Shown: one piece after another, positions 1 through 64,000 of the stretch | Position numbering within the stretch: position 1 is the first letter of the stretch | Layout of the letters: the number at the start of each line of letters is the position of its first letter | Origin: Eledone cirrhosa | Lineage: Eukaryota | Direction: 5' to 3' | DNA: 64,000 bases | Assembly: GCA_964016885.1 (NCBI GenBank) | Contig: OZ024743.1 | Location: 72,416,001 to 72,480,000, forward strand | Notes under the pieces: generated by a model | Told to the model about the DNA's origin: nothing | The model's database searches: none | What the model saw: the letters and a program-made list of their open reading frames with translations, nothing else | Made by a program: the position numbers and the translations under genes

Positions 1-64
1 TTCATGTATTAAAGTGCTTATATATATATATATATGTATATGTGTGTATATGTATGTATGTGTA

Positions 65-161
<97 letters not shown>

Positions 162-868
162 GTGTATATGGATGTGTATGTATGTGTATGTGTGTACACA
201 TGGACTAGAGTATGTATGTATATATGTGTGTGTCTATACGTGTGTATATAAAGATAAGTTGAGTATGAAAATGTATACACATGAGCACGTATGTATGTAC
301 ATAAATACATGTGTGTATATATGTGTATGCATGTGTATATATATGTAAGTATGAATATGTGAATTGTGTGTATATGTATTTTGTAGAGGTGTGCAAATAT
401 ATTTGTGTGTGAATGCGTGGGTGAAAGGATACGTACACTTGAAAGAAAAATTTAAGTCTGAATGTTAATTAAGTGCAAACACAAAACCAACCACGCATAT
501 CTTCACTATCTCTAATCCTTCTATAGATTTAGAAAAATAACCAATAATATATTCTATAAAAAATGTCAAAACAACAGATGGGAATCTAATTACTCACTGC
601 CACCAAGAATTCTAACTGCTATCGAAAAACCACTCCTTCAACTATTCTTCTAATAACTTCACCCCTCCCTCCTAATATTCTCTATAAAAACTAAATAGGT
701 CCTCAGTAATATTATTCTGATGAAATGACAGTAAATAATAACATTGAAATATTGAATGTCTGCATAACTAAAAGTTTGTAGATAGCTGTTTTAGGTTATG
801 TAACTGTTATAGAAACACGTGTCAATAAATTCCTTTCAACTAAACTGTATCCATTCAAATCTTTCTAT
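1..868 (+). repeat. 5' pseudo-LTR (direct repeat of 3604-4519)
   Basis: Identical apart from ~3 substitutions, (TA)n length and a short duplication; both copies end at TCTTTCTAT. Confidence 0.95.
712..828 (+). ncRNA. Type I hammerhead ribozyme with 88-nt branched stem II
   Basis: Stem I TTATT/AATAA; CTGATGA 717-723; stem II base ATGACAGT/ACTGTTAT; GAAAC 812-816; palindromic CACGTG; GTC 821-823. Confidence 0.8.
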
Positions 869-1032
869 TTTTCTCCGGATTACTTTTGGAACTACAACTG
901 GAACCGTCGAGCAAACTCTACGTGAGCTGATAATCTACTGTGTGTAATATTTATATTACAACACAACGGAAAATACTGTATATTTACCTCCTGTAAAGTC
1001 GAGCAACCCACACAGCAAACGCAACCACAACA

Positions 1033-3352
1033 ATGGAAAAACACTACCTGGATATGTCACTCAAAAACATACCAACCCAGGGTAGAAAGGAATATTTATT
1101 GAGCATGATTCAAAAAACTAATGAATTCATTCGACGTGTCAGGTGGAAAACGCTCCACTATGATAGAAGCCGTATGAACTCAACATTAGAAAGTGGTGTA
1201 AACAACAAATTCGGTTTTAGGACTTGTAAAAACCCACCCACCAACCCACTATTAGATGCATTTGAGCAGGACCTTATGAACTTAATCCTTAAAATTAAAT
1301 TCAAAGGACGCAACACCAACAGCAAATTACAGAAAGATATAAAAAACTACTGGACGACCTTAAAAACACCAAAGGAATTGTAGTAAAAGCGGACAAAACA
1401 TCAAACCTGTACACTATGGATTGCACTACATACAACAACTTCATTCGAAAAGAATTACATAAAAAATATAGAAAAACGAGTGAAGTAACCCTTAAGCACA
1501 TCAATGATGAGGCATGCGAAATAGTGAAAAATCTCGGAATCGAAGATAGGACAGGACCACTCTTACCGGCGGTACCCACCTTCAATCTTAAGGACCACAA
1601 GGTAAACTTTGATAATGACCCTAAAATTAGATTAATCTGCCCCTCTAAATCAGATATAGGTAAAATAAGCAAATATATCTTAAATAGAATCATCCCCCAA
1701 ATTAAGGCTAAGGTTAACATTAAACTCTGGGGGAAGACCCAGGAAGCAATAAGATGGTTTAATAGCATTAGCAATAAGAATAAATCTAAGTTTATCCAGT
1801 TTGATATCGATGAATATTACACATCGATATCACCTGAAACTTTGAATAGAGCCATTAAGTTTGCTAAGGATAACTCTGACCTTACAAACGATGAAATTAA
1901 GATTATATTAGAAGCTAGGAAAACTATAGTCAAATTTGAGAACAGTTATTGGGTACGTAAAGATAGACCCTCTAACTTTGACATAACAATGGGCTCTAAC
2001 GATTCGGCGGAAATAACTGATATTGTGGGGTTATTTATCGCCTTTAGACTCCAGGAAAAATTCAGCAATCTCCACGGCGGAATATACCGCGACGATGTTC
2101 TCCTCCTAGCTAAAAACCTTAATAACCAAAAACTAGAAAAACTACGCAAAGATATAAGAAAACTACTACTCGAAATAGGACTACTATAACATATGAATAC
2201 AACCTTAAAGTAGTTAACTTCCTGGATGTCACACTCAATTTAAACTCTGGTTTGATTAAACCGTTTCATAAATTGAATGAAAATCTCAAATACGTAAATG
2301 TTGGGTCTAACCACCCCTTCTCTATAATTAAATCTATCCCTAAAAATATTTCCCTTAGAATCTCGGGTCTATCTTCTAACATACAAGTATTTAAGGAACA
2401 CGCCGAGTACTACGATAACGCCCTTAGTAAAGCAGGCTACCTCAACAAAATAGAGTACATAGATGGGAACAATCAAAACACTCAAAATAAATCCCACATA
2501 GGTAGATATAATAACACAACACCAAACCACACTTACTACCATAGTATGCACACCAGTAAACCAACAAACAAAACTAATAGAAAGCGATGCAAAGAGTACT
2601 TATGGTATAACCCCGAACACAATAGCTCCATTAGTACAAATTTACCAGTACTCTTCTTTAAAATAATTAAAAGACATTTTCCCACATCACACAAATACCA
2701 CAAAATCCTAAACCCTACCACTATAAGACTGTCATACTCTACAGCGTTAAACCTTGAACAACACATAAAAAAGATCAATACTAGAAGGTTAAACGAAAAC
2801 ACTAAGAACTTAAGTACAAAGAACACAAAAAAAACAGTAGACAATACACTACAGAACATAAATAAACCACACCTAAGTTCGTCCGCAATACTACTCCAGA
2901 GAAAACCCAATGTACACAACTGTAACTGCACCTATCCTGACAACTGCCCCCTAGGCAATAACTGCCTGGAAAAAAATATTATTTATAAGTGTACCATTAT
3001 ATCCGGAGGCAACGAGTGGTATTACGTGGGATCAACGGCAACAACGTTTAAATCTCGATTGTATAGGCATTCTTACTCAATAAAACACCAGAGCCAAAGA
3101 AATGTAACAACTCTAGCAGAAAAAGCTTGGACGCTCAGGGATAGCGATCAAAAGTTTACCCTAAAATGGGAAAAATTAGCTAAAACCCAAAGCTTTTCCA
3201 GGAGCCAAAATTTCTGCAAATTGTGTAATCTTGAGATTTATTACATAATCACACACAAGAAGAAACTGCTGAATAACAGAATTGAACGAACATTATTCTG
3301 CCGTCACAGAACTAAAACCCTTTTTTCCCACTACAAGCCGAATATTACATAA
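1033..3352 (+). pseudogene. PLE polyprotein (RT + Cys-rich linker + GIY-YIG endonuclease), split by two 1-nt deletions (~1345, ~2183)
   Basis: Motifs: SLKNIP..RRVRWK; KADKTSNLY; FDIDEYY; MGSNDSAEI; catalytic YRDD at 2085-2096; VNFLDVTLNL; SNHP; NCNCxxxxNCPLxxxC; IIY..YYVGST; CKLC..E..N..CRH. Adding one A at each break joins the three ORFs. Confidence 0.92.
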
Positions 3353-3464
3353 AAGAGGGACATCCCCCAACTATATAAACCTTAATCTAGTTAGAAAAAT
3401 ATAAAAACAATCTCTTCTCAACATATATTAATAACCTTAAATTACCATACTAATAATGAAAAGA

Positions 3465-3522
3465 TATGCTGATGAGAATAGGTACAAATATGCGATAATG
3501 AATGTGTCTAAAAACGTCCATA
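3465..3522 (+). ncRNA. Degenerate second hammerhead-like motif in the PLE 3' UTR
   Basis: Stem I TATG/CATA; CTGATGA 3469-3475; stem II TAGGTACA/TGTGTCTA; AAAACGTC instead of GAAACGTC. Confidence 0.4.
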
Positions 3523-3603
3523 AGTATGTATATATATGTGAAAATGTATATAAATAAGTAAATATATATATATGTTTGATGTGTATAGTTAGATGTAAGT
3601 GTA

Positions 3604-4581
<978 letters not shown>

Positions 4582-4607
4582 ATAAACAGAGATAGATAGA
4601 TAGAAAG

Positions 4608-4756
<149 letters not shown>

Positions 4757-4869
4757 AGAGATTGAACCTTTATCTTGACTGTTATTTTTTTCTTTATCAA
4801 TTGAAGTATAAGCTAAGTTGAACTCGTTCGGATTTGGACACATTTAACATTCTGTCAATATCTGGTCTT

Positions 4870-5300
4870 TGTCAGTAGACCTGTTTCCACTTGTCAGTAT
4901 CCTCACTCCAGCATTGCAGTCAAATTTGGTGTCACACCTGAACAGTGGCGTTTCCATCCTCCATCCAAATCTACAGTATCAGAGCCACGGAACTTTGTTG
5001 AGCAAAACACGACTATATCTAGCCGGTAGCATAAAGTCTCCTCCACGAGACCCTTTTCATTTCCTACTATGGTTATGAAGTTCCAGAATTCAATTGTCAA
5101 GGTTTGCACCCTTTCGGACCCTTTATGTGGTCTCGGAATACGGAATCTTTGTGCGTACACCCCACGCCTACCAGGAAATTTCGCAGGCCTATCGCCAATT
5201 TTGCGGCATGATATGAGTACTACGATATATCTTTTGATCAGGCCTCGATGCCGCAGACCTGAGCGCGTCACTTATTAACACGCGGGAGGACGATGCGACA
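4870..5300 (-). mobile_element. RTE-like LINE 5' fragment (APE endonuclease N-terminus)
   Basis: WNFITIVGNEKGLVEETLCYRLDIVVFCSTKFRGSDTVDLDGGWK..SGV matches the pattern of the APE endonuclease start in RTE-clade LINEs. Confidence 0.7.
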
Positions 5301-5567
5301 TGGGTCCTTTTTGTTTTTCTACCCATATTGCAGTTGTAGATTTGCGGATCTTATCTACGACATCCACCAAACTGTTACTTTGTCAAATCCACGAATAAAA
5401 TTAAAATTGCGGTTTAAATTTCTTAACCCCTTAAACATGTCTCTGTATATTTATTATCCTTGACAAACTATTACAGCTTTGGCAAACGAAAATAAATTTG
5501 TAGATGTTTTTGTTTGTTTTGATATATTTAGAAATTAAACCATGTAATGTTATATTCAAACACATCC

Positions 5568-5748
5568 GGGTCGGTAGATTGACAGTATCGGTAGAGGGTC
5601 GGACGCATAGAGTTACGGCCCTTTCCATTCAGAGTTCAAATCCCGCCGAGGTTAACTTTGCCTTTCATCCTTACGGGGTCGATAAAATAAAGTACCAGTA
5701 ATGCACTGGTATAATTGCTGGCCTTGTGCCAAAAGTAGAAACAATTAT
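5568..5748 (+). mobile_element. tRNA-derived SINE (Nin/Deu-like central domain)
   Basis: A-box-like TGACAGTATCGG, B box GTTCAAATCC, GCCTTTCATCCTTACGGGGTCGATAAAATAAAGTACCAG core; more than 12 copies in the window. Confidence 0.85.
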
Positions 5749-6580
5749 TCTCTTTAAAAATTACATATGTCGTCAAAGTAATGTTACTATATTCAAACAC
5801 ATCCGGCTGTTCCTAGTCTCTTAAAAATTACATATGCCGTAAGTGTCTTTATCTAACTTCCTAGTATTTTAATGACGGATTTGCTTTACGTTTCCATGTT
5901 GATAAATATATAATTTATATTTCATGCAATTTGAAATTGTTGCTATTAAAATACATGTACCATATTTCTGGTATCTGATTATTTCTTTAAAATTATGTGA
6001 TATTTATTTTATTGCTCCACTTGAAATAATAAAAAACCGAGAAACCAAGAAAATTATATAATGAGTAGCAATAAATATATATATTTATATATCTGGGTTG
6101 ATGTTTTACTGGATTTCATACATGTATTAAAAGGAATACCCTCACAAAAGTATGATTTAAAGTGGTTACATATATATATTAAAATGAAAAATTCACAAAA
6201 CATATCAATTAAATGTGGTTACATTTACATAAACATATGCATCTCTTACTACCTAAGTGTTTTTTTTTTCTATATCAACACATTTCAGACATATTTAAAT
6301 ATTTGGCTAGATATAAAATAATGTTCATCTGTTTACAACTAAAATTTATGTTTATTATTAAATTCATATTTTATATTGCTCTCTAATTAAAATCTTTAAG
6401 CAAACCATGCAGTAATAAAAGGAGAAGATGTATGCAAATAACCTCATCTAAGTTCTATGATATTGCTTCAAGCATGTCAGAAACCTTACATAAATATGTC
6501 ATCATTCTATGTATTTATTGTTAGATAAATTGAAAGAGAGGCAAAATCGTTTTATGCAACGGAAGAAGACCTGAAATAAT

Positions 6581-6681
6581 TGTTTCTACTTTTGGCACAA
6601 GGCCAGCAAATTACTGGTACTTTATTTTACCGACCCGGTAAGGTTGAAAGGCAAAGTTGACCTCGGCGGGATTTGAACTCA
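6581..6681 (-). mobile_element. 5'-truncated SINE with 19-bp TSD
   Basis: GAAGAAGACCTGAAATAAT at 6562-6580 and 6682-6700. Confidence 0.85.
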
Positions 6682-6944
6682 GAAGAAGACCTGAAATAAT
6701 GAGATCTGATTGTGGGACCCCTTTCTCCGTTTAAAAACCCTAGAATATTAAGGTTTCCACTCATTCAAGCGTTTCCCCTTAATATTCCGTAGATTTAAAA
6801 CCCTTCAAATAATTGAAATTATTGTGAAAACGATTAGCTGCTGTAATATTTCAAGAGGTCTAATTACACATATGTCAGTATTTTCATAGAATGATAATTA
6901 TTACAATTATATGTACACTAATGACATGTACTATACATACCTAC

Positions 6945-7455
6945 ATGATGACGATGATGGCTGCAACTAAATTTAAAGTAATACTATCGCTTGATACTTA
7001 AAAATGAGCATTATGGACGTGGTCTGCTAGGGATTTCACTATGGATAGCAATAGCATGTAGCGCAAAAAATGTCACATATCAAGTGATGCCTGTTCTTGA
7101 AGCTTTTCTAAGTGAAGAAATGCTTTACACGGAGCCAATCCAACTCTCTGAACATCGAATGTATTTGCCCAAAAAGAAGAACTGGTCTACATCATTGGAT
7201 GCAAGCAAAGTCACAGGATTTATACAAGAGTAATCTTGTCCTAGAGAGATGTCATAATGAAGACTAGGAGTGTCTCGCTCCAGAAAAAATAACGTTATTC
7301 GATGGTCGTTGACTCTCTTTAGTTCCTCCGCTGTTTGAGGGGTTTTGATTTGCATTCCGCAGGGTGTCCAAATTAATTCTCCTCAACACACGATGCCCCA
7401 CCCATGCACAGATTGTATTGAGTTACATGTATCACTAGCGCTGTAGAGGAACCTG
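6945..7455 (-). mobile_element. Non-autonomous RTE-related retroposon
   Basis: Homologous to 8975-9230, 12188-12545 and 17020-17415. Confidence 0.6.
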
Positions 7456-7698
7456 ACATAACATACATACACACACACATACATACACACACACACATAC
7501 ATACATACATACATACATACATACATACATACATTATATCATTTATTTATATTAATACACGGAACAAAAACGCTACCTAAGGATTCAAGGTCCAAATTTA
7601 TCCAGAACTCCACAATAAAAAAGGCATCAACATAGTGACCTTTCTTCTGGCGCTTCTAAGCGTTTGTAAGATATCGTAAAAATTAAAATTTTACACAT

Positions 7699-7794
<96 letters not shown>

Positions 7795-7797
7795 GCA

Positions 7798-7854
<57 letters not shown>

Positions 7855-7886
7855 ACACACACAGACACACACACGCACACATACAC

Positions 7887-7967
<81 letters not shown>

Positions 7968-8061
7968 CTGTTACTTCACTATTGTGTACATTCTTATTCC
8001 AAACAAATATTAATTTACCAGCTTAAAGTGAAATAATTCTTATCTCGTCATATATATATAA

Positions 8062-8157
<96 letters not shown>

Positions 8158-8177
8158 TTAAGTATTGTATATTTAAT

Positions 8178-8279
8178 AATTGTTTCTACTTTTGGCACAA
8201 GGCCAGTAATTACCCAGTGCATTACTGGTACTTTATTTTATCGACCCCGTAAGGATGAAAGGCAAAGTTAACCTCGGCT
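8178..8279 (-). mobile_element. SINE 3' part
   Basis: Same family as 5568-5748; flanked by a TGTATATTTAATAAT duplication. Confidence 0.8.
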
Positions 8280-8666
8280 GTATATTTAATAATGTACTGT
8301 ATTTTTATATAAACACATTTTGAAGCCCTTCAACCGTTTTATTTATAATTTGCGCCTCGCTCCGCAAATTGTAAATATAACGGCTGGGATAGACCCTTTA
8401 GGAATGTATATGTCAATTGGGCGCACAAACAGAAACACGTGTTTTCTGCCTGTAGCATACCGCAAAATTGAATTTTCATATAAGGATACCGTTCTCATTA
8501 CATCTTGGTTTGCATAAGAGATCCTTTGAAATAATCATCAGGAATATAAGATTTATATAACATCAGCATCTTTCTTGATGTTATTCTTATACTACAAACT
8601 CCGAATGTAGAGAGCGTTCTCCTGCTTGCTCCTTTTATTACCTTAGAATCTCTACTGAACGTATAC

Positions 8667-8724
<58 letters not shown>

Positions 8725-8789
8725 AAATAAAATACAGAGTTATTAACTCATATTGATACCCTGCAATTAACAAGCTCAAAGTATAGATA

Positions 8790-8942
8790 CTGAGCATTAT
8801 CGGTAGAGGGTCAGAGGCCATGCTTTCCAACATAGTTACGTCCCTTTACGGTCTGAGTCAAATTCCCGTCGAGGTTAACTTTGCCTTTCATTCTTATGGG
8901 GTCGATAAAATAAAGTACCAGAAATGCACTGGATAATTGCTG
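8790..8942 (+). mobile_element. SINE
   Basis: Same family core sequence. Confidence 0.8.
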
Positions 8943-8974
8943 TGTGTGCGTGTGTGTGTCTGTGTGTGTGATGA

Positions 8975-9230
8975 TGGTGATGGTGACTGCATCCAACTCG
9001 ATTTTGAGTAATGCTATGGCTTGTGACTAAAGCATGAGCGTAACTGACGTGGCTTTCTAATCTAGGGATCTGCATATTGCCAACAATATCATGCATCAAA
9101 AAATTGTCACATATCAAGCGATGCCTGAGCTTGAATCTTTTTGAAATGAACGCGCCAATCCTACTCTGAAAATCGAATGACCTTCTCCTAACGAAATGTC
9201 TTAAAGACTAGGTGTCTCTTGCTCCACAAA
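8975..9230 (-). mobile_element. Non-autonomous RTE-related retroposon fragment
   Basis: Homology to 6945-7455. Confidence 0.55.
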
Positions 9231-9287
9231 CGGTAATTAATATATATATACGCACGCGCGCACATACACACACACACACACACAGAC

Positions 9288-9320
<33 letters not shown>

Positions 9321-9989
9321 TTCACACACACACACTCACATCACACACATATATATATATAAGTAGCAAAGGTACAATTGGATTGTGTTCACAGGCGGTA
9401 TGCCTAGATATGCACTCGTTGCTATTGAGGAGAAGTCTATCAATAATAATAATTCGGGAACAAAATATCAGTGTTGCATCATAAACATATTTATTCACCT
9501 ATTACATATGTACCACCACCGATCAGCTCCAGGAAAGATCGTTTATGGACGCTTTTACCCAAACAACAAAAGCACCTTGATGCCACTTACACTCTCCTGC
9601 TTCAACATATTCAGAACATAAGCTGGTGACATCTGCCTTTGAGAGCGATATATGCCGGCCTCCCACGTATATCTGTCGTTGTACGTAAAAGGGGAGTAAT
9701 GTTTGCTGGCAGCTGCCATTATGCCACCTACGAGGCTGTGTTCCCATTAGTGCTTTGGAAACGACAAGCCGTCTCAAATAACAGGGGGCGCAATCTCTCC
9801 TATCTCAGAGATTCTGGTATTGAAATCCAGGAGTTGGCAACCACATGCTGTTCAATATTTGAGTCCATTTTGGCTGAGGCCGCCGGATGATAATGTTCGT
9901 TCCTGACTCTGGAATCGAAAGATCCTCAGACATTTTTTCTGATGCAACACTGATTCCTTGTTACCCAACTATTATTATAATTATTATAA

Positions 9990-10146
9990 GCCGGCCATTT
10001 CGACAGCTATTTCAGAAATAGCCGTCGAAACGGCCGGAGCTCAGCCGTCGGGGTCTTGGCTCTTTTCCTATTAACCATTCTACTACCCATAGTAAGAATA
10101 CGGTGGTGCGTTATCGTCCACATGGTTCCTTACCACACTTCCTTCG

Positions 10147-10148
<2 letters not shown>
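9990..10148 (+). mobile_element. Short PLE pLTR insertion ('GGGGTC' family, 3' half of an HHR) with fold-back
   Basis: GAAACGGC..GCCGTC-GGGGTC; related copies at 34812, 37430, 46874 and 50319; ends in (TA)n. Confidence 0.65.
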
Positions 10149-10180
<32 letters not shown>

Positions 10181-10187
10181 ATATAAA

Positions 10188-10273
<86 letters not shown>

Positions 10274-10387
10274 TATATATACATACATATATATATATAT
10301 ATATATACATGAATTTATTTTCACAACAAATTAGCAAACCGTATACGAGGAGACGTGTTACATCTAACGATATATAATGGGTGTAAT

Positions 10388-10572
10388 TAATTGTTTCTAC
10401 TTTAGGCACAAGGCCAGCAATTACCCAGTACATTACTGGTACTTTATTTTATCGACCCCGTATGGATGAAAGGCAAAGTTAACCTCGGCGCGATTTGAAC
10501 TCAGACTGTAAAGGGACGTAACTATGCTGGAAAGCATGGCGTCCAACCCTCTACCGATACTGCTGTATTGCC
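10388..10572 (-). mobile_element. SINE
   Basis: Near-full-length copy of the family. Confidence 0.85.
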
Positions 10573-10655
10573 TTTTCGTATTGCAAGTAATATTAAAACA
10601 TACGTAAGTTTCAAGTTAAAGATTTCCCGTTGATATATGGAGTTTTAAATAAAAG

Positions 10656-10723
<68 letters not shown>

Positions 10724-11017
10724 GTATATATATATATTTATATATATACACATATTAGTGAGTAAGTGCATTATTGCTCTATATGGGTTAGATCGGATGT
10801 ATACATATTTCCACAGTATTCACAGATATGGAATTCTACCTTCCCTTCAATTCCATGCATGTTTTCATTTGGGAAACTGTTGGAAGTAGATTGGGAATCC
10901 ATTATCTAAGATATAATTAAACGTAAAATTGATTAAATATAACGAAAAGAAATCATAACTGTGTCGTTGAATACATTCTCATAACCAAATTCCTGTTACA
11001 AATGTATACACACATTC

Positions 11018-11097
<80 letters not shown>

Positions 11098-11492
11098 CTG
11101 TATATTTATTGTGTGTTTGTGTAATGAATTACATTTAACTGCAAACGACATTTTGTTCATTTTTCTTTCTTTTTACGTTGACGACCTCAAGCTATTAAGG
11201 CATGCTACATTCAAAATAGGAAGCAGAAAATGGATGCCAGATTACAAATAATGTTTTATTACATGAATATCATGTAAATACTTAATGGTATTTCGCATGA
11301 AATTTTCTTACTATTTTATTTTATGTCATTAACACATATAGGCAAATCTTCAAAATTCACTCGTTCTATATCTATTAATGGATTGCATGTAATTCGTAGC
11401 TATATATTTACATAGGCACACATAAAATTATGCAAGTATTTATTTGCACAAACTTCTGAATCTCTCTCTCACTCTATCTCTCTCACTCTCGC

Positions 11493-11591
<99 letters not shown>

Positions 11592-11619
11592 CTCTCTCTC
11601 TCTCTCCTACGCTATAAAG

Positions 11620-11740
11620 GGAAAAGACCACAGAAATCGATAATCTACAAGGAATATATATAGGTTTAACCCTTGATATAGTAGGAAAAGCGTCTTAGCG
11701 TGTTGGGTGTTCGTCCTACATCAACATTCACAATGTAAAA
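11620..11740 (-). mobile_element. Degenerate pLTR of the 37920/60870 family
   Basis: Reverse complement resembles TAAGACGCTCTTCCTGCTATATCAAGCGTTAACCTA; HHR core decayed. Confidence 0.5.
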
Positions 11741-12187
11741 TAAGAAGTAATGGTTCGATAGAGACGAGTGAGAACAGGAAGGAAAGATATAAACATTATT
11801 GCAGTTAAAAATGTGTGTTCAGTCGGCCATTTTTGAAACGTCGTGAAGTAAAAATATCAACTCGTTGAAAGTGATATTTCAACATATATAATTATCATTA
11901 CGGATGTTTTCCACAGGTAGTTCGACTAAAACACTTTTGTATCGATATTGTTTTCACACACAGGCGTATCAGTTATAGACTACATCGAAAAGCTGTTGGT
12001 TTTTGAGAACGAAAAAACTGTATTTTGAATTTGTAATAAGGCTTGTCAAATCGTTATTTGAAAGAATTTCGTTAGGTTGTTTTATTTGTTATCGAATTGC
12101 TGAAAGTGACCGTAAAATTAAACACTGAGAAAAAAAAAAAACTATTCAAAGGTTTCTCATGTATGTATGTACATCAGGACACTCGTC

Positions 12188-12545
12188 AGCGCTACTGGTA
12201 ACATGTAACCCAGTACATCCCTGCGGGATTAAAATCAAAACAAATCAAATGACGGAGTTACTCAGGAGAGTCAACCGCCATCCACTAATGTTTCTCTTTC
12301 TTTTTTGAGCAGTTCGTTTTGGCTAATTGTATTTGATGTTCAGAGAGTGGAATTGGATCCGTGGAAAGCCTTGCTTCACTTAAAAAATCTTCAAGAACTG
12401 GCCTCGCTTGATATGTCACAGTTTTTGCCATGCATATTATTCTATCTATAGGCAAATCCCTTGCAGGACTAAAAAGCCATGTCCGTGTTGCTCATGATTC
12501 AATATCAAGTGAAGGCATTACTCGAAATCGAGTTGTAACCATCAT
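12188..12545 (+). mobile_element. Non-autonomous RTE-related retroposon
   Basis: Homologous to 6945-7455; retains a KSLAGLKSH zinc-finger remnant near the 3' end. Confidence 0.6.
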
Positions 12546-12611
12546 GTATATATTTATTCATCTAGCTAACCAGCAAACGATGTATTTCTACACACACACA
12601 CATATATATAT

Positions 12612-13000
12612 ATTAACAAAAGATCGGAGGCCATATTCAGTTGATTCAGGTTTATTTAAAACTCCGTTATACATATTTCATTGAGAATTATCAGTTAAAA
12701 TTTGGAAAAATCCAATAATTACCCGAAAAAGATTTTCTTTACATGATACAATTGGCCCGCCGTCGAAGAAACAACACGACGTGTTCGTCAGGCCCACTGT
12801 ATCATGAACAAAATCTTTTACTGGGAAAGTATTGGAGTTTTCCAAATTTAAAGGTTTCTTAGGAACTTTCAATGTTTATTTTAGGTTTTGCCGTCTGAAG
12901 AGTTTAGGCTGTCATAACTGACAGTCCGCAATGAAATATTTATAACGGAGTTTTAAATAACCGTCAATCAACAGGATATGACTTCTGATCTTTTATTAAT
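12612..13000 (+). mobile_element. PLE pLTR insertion with inverted 5' copy
   Basis: 12612-12683 is the inverse of 12929-13000; contains an HHR and a long hairpin. Confidence 0.7.
12891..12948 (+). ncRNA. Type I hammerhead ribozyme
   Basis: CCGT/ACGG; CTGAAGA 12895-12901; GGCTGTCA/TGACAGTC; GAAA 12933-12936; TATTTA-TA. Confidence 0.7.
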
Positions 13001-13115
13001 TAATATATAATGCTCCGGCATTTATACAGGTCGTTGAGCGCTTCGTTTTCTCTACTTCACAACCATAATATGGTCCGCACACCTCTGTTCGGTTAACACC
13101 ATGCTCTAATATATT

Positions 13116-13155
<40 letters not shown>

Positions 13156-13625
13156 TGTGTATTGATATGTTGTTTTATATTTGAACCCTAGGGACAGAAA
13201 TATATTACTGATATGCTTAAGTTGTGTGCCCTAGGAACTGATATATATTTGCTATGTTTTTGCATGTTGAAGTCATTTCGAATTTTACCATTTTCATTTG
13301 CGATTGAATCTATATAAAACATTAACTATTCTTGAATATCTCCAATTTCTCATTTGACTTTCCTCCTAAAGCTGATACGTGATACACATTAACAATAAAA
13401 CAATAAAATCAACATGAAAATTAATCACCATAATACACTTCCCTATCATCACCGAAATTATTATGATCATGATCAACATCATCATGATCACTATCAACAC
13501 TTTCAGCTCAACACTAACAACAACAACTACTAGCGAATGAAGTTTACTACAACTCAGCTTATATCTCGTCCTGGATAATATGATTCACGTTAAACTTTCA
13601 TAAGAAAACTTCAAAAACAAAATCA

Positions 13626-13853
13626 CGACATACTTCACGTGTTCTATGTCTAACCCAGACTGGCCTGTGACATATTTCACGTGTCATATGACTATCCCAG
13701 ACTGGCCTTTGACATACTTCACGTGTTATATGTCTATACCAGACTGGCCTGTGACATACTTCACGTCTATCCCAGACTGGCCTGTGACATACTTCAAGTC
13801 TATCCCAGACTGGCCTATGACATACTTCACATATATCCCAGACTGGCCTGTGA
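13626..13853. repeat. Minisatellite with ~33-43 bp units containing TATCCCAGACTGGCCTGTGACATACTTCAC
   Basis: Six visible copies of CAGACTGGCCT. Confidence 0.9.
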
Positions 13854-15424
13854 CTAATGAATCACTACAACTACAATATCAGAAACTATAAGGATAAAAA
13901 CTTAACTCGCTGCTTTTCTTTAGCAGAATTTGTAAGATCTGTCATTTCTTTCAATGAGCATTGCCTAACAGTTTTGTCATACTGTCATACAAAATATGTG
14001 TAGTAAATATGTAATAGAATAGAACAAAAACGATCGTCAATTTGGTTCTACAATCTCGTCTTTAGAGACCACCATTTTAACAAGAGAATTAATCGTATTC
14101 AAGTTCTGACGAGATATCATGAATAATATTTTCCATATGTTAATAAATCAAATGTCTTTTTTTTTTTGTTGTTGCTAATTTGTCACAGAATCTGGTCCAG
14201 TTACTCAATATGAAGAAAAACAAAATGTTCAGTCCAAGAATAACGTAAAGATTAATATTATTTTGTTAAATTGAAATATAGAAATACTCGACTGATTGTC
14301 AATTACATCTTCGCTCATAGTCTCTTGCATTTTGGCTCTCTTTAACGCACATATTTCCACTCTCGTTTGTCTGTCAACTTCACTCATACATACACTCAAT
14401 CTATTTCATATATCATTTTAAAATTATCTATCAATATATATCTTTCTATCTGATAATTTACTTGTCTTTGCCCCTTTCTCATCCCTTTCACTTGAAATGT
14501 AAAGTTTTGTTGACAAAATAAAAAATAAAAAAAATCCTAGATCTCTTCCAGAATCCCAGCAATATATAAAACATTTGAAATGAGATATGTGCGTGTAAAA
14601 CAACATTTATGAATTTTATCCATCGGAAGAAATCAACGTCTAATGAAAACAAAAGTTATTTTGTCTAACGGAAGAAAATATATGCAAGAAAACTAACAGA
14701 AAGTCAGTAAACATGTCCTAGCAACTGAATGTGTGGAAAAGAGAAGGATTACATAGATGACACGAAAGATAACAACAAAAATAAAGAGTGTAGATAGAAG
14801 AGAAAATAATTTAACGAGAAAAATGACAACAAGACAAGAACAATCCATATTGAGGCAAAACAATGAATAAATGGAAGGATAATAATAATGGAAAAATAAT
14901 ATGATCTATAAGAAGAGAACTGGAAAGAAATGAAAATATAAGAATTGGATAAATATAAATAATAAAATCAATAAATATAATAACAAAAAAAATCTCAATT
15001 ATCGAAACACAATATAAAAGATGCGTGCAGTATAGACATGACGTAGTTGACTGTAATTGTAGATTTAAAACAATTGAATATATTCAAAAAGTATAAAAGC
15101 GTGGATGTATAATAGTATAGACAGAAATTAGTTGATAGCAAGTCTGATGAAATGTACTTGTATTTTAAAGGAGTATTCTTGTCACACGTGAATTTCCATG
15201 AGATTTACGCTAAGGGTACACGTGCCTGACAAATACCCATCCACTTACACGTTAATGTCCTCAGCAAGGTATATTGCTGAACACACATAATCGATATTGA
15301 TTGAGGCCCATCCCAATATTACACACTGTAATCCTGATGTCAATAGTAACAATGGAGATGGAGCCATTTTTTGTAAATTTTCATTGTTGGTGTCGTTGAT
15401 ATAGAGGTCGGTATAGATAGTGAT

Positions 15425-16730
15425 GGATTACATGATGGTGATGATGATGGTGATGATGATGGTGATGATGATGATGATTGTGAAGCTGGTGGTGGTGATG
15501 GTGATGATTGTGAAGCTGGGGGTGGTGCTGGTGATGATTGTGAAGCTGGGGGTGGTGATGGTGATGATTGTGAAGCTGGGGGTGGTGATGGTGATGATTG
15601 TGAAGCTGCTGGTGATGATGGTGATGGTGGTGATGGTGATGATGGTGATGATTGTGAAGCTGATGGTGGTGATGGTGATGATTGTGAAGCTGGGGTGATG
15701 ATGGTGATGGTGGTGATGGTGATGATGGTGATGATTGTGAAGCTGGTGGTGGTGATGGTGATGATTGTGAAGCTGGGGGTGGTGATGGTGATGATTGTGA
15801 AGCTGCTGGTGATGATGGTGATGCTGGTGATGGTGATGATGGTGATGATTGAGAATCTGGTGGTGATGATGGCGATGATTGTGAAGCTGGGGTGATGATG
15901 GTGATGGTGGTGATGGTGATGATTGTGAAGCTGATGGTGGTGATGGTGATGATTGTGAAGCTGCTGGTGATGATGGTGATGGTGATGGTGGTGATGATTG
16001 TGAAGCTGATGGTGGTGATGGTGATGATTGTGAACCTGGTGGTGGTGATGGTGATGTTTGTGAAGCTGCTGGTGATGATGGTGATGGTGGTGATGGTGAT
16101 GGTGGTGATGATTGCGAAGCTGGTGGTGATGATGGTGATGATTGTGAAGCTGATGGTGGTGGTGAAGATTGTGAAGCTGATAGTGATGGTGATGATTGTG
16201 AAGCTGATGGTGATGGTGATGATTGTGAGGCTGCTGGTGGTGATGGTGATGGTGGTGATGATTGTGATGATTGTGAAGCTGATGGTGGTGGTGATGATGA
16301 TGGTTGTGAAGCTGGTGGTGGTGATGGTGATGATTGTGAAGCTGGTGGTGGTGCTGGTGATGGTGACTGTAAACAACTGGTGATGACTGTGATACTGTTG
16401 GTGTTGATGGTGATGATTGTGAAGCTGATGGTGATGATGGTGAGCATTGTGAAGCTGATGGTGATGATGATGATGGTTGTGAAGCTGCTGGTTGTGGTGG
16501 TGGCGATGATTGTGAAGTTGATGGTGAGGATTGTAAAGTTGATTGTGTTGATGGTGGTGGTTGTGAAGCTGAAAATGGTGATGGTGATGAGGAGATGACG
16601 CAGATGTTGCTGGTGATACTGTTCATGATAATGATGCTGTACATGATGATGATGGTAAGGATGATGATGATATTCATGATGGTGATGCTGTACATGATGG
16701 TGATGTAGTTCACGATGTCGATAAGGATGG
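15425..16730. repeat. Compound (GAT/GGT)n array punctuated by ATTGTGAAGCTG
   Basis: Recurring ~27-45 bp units; source of the His/Ser/Thr-rich pseudo-ORFs. Confidence 0.9.
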
Positions 16731-17019
16731 TGGTGTTACTGGGGAATCAACTTGAAAGTTTAATTATGTCGATTAAAATTCTCGTTGGTATTTGAAACGA
16801 AATTAATTTGCATGCTATGGTGCATTTTTTGTGCCTGCGTTTCAGTGCATACATACATACATACATAAATATAGACATATACATACATACACATATACAT
16901 ACATATATATATATACATACATACATGCATAAACATTATAATAAACATACATACATGCATAAACATACACGTATACATACATACATACACAAACATACAC
17001 ATATACATACGTATATACA

Positions 17020-17415
17020 TGCACAGTGGCTGCCAACTCGTCATTCCGAGTACGGCCACTACTTTGTATCCATGTAGGAGAGCCCCTACCAATGCGCTGT
17101 ACGAGTGTGACTTTTTAATCCAGCCAGCGACTTGAAAACTCTGGTACAAACACTACACTTGTGACAATTATTGACACATAGTGCTAGGCCCATGGTACCA
17201 TGTGACGACAAGTGCAGAGAGATCTCTGCCGTGAAGCTTTTATAGTGAACAAAGGCACTGCACAAAGCCAGTCCCACTCTCTTAACCAAGATGATATTTA
17301 CCAAAAAGAACAAGTCAACATCATTGGATACCATCAGGGTTGCAGGTGTTATATCAGAGTTTTCCTTCTCCTAGAATTCTGTCTTGACAAAGGCTAAGGG
17401 GTCATCTCTCCCATA
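17020..17415 (-). mobile_element. Bipartite non-autonomous RTE derivative
   Basis: RTE-5'UTR-like CTAGGAGAAGGAAAACTCTGA joined to CSVCTRVFKSLAGLKSH and a 3' UTR. Confidence 0.65.
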
Positions 17416-17654
17416 TATTCATATATACATACATACATGCATAAACATACACATATACATGATGATGGCTGCCCCCTCGTTATCGAGTATGGCCATTGCA
17501 CGAGGAAAAAATATATATGTATATACATATATATATATACACACACATGTATACATACATATATATATATAGGAGTCGATCGACTTTCGTCAAATCGGAC
17601 CGAAGAAACAATGTTTCCGTTGGTCTTTCCAATTGCTAATACTATCTATCGGTC

Positions 17655-17782
17655 GCAACTCCAGGTAGAAGGAGCAACGTGAAATAAAGTGTCTTGCCCA
17701 AGGACATAACGCATCGCCTGGTCCAGGAATCGAACTCACAACCTTATGATTGCGAATCCAATTCTCTAACCACTCAGCCACA
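17655..17782 (-). mobile_element. tRNA-derived CORE-type SINE
   Basis: A box TGGCTGAGTGG, B box GTTCGATTCC, then TGTCCTTGGGCAAGACACTTTA. Confidence 0.75.
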
Positions 17783-17929
17783 CATATATACATACACATA
17801 TATTAATAACAATAATAATAATAATAACAATAATAATAAAAACGACAACAACAACAAAAATAATATACATATACATATATATATACTTACACACGCACAC
17901 ATATAAACATATCTATACACACACACACA

Positions 17930-18465
17930 CGATAGCAACTAACAGCGCTGCGATCGAATGTGGGTTTTTAGCCCAGCCAATGATCTAAAATGTCTTGCAC
18001 AGAGTCGGCAACCAAAACATTCACTGGGAATAGCCGGCTGTGGTTGGAGTTCGTGTACTTTTGCATGTCGCTTGAGCCCTCCTGCTGATTTACATTCTCT
18101 ACCACATGTTTGGCAAGCATGATGAGTAGCATCTCCAACAGCAGCCTGGTAGTCAACCACTGGTCTTACTCTATGACTGCGAAGATGACTTTCGAGTCCA
18201 GTTTTGCTTAGGCAGAGTCTCGCACAGACGCTGCATGTCAGCACCATAGGAGGACCCTCACCGTCTGGAAGTGCAACAGCAATGCCCTTCCTCACATCCC
18301 GCTTTACTTTCTCGTATGCGATTCGAGATGCCTCAAAGGCAACTTTTCTCTCATATACAGTCTTTCTCCATTTATTACGATCAGCAGCAACATTTTCCCA
18401 TGTATCAGCAGAGATGTTAGCGTCTTTCAAAGAGGCTTTCAAGGAATCCTTATACCTCTTTTTTA
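17930..18465 (-). mobile_element. RTE LINE 3' end with three C2H2 zinc fingers
   Basis: KKRYKDSLKASLK..WE..AADRNKWR, then CSVC..H..H, CQTC..H..H and CRLC..H. Confidence 0.85.
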
Positions 18466-19189
18466 CATACATACACATATACATACATACATACATATAT
18501 ACACAAACATACTCATACACATAGATACATATATACATACATACATATACATAGGTACATATATACATATATACATGCATAAAATACAGATAAACATACA
18601 TACATGCAAAAACATACACATATACACACATACATACTCAAACATACACATATACATACATACATACATACATACATACATAAACATACACATATATATA
18701 GATACATACATACATAAACATACACATATACATAGATACATAGATACATAGATACATACATACATACATGCATAAACACATAAGCATACATACATGCATA
18801 AACATACACATATACATACATACATACTTACACAAACATACACATATACATACATATATACATATATACATACATTCATTCATAAACATACATATATACA
18901 TACATACGTACACATACATACACACATACATACATGCATGCATAAACATACATATATACATGGTGGCTGCCAACTCGTATCGAGAGAGATAGATAGAGTA
19001 TGTGTGTGTGTGCATGTGTGTGTGTGTGTGAGAGAGAGAATCTGTGTGTAAATGTGTGTGTGTGTGAGGGAGAGAGAGATTGTGTGTGTGTATGAGAGTG
19101 AGAGAGTATGTGTGTGTGTGTAAAATTACGACTAATTGCAACTAGGTGTATATATGTCTAATGAACCTGTAATTATGTATTAATATATA

Positions 19190-19356
19190 ATTTCTACTTT
19201 TGGTTCAAGGCCAGCGATTACCCTAGTGTATTACTGGTACTTTATTTTATCGACCTCGTAAGGATGAAATGCAAAATTAACCTCGGTGGATTTGAACTCA
19301 GAACGTAGAGGGCCGTAACTCTATGCTAGAAAACATGGTGTCTGACGCTCTACCGA
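19190..19356 (-). mobile_element. SINE
   Basis: Family core sequence. Confidence 0.8.
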
Positions 19357-19484
19357 ATATATGTAGGAAAGTCAGGTAGTCTTTGTCATGGCAGTTTCAG
19401 TGAGAGTTATTGCAGTTCTATGTGTTGATAGTAATGTTTGCTATTGTTTAGTATTGTTGTAACTACGTTACTTTGTTTACTTCT

Positions 19485-21992
19485 GTGTCTATGTAATGTA
19501 CTGTACTGTTGTTATGTCTGTGTAATCGACTGTACTGTTGTTATGTCTATGTAGTGGACTGTACTGATGTCATGTCTATGTAATGGACTGTACTGTTGTT
19601 ATGTCTATGTAATGGACTGTACTGTTGTTATGTCTGTGTAATGGACTGTATTGTTGTTATATCTGTGTAATGGACTGTACTGTTGTTATGTCTGTGTACT
19701 GGACTGTACTGTTGTTATGTCTGTGTACTGGACTGTACTGTTGTTATGTCTATGTAAGGACTGTACTGTTGTTATGTCTATGTAATGGACTGTACTGTTG
19801 TTATGTCTATGTAATGGACTGTACTGTTGTTATGTCTGTGTAATGGACTGTACTGTTGTTATGTCTATGTAATGGACTGTACTGATGTTATGTCTATGTA
19901 ATGGACTGAACTGTTGTTATGTCTATGTAATGGACTGTACTGTTGTTATGTCTATGTAATGGACTGTACTGTTGTTATGTCTGTGTAATGGACTGTACTG
20001 TTGTTATATCTATGTAATGGATGTATACTGTTGTTATGTATATCTAATGGACTGTACTGATATTATGTCTATGTAATGGATGTATACTGTTGTTATGTCT
20101 ATGTAATGGAAGTATACTCTTGTTATGTCTATGTAATGGGTGTGTACTGTAGTTATGTATATGTAATGGACTGTACTGTTGTTATATCTATGTAATGGAC
20201 TGTACTGTTGTTATGTCTATATAATGGACTGTACTGTTGTTGTTTCTGTCTAATGGGTGTTACTGTTGTTATGTATATGTAATGTACTGTACTGTTGTTA
20301 TGTATATGTAATGGGTGTGTACTGTTGTTATGTCTATGTAATGGATGTGTACTGTTGTTATGTCTATGTAATTTACTGTACTGTTGTTATGTCTATGTAA
20401 AGGACTGTACCGTTGTTATGTCTATGTAATGGACTGTACTGTTATTATGTCTGTGTAACGGACTGTACTGTTGTTATGTCTATGTAATGTATGTACACTG
20501 TTGTTATGTCTATGTAATGGATTGTACTGTTATTATGTCTATGTAATGGATGTATACTGTTGTTATGTTTGTGTAATGGACTGTACTGTTGTTATGTCTA
20601 TGTAATGTACTGTACTGTTGTTATGTCTTTGTAATGTACTGTACTGTTGTTATGTCTATGTAATGTACTGTACTGTTTTATGTCTGTGTAATGGACTGTA
20701 CTGTTGTTATGTCTGTGTAATGGACTGTACTGTTGTTATGTCTGTGTAATGGACTGTATTGTTGTTATATCTGTGTAATGGACTGTACTGTTGTTATGTT
20801 TATGTAATGTACTGTACTGTTGTTATGTCTATGTAGTGGACTGTACTGTTATTATGTCTATGTAGTGGACTGTACTGATGTTATGTCTATGTAATGGACT
20901 GAACTGTTGTTATGTCTATGTAATGGACTGTACTGTTGTTATGTCTATGTAATGGACTGTACTGTTGTTATGTCTGTGTAATGGACTGTACTGTTGTTAT
21001 ATCTATGTAATGGATGTATACTGTTGTTATGTATATCTAATGGACTGTACTGATATTATGTCTATGTAATGGATGTATACTGTTGTTATGTCTATGTAAT
21101 GGAAGTATACTCTTGTTATGTCTATGTAATGGGTGTGTACTGTAGTTATGTATATGTAATGGACTGTACTGTTGTTATATCTATGTAATGGACTGTACTG
21201 TTGTTATGTCTATATAATGGACTGTACTGTTGTTGTCTCTGTCTAATGGGTGTTACTGTTGTTATGTATATGTAATGGGTGTGTACTGTTGTTATGTCTA
21301 TGTAATGTACTGTACTGTTGTTATGTATATGTAATGGGTGTGTACTGTTGTTATGTCTATGTAATGGATGTGTACTGTTGTTATGTCTATGTAATTTACT
21401 GTACTGTTGTTATGTCTATGTAAAGGACTGTACCGTTGTTATGTCTATGTAATGGACTGTACTGTTATTATGTCTGTGTAACGGACTGTACTGTTGTTAT
21501 GTCTATGTAATGTATGTACACTGTTGTTATGTCTATGTAATGGATTGTACTGTTATTATGTCTATGTAATGGATGTATACTGTTGTTATGTTTGTGTAAT
21601 GGACTGTACTGTTGTTATGTCTATGTAATGTACTGTACTGTTGTTATGTCTTTGTAATGTACTGTACTGTTGTTATGTCTATGTAATGTACTGTACTGTT
21701 TTATGTCTGTGTAATGGACTGTACTGTTGTTATGTCTGTGTAATGGACTGTACTGTTGTTATGTCTGTGTAATGGACTGTATTGTTGTTATATCTGTGTA
21801 ATGGACTGTACTGTTGTTATATTTATGTACTGTATTGTACTGTTGTTATGTCTATGTAGTGGACTGTACTGTTATTATGTCTATGTAGTGGACTGTACTG
21901 ATGTTATGTCTATGTAATGGACTGTACTGTTGTTATGTCTATGTAATGGACTGTACTGTTGTTATGTCTATGTAATGAATTGTACTGTTGTC
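19485..21992. repeat. 29-bp satellite array (TGTTGTTATGTCTATGTAATGGACTGTAC)n
   Basis: About 85 tandem units with 28-30 bp variants. Confidence 0.97.
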
Positions 21993-22120
21993 GTGCTATG
22001 TTTGTAATGGTACAGGTCTAAGCGAATACACATATTAAACATACACACACACACACACATATACATACAATTATATATATATATATACATGTACGCGTGT
22101 GTGTGTGTGTAACTTGTTTG

Positions 22121-22194
<74 letters not shown>

Positions 22195-22245
22195 GATGTG
22201 TGTGCTTGTGCATATATATATATATGTGAGTGTGTGTGCTCGTGC

Positions 22246-22276
<31 letters not shown>

Positions 22277-22989
22277 TACATATATACATGCACAAACACA
22301 CACATTCACATACATATATACATATATATGAACAAAGAAGATACACACACACACATGTATATATATAGATATATATGTATGTGTGTGTGTATTTATTTAT
22401 GGATTGGTTTTTAGTTTTTTCTATAGATTCAGAGACAAGCCTTAATACTTCATTTAATTGTACTGGAAATTAAAATAGAATATAAACAGCAGAAATTCTC
22501 AAATGAATTAGTAATGACTAAAGGAATGTCATAATCCATCTGTTAATACTTCAGCTTGTTGTGTTTTGTTCTCTACTTTATTAGTATTGTAATTATTACA
22601 TTATTATTGTATTGCTTGTTGTATGTATTGCATTGTTATTGTCACGTATATTCAAGTTATTTTTTTGATGATTTTTCTTCCTCTACTTCGCTTTTCTCGT
22701 TATATTTATTGTTCTCATCGCAGCCATTCCAAATCATTAAGACGGTTACTTCGCAAGCATTATGCAACGGGTTTGAACACAATTCGTGGCATCATGGGTA
22801 ACCCAAGACTTTTAAGTGAAATTGGATAAGGAAAAGTGTTTGGAAGACCGTTGCATGGACTGTATGCTTAGTTCAACGAGAAGGTCTCTCATATATTGTG
22901 ACCACTGAGTACACCGCGAAACTCCGTTAAGGGTAAATCTCGCTGTGGGATGCTCAGATATTTAAACGTTAATATTAAGTTGCTAATCC

Positions 22990-23135
22990 GTTGGCCAAAG
23001 CGCCGAATTGACAGAGTCATTAGAACTCCAGATAAAATGATTCGCGGCGTTCATTTCGGCTCTATGCTCCCTCAGTTCAATTCCCACCGATGTTAAATTT
23101 ACTTTTCATCCATTCGAGGTCGATAAATTAGTTCC
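22990..23135 (+). mobile_element. Diverged SINE
   Basis: GTTCAATTCC B box plus TTTCATCCATTCGAGGTCGATAAA. Confidence 0.6.
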
Positions 23136-24018
23136 ATAGAAACGCTGTATTCCAATACGCTGCCCCTACGTCTCCCTTAGATGTTATGGGACCATGCATG
23201 CCGTTGATGAAACAACGGTAACGCGCAGCGTCGAGACCGCCTGAGGCCCATTCAGTAACGCTAATCAAATCTCTGCTGTTATATATTTCTCTATTTCTTT
23301 ATATATTACAGACGCTAGAATCACATTGTAAAGAGTGTGTTAATTGTGCTCAACATGTTTTCTGCTATCGTTACAAGCTTTCGGGAAATTCTACTTAGAC
23401 ATTGAACATAACAAATTATACAGCTACTTCTCTTTGTTGTGGTAGTGTTAGTTGTGATGGTAGTTGTGATGGAAATTGTAACGATTGTGGTGGTAGTAGT
23501 GGTGGTGTTATATATGTTGAAGTGGTTGTGGTGATGGCCGTGGAATTTTTCTTATTTATATTCCTCTTACTATTATAGCAGTTATAGCGGTGGTGTTTTT
23601 GTTGCTGATTACGTCTGCGATGTCGGTGTTGTTTGTGTTGATGGTGATGATAATATTGGTAATGTCAGATGAAGAACAACATCAAAATAACGATACTCTT
23701 TTCAATTAATTATTCTACTTGCATGACTGTGACAGAATGATTCAGCCGTTATTAGTCGGACATTTTTGTCTGTATATATTTTTATGTATTTTTTAACCCT
23801 ACTGATATATATGAGTGCGGCTGCGTGCGTGTATCTGGTTGTTTCTGTGTGTGTGTGTGATATTGTTTTTGCTTCCACTAGTATTTGCTTCTTACTTATA
23901 TTAACGCTATATATATATATAATATACATATATTTATGGGTAAACTTTTTTCTCTTGCTATTTCCATTTCATTATTGTTGAAGATTATTTTTATTATCAT
24001 TATTATTATTTGTAGTAT

Positions 24019-24068
<50 letters not shown>

Positions 24069-24689
24069 TCATCTTTACTATTATTATTGATTGTTTATGT
24101 GACTGGACGCGTTCAACAGAACTCTCACTTGGTAGGTGATTTTTCTTGGATTAAGGAATGAAAAGCAAATTATTCGTTTTACCAACGAAATGCTTTCGGA
24201 ATATTGAAATGTCTACCTCAGGAAAGGAAAAAAAAAAATGTTCGTCTAAACGTTATATTTGTTTACTACTTTGATTTCTCCCCGATTACATTTCTATTAT
24301 TTGTTATTAAAAAAATGGCACATATGTTGCAACAAGATGGTCTTTTAGTGACAGTTATCATATATTGATATTAATCCCTCGCAATCGGCACTTTATCATG
24401 GTGATACATTCCTATACTCACTGATTGTGTATGTAAAGCTTGGTGCTCAGTAAATATCAGCAGTTATTTGGTCTCTCTGTTTAGATCCTTATAGGGATCC
24501 CACCCCAAAACTTTTCAATATTTATACATTTTCGCTGAATTTGGCCACGGTGTGTCTTTTCAAATATTCTGTTTATGTAAATTGCTTTCTATGCCCATTA
24601 CTCCAGGAAGAGCCGCTACATCTTCGAATTGAAACCACAGTTCTGATAATATGGGCATGGGTGTGTGTGTGAGAGAGCTCACACCTATG

Positions 24690-24914
24690 CAGGTTTAGCT
24701 GGCCTACTCCAAGGTATATCTCTTTGGAGGTGTCATGGGTAATTTAATGATAGAGACCCCAGTCCTATCAACTCATTTCTACAGCTGAGTAAACTAGAGC
24801 AACGTGAAATAAAGTGTCTTGCTCAAGGAAACAACACATTAACCTGTCCGAGAATTGAACTCACAACCTTTCGATTGTAATCCCAAAATGCTCTAACCAC
24901 TAAAAAATGCGCCT
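24690..24914 (-). mobile_element. CORE-type SINE
   Basis: Homologous to 17655-17782. Confidence 0.7.
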
Positions 24915-25212
24915 ATGGGCATGTGGCTAGAATGTCTCAGGAAAGAATCACTGGACAGATTTTACGGGCAAAACCATGAGGTAGACCCCGAACAAGATGG
25001 TTGGCTAACATCCACAAAACTGGCTGGTCATGCTTGGGAGTCCAGCCGGGTAATTTGTAGACGGTTGCTTCTGACAGGACCTGTTGGAAGTAGTGTTTGA
25101 GGACTCTACCCCACGACCCTCTGAAGAAGAAGAAGAAGAAGAAGAAGAAGAAGAAGAAGAAGAAGAAGAAGAAGAAGAAGAAGAAGAAGAAGAAGAAGAA
25201 GAAGAAGAAGAA
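24915..25212 (+). mobile_element. RTE LINE 3' fragment with (GAA)n tail
   Basis: Homologous to 51195-51450; GHVARMSQERIT; ends in a long GAA run. Confidence 0.75.
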
Positions 25213-25229
25213 AGCAATATATGAAAGCC

Positions 25230-26990
25230 TTTCGTTATATTAATGACTCGAATTTATTTCTCGACAAATACCGTTACATTTATGAGTGCTCTTCTGACAA
25301 TTGTGTGTTTCATGGACACTTTTTTTACACATGATATTGAGTATAATGTCATTTGCAATGTCATTAGTTTTCCTGCTGTGCGATACCTCTATCATCGTCG
25401 TGGTATGTTTACATCACCTCGGAATATATTACATGAGTGTAAATTATTTCTCTTATTTCTTATGTTAGATTTAATCAATTTAGAGTATCTGCCATACAGA
25501 ACATTTTCATAGATTCAAGGATCATCGAATGGGGCAAAATATCATGGCCTTTTTAAAATGTGCCCATGTCATATTCAGGTATCTCACCGAAAGGTACAGA
25601 CTTTTATTCTTCCGTCCTTTACGACAAGACGATCGTTTTGCTCCCATTGATTGTTTCCTGCCCTTTTTTCATCTAAAAAGGGGAAGATATTATTTAAGGG
25701 TTGATGATTTTTTCTCTGAAAGGGAATTCCTGTTAATAATCTCCAAAGCAGGTTTTGAACAGTTAATAGGCTTGTAATATCCAGCTACAGTTAATTTCTT
25801 CAGGTTCTTGATAAAATGTTGTCCGCCCTTCAATTATCCAAATTTCATGGAGGATTTTAGTTGAGGATAACTTGAAAGAATTTGATATTAGTGGTTATTG
25901 GAAAATAACAAAATTCCTTCGCATGATGGCGCTACAGTTAAGGGAATATAATATTTTGAGATATACTTACAATCTCTGAAATTCCAGGAACGAAATTGAC
26001 CGAAATTCTTGCTGGGAGAATGAACCATCTGATACATTGATGTTAGATATTCGAGCATTTTAGGATTGTGGTATTATTTTGAACATATGCTTATGTGTAG
26101 GACGGTTAATAATCCAATCTAAGCCTTTGATCATACACATTCTTCTACGATACGTGTTAGATATATAATTAAATCAATTTTCTTATATTAAACCTGTCAT
26201 CAAATATTAATTGGTGTTTACAAACCATAGAAATTTTTACTCTTCAACCCTGAGATTATCAGTAAATCTGTGTTACGCTCCATAAAATTCCATCTCCTAT
26301 TTTTAAAGCACACAGTAAGTTAGGAGAAAAACATATCAGTATAGAAACCATTTAATTTCATTGACGTCATTATTGCATCTTTGAAAATAATGAATATCAT
26401 AAGATAAAGTTTGTGTTCAAATAAGAAATCACAGGAAAAATACACTAGCGCATTTGATTTGAAGTATTGATGCTGGTTAGAACATAATTTCTTATTTTAG
26501 TTTGTGATAGGAATTCGTGATATCACTTTATTTGGGATTATGAACCACATTCCACATTATTCTTACTTACATTACATCTACTTTACTTATTATCCGCCCT
26601 AAAATGTTTATGAAATGAGTAACAGTTACGCATATCATAATATTAAGAATTGAAAATGCCCAACTTATTTCCATCCACAGTGCAATACTAATGTATTACA
26701 CAGTACGATATAACACCTAATTATATAATGCTGATATATTTTATCAGTAATATCTAAATCATCACATAGATAAAGAATGAGAAGTTGCTATTGCTCTTAG
26801 GGTATTTTCAGTATAATCCGAACTTCAGCTCTTTAAAATAGCCATGATACTGTTTTCTACGATTCAATACATTTTCTGCTTCCTAATGAAATATACTGCA
26901 GCTCAGAAATTCTAAATATTTGTTGCGGAAACATTCTTAGAGAAACTTTGATGTGAATTATAAAAATATCCAGCCTAATGTAGATACTTT
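25230..26990 (-). pseudogene. Possible decayed LRR / Toll-like receptor coding remnant
   Basis: Hand translation gives LRR-like ISELQYISLG, NLKKLTVAG..PINCS and a TIR-like YHDDDR..IANDII; many stops and frameshifts. Confidence 0.3.
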
Positions 26991-27600
26991 CTTTTTTTAT
27001 TTATGTATCAGTACACAGGAATATACTGTATGGAGTTAATTTAAAATGAAATAACTAATAATTTCTTCACGCAGAAGAAACTATTGGAGTGTAAATACGT
27101 AATCATAAACCAAGTATAAGACAGGGCTCTGAGATAAAGTGAGCTAGAAGTTAAAAAAGAATGAATGGAAGAGTGAGCAACGTCAACAACGTATACCTTC
27201 CTGCCAGATAGTTGAAACGTCTGAAAGTATATATAGAGAGAGAGTGAGGGAAGAAAATGGGATAAATAAAGGGAAAACACTAGAGAAGATTTGAAGATAG
27301 AATATAAAGAGAAATAAAACAACCAAACCAAGAAACTCAGTATGACTTGAGGTGTTCATGACTCCAAACAATATATTATGTAAATAATAGGTACGTTAGG
27401 TGTACATATAGTAGTGTATGATTCCATGTGTGTATATGTCATATACTAACGCAATATCTATAAATATAAATATCATTACGTAACGCAAGGCATATTTTCG
27501 ATAGATATTTGGTGTTCTGTGAGGCAGAGTTGAAGTTAATATTAAAAGAAAATATTGTATACAATCACAAACGAGCACGCACGCACACCCTCACATAATA
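25816..27600 (+). repeat. Local duplication, copy A
   Basis: Aligns with 28214-29990 with scattered substitutions and small indels. Confidence 0.95.
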
Positions 27601-27612
27601 TATGTATATATG

Positions 27613-27694
<82 letters not shown>

Positions 27695-27713
27695 CATATA
27701 TATATGTATATAT

Positions 27714-27801
<88 letters not shown>

Positions 27802-27806
27802 CTATG

Positions 27807-27840
<34 letters not shown>

Positions 27841-28213
27841 CATGTGTGCAGCTATAAGATATCAAATGTAAAGGTTCTGTTATTCATTTAATCCAATCAC
27901 CACCTACAGTATCGGGCTTTACAGTTGTGATTTTGATCTCTTATTCGGTTGCCTGCTTCAACCTTTGAACTTCATTCGGGATGCGTTATATATTCCTAAT
28001 ATTTTGTTGCTCAAACCGACCTTCCGTATTTCTTTAAGTTTTGAAAGTATTGTCTCCTTCAACATTTCATCAGGTGGCTAATTTCACATTTTGACGCTAT
28101 TTTAATGAGATGTGAATGTTAATAACGTAAAAGTAAACACAAACATAGACAATCGCGATCAAGCACGTGCCCGTACACAGATATGACGTATATATATATA
28201 TATAAATGATAAT

Positions 28214-29990
28214 ATGTTGTCCGCCCTTCAATTATCCAAATTTCATGGAGGATTTTAGGTGAGGATAACTTGAAAGAATTTGATATTAGTAGTTATTGGA
28301 AAATAACAAAATTCCTTCGCATGGTGGCGGTAGAGTGAAGGGAATATAATATTTTGAGATATACTTACAATCTCTGAAATTCCAGGAACGAAATTGACCG
28401 ACATTCTTGCTGGGAGAATGAACCATCTGATACATTGATGTTAGATATTCGAGCATTTTAGGATTGTGGTATTATTTTGAACATATGCTTATGTGTAGGA
28501 CGGGTTAATAATCGAATCTAAGCCTTTGATCGTACACATTCTTCTACGATACGTGTTAGATATATAATTAAATCAATTTTCTAATATTAAACCTGTCATC
28601 AAATATTGATTGTTGTTTACAAACCATAGACATTTTTACTCCTCAACCCTGAGATTATCAGTAAATCTGTGTTACGCTCCATAAAATTCCACTCCTCTGT
28701 TTAAAGCACACAGTAAGTTAGGAGAAAAACAGATCAGTATAGAAACCATTTAATTTCATTGACGTCATTATTGCATCTTTGAAAATAGTGAATATCATAA
28801 GATAAAGTTTGTGTTCAAATAAGAAATAGCAGGAAAAATACACTAGCGCATTTGATTTGAAGTATTGATGCTGGTTAGAACATAATTTCTTATTTTTTTT
28901 TGTGATAGGAATTCGTGATATCACTTCATTTGGGATTATGAACCACATTCGACATTTTTCTTACTTTCATTACATCTACTTTACTTATTATCCGCCCTAA
29001 AATGTTTATGAAATGAGTAACAGTTACGTGGTAGAAGGAAACGCATATCATAACATTAAGAATTGAAAATGCCCAATTATTTCTATCCACACAGCAATAA
29101 TAATGCATTACACAGTACGATATAACATCTAATTATATAATGCTGATATATTTTATCAGTAATATCTAAAACATCACATAGATAAAGAATGAGAAGGTGC
29201 TATTGCTATTAGGGTATTTTCAGTATACTCTGATCTTCAGCTCTTTAAAATAGCCATGATACTGTTTTCTACGATTCACTACATTTTCTGCTTCCTAATG
29301 AAATATACTGCAGCTCAGAAATTCTACATATTTGTTGCAGAAACATTCTTAGAGAAATTTTGATGTGAATTATAAAAATACCCAGCCTAATGTAGATACT
29401 TTCCTTTTTTAATTTATCTATTAGTACACAGGAAGTTACTGTATAGAGTTAATTTAAAATGAAATAACTAATAATTTCTTCACGCAGAAGAAACTATTGG
29501 AGTGTAAATTGGAGTGTAAATAAACCAAGTATAGGACAGGGCTATGGGATAAAGTGAGCTAGAAGTTAAAAAAGAATGAATGGAAGAGTGAGAGAGAAAG
29601 AGAGAGAGAGAGAGAGGGAGAGAGAGAGAGAGAGAAGAAGAAAAGGGGGTAAATAAAGGGAAAACAATGGAGAAGAATTGAAGATAGAATACAAAAAGAA
29701 ATAAAACAATCAAACCAAGAAACTCAGTATGACGTGGGGGAATATTTATGACTCCAAACAATATATTATGTAAATAATAGGTACGTTAGGTGTACATATA
29801 GTAGTTTATGATTCCATGTGTGTATATGTCTGGAGCTGAAATAAATCATATACTAATGCAATATCTATAAATATAAATATCATTACGTAACGCAAGGCAT
29901 ATTGAAGTTTATATTAAAGTTTAAGTATATATTAAAAGAAAATATTGTATACAATCACAAACGAGCACGCACGCGCATCCTCACATAATA
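28214..29990 (+). repeat. Local duplication, copy B
   Basis: Aligns with 25816-27600. Confidence 0.95.
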
Positions 29991-30006
29991 TATATATATA
30001 TGTATG

Positions 30007-30265
<259 letters not shown>

Positions 30266-30269
30266 TTAT

Positions 30270-30770
30270 TTATTAAAATAACAGATTAAAGTTTAAGCAA
30301 AGAATCGCTGCTTTCACCCTTAACGGGATCTTCTGAAACTAACAAAGTCAATCTGTAAACACAGAAGTGGATATTTAAAAAAACGTTGCAATCGGAGGAA
30401 GACAGGAAGACGATACTTTGGTTCGTGGAAACGTTCGCTGGCAAAGAACGGGAAAAACGAATATAATACGTCATTAATAGGAGCGGTGAAAAACAATTAC
30501 GCGCAAAGACAGAACCACGTTTATGGTATAAAAGAGGTCGTAGACTAATGTTCTCTTAGGTGGTTCATAGAGACGTTCTCTGGCAATGAACGAAAAAAAT
30601 GAAGATAATACGTCATATGTGGAGCGTGGAGAACAATAGCACGCAAAGACAAAACCACAAAAATGGTATAGCAGAAGTCGTAGACTAAAATTCTAACTTG
30701 GAGACCGAATGAATCTCCGCTACAGAGTTAAGAACAAAGTAAATAAATACAATACAGAAGTAATATTAAC
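30270..30770 (-). mobile_element. pLTR-like repeat with CAGAAGA-core HHR and ~140-bp internal tandem duplication
   Basis: Homologous to 31700-32040 and 59220-59368; abuts (TA)n. Confidence 0.6.
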
Positions 30771-31148
30771 TTTTTCAAATTTCATTTGAAAAGGAAAATC
30801 AGGGTAGAGAGGGAAGTGCTCTCTTCCCAGCATTTTGTTGAAAGATGGGTGAGAGAAGCAAGTATGGCCCGAGTGAATGGGCCTACTCTGAGTATGTGTC
30901 TGTAAATTAAAGGTGGAAAACTGGGAGAAGGCACTTTCCCTGGTGGTCAGGGTCACTGTGGTCTTTTAATGGGCTTTCTCCACAAATGTCCCTCGGAAGT
31001 CTCCTCCCTATTGGGGAATTTTTCTTTGTTATTTTATTACATCCTCTGTTTTTTTTACACGCAGAAATGCCCATTTGTACCGTCCTGTATTGTCCTGTAC
31101 TGCCCTTAATGTCTACTTTATGTAAACCCTTGTGGTTAATAAAGAAAA

Positions 31149-31205
<57 letters not shown>
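30770..31205 (+). mobile_element. L1/Tx1-like LINE 3' end with (TTA)n tail
   Basis: FKFHLKRKIRVEREVLSSQHFVERW..stop, 3' UTR, AATAAA, (TTA)n. Confidence 0.6.
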
Positions 31206-31207
<2 letters not shown>

Positions 31208-31282
31208 TTACTATATATATATATAAGTAGTGCTATAGTTCCGTATAAACATATATATATATATATATATATACATATATAT

Positions 31283-31345
<63 letters not shown>

Positions 31346-31348
<3 letters not shown>

Positions 31349-31585
31349 CGTTTTTGAATTTGTTTAGCAAGATTCTTTATCTGAAATCGTGTGTTGAAAC
31401 CGATATTGTTATACATTGGGAGGGTCATGACAATATATAAACAACTATCTGGTTGTGGAACCAACCAACCAACCAGAAATTTATAGATTTATAAATTCCT
31501 AAATTTATAAATTTATTATAATAAATTGAAGTGAACGCAACTGGTGCGTGTGTTTCTTATTGGCAACATGACCCTCCCAAAGTAT

Positions 31586-31592
<7 letters not shown>
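31346..31592. mobile_element. Fold-back pLTR insertion (family of 35102-35603)
   Basis: Inverted tail joined to a direct segment starting TGACAATATATA at 31428; (TA)n on both sides. Confidence 0.75.
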
Positions 31593-31684
<92 letters not shown>

Positions 31685-31699
31685 CTTCTCTCTATATAT

Positions 31700-32040
31700 A
31701 TATTTAAATAACAGGTGAAAGTTTCAGCAAAGAATCGCTGCTGTCACCCTTAGCGCAATCTTCTGAAACTAAAAAAATCAATCTGTGAACGCAGAAGTAA
31801 ATATTTCGAAAAACGTTGCAACCGAAGGAAGACAGGAAGACGATACTTTGTTTCGTGGAAAGGTTCCCTGGCAAAGAATGGAAAAAAACGAAGATAATAC
31901 GTCATTATTTGGTCCGATGAGAACAATTACACGCAAAGACAAAACCACGTTTATTGTATAACTGAAGTCGTAGACTAAAATTCTATATAGGAAACCGAAT
32001 GATTCTCGGCTTCAGAGTTAAGAATAATGTAAATAAATTA
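31700..32040 (-). mobile_element. Diverged copy of 30270-30770
   Basis: Direct sequence homology. Confidence 0.7.
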
Positions 32041-32369
32041 CATAGGTAATTGAAATTAAATATATACATGCATGCATCCATATACGTACATACACATGCA
32101 AACGCGAAAACACCCGCCATGGGTGTACTAAAACAAGCACGTACACAACAAAAACACGCAGGCACATACAGGACCCACGCAACGTCTGTACCCACGCACA
32201 TACGAACGTATACACCAAATACACATACAAATACACATAAAAATATATTCATCAGGTGGCTAATTTGACATTTTGACGCTATTTTAATGAGATATAAATG
32301 TTAATAACCTAAAAGTAAACAGAAACATAGACAATCGTGCTCAAGCACGTGCCCGTACACAGATATGAC

Positions 32370-32423
<54 letters not shown>

Positions 32424-32654
32424 ATAAGAGATATTTAATTTGTTGGATATCCAACAAATATAGATGTTTAGAACTGATTCAAAGCATTTGACATATTCCT
32501 GGAGTAAGTATTTAATTGATATTTAATTGTAAATTGTGTATTGAAGAAATTTCTCACATAATTAATTGTAAAAACTCTATTAATCTTAGAACAGAATTAT
32601 TTAGTTGTTGCAAACATCGCCAAATTTCTACATTCAGAACTATATGTAAATTAT

Positions 32655-32842
32655 AATTGTTTCTACTTTAGGCACAAGGCCATCAATTATATCAGTGCAT
32701 TACTGTTACTTTATTTTATCGACCCCGTAAGGATGAAAGGCAAAGTTAACCTCGGCGGGATTTGAACTCAGATCATATAGGGACGTAACTATGCTGGAAA
32801 GCATGGCGTCCGACACTCTACCGATACTGCCAATCCACAGCC
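32655..32842 (-). mobile_element. Full-length SINE with 15-bp TSD, nested in a PLE
   Basis: CTATATGTAAATTAT at 32640-32654 and 32843-32857. Confidence 0.9.
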
Positions 32843-34206
32843 CTATATGTAAATTATCATATATTTATAATATTCCTATTAATTTCCAAAATGATCTCAT
32901 CTGTTCTAACATTTTATATTTTTAATACTTTAATATATTAATATCTCTAAATCATAATATCTTAAAACATTCTTATAATATATATATATATGTGTATGCA
33001 TAGATATTTATCAATATATATTTATGTACTTCTACATTATGTACTTCTATACAATTCTAATTTTAATTTTAATTTTAACTCTTTTAAATTCTTTAATTCG
33101 TTTTTCTTAATTTTTTATTCTTCTAATGACACCTTCTAAAGCTAATTTTTAAATGTAGATTAATAACCATTAACAGTTTTTAGTAAAATATATCCTATTC
33201 AGGATGGTTTTTAATTATTCATATTTCTTTAGAATAAATATTTAATCACACACTAGCGATTAATAAAAAAAAATTGGAGTTATCTTTCTTTCTTTCAATC
33301 CTAAAAACTTGTTATACATAACTCCGTTAATTTAACATTATAAATTGTAACTACCTATTTAACATTATAAATTGTAACTACCTATTTATATACATAAAAT
33401 CATCATCTCTAGAAACCTATATTAGGAACAAGCACCTATTTATTTTACTTATTTATAAATCAACATCCCGCGGAACTCATATTTTAAACAAACTATCCTT
33501 TTAAAAAAACACATACGCTATTATTAAAATACATATATAGATATTTATATATTATTATAATAAGATAAATAATTCTCCATATAAATATAGATAAATGTCT
33601 GAATATATTCTCCCTAAATTAACGTTCAAGTGGTCTTCCTTTTCCTTTTCCTTTCTTCTTTAACAATTTTAGTTTGATAATTTATATAGCTTCGTTAAAT
33701 TAACAATACCCTGAAAACATTTTCAATTTTGAACATTTTTGAATAAACAAATTATTCTAATCTCACAACTTGAAAATAACATTTTCAACATCCTACGTAA
33801 CTCATATTTGTTTATATAAACAATCAATGCATACGCAAATAATTAATATACATAGAGATATTTATATTCATATAACTTATCCTAATGTAATAAGATAAAA
33901 AATATTCACAACCATAATTCTTCATATAATTTTATAACTCATAATATAGGTAACAAAAATCTTTTCCCCCAAATTAACGTTAGACTTTTCTCTTTCTCTT
34001 CTTTCCTTATCACAAATATTTAAATTTTCCATAGCGTCTAAAATAACGTCTTTTTCAGCCCTTTAATATACACATCATTTGCATAATCATATTAATAATT
34101 TTAAATATGAGACTTTTTCTCCTCTCTAACCTTCATTTTCCAGGGATAACTTGAACCATTAAGGTATATCATCCTTAGTCATGTCAAATATTTATAAAAC
34201 ATTTTG

Positions 34207-34268
34207 TATTTTATCTGATGATAGCGTACCAAAGTGTTTGGTACCCTTGAAATATATATAATAGAATA
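34207..34268 (+). ncRNA. Type I hammerhead ribozyme
   Basis: 8-bp stem I TATTTTAT/ATAGAATA; CTGATGA 34215-34221; GTACCAAA/TTTGGTAC; GAAA 34249-34252; palindromic TATATA-TA. Confidence 0.8.
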
Positions 34269-34311
34269 AATATGGTTTTATAAATATAGCGTCCATTTAT
34301 TTAATATCAAT

Positions 34312-34350
<39 letters not shown>

Positions 34351-34681
34351 TTCATACCTATATATGAGTTATATATAATTATAAATATGGAGGATAGTAC
34401 TGAGCACTAGCCGGTTAATATGCTCAATATTTCACTTTTCACCATTGCTCCTTATACTGTGATATCTGTAACATAACATCTTTTTATAACACCTGCTTTT
34501 CTATATGATGTCACTGACACTGTAAATAGTTATTATTCTTTATGAATGTTCTGAAGGCTAGAATTGTAACTACGTCTTTAAACATTGTGTATGTTCCGAA
34601 GAATCCAGACATCCCTCTAGCTAGAAGAAACAATAGTCAGCAATTAAATGTATTAAATTAAAATTTGATTGTTTTATATTT

Positions 34682-35105
<424 letters not shown>

Positions 35106-35321
35106 CGTTTCTGAATTTGTTTAGCAAGATCCTTTATCTGAAATCGTGTGTTGAAACCGATATTGTTATACTTTGGGAGGGTCATGTTGCCAATAAGAAA
35201 CACACGCACCAGTTGCTTTCACTTCAATTTATTATAATAAATTTATAAATTTAGGAATTTATAAATCTATACACTTCTGGTTGGTTGGTTGGTTCCACAA
35301 CCAGATAGTTGTTTATATATT

Positions 35322-35364
35322 GTCAAAGTTCTTTCGTCACAATTTCTGTGACCTCATCAGTGAC
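35322..35364 (-). ncRNA. Minimal type I hammerhead ribozyme (inverted copy)
   Basis: TCATCAG at 35354-35360; differs from the + copy only in loop II. Confidence 0.85.
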
Positions 35365-35401
35365 AAAGGAGAGGCACAAAAAACAAAGAAAAGAATCCCC
35401 A

Positions 35402-35444
35402 GTCACTGATGAGGTCACAGAATGTGTGACGAAAGAACTTTGAC
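35402..35444 (+). ncRNA. Minimal type I hammerhead ribozyme
   Basis: GTCA-CTGATGA-G-GTCACA/TGTGAC-GAAAG-AA-CTT-TGAC. Confidence 0.85.
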
Positions 35445-35597
35445 AATATATAAACAAGTATCTGGTTGTGGAACCAACCAACCAACCAGAAATTTATAGA
35501 TTTATAAATTCCTAAATTTATAAATTTATTATAATAAATTGAAGTGAAGCCGCTGGTGCGTGTGTTTCTTATTGGCAACATGACCCTTCCAAAGTAT

Positions 35598-35638
<41 letters not shown>

Positions 35639-35919
35639 TATATGTGTGTTTGTGTGTGTGTGTGTGTATGTGTGTGTTCGTTAGCGTGTATGCGTGCGCG
35701 CGCGTGTGTGTGTGAGAGAGAGAAAGAGAGTGTTATATAACTATTTCTGCAATCACCAGATATTACAATCGTCTAAGGCTTGCTTTGTTATAGGATGATG
35801 AACCTGGACTATTGATATATGTATAAACATTTTTTCGTGAAATTCCAATTTTAAAGAATATTTCCACTCAGGAATACTTTTGTTTTAAATGAATATATAT
35901 ATATATATATATTCATTAA

Positions 35920-37542
35920 TTACCAACAATATGTCATCAACTCAACTGTAAAGGGTCTGACTTTAAGAATTTCCCTACATTTAGTAGAACGAGGCTATCT
36001 TCCACGATTATGCGGGCTATTATAACGAAGCCCTTAATAGGGCCAGTTTCAATAACGAAAATAAATTCATATCAGATGTACGTAAATCACATAAATACGC
36101 ATCATATAAAAAGTTATTTGGACGAAAAATATCCACTGAGCCATGGAACTATTACAAATAATACAGATGCCACGACAAATATATCAACAATACAATTGAA
36201 CAACGAATTAATAATGAAAATTCCAAATTCATGGATTAACCTTTAATACATCAAACAAATAGCTATAGGTTTAACCTATACTCGAGCAACTATAGGAAGA
36301 AGAACAAGCAACTGTGGGAAGAATAAAACTCACACTGTGCATAATTTCTTAGCTGGAACAAACTCCAGTTACGCAACGAGAGAGAAGACCATAATGTTAA
36401 AAATAGTGACCCTTCCAGAATGCCGGCACAACTAGGAGCCAACCCTACCGCTCTCCCGAAACGAACCCACTCAAGAACATATTTCTGATATAACCCTACA
36501 TATGGTACCCAGTCTGAAATAATACCTATCAAGTTTTAAAAGAAATAACAATCTCCCAGAAACTCATTAATCTAGTAAATGTCTTTAATAAAGAAATACT
36601 CAAACTGCCCTAATCCACTTTAACTTTGAAACATTTATCAAAGATCTTGAAACGTAAATGGTTAAATAAATATAAATCAAAACAATCTTTTTCCGCTACA
36701 CTCTGGCTGGTTCAATGGTAACGCACCTCACAATCATATGTCACAACCAATCCTGTATAATAATTTACGCACGTCTGAATCAAATATAACAAACTCAAAC
36801 ACAACTAACTTAAACCCCCACTCCATTAACACCCAAACTTAAATTTAAAATATGAACTGGTAGCAATCAAAATTGGGGAGAAAATATAACTGTAGAGAGC
36901 AAGAAAACTGCCTCCGAGGAAGCAAATGCCTGTATATAGGACAATAGTATATATATATGTGGGGTAAGCTCTGCAAGGGTCACATATAAATATTTCGCTT
37001 CAACAGTAAACAATTTTCAAAAACAGTTCTATGTGAACAGACATTTATGTATAAATAAACCCCGCTTGCGAGAAAAATCTGACAGTAGAAACAAAATAGC
37101 ATTAACTAAAAACACTCATGGTCTATCATATGGTTTGCTAGAAAATCCGATCTCTGTACAGTTGTAGTACTGGCGATTATTAACCGTAAGGATTTAAAAA
37201 ACTACAGACAGGATTTCTAATTGCCTATACTGATCACTAAATGTCTGTTCTGAATACAGGGAATATACTACCTAGGGTGCTAAAGTGTATAAATCCCAAT
37301 TAAATAATCCACTCTAGATGCTATAATAATTATTCCTGTGACTGACAAGAAAAACAACAATTTTTTAGCATTATTTGCTTTGATATTTCTGCTTGTTTTG
37401 TTTTGACTGCATACCAAAATATGGACTATACCCCTTGATAAGTTCAGCAAGATTTCCACTGTTCTAATACAGCTGGCATAGTTCGTATCTAGCTGTCGAA
37501 ACGGCCTGAACTCACAGCCATCGGGGTCCTGACACTTTTCCT
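35920..37542 (+). mobile_element. Highly decayed Naiad-like PLE ending in a 'GGGGTC'-family pLTR
   Basis: Remnants YVNH, F*YNPTY, NCREQENCLRGSKCL; decayed HHR ACCCC-TTGATAA..GAAACGGC..TC-GGGGT at 37430-37527. Confidence 0.55.
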
Positions 37543-37974
37543 ATATATGTATATATATGTATATATATATCACCTCCCCAATTTCTCTATTACCCCGTCC
37601 ATTACCACACCCCTTGATTCCTATTGCTTTGTCTTTGCTCATAGCTTCGTACTTACATGCACACACACACTACTTTACTCACATATACACACACATATTT
37701 CATCTTAGCTACGTACGGACCTATAATATCACACACACACAAACTCATGCTTACGCAAATTGCTCAAGTATAACTCTTTTACATAAAGATTTTTTTCCAT
37801 TTAAGGTAGAGGCACGCCATCATCCATTTTATAAATAACAAATCATACACAAAACGCCAGCACCAACAGTTTTGCAAGTGATATCAACATGAAAGGACCT
37901 ATTATTTTTATTTAAAGACAACTTTTCCAATTCCATCCCGCCCGTCCCCTTAATGTATTTTATTTCTCATTCTT

Positions 37975-38010
37975 TCTTCTGATGAAGGACTAGCGTCCGA
38001 AACGTTAAGA
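37975..38010 (+). ncRNA. Minimal type I hammerhead ribozyme
   Basis: TCTT-CTGATGA-A-GGAC tagc GTCC-GAAACGTT-AAGA; stem III is the palindrome AACGTT. Lies in pLTR 37920-38095, homologous to 60870-61045. Confidence 0.85.
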
Positions 38011-38117
38011 CCCTCTTCCTGCTATATCAAGCGTTAATCTAATATATACCATCCATATACTGTACCGAATGTGTTGTTATTTCTGTTTACCTTTTATATA
38101 TATATATATATATATGA

Positions 38118-38385
38118 AGTATGTATAGTATAATGGGCAATATACCGTATGTTAAATTAAAAACATTTAGAAGAGCATACGTTATCAGCGTCAAAGTAGT
38201 GACTATGTCACTTACTTATTTTCGGTGGAAGTAGGGGAAAATAAGTAAGTGACATAGTCACTACTTTAAAACTGTTAGCGTACGGTCTTCTAAATGTTTT
38301 TAATTATACATACGGTATATTGACAAATATACTATACATACATTTATTGATACATCGCTATTGCAGAGCACCCATCCTAATACTA
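38118..38385. repeat. Fold-back (inverted) pLTR-like insertion
   Basis: ~105-bp inverted arms around 38224-38236, plus an unpaired 3' tail; between (TA)n. Confidence 0.75.
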
Positions 38386-38406
38386 TATATATATATATAT
38401 ATATAC

Positions 38407-38800
38407 TTATTAATAAAAGGAATTCTAACTTTGTCTGATTTACTTGTTTTATTTACAATCCTTTAAAATTTATAATGGTATTAGATTGAAATAGTATGAT
38501 AGTATATTAAATGTTAAGTGTTAATTGAACAAGTACTTTAATGCTTTCGGAATCTTCAGGTTCATAATGTGTGGCGACAGTCAAGTTTGTAATTTACAAC
38601 ACAGTTTAAAATTGCAAACTTGACTGTCAGCACACATTATGAACCTGAAGATTGCGAAGGCAACACTTAACATTTAATATTCTACCATACTGTTTCATTC
38701 TAATACCATTATAAATTTTAAAGAATTGTAAATAAAACGAGTAAATCAGACAAAGTTGGAATTCCTTTTATTAATATAATCTTCTATACACAATCATACA
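38407..38800. mobile_element. Fold-back pLTR insertion of the 43880-44072 family
   Basis: ~185-bp inverted arms; intact HHR on - at 38526-38564, deleted version on +. Confidence 0.8.
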
Positions 38801-39452
38801 CACCCGTGTATATTTATCTATCTCTATATATATACACCTATATATATATATACACCTCTATGCTAAGGTATTTATGTAAGCCTTTACCACCACTGTCAAA
38901 TTTCTCAATATTTCGTCTAATATAATTTATACAACATCATCTATAAATGAAATATTGTATCAAAAATGTCAGATAAGTGTACAGAATATTTACAATATCA
39001 TGTGTCAGAGACATGTGTCTATACAACAAAAGATATGCATGAAGAGAACGTAATCCATATTAGATTAAAAACTCTTTCGAAAGTGCTTATTTTGTGTCAG
39101 TAGGAAATTACTTTATACGTGAAGCAATTTTCTCTTGTACCTTTGCTATTGGCATAAAAATGTGAACACTTAAGTTCAGTATAAACTCATTTCAATAAGT
39201 GGCATCTTGGAGAAAAATCAAAGCCGTTATCTCAAAATATTAAAAACATCATTACGGTTAAGATATTTTTGTAAGAAGTATTTAGCAACAAGTCTTAAAA
39301 TGTATTCAAACTTTAATAGTATGCATTCTATCAAAAATAGAACTTATATAAATGTATATAGAGCAGAATATACACATTAAATAGAAAGACATATTGACAC
39401 TCTACTTGCTAATTTGCATATATATATGTGTGTGTGTGTGTGCGTATATATA

Positions 39453-39549
<97 letters not shown>

Positions 39550-39551
39550 TA

Positions 39552-39583
<32 letters not shown>

Positions 39584-39585
39584 TT

Positions 39586-39620
<35 letters not shown>

Positions 39621-39623
39621 ATT

Positions 39624-39718
<95 letters not shown>

Positions 39719-40101
39719 TTAAAATATATGATAAACACGAAATGTGTTTACATTGCAACAGACAAAGTTAGCTATTAATGAAAAAACTAATAAAAGTGAA
39801 TACAATTTGTCTGTCTCGATACAAGTCAATAAAGACAAGATTATATTGGCAACTGCCATGATTCCTGGACATATTTAAATTTCAAAATTCAAACCTGTTC
39901 TGTAGACGAATTTGAACCTCGAAACCCAAATAAGATTCGCAAAGACTTGGGCAACCCAAAATAACAAATCGGGTGATTAACAATTCAACAAGATTTGGGC
40001 GGGAGTCTATATGTGAACACACATATCTGAGGAGCTTCCGATTCCAAAGTCAACAATTAACATAATCGATTTTGTATAGAAACTTACTTCCCTTTTCAAA
40101 T

Positions 40102-40133
<32 letters not shown>

Positions 40134-40154
40134 GGAGAGAGAGAGAGAGAGAGG

Positions 40155-40216
<62 letters not shown>

Positions 40217-40442
40217 TGGGCTGTCTGGTTTGCACAATTCTTTTGGAATGAATAAATTTCCTTTTGGGATTATTCTTACTGAGTGTAGTGTTTCGAATTT
40301 CTGCACCGAAGATCCTGTGTTTTCAAACATGCATTAATACTTATCTATATTATGAAGTATATTTTCTTCCCCACTCATACGCATGTTTAAAGACTGTACC
40401 CCTCTCACTATTTAATGGCATTAGTAATTTATTTCTTGTTAA

Positions 40443-40628
40443 TAATTGTTTCTACGTTAGGCACAAGGCCAGCAATTACCCAGTGTATTACTGGTACTTT
40501 ATTTTATCGACCCCGTAAGGATGACAGGCAAAGTTAACCTCGGCGGGATTTGAACTCAGAATGGCAAGAGCCGTAACTCTATGCGTCATAGCATGGCGTC
40601 CGATCCTCTACCAATACTGCCAATCCTT
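40443..40628 (-). mobile_element. SINE with TSD
   Basis: TTCTTGTTAATAAT on both sides. Confidence 0.85.
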
Positions 40629-41034
40629 CTTGTTAATAATATTCCAGGAATATATTTCTAAGAATATTTATTTCATAAAATATGTTATAAGAAACTATAA
40701 ATTAACGTAATTCAGATGCAGATTAAATCATATATATTAGTTTATGATATTACCCTTCATGAACTTTTCGTTCGATAACTAGCGGAGTAAAATGTTAATA
40801 AATATATATACAATATCATCCATTAGTAATGCACTCATATAAAGAAACAGATGCACACATGTAAATAACCTACAGAGATATACAAAATAGACTCAATGAC
40901 TTTAATATATGTATATATTAGTAACAGAGAACATTGAAGAAATATATATATATATATATATATTTATACGATATATTAACAAATGGAAACTATATTTATA
41001 AAACCATATTTATTTTATTATACATATTTATATA

Positions 41035-41142
<108 letters not shown>

Positions 41143-41179
41143 AATATAAATATATATATAAATATATATATATAAATAT

Positions 41180-41229
<50 letters not shown>

Positions 41230-42492
41230 GTGTGTGTATGTATGTATGTATGTACGTATAACTCTGTTAGAATATTTATTGAATTATCCAATTTTGCATA
41301 CTCGAGCAACTTAAATGAGTATGATATTAATATGAATTTAAGATGCAGAGAAAATCGATACAAATAGCCAAAATATATGATCAACAATGTGAAATATCTA
41401 TTGGCAGATAATATTCATGCAGGGAATTATCTGTAAGTTAAATACCCTAAAAAATGATGCATAAAGAACATTATGTCTTAGAAGATGTATATCTTGCTGT
41501 TCTCTATTTTAATCCATGTTCGCATGGGGTATGTATTGCATTTCAAAACATATCACTAATGCCATTGGATGTCGAAATATATGCTGTGTTTGTTTGAATT
41601 AACTCAAGAGATTTGTTAACAACTGGCAGCATGAAAAATTACTGCGTATTGAATAATTTCTCTTCATTTTTACTCATTCGCTGTATCTTGAATAAGGTTT
41701 ATGCAATTTTCTCTGAGAATGTGACTACATACACTGACTGTTTTTAATGTGATTGTAGTGGGTAATTCCACTCTCGAATTAGGTTTTTTAGATTATCATT
41801 TGATTTTGACTTTTTCTGAACCTCAAATAGTGGAATATTTTGGTGAAGAATGTTGCTTCTTTCTGTATTTCTTGAATTCGGCGTTTTAATGTATAATATA
41901 ATATTAGTTGCCGTCCTCCGGGGAAACGCCTTCTCTATTCTGTCCGCCGGGGCTGTGAGGAGGCCACCAATATGATTGAGTGACTTGTCATTTTATTAGT
42001 CAGATGTTTTTTAGAACCATTGTAAGTAAACCAGCAATAAATTATTAACAAGAGGAAGGCAGCGACAGCAACAAAACAATAACAACGATCCCGCTCTTCG
42101 GTGAAAGAAGGCACTCGAGGCTCAGTAAACAGCCTGGTAGCCCGGATTGGTAGCAGTTTCAACTACCACCACCGTTGTATCAAATTGGAGCAGCTATATC
42201 TGCAAATATTTATCATAGGCACATGTAGTTATAGAGTGTTAAATAATTAGACAACAGTAAATTAAATTTACTCTACTGTTAACTTGGGCAAATATCGACC
42301 AAAATACGTTCATTTGTTTCAAACTAGAGAAAAACAGTATTGATTTTTAATTATTTACAAATAATTTTCATACATTTTCAGCAACGGGGCACGTGAAATA
42401 AAACATATCAACGTTTCAACGTGATATTCTGCAATCCATATTTCGTATTTGCTCTTGGCAACTTTGTCCTAATCACGCTTGTCAACAATAGA

Positions 42493-42846
42493 AATAATTG
42501 TTTCTACTGTGCCACAAGGTCAGACATTATCCCAGTGTATTACTGGTGCTTTATTTTATCGACACCGTAAGGATGAAAGGCAAAATTAACTTCGGCGGGA
42601 TTTGAACTCAGATCATAGAGGGGCGTAACTCTTTGTCAGACCCTCTACCGATACTGCCAATCCACCAGAAATAATTGTTTCTACTTTTGGCACAAGGCCA
42701 GCAATTATCCCAGTGCATTACTGGTAATTTATTTTATCGAACCCCGTAAGGATGAGAGGCAAAGTTAATCTCGGTGGGACTTGAACTCAGACCTTGAAGG
42801 GCCGTAACTCTTTGTCAGACCCTCTACCGATGCTGCCAATCCACCA
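42493..42846 (-). mobile_element. Tandem SINE dimer
   Basis: Two copies sharing an internal deletion; AGAAATAAT present three times at the junctions. Confidence 0.85.
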
Positions 42847-42881
42847 GAAATAATCCTGTCTAACATCCCCACGGCACAGAG

Positions 42882-42982
<101 letters not shown>

Positions 42983-43186
42983 CATGGAATTAGCAAGTAG
43001 CATCGAAACCGGGTAAGTTAAAAAATGTTGATAAATAGTAATGTCTAATTATAAATCAAACTACATAATAACAATGAAGGTTTAGCGTCCGAAACATTCA
43101 AACATTTCTATTATATCAAGCGAAAAGATACTAACATATTTCTCCATTGTTCTGTGGCGTTTGCGTTCTTATTTCTGTTTGCCTTT

Positions 43187-43220
<34 letters not shown>

Positions 43221-43240
43221 CACAATGGCATACATACATA

Positions 43241-43293
<53 letters not shown>

Positions 43294-43354
43294 TATTCAA
43301 AATATTAATAAATGAAGACGTTCACATAATCAAAATATATGTCCTAATATATAT

Positions 43355-44072
43355 ATTTAGCAAATAAGAGACCCAAATGTCCTTCAGATACCCCTGAGTA
43401 ACCATCTAGCAACATGTGATCAGAAAATATTTATAATATTTCCATTCTACAAATTATACAGCCCAAGTGAAATCAAGAGAAAAATTAAAGAAAATAATTT
43501 TATTGATAAATTCCAACCCAAGCTAAATGAACAATAATAATGCTTATGACTACGCCTACGACCATGTAGACTACCACCACTAACAAGAATAACAATAATA
43601 ATAATAAAAGTGATGTTGATGGTGATGATTACGGAAGATCTTTATAAAAACCCTAGAAAATTCTATTTTCATCATTTCTAAAAATAGCAAAACAATTGAT
43701 GATTTGGATAGGGTCAAATAGAAGTCGTTAGACATGCTCAACCAACCGTGTCACTTACACCAATCCGCTTTAGTAATCTAGTGAAACTACACACCGTTTG
43801 GTCGAAATACAGTTTGCAAAACTTAGCATTCTGTAGCCCCTTTTTAATGTATATAAGGCACATAATTCACCCATCTCATTACAGTTGAAAATTGCAAACT
43901 TGACTGTCACCACTGAACATGAACCTGAAGATTGCGAAAGCATGAAAGTACTTGTTCAACTAACACTTAACATTTAATATTCTACCACACTGTTTCATTA
44001 TAATATCATTATAATTTTAAAGGATTGTAAATAAAACGAGTAAATCGGACAAAGTTGGAATTCCTTTTATTA
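43355..44072 (+). mobile_element. 5'-truncated PLE (non-Naiad GIY-YIG C-terminus + pLTR)
   Basis: QIRDPNVLQIPLSNHLATC..FIIFPFYK..RKIKENNFIDKFQPKLN; HHR at 43920-43958; ends at (TA)n. Confidence 0.75.
43920..43958 (+). ncRNA. Hammerhead-like motif with almost no stem II
   Basis: TGAAC-CTGAAGA-TTGC-GAAAG..CTT-GTTCA. Confidence 0.65.
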
Positions 44073-44097
44073 ATATATATATAAATATATATACATA

Positions 44098-44392
<295 letters not shown>

Positions 44393-45559
44393 TATATATA
44401 TATATATGTATATTAAACAGTAAGAGCTCAGCCACTTTTTAACTGTATGTACATGCATATATTTGCACGTAGGTTATTTTCGTTCTATTAAAGTGGTTAT
44501 AGAAGTCGAGTTTCGGACACTAGTGCTTCATCAGAAGATAGACAGAGAAATAAAAGTTGAAATCGAAAGATAAAAACTTAGATGCTAGACGGAATACCTC
44601 TAAACACTGTTTGTATGGCCAGTTTCACAAACATTAGAAATATATACCAAGCACAGTAGACAGAGAAACAAATAAACAATTATGATCCGTCACTGACTGC
44701 CCTAGGAAGATCATTGTAGTTTCTATATGAAAGGCATGTCACTGGAGATTATTTTTCAATACTCGTATTACGATGACAAGTGTGGACGATATGAAGTCGA
44801 GAAGACAACATAGGATTTACTTACTGCAACCTCTTACCAACAAACTGAGCAATACTGATAATGTGTCAAAATGTAAGTCTGTTCTATATGTAACTAAATG
44901 TAACTATAGTTCACTCCAGATTAGCTATTGGTTATTTTAGAGTTTCTTCTCGGAATGTCCCCACTGTGAAATACAATATTCAACATAGTTTAACCCTATT
45001 CAACATAGTTTATATAAAGCGACTCTGCTGCTGTAAGGAGTAGGTGAACGATAGAAGGGCGTTGAGACGTACTGTTGGTACGACACTTGAGCTAGAAAAG
45101 AAAAATAAAGCACGACGCAATTAGAAAGAAAAGGGAGACCACAATAACCCTAGAAATATAGAAAGTTGCGGAAGAATAACTGTTTTAGTGTTAGAAACGA
45201 GGCTTGTGTTGTGCTTTGTATATATTTGCAAATAGAATGGACTTTACATAAACGAGAACAATATGTACAAACACACACACATACACTCTCACGCACTTAC
45301 ACACGAACACGCTTACACACTCACAGTCAACCCCACACATACATACATACATACATACATACATACATACATAAACATATATAGGTGGATGTGTATGCGT
45401 GTGTACGTGTGTGTAATACTTCAACGGATATAGTTCTTTTACTATATTTAAAATGCAATGCTACACACACACACACACAAAGTGTCATGTCGTCTGTGGT
45501 TTGTCTATGTATATAAGCCTCGATGAATATATGTGCAATTTTTTGTACATATATATATA

Positions 45560-45727
<168 letters not shown>

Positions 45728-45979
45728 TGCGGGCGTGTCTCAGTGTTCAGTTCGTAGATTAAATATATCTGATGCATGCAAATGGTACAATTTAAATTGA
45801 TGGAACGAAACAGGAAATTACAAAGCTAGAAACGCTTCATGAAACAGGAAATTATTGTTTCTTACATTTTTTTCAGAATATATTTTTTTGTTATACACAT
45901 TTTCTCTTATATCCTTGCTCCCCCATTACCCTGTATGTTACCTCTCCTATAACATTGCGTATTTGTTCATTTTAATTGA

Positions 45980-46795
45980 TCGACGAATACTTATAAGTAA
46001 CCATTGAATCAACTGTTGCTGGTCTTTATGCCATCTATTATATCTCAATTGTGTTTGTCACAGCATCGAATAACCTCGATATAAATATACTACATCTAAC
46101 TGCAATGCATGAAATATCATTACATACATAGTTTATTCTTTGGTCTTTTTACTGACTAACCTGATTAGCAATTGTTTAATATTAGGTGTATTAATTTCTA
46201 TTAATGACCATAATTAATTTGTTGGATATATCAATGACTTTAATGTCTTTATTCGATGATTTGATGATTGTTAATTCATATTGATTGTTGATTATCCTGA
46301 TGAATTTGTTCAAATTTTGCCAACTCACTACTGAATTACGTAGAGACATACACTGCAACTGTTTAACCTCAGTATTGAGTAGGGCAGGGAGTGGCATGAT
46401 ATATTAGTACCACACATTACGTAAAGAACCTCATGGTATTGTAATTCTGTCAAACTATTAATGTAGATATGTATCTGAGATACAAATGCAAATATGGAAT
46501 ATGCTTCATTGTTCAGAAGCCTCACAATGCGTGTTTGGTAAAAACTACCAAGGTAACAAGAAATAACACAGTAAAGTAAAGTGAAAGATTGAGGGCAATA
46601 GGAGGTTACTAAATAATTTTTATTGATTCCAAATATTTTCAGATTTGCATCCATTATCAAGATAGGGGGGACCTCAGAGAGAATCATGAGAAATGTCATA
46701 GGATATATCTCTACCTTGCCAATTATACCAAACAGGCATTGTGGGGCTTCCAAATAATCGTATTTGTATGTCATATGCCACACTGCTTCTAGCAA
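45980..46795 (-). pseudogene. Possible decayed LRR coding remnant
   Basis: VKQLQCMSLRNS, IKVIDISNKLI and NLKIFGINKNYL in different frames. Confidence 0.3.
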
Positions 46796-46810
46796 ACTAC
46801 CACACACACA

Positions 46811-46873
<63 letters not shown>

Positions 46874-46971
46874 TAACGAAGGAAATGTGGTAAGGAACCA
46901 GTGGGTAATAGGAACGAGTAGGACCCCGACGGCTGAGCTTAAGCCGTTTGGACGGCTAATTCTGGACTGAA

Positions 46972-49900
46972 TTAGCGGTATGATGGCATGTATTCCGTAC
47001 GTTAATATCCAGGTGGTTCAGTTCTAATTTTGGGATTGCTGGGTCGAACCAAATTCAAAAAACGGACACATCACAACAAACTACAAAACGACATCAATGC
47101 ACTATTAAAAAAAACTACGCATCACCAACGGTATTGTAGTAAAAGCGGACAAAACATCAAACGTACAACATGAGCCTTAATACATGCAATACGCCGTGAA
47201 CTACACACAGATAGAGAAAACGACAGAATCTACACTCAATAGTATTAATAAGGAAGGATTTAGCATAGTAAAAAAACTGAAAATGTCTCATAGATCGAGC
47301 CTGTAACCCTTGTAACCCCACATTTAACCTAAAGGATCCCAAAAGTAATTTCGAAACAGTCACCACAATTAGATTAATATGGCCATCGAAGTCGGATATA
47401 GGTAGAATTAGCAAGTATATACTAGATAGAGTAATAGCACAAATCAAGGACAAACTAGTAATTAAGCTATGGGGTAACACTAAAGGAGCAATAGACTAGT
47501 TCAGCAAAATAGACAGTAGGGGAAAATCCAACTTCGTACAGTTTGACATCAATGACTACTACTCCTCCATCTCCTAGGTCACCCTAGATAAAGCGCTAGT
47601 CTTTGCCCAGAAAAATTCGGACCTAACCTCTGATGAAATTAAAATAATACTAGCTGCTAGGAGAACTATCATTAGATTCGAAAACAGTTACTGGGAACGA
47701 AAAAACAGACAGAATAGCTTCGATATCACAATGGGATCTAGCGACTCAGCGCAGGTATTAGACATAGTGGGAATATATATAGCGCACAACTTACATAAGG
47801 AATTTAATAACCCCCAGGGAGGAATTTATAGAGACGACACACTGCTTTTAGCTAAAAACTTAAATGATCAAAACATGGAAAAATTACGGAAAAACATCAG
47901 TCTTCTTCAACAAACTAGGCCTAGGTATCACTTTCGAATTTAACTCTAAAAAAGCAAACTTCTTAGATGTAACACTCAACCTAAGCACATGATTAATAGA
48001 GCCCTTCCATATAAATAATAAGAATCTAGCCTACATTAGTTATAACTCAAACCACCTCGATTCATAATTAACTCCGTAGCACATAGTATGACTCAGAATA
48101 TCCAGAATAACCTAGAGATTTGTAATGAACACGCAAACTATTATAACATAGCTGTACATAAGGCAGGACATAAAAAGGGGCACGAATACATACCAGATAG
48201 AGACAGCAGCAACAAACCTAACGACAGCTACACTACCCACACCTATAGAAATAACAAACATAGGACTAAACTTAGAATTAGACACCGAGCACCAAAAATA
48301 ACTGAACCGAATACTAATATAAGGATCCCTAGGAACTATAGAAAATCCAGAGATAAGAAATACTTATGGTTCAATCCAATATTCAACTCCTCTATAAAAA
48401 CCAAACTACCTTCTACATTTTTTAAGCTAATTGACAAACACTTCCCTAAACTTCACAAATACCATAGAATCTTTAACAGAAAAATTATCAAACTATCTTA
48501 TTCTACTGCAGCCAACATAGAATCACACATACATAACATCAACCACAAAAGAATCTCTAAAGAAAATAACCTACCAACATACACCATAGCACCAAATACA
48601 AAACGCAAACACATAACAACACACACACATCAGGGCGCATCACAACAAAGCATTAATAGGCCTAAATCTCAACCCAGCCATAACAACATGCAAAACCGCA
48701 ACGGAGAACCTACACACAGAAAAGCCTCCAACTTTAACTACCACCTACCGGATAAGTGCCCACTACAAAATAGATGCCTGGATTCAAGTATGGTGTACCT
48801 GTCTACTATAAATTCAGGCAACCTTACATAACATTACATAAGTTCCACGGCTGGGGAGTCTTAAAAAAATATGGTACGTTCAAAGATACACCATGAAGAA
48901 CCGTAGACAGGAGAACTCTACAACGCTCGCCAATAAAATCTGGTAGCTTAAAAACACAAACCAGGAATATAGGATTAGCTGGTTAAAATTATCGGGAGCA
49001 AGGGCCTACGCAATGGAATGTCCGACTGCAGACTTTGCAATATGGAGCTATTCCATATTTTAAGGTATGATAAGATGCTGCTTAACAGCAAAATAGAAAG
49101 ATCAATGTTCTGTAGGCACAAAATAGCTACCAAGTTCACACATTTCAAACCACTGTGATTCAACATAGCAATCCCAACATTAGAACTGAACCACCTGGAT
49201 TTTAACGTACGGAATACATACCATCACACCGCTATTAGCTGTCAAATAACTGACTGGTCACTAGATCATAAATCTCTAAACATCTCTTTCACCCTCTCTA
49301 ACTGAAACCACATAAACCCCATTAATACTAGACAATCAGCAAAACATTTACCACACATACATATAACCCCCCCCCCCCCCCCGCCGTTCAACATCCATCC
49401 TTAGCCCTTGGTTATCATACTAGTATCTCCCACTTAATTTCTTATTTATCGCTTTTTCTTTTATCTGTCATTTGTTACTGCCTCAGATTTTCTTAAAGAA
49501 TCTATGTCTGTTTCGAATATGGCTTTTCATGTTAGCACTACAAACACCCCAGCATCCTTATACAGACACTTACTCACCACCACAACTATTATCAATTATC
49601 GTATTCTGCACTTATATACTCTCACTTATCTTTATTTATTTATATTTTTTCTTATTTTATTTATTTATTAATTTTTTCTCACTTTTTTATAGTATCTTTT
49701 TTCTTACTTTTTACTTTTTACCTCTGTAACTTATTTACCTATTTATCATTCTATTTTATTATTGATGTTATTGTTTTGATTCTACGCTATTTCTCTATAT
49801 ATACTATGCCATGTATGAATTCTTTGTATTCTGAACATTTGATCAGAGGTAAATAATGAGATCGAGTGACGCAACTTCGAGCGATTAACCACTTCTAGAC

Positions 49901-50149
49901 TCACCTGATTAATGAAACAATTGTTAATACCTGAAATAAATCCCCTTGTTGTACAGCCGACCATGTTACTCTTCAATCTTTCACTATTATTACTCAAAGT
50001 ATAACCTGCATAGTAATTCTCGCGAACTCGCTACCTAACTACGGAAACATCTTGTTGACTCAATAAAAAGCCGTACGTTAAAACAATCCACGACACAGAG
50101 TACTCACAACCTCTAACTGGATTACCTATAACGATAACTTATTTTCCCA
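46972..50149 (+). mobile_element. Naiad-type PLE copy 2, 5'-truncated, with inverted 5' pLTR piece
   Basis: Homology to 1033-3352 with many stops (KADKTSN, MGSSDSAQ, GGIYRDD, WFNP, CPLQNRC, CRH); 46972-47040 is the inverse of 49167-49235. Confidence 0.9.
49826..49930 (+). ncRNA. Long-stem-II hammerhead with damaged 5' core
   Basis: GTATT/AATAC; CTGAAC instead of CTGATGA; ATCAG..CTGAT stem; GAAAC-AATT-GTT. Confidence 0.6.
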
Positions 50150-50318
50150 TATATATATACACATTTTAGTTCAGCATTAACGAAGCTTTAGTTTGCGGCC
50201 AAGCTAACGAATGCAAATTCGGTATAGCTTTAGCACTCGATAGGGAAGAGTACCCCAGAGTAATAACAATACGTTTAGATAGCTTAGCAAATCAAATATA
50301 GCGATCGGCAGTCCAGCC

Positions 50319-50634
<316 letters not shown>

Positions 50635-50863
50635 CTTAAGAGAATTAAAGAGAGAACAAGACAACGAACGAAAGTCACGTGTGTATTGCGTATGTATTAA
50701 CATTCTGTTATGGTCTCCCGTTCATTGTCTTGTCCTCTGTTAATTATCTTAAGTTCATCAAAATTAATTTGACGAATGTGTTATCACTTCTCCCCAAATC
50801 CATTTATTGCAATGGCTTATACATACATACATATATATGTTACACAGAGAGAGAGAGAGTGAG

Positions 50864-50969
<106 letters not shown>

Positions 50970-51194
50970 GGAGAGAGAGAGATAGGGAGAGAGAGAGAGA
51001 GAGAGAACGTATTCACATGAATAATAGGCTACGCAAGTGAACAAACACTGCATTTCTCCATTTGTTAAGTATACTAACAGAAAAACCGACGCTGGCGGTT
51101 TTCTGCTAGCATATGTAGTGTGCGTATTGGTTTATACGCAACTATATATGATTATAGATATAATGTGTAAATAGAAAAGTAAATTGACAATATC

Positions 51195-51835
51195 TTCGTC
51201 GCCCACTTACTTTTCTTGAGAAGTCGTGGGAGCAGAGTCATCCTCGAACCCTCTTTCCAGCGTGTCCGCCAGAAGCAACCATCTCTAACTGATCCAGCTG
51301 GATCCCAGAGCGTGTCCAGCCAAGCCCATGGATGGTATCCAACTATCTTGCTCGGGGTCTACTTCTGGGTCTCTTGCTGGTTGGTTTTGCCTGTAAAATC
51401 TGTCGAGTGATTCTTTCCTGAAAGATTCTAACCACATGTCCATAGTATCGGAGCTGTGATCTCTCAATCCGGAGAAGTAGCGGGTCCACCAGGAGTGATT
51501 CTCTTTATCGAGTAACGTTACCCCAAAGACTCTTCTGAGGAACCCAATTTCTGCTGTTTGTATTTGCAACTGTATTGTTTCCTTCATTATCCAAGATTCA
51601 TGACCCTCAGTAAGGGTTGGCAGAAATACCAGGAAGACAGCGAGTTTGACTTTTACACCTACCTCTATTCTGAATTTTGAATCAGCTTTTCCAATTCTTG
51701 CACTTAATTCAGCCTCCAGCCTTCCATCACTCATGAACACGTTTCTGAGATACTTGAATTTCTTCACCGGCTTCAATGGAACTTCATTCACATGTATCAA
51801 AATTTGAGCGACCTCTGTCCATCCATCCTTCACCA
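51195..51835 (-). mobile_element. RTE LINE 3' fragment (RT C-terminus)
   Basis: VKKFKYL..DGRLEAELSARIGKA..PTLTEGHESW..AEIGFLRR. Confidence 0.85.
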
Positions 51836-52024
51836 AATGTGTGTGTGTGTTTGTATGAATATATGTGTGTGTAAAAGGAAGGAAGGGGATACACACATAT
51901 ATGTCTCTAACATAAACACGGTGATACATACACACACACACACACACACACATATGTATATATGATACACACACGTCTCTAATTTAAGAATGCCGACAAA
52001 CTCACATGCGTACATATACACACA

Positions 52025-52830
52025 CTGTCCTATTACCACTTAAGAGCTTTGGCTCGGGCAAACATCCCCACACTTTTGAAACCGTCTTGGTTGTCCAGAA
52101 TTGATGGGAAAAGACCTGACGGTCAAGATGCAGGTGCCTTGTTTGGGAAATCACACTTAGTGACTCTTTTGCTTCTTCCCATATCCTGGATACTGTAGTA
52201 AGGGTGAGAGCTACAGCATCCGCAGCTGAACAGAACAAAATCCTAGAATACCGTGATCTGTTGGTTAACTACATTTTCCAGCCTGTGTCGTTAGAGACGG
52301 TTGGCGAAGCCGGGTTACTGACAGCGAGATTCTTATCTTCACTGGCGGCTCGCCAAACTGAGGTAACTGGTGAAGCTCATGAGGGTGCTTGGTAACTCCA
52401 GTACCTCAACCTCACCTTCACCCGAGGTAACGCTGCGAGTGTGCTGGCTTGCTTCAAAAATTATTAGAGAGGTTTCCCAGTGCTCCGCGCGATATTGTTA
52501 TCTTTTGCTCTGGTAGTAGCTCATTTGTCCACCCCTTTCGCCTGCCTTTTGTTATATGTGGTCCTAGATGTATGTCTTACCTGCTTGTGTATTGTAAGTG
52601 GTCCTAGATGTGTGCATGACCTGCTTTATGTTGTATGTGGTCCTAGTTGTGAGTATTACCTGCTTGGGTGTTGTATGTGGTCCTAGATGTATGTATCACA
52701 TACTTGGGTGTCGTGTGTGGTCCTAGATATGTGTATTACCTGCCTCTGTGTTTTTCTCTTTCTTTTTATTCCTTTCCCTTTCCTTTGTATATATTATATT
52801 TGTTTGTGTTTTCGTTCTGTAATCATTATA
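52025..52830 (+). mobile_element. CRE-like non-LTR retrotransposon 3' end (restriction-like endonuclease)
   Basis: CLVWEIT..ASAAEQNKILEY..YIFQPVSLETVG..FL..TGE..RGNAASVL; 3' UTR contains five ~40-bp repeats (52555-52745). Confidence 0.75.
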
Positions 52831-52836
52831 TTATTA

Positions 52837-53034
52837 GGGCGGTGGATTGGCAGTATCGGTAGAGAGTCGGACACCATGCTTTCCAGCGTAGTTACGTAGT
52901 TAGGTCCCTTTACGGTCTGAGTTCAAATCCCGCCGAGGTTGACTTTGCCTTTCATCCTTACGGGGTCGATATAATAAAGTACCAGTAATGTACTGGGTAA
53001 TTGCTGGCCTTGTGCCAAAAGTAGAAACAATTAT
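52837..53034 (+). mobile_element. Full-length SINE
   Basis: A box TGGCAGTATCGG, B box GTTCAAATCC, family core. Confidence 0.9.
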
Positions 53035-53406
53035 TATATTGTTTATACAACTGTGAATAAAACCTTAATAACAAATAATATGTGTTTGTGTGAATGTATG
53101 TGTTTGTGTGGATGTATGTCTGTGAGTGTATATTTTTGTGTCTTTGTTTCCACGATTAGTTATATAATCATACATCCGCACACACGTACACATACGCACA
53201 AACATACACGTCCGTGCGTTGAAAAACATCCCCACCCTCTCTCTACACACACACATATATATATATATCTGTCACATAGTCACTCTGTATCGCTCTCTCT
53301 TCACACATTCTCTCTTTCTTTCTTGCTCTGTATATATATATGGTGGTGGTATTGAAATTTGAATCTTTTACGAAATTTAGTACATACATTATGTAATATT
53401 CATTTA

Positions 53407-53580
53407 CAGTATCGGTAGAGGGTCAAACATGCTTTTCAGCGTAGTTACGTCCCTTTACGCTCTGAGTTCCCCATCCCGCTGAGGTTAACTTTGCCTTTCA
53501 TCCTTACGGGGTCGATAAAATAAAGTACCAGTAATGTACTGGATTATTGATGGCCCTGTGCCAAATGTAGAAACAATTAT
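53407..53580 (+). mobile_element. SINE
   Basis: Family core sequence. Confidence 0.85.
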
Positions 53581-53584
53581 TTAT

Positions 53585-54300
53585 TCAAAGTAATCCAACT
53601 TATTTTACTAACGGGATTAAAAAGTATATTCTGGACGCTGTCCGGCACTTCTTCCATTATTATAGTTTAGATAAACACTCCCGGATTCCAAAACAGATGT
53701 TAGGAAACAAACTAACAAAATCATATACAATTGCAATCATATTTCAGGACATATTACCTAGAAAATCTCCCAGGATAGCATGATCTATTATTACATCTGT
53801 CAACCACCAAGAGATATTAAATTGCTAACGTGAAAGTTTGTATGTGATCGTTACTAAAAGTTCATTTCAACTCTGAATAGTTTAATCTTATTCTGTTATA
53901 TTTGATATGTAGGCATAACGTTTTGATTCTAATGCACGAGAATGTTTAGAAAATTGCAACGGTCTAATTCTATTTGACATATCTAAATATTAATATATTC
54001 AGGAAAATGGCTAAGGAAGAGTAAATATCAACGATACGAGAACTAAAAAGAAAGTATTTTCAATACTAATATCAATATTTCATCATATAATCTCTGTGAA
54101 TTATTCTTAAAGTCAGTTTCTCCACAAAAGTAGAGTGTAGGTGTATATATCTGGAGGGAATATAAGAGTATAGAGTATAAACTAGATCGGCAGTGACATG
54201 TAATTTGACAGTGAAAGACTGCCACGGTTGGTAAGTGATTGGCAGAGCAGCATGTTAGCTAGCAATGGAGATCTGAAAATATTAAATATTTGTGACAATA
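53585..54300 (-). pseudogene. Possible decayed LRR-receptor N-terminal remnant
   Basis: CQITCHC, PPDI, YLDMSNRI, SVYLNYNN and LFNPVSKISWITLN in mixed frames. Confidence 0.3.
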
Positions 54301-54536
54301 GTACAAGTAGAAGACACTTCAATGCTTCATCAGCTGGCAAACGTATGAGAAATTGACAGATAGTTCGTCATTTCTCAACGGTTACGATGAGTTTTGGCAA
54401 GATATAATTAATGAGATTTGAAGTTATACAATATATCTTCACTATGAATTGCCACCTCCATCTAAAACTCCCTCTCTCACACACATACACTCTCATTCGC
54501 TTCCATTCTCTCTCTATCCCCCTCCCTCTCTTTCTC

Positions 54537-54632
<96 letters not shown>

Positions 54633-54664
54633 TGCGTGTGATTGTACTTGTTTATAAATATATC

Positions 54665-54697
<33 letters not shown>

Positions 54698-54856
54698 GGA
54701 TACCATTTATGGTTATGTATATACTAAAACTTTTTATAGTTATATATATTTTAAACCCTAAACAGTGAAGGTCAGTAATTTATTAGTACCTTATTACCAG
54801 TAAGATAAATAGCTCAATGCAATAACATCAGTTGTTCTACAGAGCAGTTATATAGA

Positions 54857-55425
54857 ATTCACAAGAATCTAAGCTATGTTCAAAGCAATTATTCACTTAC
54901 AATTGTTTGATCCAAACCTAGGCTTGGAATCTTCGGAGCATTTTTCAATATTTGTACACATAATTGACCTCCTTTCCAACGCAAGAGACATACAGATACA
55001 TATGTATATATTGATGTACAGTGGAGTGACATATATTATATTATATTATTTCTGTATAGCAATTCAAATTCAAAATCAAAATCAAATTAAAACAAAATAA
55101 AAACAAAATTAAAATACATTCGGCAGTTAACATAGATAATGCAAGAGGATAGTTTGTTAGTCAGATGTAGTAGTTATTGTATTCGTTAGTTACACGTGGG
55201 GCATGCACGTGTGTCTCATTTATATATGATTATTGTGTGGCAGGGTGTTACATGTAATAGAAGCACTTTAAGCGGGTAAGTAAGAGTATTAAGGAGGTTG
55301 TAGTGGTAAGGAGGTCAATTATCTGTACAAACATTGAAAAATGGTCCGAAGACTCCAAGCCTAGGTTTGGATGAAACAATTGTAAGTGAATAAATGCTTT
55401 GAACATAGCTTTGATTCTTGTGAAT

Positions 55426-55427
<2 letters not shown>
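54857..55427 (+). mobile_element. pLTR-like insertion with ~120-bp inverted ends
   Basis: 54857-54975 is the inverse of 55307-55427; HHR-like CCGAAGA..GAAACAATTGTA. Confidence 0.65.
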
Positions 55428-55459
<32 letters not shown>

Positions 55460-55510
55460 ATAAAAGTGAAGAATAACATCGTCAACAGTACAAACAAGGC
55501 GATTTATTTA

Positions 55511-55619
55511 CAGTCTAACAATTGTTTCCATGATACAGTTGTCTAGAAATTGCTAAACACTGAAGACAGCATAACTCAATTTAAAATTCATGCAACCTCC
55601 ATCATTTCATCAGAAACTG
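55511..55619 (-). ncRNA. Inverted copy of the long-stem-II hammerhead
   Basis: TCATCAG at 55607-55613; core intact. Confidence 0.78.
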
Positions 55620-58006
55620 ATAAGAGATACAAAATATATGCGTAACGATAAACTTATCAATTCAAATTAAAACATCAATAATATTATTAAAGAAAAAAAA
55701 ATGAAGGAAGGGGGTCAGATGGAAAGGAGAGGGGAAAAAGAAAAAACGGCGAAAGAGAGAACGAAGATATAGTTAAATGTATAACCGGCAAAGTTACGAA
55801 ATCAAACTATCACATCAAAATAAATATAATATTAATAATAAAGATGCATATTGAAAGAATGAAGGGGGGGGGGGGGGTGTAGTAAAGGCATCAATGTACT
55901 TATAAGAAAATTACGTGCCACCAATGGTATCATTGTAAAAGCAGATAAAAATCTAATGTATACACCATGAACCTTAATGCATACAACAACTTTATACGCC
56001 GTGAGTTACATAAAAAATACAAGAAAACTACGGAGTCTGCACTTAACAGTATTACCACAGAAGGTCTTAGCATAGTAAAAAATGTTAAATATCAGATAGA
56101 ACCGAACCTCTTACACCTTGTGAACCCACTTTTATTCTGAAGGATCATAAATGTAACTTCGAAACCAACCCTACTATTCGATTGATATGTCTTTCAAAAT
56201 CGGATACAGCCAGAATTAGTAATGTTATACTAGATTGAATATTACCACAAATTAAGGAACAACTAACTATCAAGCTGTGGGGTAACACAATTGAAGCAAT
56301 AGACTGGTTCAACTCATTAGACAGTAGATAATCGTCAGACTTTATACAATTTGACATAAATGACTACTACTCTTATATCTACCCAAGGCACTATCCTTTT
56401 GCTCCAAAAATTCGGATCTTTCAGCAGATGATATTAAAATAATACTAACCGCTAGAAGAATAATCATTAAATTCGACAACAGCTACTGGGAGCGAAAAAA
56501 TAAACAGAATAAATTCGATATAACTATGGGATCAAACGACTCAGCCCAAATCACAGACTTGGTTGGAATCTATATAGCATATTTCTTACATAGAGAATTT
56601 GGTAAACTACAAGGCGGAATACATACCAGATACAAAAAAATAACTACACACTTAATGTTAGTAATACTTCCCACAAACATAGAAACAGCAAACCTAGGTC
56701 TAAACGCATAAATTGGCAGCATACACCTAATTTAAATAAACATAATGCTAATACAAAAACCACTAGTAGCCATAGAAGATGCATAAATAGAAGCTACTTA
56801 TGGTTTAATCCAATGTTTAACTCCTCTATTAAAACTAAGCTTCCTTTCGCTTTCTTTAAATTAGTTGACAAACACTTCCCTAAAATTCATAAATATCATA
56901 AAATCTTTAATAGAAAAACTATCAAACTATCATACTCCACTGCCAACAACATAGAATCGCACATTCCCAAAATTAACTACAAAAGAATTCATAATCAAAG
57001 TAGCCCACATGTAAGTTCCATATCACCAAATACAGAACACACGCATATTACATCATCGCAACCGAACTCACGCCCGAGCACACCACCACAATACATCAAC
57101 AAACCTAATTCGCAACCCATACATAACAATCTTCAAAATTATTTAGTAGAACCGGCCCATAGGAAAGCATTTCTATGTAACTTCCACTTACCTGACAAAT
57201 TCCCTCTACTAAACAGATGCCTGGAGAAAAATGTAGTATACCTGTGTACTATCAACTCAGGTAGCTTTGCATGGTATTACATTGGTTCCACAGCAGGTGT
57301 TTTTAAAAAACGGTGGTACGTGCACAGACATTCTATGATTAATAAGAATCAATCAAATACAACAACTCTCGCCAACAAAATCTGGCAACTCAGGAATTCA
57401 GGTATTGAATACGAGATCAGTTGGTCAATACTGTCAAAAGCTAAGGCCTATCAAACTGGTATGTCCCATTGTACGCTCTGTAATATGGAGCATTTCCAAA
57501 TTCTTAATTTCAGTAAAACCCTTCTTAACTGTAGAATTGAACGAACTATCTTTCGCCGACATAAATCAGCAACGAAATTCCTGAACTTTAGACCAGCTTA
57601 ACTCCAATTTCTATGCCTTATCCCGTTTTATACCTTTAGTATCTATTACGATATCAAATTATCACTAACTTTATAATTACCAAAGAACAACTTCAGAACA
57701 TTTGTATTTACATCATTATTTTTATTTTATTTGTATTTACAACATTTCTTATCTTATACACCAACATGTTTCACCATTTGTCTTTGCATTTCTCCACTTA
57801 AACCTATTTCATCTCGATCATTTTATCCTATCATGTAATACATCTCAAATTAGCTAATTTAAATATCCAATTATTTATTTATTTATTTATTATTTATTTA
57901 TTTATTCTCGTCTCTACGTTCCACATATTATAACATTTTATATAACAATAGATGTAAATTGTTTATTTATTCATATATCTATTTATTTATATAGTTATCT
58001 ATGCAT

Positions 58007-58037
<31 letters not shown>

Positions 58038-58497
58038 TCTCTTTGCTTAAATCTCTATTTCTTATTTGCTTTCATCGCTGCAGTAATGTATATTCGTCCG
58101 TCTGTTTATCTTCCTTTTTCTCTACTTCCTATCCCGTACTCATCAATAATTATTATCCTTCCTTGCTTCCTCCTACTTCTTAATCTTCCTCTATATCTTC
58201 CTCCTGTTCCTTATTCATTCTTCTTTTACTTCTCTGCCTTTACTACATCCCCCTTTTTTCTTTCTATATGTATCTTTATTATTAATATTATATTTATTTT
58301 GATGTAATAGTTTTATTTCGTAACTTTGCCGGTTATAAATCTTACTATATCTTCGTTCTCTCTTTCGCCGTTTTTCTTTTTTCCCCTCTCCTTTCCATCT
58401 GTCCCCCTTCCTTTATTTCTTTTTCATTAATACTATTATTGATGTAGTAATTTGAATTCATGAGTTTACAGTTACGCATGTATTTTGTATTTCTTAT

Positions 58498-58606
58498 CAG
58501 TTTCTGATGAAATGATTAAGGTTGCATGTATTTTAAATTGAGTTATGCTGTCTTCAGTGTTTAGCAATTTCTAGACAATTCTATCATGGAAACAATTGTT
58601 AGACTG
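58498..58606 (+). ncRNA. Type I hammerhead with 78-nt branched stem II
   Basis: CAGTTT/AGACTG; CTGATGA 58504-58510; ATGAT/ATCAT; GAAAC-AATT-GTT 58589-58600. Confidence 0.8.
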
Positions 58607-58829
58607 TATATAAATATCGTGGTTTGTACTGTTGACCATGTTATTCTTCACTTTTTTATTACTCCAAGATATATTTACATAGGAATACGAGTGAAGTCAT
58701 AAACTCGTCAACCACGTAAATCTCTTTTTGAGTCACACAGCACCGTACGCTGAAACTATCCATGATAAGTAGTTTTCACAGACTTTCATCGGATTACCTT
58801 TAACGATTTATTGTTATCCCCCCCCCCCC

Positions 58830-58871
<42 letters not shown>

Positions 58872-58923
58872 CATTGATAATGCTGGGTCCGTCAACTCCG
58901 TATTATATATATAATCTATATAT

Positions 58924-58983
<60 letters not shown>

Positions 58984-58994
58984 CTCTCTCTCTC

Positions 58995-59126
<132 letters not shown>

Positions 59127-59219
59127 GTAATAATAATATATTTGAAGAACAAAATCCAAAGAGGGCTCGATAAGGATAAATATAAATCAAATATATAAGA
59201 ACCGTAGAGCAAATATTTA

Positions 59220-59464
<245 letters not shown>

Positions 59465-59639
59465 CAGTATTTGAAGGCTACAACAATGCAACAGGGACAG
59501 AAGATTTTGGAATAAATAATTGATGGCAACGAAGATGTTTGTATGTTACCTGTTATTCTATTTACTTATCCTAATATTTTGAGTCTAAACCCACTTCGTC
59601 AGCAGACTATAATCAAAATCCTGTCTAGGAGTTCGTGTT

Positions 59640-61045
59640 TTCTTGTTAAAAGAACTGTGTACTGCGATGCAACTACCTCATAAAACCCATGAAACCGGTA
59701 GCGAAATCCAGATAAGAACAATTGCCTAAGCACAGAACGATTCCTCTACGAATTCTCCCGGTTCTTCTCCCAGATACACAAGTATATACTTTCTACCTTC
59801 CCAGATATGTCAGCATCTCAGATAAGGTCATATATAGATTCAACATACAACATAACAGCTTAGATAAAATAGATACACATTTAGTTTAAACATTGTCTCC
59901 TCTACTCATCAGTACTCCACCCGCCCAGCACTCAACCCAATGAATGACTACATCATTTCCCACATCATATACTGCTTCGGAATCACGCAACCGACACACA
60001 TCGATTCCAAATCGTCATCTTGGACAACAGCTACTTCCCTTTTCATCAACATACCCTCAAACAACCAACAGGCATACGCATGGGAGCCCGCTTGTCAGGA
60101 CTGTCACCCATCATCTTTCTGATCCCGTTGAAACTCTGCGCGCTCAACACTTGTTGCACATATGCCTTCTTCACCAGGTACCTAGACGACCTTCTTATGA
60201 TGAGGCCGATAGGATATCCACTACGTTCAGGAACGTGGACGATAGTATAGAGTTCAACTAAAACATACCGACAACAATGGATCTCTGTGATTACTCGATT
60301 GTTTAATATAAACCGGACCTCCCCAAAACTGAATACTGTAGCAATGAACTCATTCGTATTAGGAACAAATGCAGCAAGGCAGAGTTCCAACTCCCACACA
60401 CACAGCACATTTCTCGGAATTACTCAATCTCAATGGACAATTAACATCAACCACGAGTCATCTAAGGAGCCCATGACGCCAGAAACATAGGATCTCTTCC
60501 AACAACTCATTTTTGAAATAACAACACTTCAGTGAACATATAACCCTGACAAACTGCGGAGCCATCCACAAGGAGGGACTAGACAAATAATTAGCCCCCT
60601 CCAGCCCTGTATTACGAGAACACCTATAGAAAAAGCAAACATACGGCCATGAACTGCCAAGGCACGCTAGGAATCTGCCCTATTCGTGAGACACGTATGT
60701 AACCACGACATTTACATCAGTATTACCATTAGACCTCTTCACATCCATATAACATCTCATTACACATCCATCTCCCTTCAGTAAAAAAGTTAGACAAATA
60801 CATAAACAACAACAAACAAACACACACACACATATAATATATATGAATATATATATTTATCTAGAGACATTTTTTCAAATTCCAACCCGCCCGTCCCCTC
60901 AATCTATCTTATTTCTCATTCTTACTTCTGATGAAGTACTAGCGTCCGAAACGTTAAGACGCTCTTCCTGCTATATCAAGCGTTAACCTAATATATCCCT
61001 TCCATATACTGTACCGATTGTGTTGTTATTTCTGTTTACGTTTTA
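59640..61045 (+). mobile_element. Decayed PLE of a second clade (RT remnant + pLTR)
   Basis: Q.TGI.MG..LSG and FFTRYLDD remnants; HHR at 60924-60958. Confidence 0.65.
60924..60958 (+). ncRNA. Minimal type I hammerhead (stem II mismatch)
   Basis: CTT-CTGATGA-A-GTAC tagc GTCC-GAAACGTT-AAG. Confidence 0.7.
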
Positions 61046-61075
61046 CACACACACACACACACACACATACACACA

Positions 61076-61220
<145 letters not shown>

Positions 61221-61899
61221 TCGGTTTGTTTACAAGCAAACAGCCTCATAACGCGATGCGTTAGATGACCAAAATATCCTTTTGTTCCAGTGGTAGCTGA
61301 GTAAAAACAATCAACAAGAGTTTTGGACTTTTTGCTCCTTATTGAGATTGTGTATTCTCGTCAGTGCTACCCACTGGAACTGCTGAGAATACAAACTATT
61401 CTTAAATGTATACATCAGCTGATTAGTCCGTAACTCTATGCGTCAAAGCATGGCGTCCAAACCGCTACAGAATCTGCCAATCCACCGCGCTCCAAGAACT
61501 TTAATAACAGGTGCTCTTGGAATCATATACAATTAACAGACAGATAGATGCACAACCAAAACTCCAGGATTTACAAATATATATAGCATAACAAAATAGA
61601 CTACTAGGCACTACAAACGGAACGAGGTGTACAATACAATATAAACATCAATACAATACAATATAAACATCAATACAATACAATATAATATAAACATCAC
61701 CACCAAAATATTGCACTTGTAAAAGGCACAGAGAGCTGTGCTCGTAATGCAGTGACAACACGCAATGAATATACCACTAAATATAGTTTACTATATAACA
61801 GACATGCATATGTAGAGCTGGATATTAATAATATTGTGTCTTAGAATCTGTATGCTTTGGTAATGGAATTATGTATTTACATATAAACATATCGCGTCT

Positions 61900-63561
61900 A
61901 TATTCAGTTTTAGTTTTAAGTTTTTACCGGTTGCGCATTTCTTATGCTTTTCAAAAATAATTTTGAGATAGAGTGCTCGTGATTTTTGCTCTAATCTGAT
62001 CAGTTTTGGAAATTCTTCCTGTTTTATGTGAAAAAAGTGACTGTTTTATATGAACACATTGATACCTGTGCCGCCCAAAATCCTTCCGCTCTACAAATCT
62101 AAAGATAATGCCACCCCTACCAAGTGCATCAGCAAGGAATCTCACTTTACTAACAAATACGGACCCCCTCTAAACACATCTTCCTAAGACGAACCCACAT
62201 CATACACACGTCGATATACATACCTACATAAGCATACATCCTACATACATTTCTATCCACATATAAACACAAATATACACAAATTCGCATACCTTTCGAT
62301 GTTTATAGATATACACGTGCCGACACGCACACATACACATACGCACACATGTACTGCACATTGATGGGTGCATACATATTTGTACACAAGTATCCCATAT
62401 GGCAGGGCCTAATGGATTCCCTTTACAGTAAGGACAATCTGGACTCACAGACGCCTTGTTGTTATGACAATACTATACATCATTTCACCTCTTTTATTAT
62501 ATATATAATTGATGTTCTATTGAGAGAATCATTTTTGCAAATGACTGAAAATATCGAATAATGTACGACATTTTTACCAGGACCACAAAAATACTGGTCC
62601 ATCGACACACATACACACACACACACATACACACACACACATACACACACACATACACACACACGCGCGCGCGCGCGCGCGCATGCACACGCGAACACTA
62701 GCATACAGACAGACATACACACACTCACACACTTCTCCGTATAAGACAAGAGCTGAAAAATATGTTTCAACATGTTAAAATAACCCCCCCCCCCCCTACA
62801 CACACACATTCCTACTGACCGATTCATTTCCATTATCACAATAATTGTTTCTACTTTAGGCACAAGGCCAGCATAATGAACCACTTTGCTACACACACAC
62901 ATATTTGTCTTAATAGACACCTGAACTGTTGACCTCTCAACATGACTGCAACTCACACACGTACACACACATTCCTACTGACCGATTCATTTCTATTATT
63001 ACAACAATGAACCACTTTGCTACACACACATATTTGTCTTAATAGATACCTGAACTGTTGACCTCTGAACAACTCAATCAAGCGGAAAAGGACACTCTTC
63101 GACAAATCTACATTTGGCGCGAAACCAGTTCGCGCTATAATCAATTTAAACGTTCACGTGACTTCTACCGACCAATCAAAATTGTTTTGACAACAAGAAT
63201 TTTTGCAACACGAATTGGCGCGAAATTGATAGTGCTTATTCACGTGACATTCAACAACCAACCAAATCTTAATACCTCCCAAGCCACATTTTTCACATAA
63301 AACAGGAAGAATTTCCGAAACTGATCAGATTAGAGCAAAAATCACGAGCACTCTATCTCAAAATTATTTTTGAAAAGCATAAGAAATGCGCAACCGGTAA
63401 AAACTTGAAACTAAAACTGAATACTAACTAATACTTATTACTAATTTATATTTATTCCTAATTAAACTATTTTTCACTGGGAAAAATTTGTCAGGATTTT
63501 CTTTTCCTTTTTACTAATATATCACAACTCGTGTGTCACAACTCCATTTTTTTAAAATAAA
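61900..63561 (+). mobile_element. Decayed PLE with inverted 5' pLTR
   Basis: 61901-62035 is the inverse of 63289-63423; IYI(G)ETS remnant at ~63105; decayed HHR (CTGATCA..AAAA) at ~63311-63377; ends at (TA)n. Confidence 0.65.
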
Positions 63562-63711
<150 letters not shown>

Positions 63712-63861
63712 GTATATAAAACATTTTTTCGCTCTACATGGCTGAATACAATAAATGTAATCTGAGTTTTTCGAATATGAACAATAACGTTCGATTCGTT
63801 TGCAATTATGCAAACAAGCCTCACTTTAAAAGCCATGGCAGTAGCATTAACTCTTCAAACA

Positions 63862-63911
63862 GAACTGCAGACACTAATGTTTCTGGGTATCATCCTTCAT
63901 CAGTACAGCTC
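63862..63911 (-). ncRNA. Type I hammerhead ribozyme
   Basis: Minus strand reads GAGCTGTA-CTGATGA-AGGATGATACCCA-GAAAC-ATTAGT-GTC-TGCAGTTC; 8-bp stem I; tail runs to (TA)n at ~63715. Confidence 0.8.
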
Positions 63912-64000
63912 ACTGTTCACCTGCCAACTCTCAGAGCTAGTGAAAGTATATGGTATTTTCTAAAATATACAGTGACTGATCGGCCTGACTTAAACTTTAG

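Follow-up and report, generated by a model that had tools for sequence, protein, structure and literature searches.

The window analysed here, a 64,000-nt stretch of Eledone cirrhosa contig OZ024743.1 (assembly GCA_964016885.1, a 3.0-Gb, microsatellite-rich animal genome), carries near its 5′ end a Penelope-like element (PLE) bearing a type I hammerhead ribozyme motif in its pseudo-LTRs, here called family A, and further hammerhead motifs of other families lie downstream (Table 1). A hammerhead descriptor matched four sites in the window against a mean of 0.01 in 100 shuffled versions (largest count 1). The family A motif combines a CUGANGA core, a GAAA box, the A15.1–U16.1 pair, an NUH triplet and an open stem I, and its stems I and II covary among families. 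The G10.1–C11.1 pair is absent, being A.A in the window copy and a mismatch in 14 of 18 lineages; non-paired bases here also occur in published Hydra-clade hammerheads (PMC8557442), and a U.U mismatch at 10.1/11.1 is known from natural hammerheads (PMC8557442; PMC3088659).

Table 1. Hammerhead motifs and features of the associated Penelope-like element in the window (positions are those of the 64,000-nt stretch; pairings, folds and cleavage sites are predicted).
Feature	Positions	Strand	Remarks
Type I hammerhead motif, family A	712..828	+	88-nt stem II; in 5′ pseudo-LTR
Stem I, 5′ strand	712..716	+	5 bp, partner 824–828; stem I covaries across families
Catalytic core C3–A9	717..723	+	Followed by A724.A811 mismatch (position 10.1/11.1)
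Basal stem II, 5′ strand	725..732	+	8 bp, partner 803–810
Module element 1, 5′ strand	738..746	+	Helix with bulged A743; partner 792–799
Module element 2, 5′ strand	751..757	+	Top helix and purine-purine loop
Apical stem-loop	757..784	+	Sequence and length differ among families
Module elements 2 and 1, 3′ strands	783..799	+	
Basal stem II, 3′ strand	803..810	+	
GAAAC-ACGT-GTC	812..823	+	GAAA box; 8-nt palindrome 815–822 (predicted intermolecular stem III); predicted cut after C823
Stem I, 3′ strand	824..829	+	Overlaps a hexamer taken to be polyadenylation-signal-like
Optional ‘tail’	869..981	+	Between two preferred 3′ ends (~868, ~981)
ORF assigned to a Hydra-clade PLE	1033..3352	+	RT, then GIY-YIG; two frameshifts here, intact at 785 aa elsewhere
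3′ UTR / 3′ pseudo-LTR	3604..4519	+	Direct repeat of 1–868; ends in (TA)n
Second family A hammerhead	4363..4479	+	Identical; possible dimer partner on a tandem transcript
Family D hammerhead	37430..37527	+	U3–A8 core, real stem III, 56-nt stem II without module; outside the architecture
Family C hammerhead	49826..49930	+	Decayed; intact family members have 82-nt stem II with module
Family B hammerhead	55511..55619	-	In inverted pseudo-LTR
Family B hammerhead	58498..58606	+	78-nt stem II with module; 3′ of a Hydra-type endonuclease remnant (56606–57601)

The first-pass annotation of this DNA had described a complete type I core with a closed stem I enclosing 88 nt, and this description stands for both family A copies, as do the 78-nt inserts that it had placed in the two family B hammerheads. 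The family C site, for which it had given ~78 nt, is a decayed copy with a broken core and an 8-nt deletion. The family D site, which it had taken for a decayed example of the same architecture, falls outside it on all three counts listed in Table 1. A competing explanation raised at the time, cleavage directed by the nearer GAAA at 746–749, was rejected: the corresponding stem I would reach at most 2 bp (by eye), and this GAAA occurs in only three of 18 lineages (A, K and M), whereas the distal GAAAC-N4-GTH is present in 18 of 18, a figure to be read knowing that the parse demanded it. In family A the hexamer at 824–829, presumably polyadenylation-signal-like, starts right where cleavage is predicted; in families B and C it is placed 6–8 nt further on.

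On its motif content the element is a Hydra-clade PLE and not a Naiad, as it had been labelled. The intact 785-aa copy holds in a single ORF the motifs RWK (aa 49), DKT (aa 133) and YRDD of the reverse transcriptase (RT; aa 364), a CxCX5C linker (aa 643) and a GIY-YIG endonuclease in C-terminal position (aa 663), with CxxC (aa 741) and CxH (aa 769) flanking the conserved E and N and no CX2-5CxxC. RWK, DKT, CxCX5C, C-terminal GIY-YIG, CxxC and CxH together make up the published definition of the clade (Craig et al., 2021, PMC8557442), and insertion into (TA)n is likewise seen, the 3′ ends of copies running into such tracts. A Naiad would need an N-terminal endonuclease and DKA, and neither was found in the intact copy. 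Naiad PLEs are alike in their (TA)n targets, pseudo-LTRs and inverted 5′ copies, and are described as having, besides those two features, no canonical hammerhead (PMC8557442). The element departs from the typical Hydra habit, which is no strict criterion, of a unit below 3 kb with a compact hammerhead: its unit measures ~3.65 kb (869–4519), with a long 3′ UTR and the 88-nt stem II. Family A is young, as all 150 scored endonuclease matches are 98–100% identical and many lie in 785-aa open frames. A Pfam search of six window frames and four other proteins gave no significant match, and IMG/VR held no relative of the element's RT. Microsatellite-like (TA/TG) tracts at 1–420 and 3520–4070 belong to the family A 3′ UTR and are copied with the element.

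The insert in stem II is predicted to fold as an unbranched, bulged rod. In family A this rod has a free energy of -24.1 kcal/mol, which 60 shuffled versions of its interior place at z -3.0, and an unbranched fold is predicted for 105 of the 117 parsed copies drawn from all families. The branched domain of a basal helix with two hairpins, which the first-pass annotation had drawn, reaches -14.9 kcal/mol as drawn and -17.5 at best, 7–9 kcal/mol worse than the rod, with an ensemble probability of about 2e-5. The sense strand folds better than the antisense strand in 13 of 18 representatives. From its base, the rod consists of an 8–11-bp basal stem; a variable asymmetric loop; a helix (element 1) with a bulged A lying under a U.G and a U–A pair, continued by ~8–10 bp; and, roughly one turn above the bulged A, a G–C pair closing an A.G / G.A (or A.A) / U.U loop (element 2), from which a variable apical hairpin extends. 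In family A, C742–G795 lies beneath A743, with U744.G794 and U745–A793 above it, and G754, A755, A756 and U757 of element 2 face 783–786. This second element is weakened in the 88-nt variant by a 3-nt deletion on its 3′ side, and the closing G–C has a probability of only 0.20 in the window copy; because these 3 nt of the top helix are missing from 34 of 46 young family A copies, the window copy included, which makes this the most frequent variant, element 2 evidently tolerates damage. Pair probabilities across the module are predicted to be low in groups C2, C4, M, N, K and O. Tandem sheared pairs of the kind found in SECIS elements and kink-turns carry 5′-GA on each strand; such an identity was rejected here, the 3′ strand reading AG in all parsed lineages and no Rfam SECIS model matching.

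Several observations indicate that the inserts of different families are homologous, and that ~11 families of a single endonuclease clade share this stem II module. The inserts had been called unrelated in sequence, yet those of families B and C align without gaps over a 47-nt inner block, and when only B and C went into a model, it matched family A copies (weakly, E 0.018 to 0.0009) together with two new groups (67 sources). The endonucleases of these families are 34–62% identical to that of family A. Over the 100 nt upstream of the core, likeness among 11 families is 0.51 against 0.52 in shuffles, while the module persists, found in every case inside stem II of an intact core. The core and its neighbours vary meanwhile: U4C occurs in I, C2 and C3, and U3–A8 in J, L and N; the letters of the stem III 8-mer differ, yet it stays self-complementary (weakly so in M and I2).

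The pattern of substitutions is consistent with the predicted pairing. Between B and C, double changes affect four of five stem I pairs and four of eight basal stem II pairs, and the covariation within the insert that the first-pass annotation had called for amounts to six doubly changed inner pairs against one to three in slid controls. More broadly, 127 distinct copies were parsed, of which 117 fall into 18 groups (~11 families; 10 unassigned copies omitted) with inserts of 73–104 nt by group. Against shuffles that ignore the kinship of lineages, the two pairs under the bulged A stand out, paired in 36 of 36 lineage cells (shuffled 29.1 +/- 1.3; 0/5000) in swapped forms, U–A or C–G for the one and G–C, A–U or G.U for the other; middle pairs reach 37/54 (shuffled 26.3; 0/5000), top helix pairs 44/54 (shuffled 40.0; 2/5000) and apical pairs 37/54 (14/5000). 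Basal stem II keeps 79 of 90 pairs and stem I 61 of 72 over the same 18 groups, and the U.G over the bulge is kept in 17 of 18 lineages. The pairs under the bulge were absent from every search pattern, and the 3′ anchor was picked by position rather than pairing; invariance of the module anchors in families J–P is circular, because these anchors were part of the patterns that found J–P. Judged by eye on a tree of eight families, the four pairs that carry most information require only ~7 changes, and a single event may underlie the swap immediately beneath the bulge. RNAalifold alone did not recover the inner rod from the B and C alignment, where three of the six apical pairs are broken in family C; it detected no doubly changed pair within family A, because those copies are too alike, and gave no stem II consensus for a mixed set of 48–52-nt inserts. 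Plain MAFFT did not align the 3′ half correctly when A was combined with B and C. A pair count made on an alignment fitted to the model was set aside, as it is biased towards that model and contains spurious rows. The part of the earlier description that endures is a long stem II on a complete core, kept across diverged families with covariation in stems I and II, and its term ‘selected extra module’ is retained as our best reading of the insert.

A largely neutral origin of the long arm, with pairing kept only to spare the core from misfolding, is made improbable by these data. It would account for the spread of stem II lengths in this genome (13–104 nt), for the free variation of the apical part and loops, and for the damaged top helix of the commonest young family A variant. 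It leaves unexplained why the A that has no partner, the U.G pair and the purine loop, which is likewise non-paired, stay in register amid randomized neighbours and a randomized upstream flank, an argument that carries the circularity noted above, and deletions that shorten the insert are rare singletons.

Less probable still, in fact quite unlikely, is that the insert is a spliceosomal intron of the pseudo-LTR retained in loop II, whose splicing would yield a compact hammerhead. Excision of 64 nt between GT 731 and AG 794 would leave a 9-bp hairpin (-8.1 kcal/mol), a result equalled or beaten by 13 of 192 arbitrary excisions. Some GT is present in the 5′ arm of 17 of 18 lineages, but family O has none beyond the basal stem in five of five copies; YAG is found in only 1/7 J, 2/6 L and 0/1 N copies; in A, J, M, O and P, AC or GC takes the place of the GT under the bulge and the opposite strand compensates; and several lineages would have introns of 47 nt. 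GT and YAG are thus not conserved across families as splice signals would be. No precise intron-less copy was found in the genome, the few short-insert matches (five in A, two in B, one in C) having no GT-AG junction; this is weak evidence, because PLEs retain introns. Contigs from four sequencing runs of unknown kind contain no joint that removes the insert, which says nothing on splicing. The precedent is the pseudo-LTR intron of Drosophila virilis Penelope, which abuts the hammerhead of that element and indicates that splicing can remodel a PLE hammerhead; the end of that intron is helix I, outside the core (PMC4209133), and splice signals are not conserved here.

Genome searches indicate that the long form is abundant in E. 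cirrhosa. A pattern of the core with the 5′ anchors gave 10,694 genomic matches against 480 in the control, the families from this search being drawn from the first 100 listed; a pattern of the inner anchors with the distal core box gave 50 against 0 and led to new families. In an endonuclease tree that used metagenomic relatives for comparison, all eight module families for which an endonuclease was available group together (support 100/99), separately from 34 metagenomic rows whose hammerheads are compact. Three ‘other’ rows inside the module clade are mis-assignments of a distance rule: one is an A copy parsed in a different way, and the remaining two are unrelated hammerheads located 1.5–1.7 kb from a module-family endonuclease. 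A related RT marks 77 metagenomic loci, taken from the best 80 of 219 matches; the 54 hammerhead matches in 43 of these loci all have 12–25 nt between the core boxes, and a broader model revealed no long form in the 77 loci. The distance from endonuclease to core is 496–913 nt in the module clade, compared with 54–524 nt in the compact relatives. The module pattern had scattered matches in GTDB genomes and IMG/VR, and none of the 86 of 126 checked with model R2 scored. Thus, among the loci compared, the module so far appears in one clade and one genome.

Such arms are readily overlooked, as the first-pass annotation had foreseen. The published PLE hammerhead descriptor allows a stem II of 3–7 bp with a loop 2 of 3–10 nt (PMC4209133), or ~26 nt at most between the boxes. 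Rfam gave no match at 640–1000 up to E 10, nor in 19 loci; as seven of those loci hold compact Hydra-like hammerheads that Rfam also fails to match, the insert by itself does not explain the absence of matches. Among the 150 of 284 matches listed for an Rfam scan of the whole window, microsatellite noise was seen and no hammerhead. A description of a long, conserved stem II in PLE hammerheads was not found in the freely accessible literature searched; the nearest cases in the accessible text are two Selaginella PLE-X motifs marked as deviating, with enlarged loops 2 of ~29 and 35 nt, which belong to another clade, are shorter and have no shared module described there (PMC8557442, File S2). Hydra-clade hammerheads agree with those here in the clade of their element, in having type I topology, in leaving a single base unpaired on either side at 10.1/11.1, and in a short self-complementary stem III and a position at the 3′ end of the element, but their loop 2 is 3–10 nt in 26 of 26 rows, as opposed to 71–104 nt between boxes and a module (PMC8557442, File S2). 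The minimal PLE hammerheads of Cervera and de la Pena (2014, PMC4209133) share the pseudo-LTRs, palindromic stem III, predicted dimer cleavage, an extra base after A9 and the U3–A8 core variant (here in families J, L and N), but have a helix II of at most 7–8 bp and a conserved G10.1–C11.1 that is absent here. What appears to be new is the structure, since both the ribozyme and the element clade are known; the module is real, and its function is predicted.

Long arms are not confined to the module clade in this genome. Other hammerhead families have 48–52-nt stems II consisting of a basal stem, a pyrimidine-rich internal loop and an apical hairpin (z down to -5), their sequences visibly different yet pairing. 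One of these, family F, occurs at two loci 2.2–2.4 kb downstream from an endonuclease whose Cys linker is Neptune-like, which suggests that stem II lengthened independently. Family D, with 3521 first-look candidates, has a 5-bp stem III with a palindromic loop and its 56-nt stem II, adjoins (TA)n, and has a decayed endonuclease-like stretch ~430 nt upstream; a stem II of 36–38 nt and a stem I of 10–11 bp characterize a Hydra-like family that falls outside the module clade. More compact hammerhead-like motifs of other families were noted in the window at 34207–34268, 43920–43958, 63862–63911 (- strand), 54890–54944 (- strand) and 55338–55392. The window, in which repeat searches are dominated by microsatellites, also holds a tandem array of period ~29 nt (19486–22010), a 2-kb direct duplication of 90% identity (25809–27825 and 28207–30221) and, on the minus strand, an open frame (17939–18637) in which, judged by eye, several C2H2-like motifs come after a LINE-like C-terminal stretch.

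The ends of genomic copies bear on how the ribozyme is used. Of 78 distinct family A 3′ ends, 43 lie at 866–875, 22 near 981–986 and one at 941, while 12 run on; copies therefore end 45 or ~157 nt past an uncut cleavage site. The family A optional tail of ~113 nt exceeds the 30–40 bp given for other PLEs in the accessible literature. Among 13 ORF-complete copies (13 of 20 regions passed the filter), none has its 5′ end at the cleavage site, and four have a 5′ junction at 716–788, at or within the rod; in this small sample, the rod may stall reverse transcription. Two copies cofolded in silico pair through the 815–822 palindrome at -60.1 kcal/mol, compared with 2 x -24.2 for the separate molecules, with both rods intact. 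A palindrome-mediated dimer was proposed earlier for PLE hammerheads (PMC4209133; PMC6765202). Dimerisation through the insert, one of the roles offered in the first-pass annotation, found no support: the apical loops differ in sequence and length, and the stem III palindrome already gives a dimer contact. PLE hammerheads are reportedly known to cleave as dimers from work by Lunse and colleagues in 2017.

From these features we propose that two copies, on a tandem transcript or on two RNAs, would pair by their 8-nt palindromes, form stem III and cut after C823, while each rod would stack away from the core and leave it undisturbed. Every genomic copy spans the site, so the RNA that is reverse transcribed was uncut there, and cleavage would therefore be slow or gated. 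These steps (the dimer cut, the stacking of the rod and the uncut template) are well supported by anatomy and by analogy. The copy ends match the anole Poseidon element PAc, which likewise has two discrete 3′ ends downstream of its hammerhead and uses uncut RNA as template with two internal RT start sites, and whose hammerhead cleaves only with the element's protein present (Frangieh et al., 2024, PMC11167929). PAc belongs to another clade; its compact hammerhead overlaps the ORF start, its protein-binding region is the first 172 nt of the ORF rather than an extended stem II, the sites where its RT begins are in a stem-loop that lies downstream of the hammerhead, and the accessible text reports no stem II module (PMC11167929).

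We favour, tentatively and at somewhat short of an even chance, a reading in which selection has kept the stem II module for protein binding, the likeliest partner being the RT-endonuclease protein that the element itself encodes. Features that proteins commonly read on RNA include a bulged A with a purine-purine loop roughly one helical turn away. Bound near the two sites where RT starts, a protein on the module would label the RNA as template, and the same protein could set when a weak ribozyme, with its AU-rich stem I and mismatched 10.1/11.1, folds and cuts. The fuller scheme, in which the element's telomerase-like RT sits on the module and, by gating cleavage, would keep the template RNA whole until cDNA synthesis has begun, is in our judgement a speculative extension and rather doubtful. 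Against a handle of this kind stand the hammerheads of the same genome with 36–56-nt stems II and no module, because they indicate that long arms can arise without it.

As doubtful as that scheme, and judged accordingly less probable than the own-protein reading, is a module made of RNA contacts only, docking on stem I, a partner ribozyme or nearby RNA and so tuning cleavage without protein; it would replace the loop I–loop II contact absent from short-stemmed PLE hammerheads. Bulged adenosines and purine-purine loops are typical docking surfaces, and the module always lies within stem II of an intact core; fast natural hammerheads do rely on stem I–stem II contacts (PMC3088659). The module lies 13–35 nt out from the core at a variable distance (5′ segment 15–31 nt), however, stem I has only 4–6 bp, and no base-paired pseudoknot between arm and flanks emerged, the best of six tests (106/5000) not being significant after correction. 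A host protein acting in nuclear export of unspliced RNA or in protection from decay, for which the hammerhead would be a folding platform, is unlikely, and more so than RNA docking. The longer 3′ UTR of the module clade (the 496–913 against 54–524 nt given above) and the restriction to one genome among the loci compared would fit a host-specific gain, and PLEs retrotranspose intron-retaining RNA (PMC8557442). Against a host protein, no Rfam family matches the module, its likeness to export elements is a presumed one, and its flanking letters vary among families. Binding by the element's own protein consequently heads our ranking, followed by RNA docking, a host factor, neutrality and, last, an intron.

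PLE hammerheads cleave poorly by themselves, one of them depends on its protein, and it is uncut RNA that is copied into the genome; at stake are the role of these ribozymes and the way they are switched on. A conserved stem II module on a young family with intact 785-aa ORFs offers a small, mutable handle on protein assistance and template recognition. Descriptors limiting loop 2 to 10 nt would overlook some ten thousand predicted hammerheads in this one genome, and PLE families scored as hammerhead-less or as ‘half core’ therefore merit a second look. Should the arm prove neutral, it would be a structural curiosity; if protein gating is true, the module would give a Penelope-like RT its first defined RNA handle and would count as the natural version of stem II aptazymes made by engineering.
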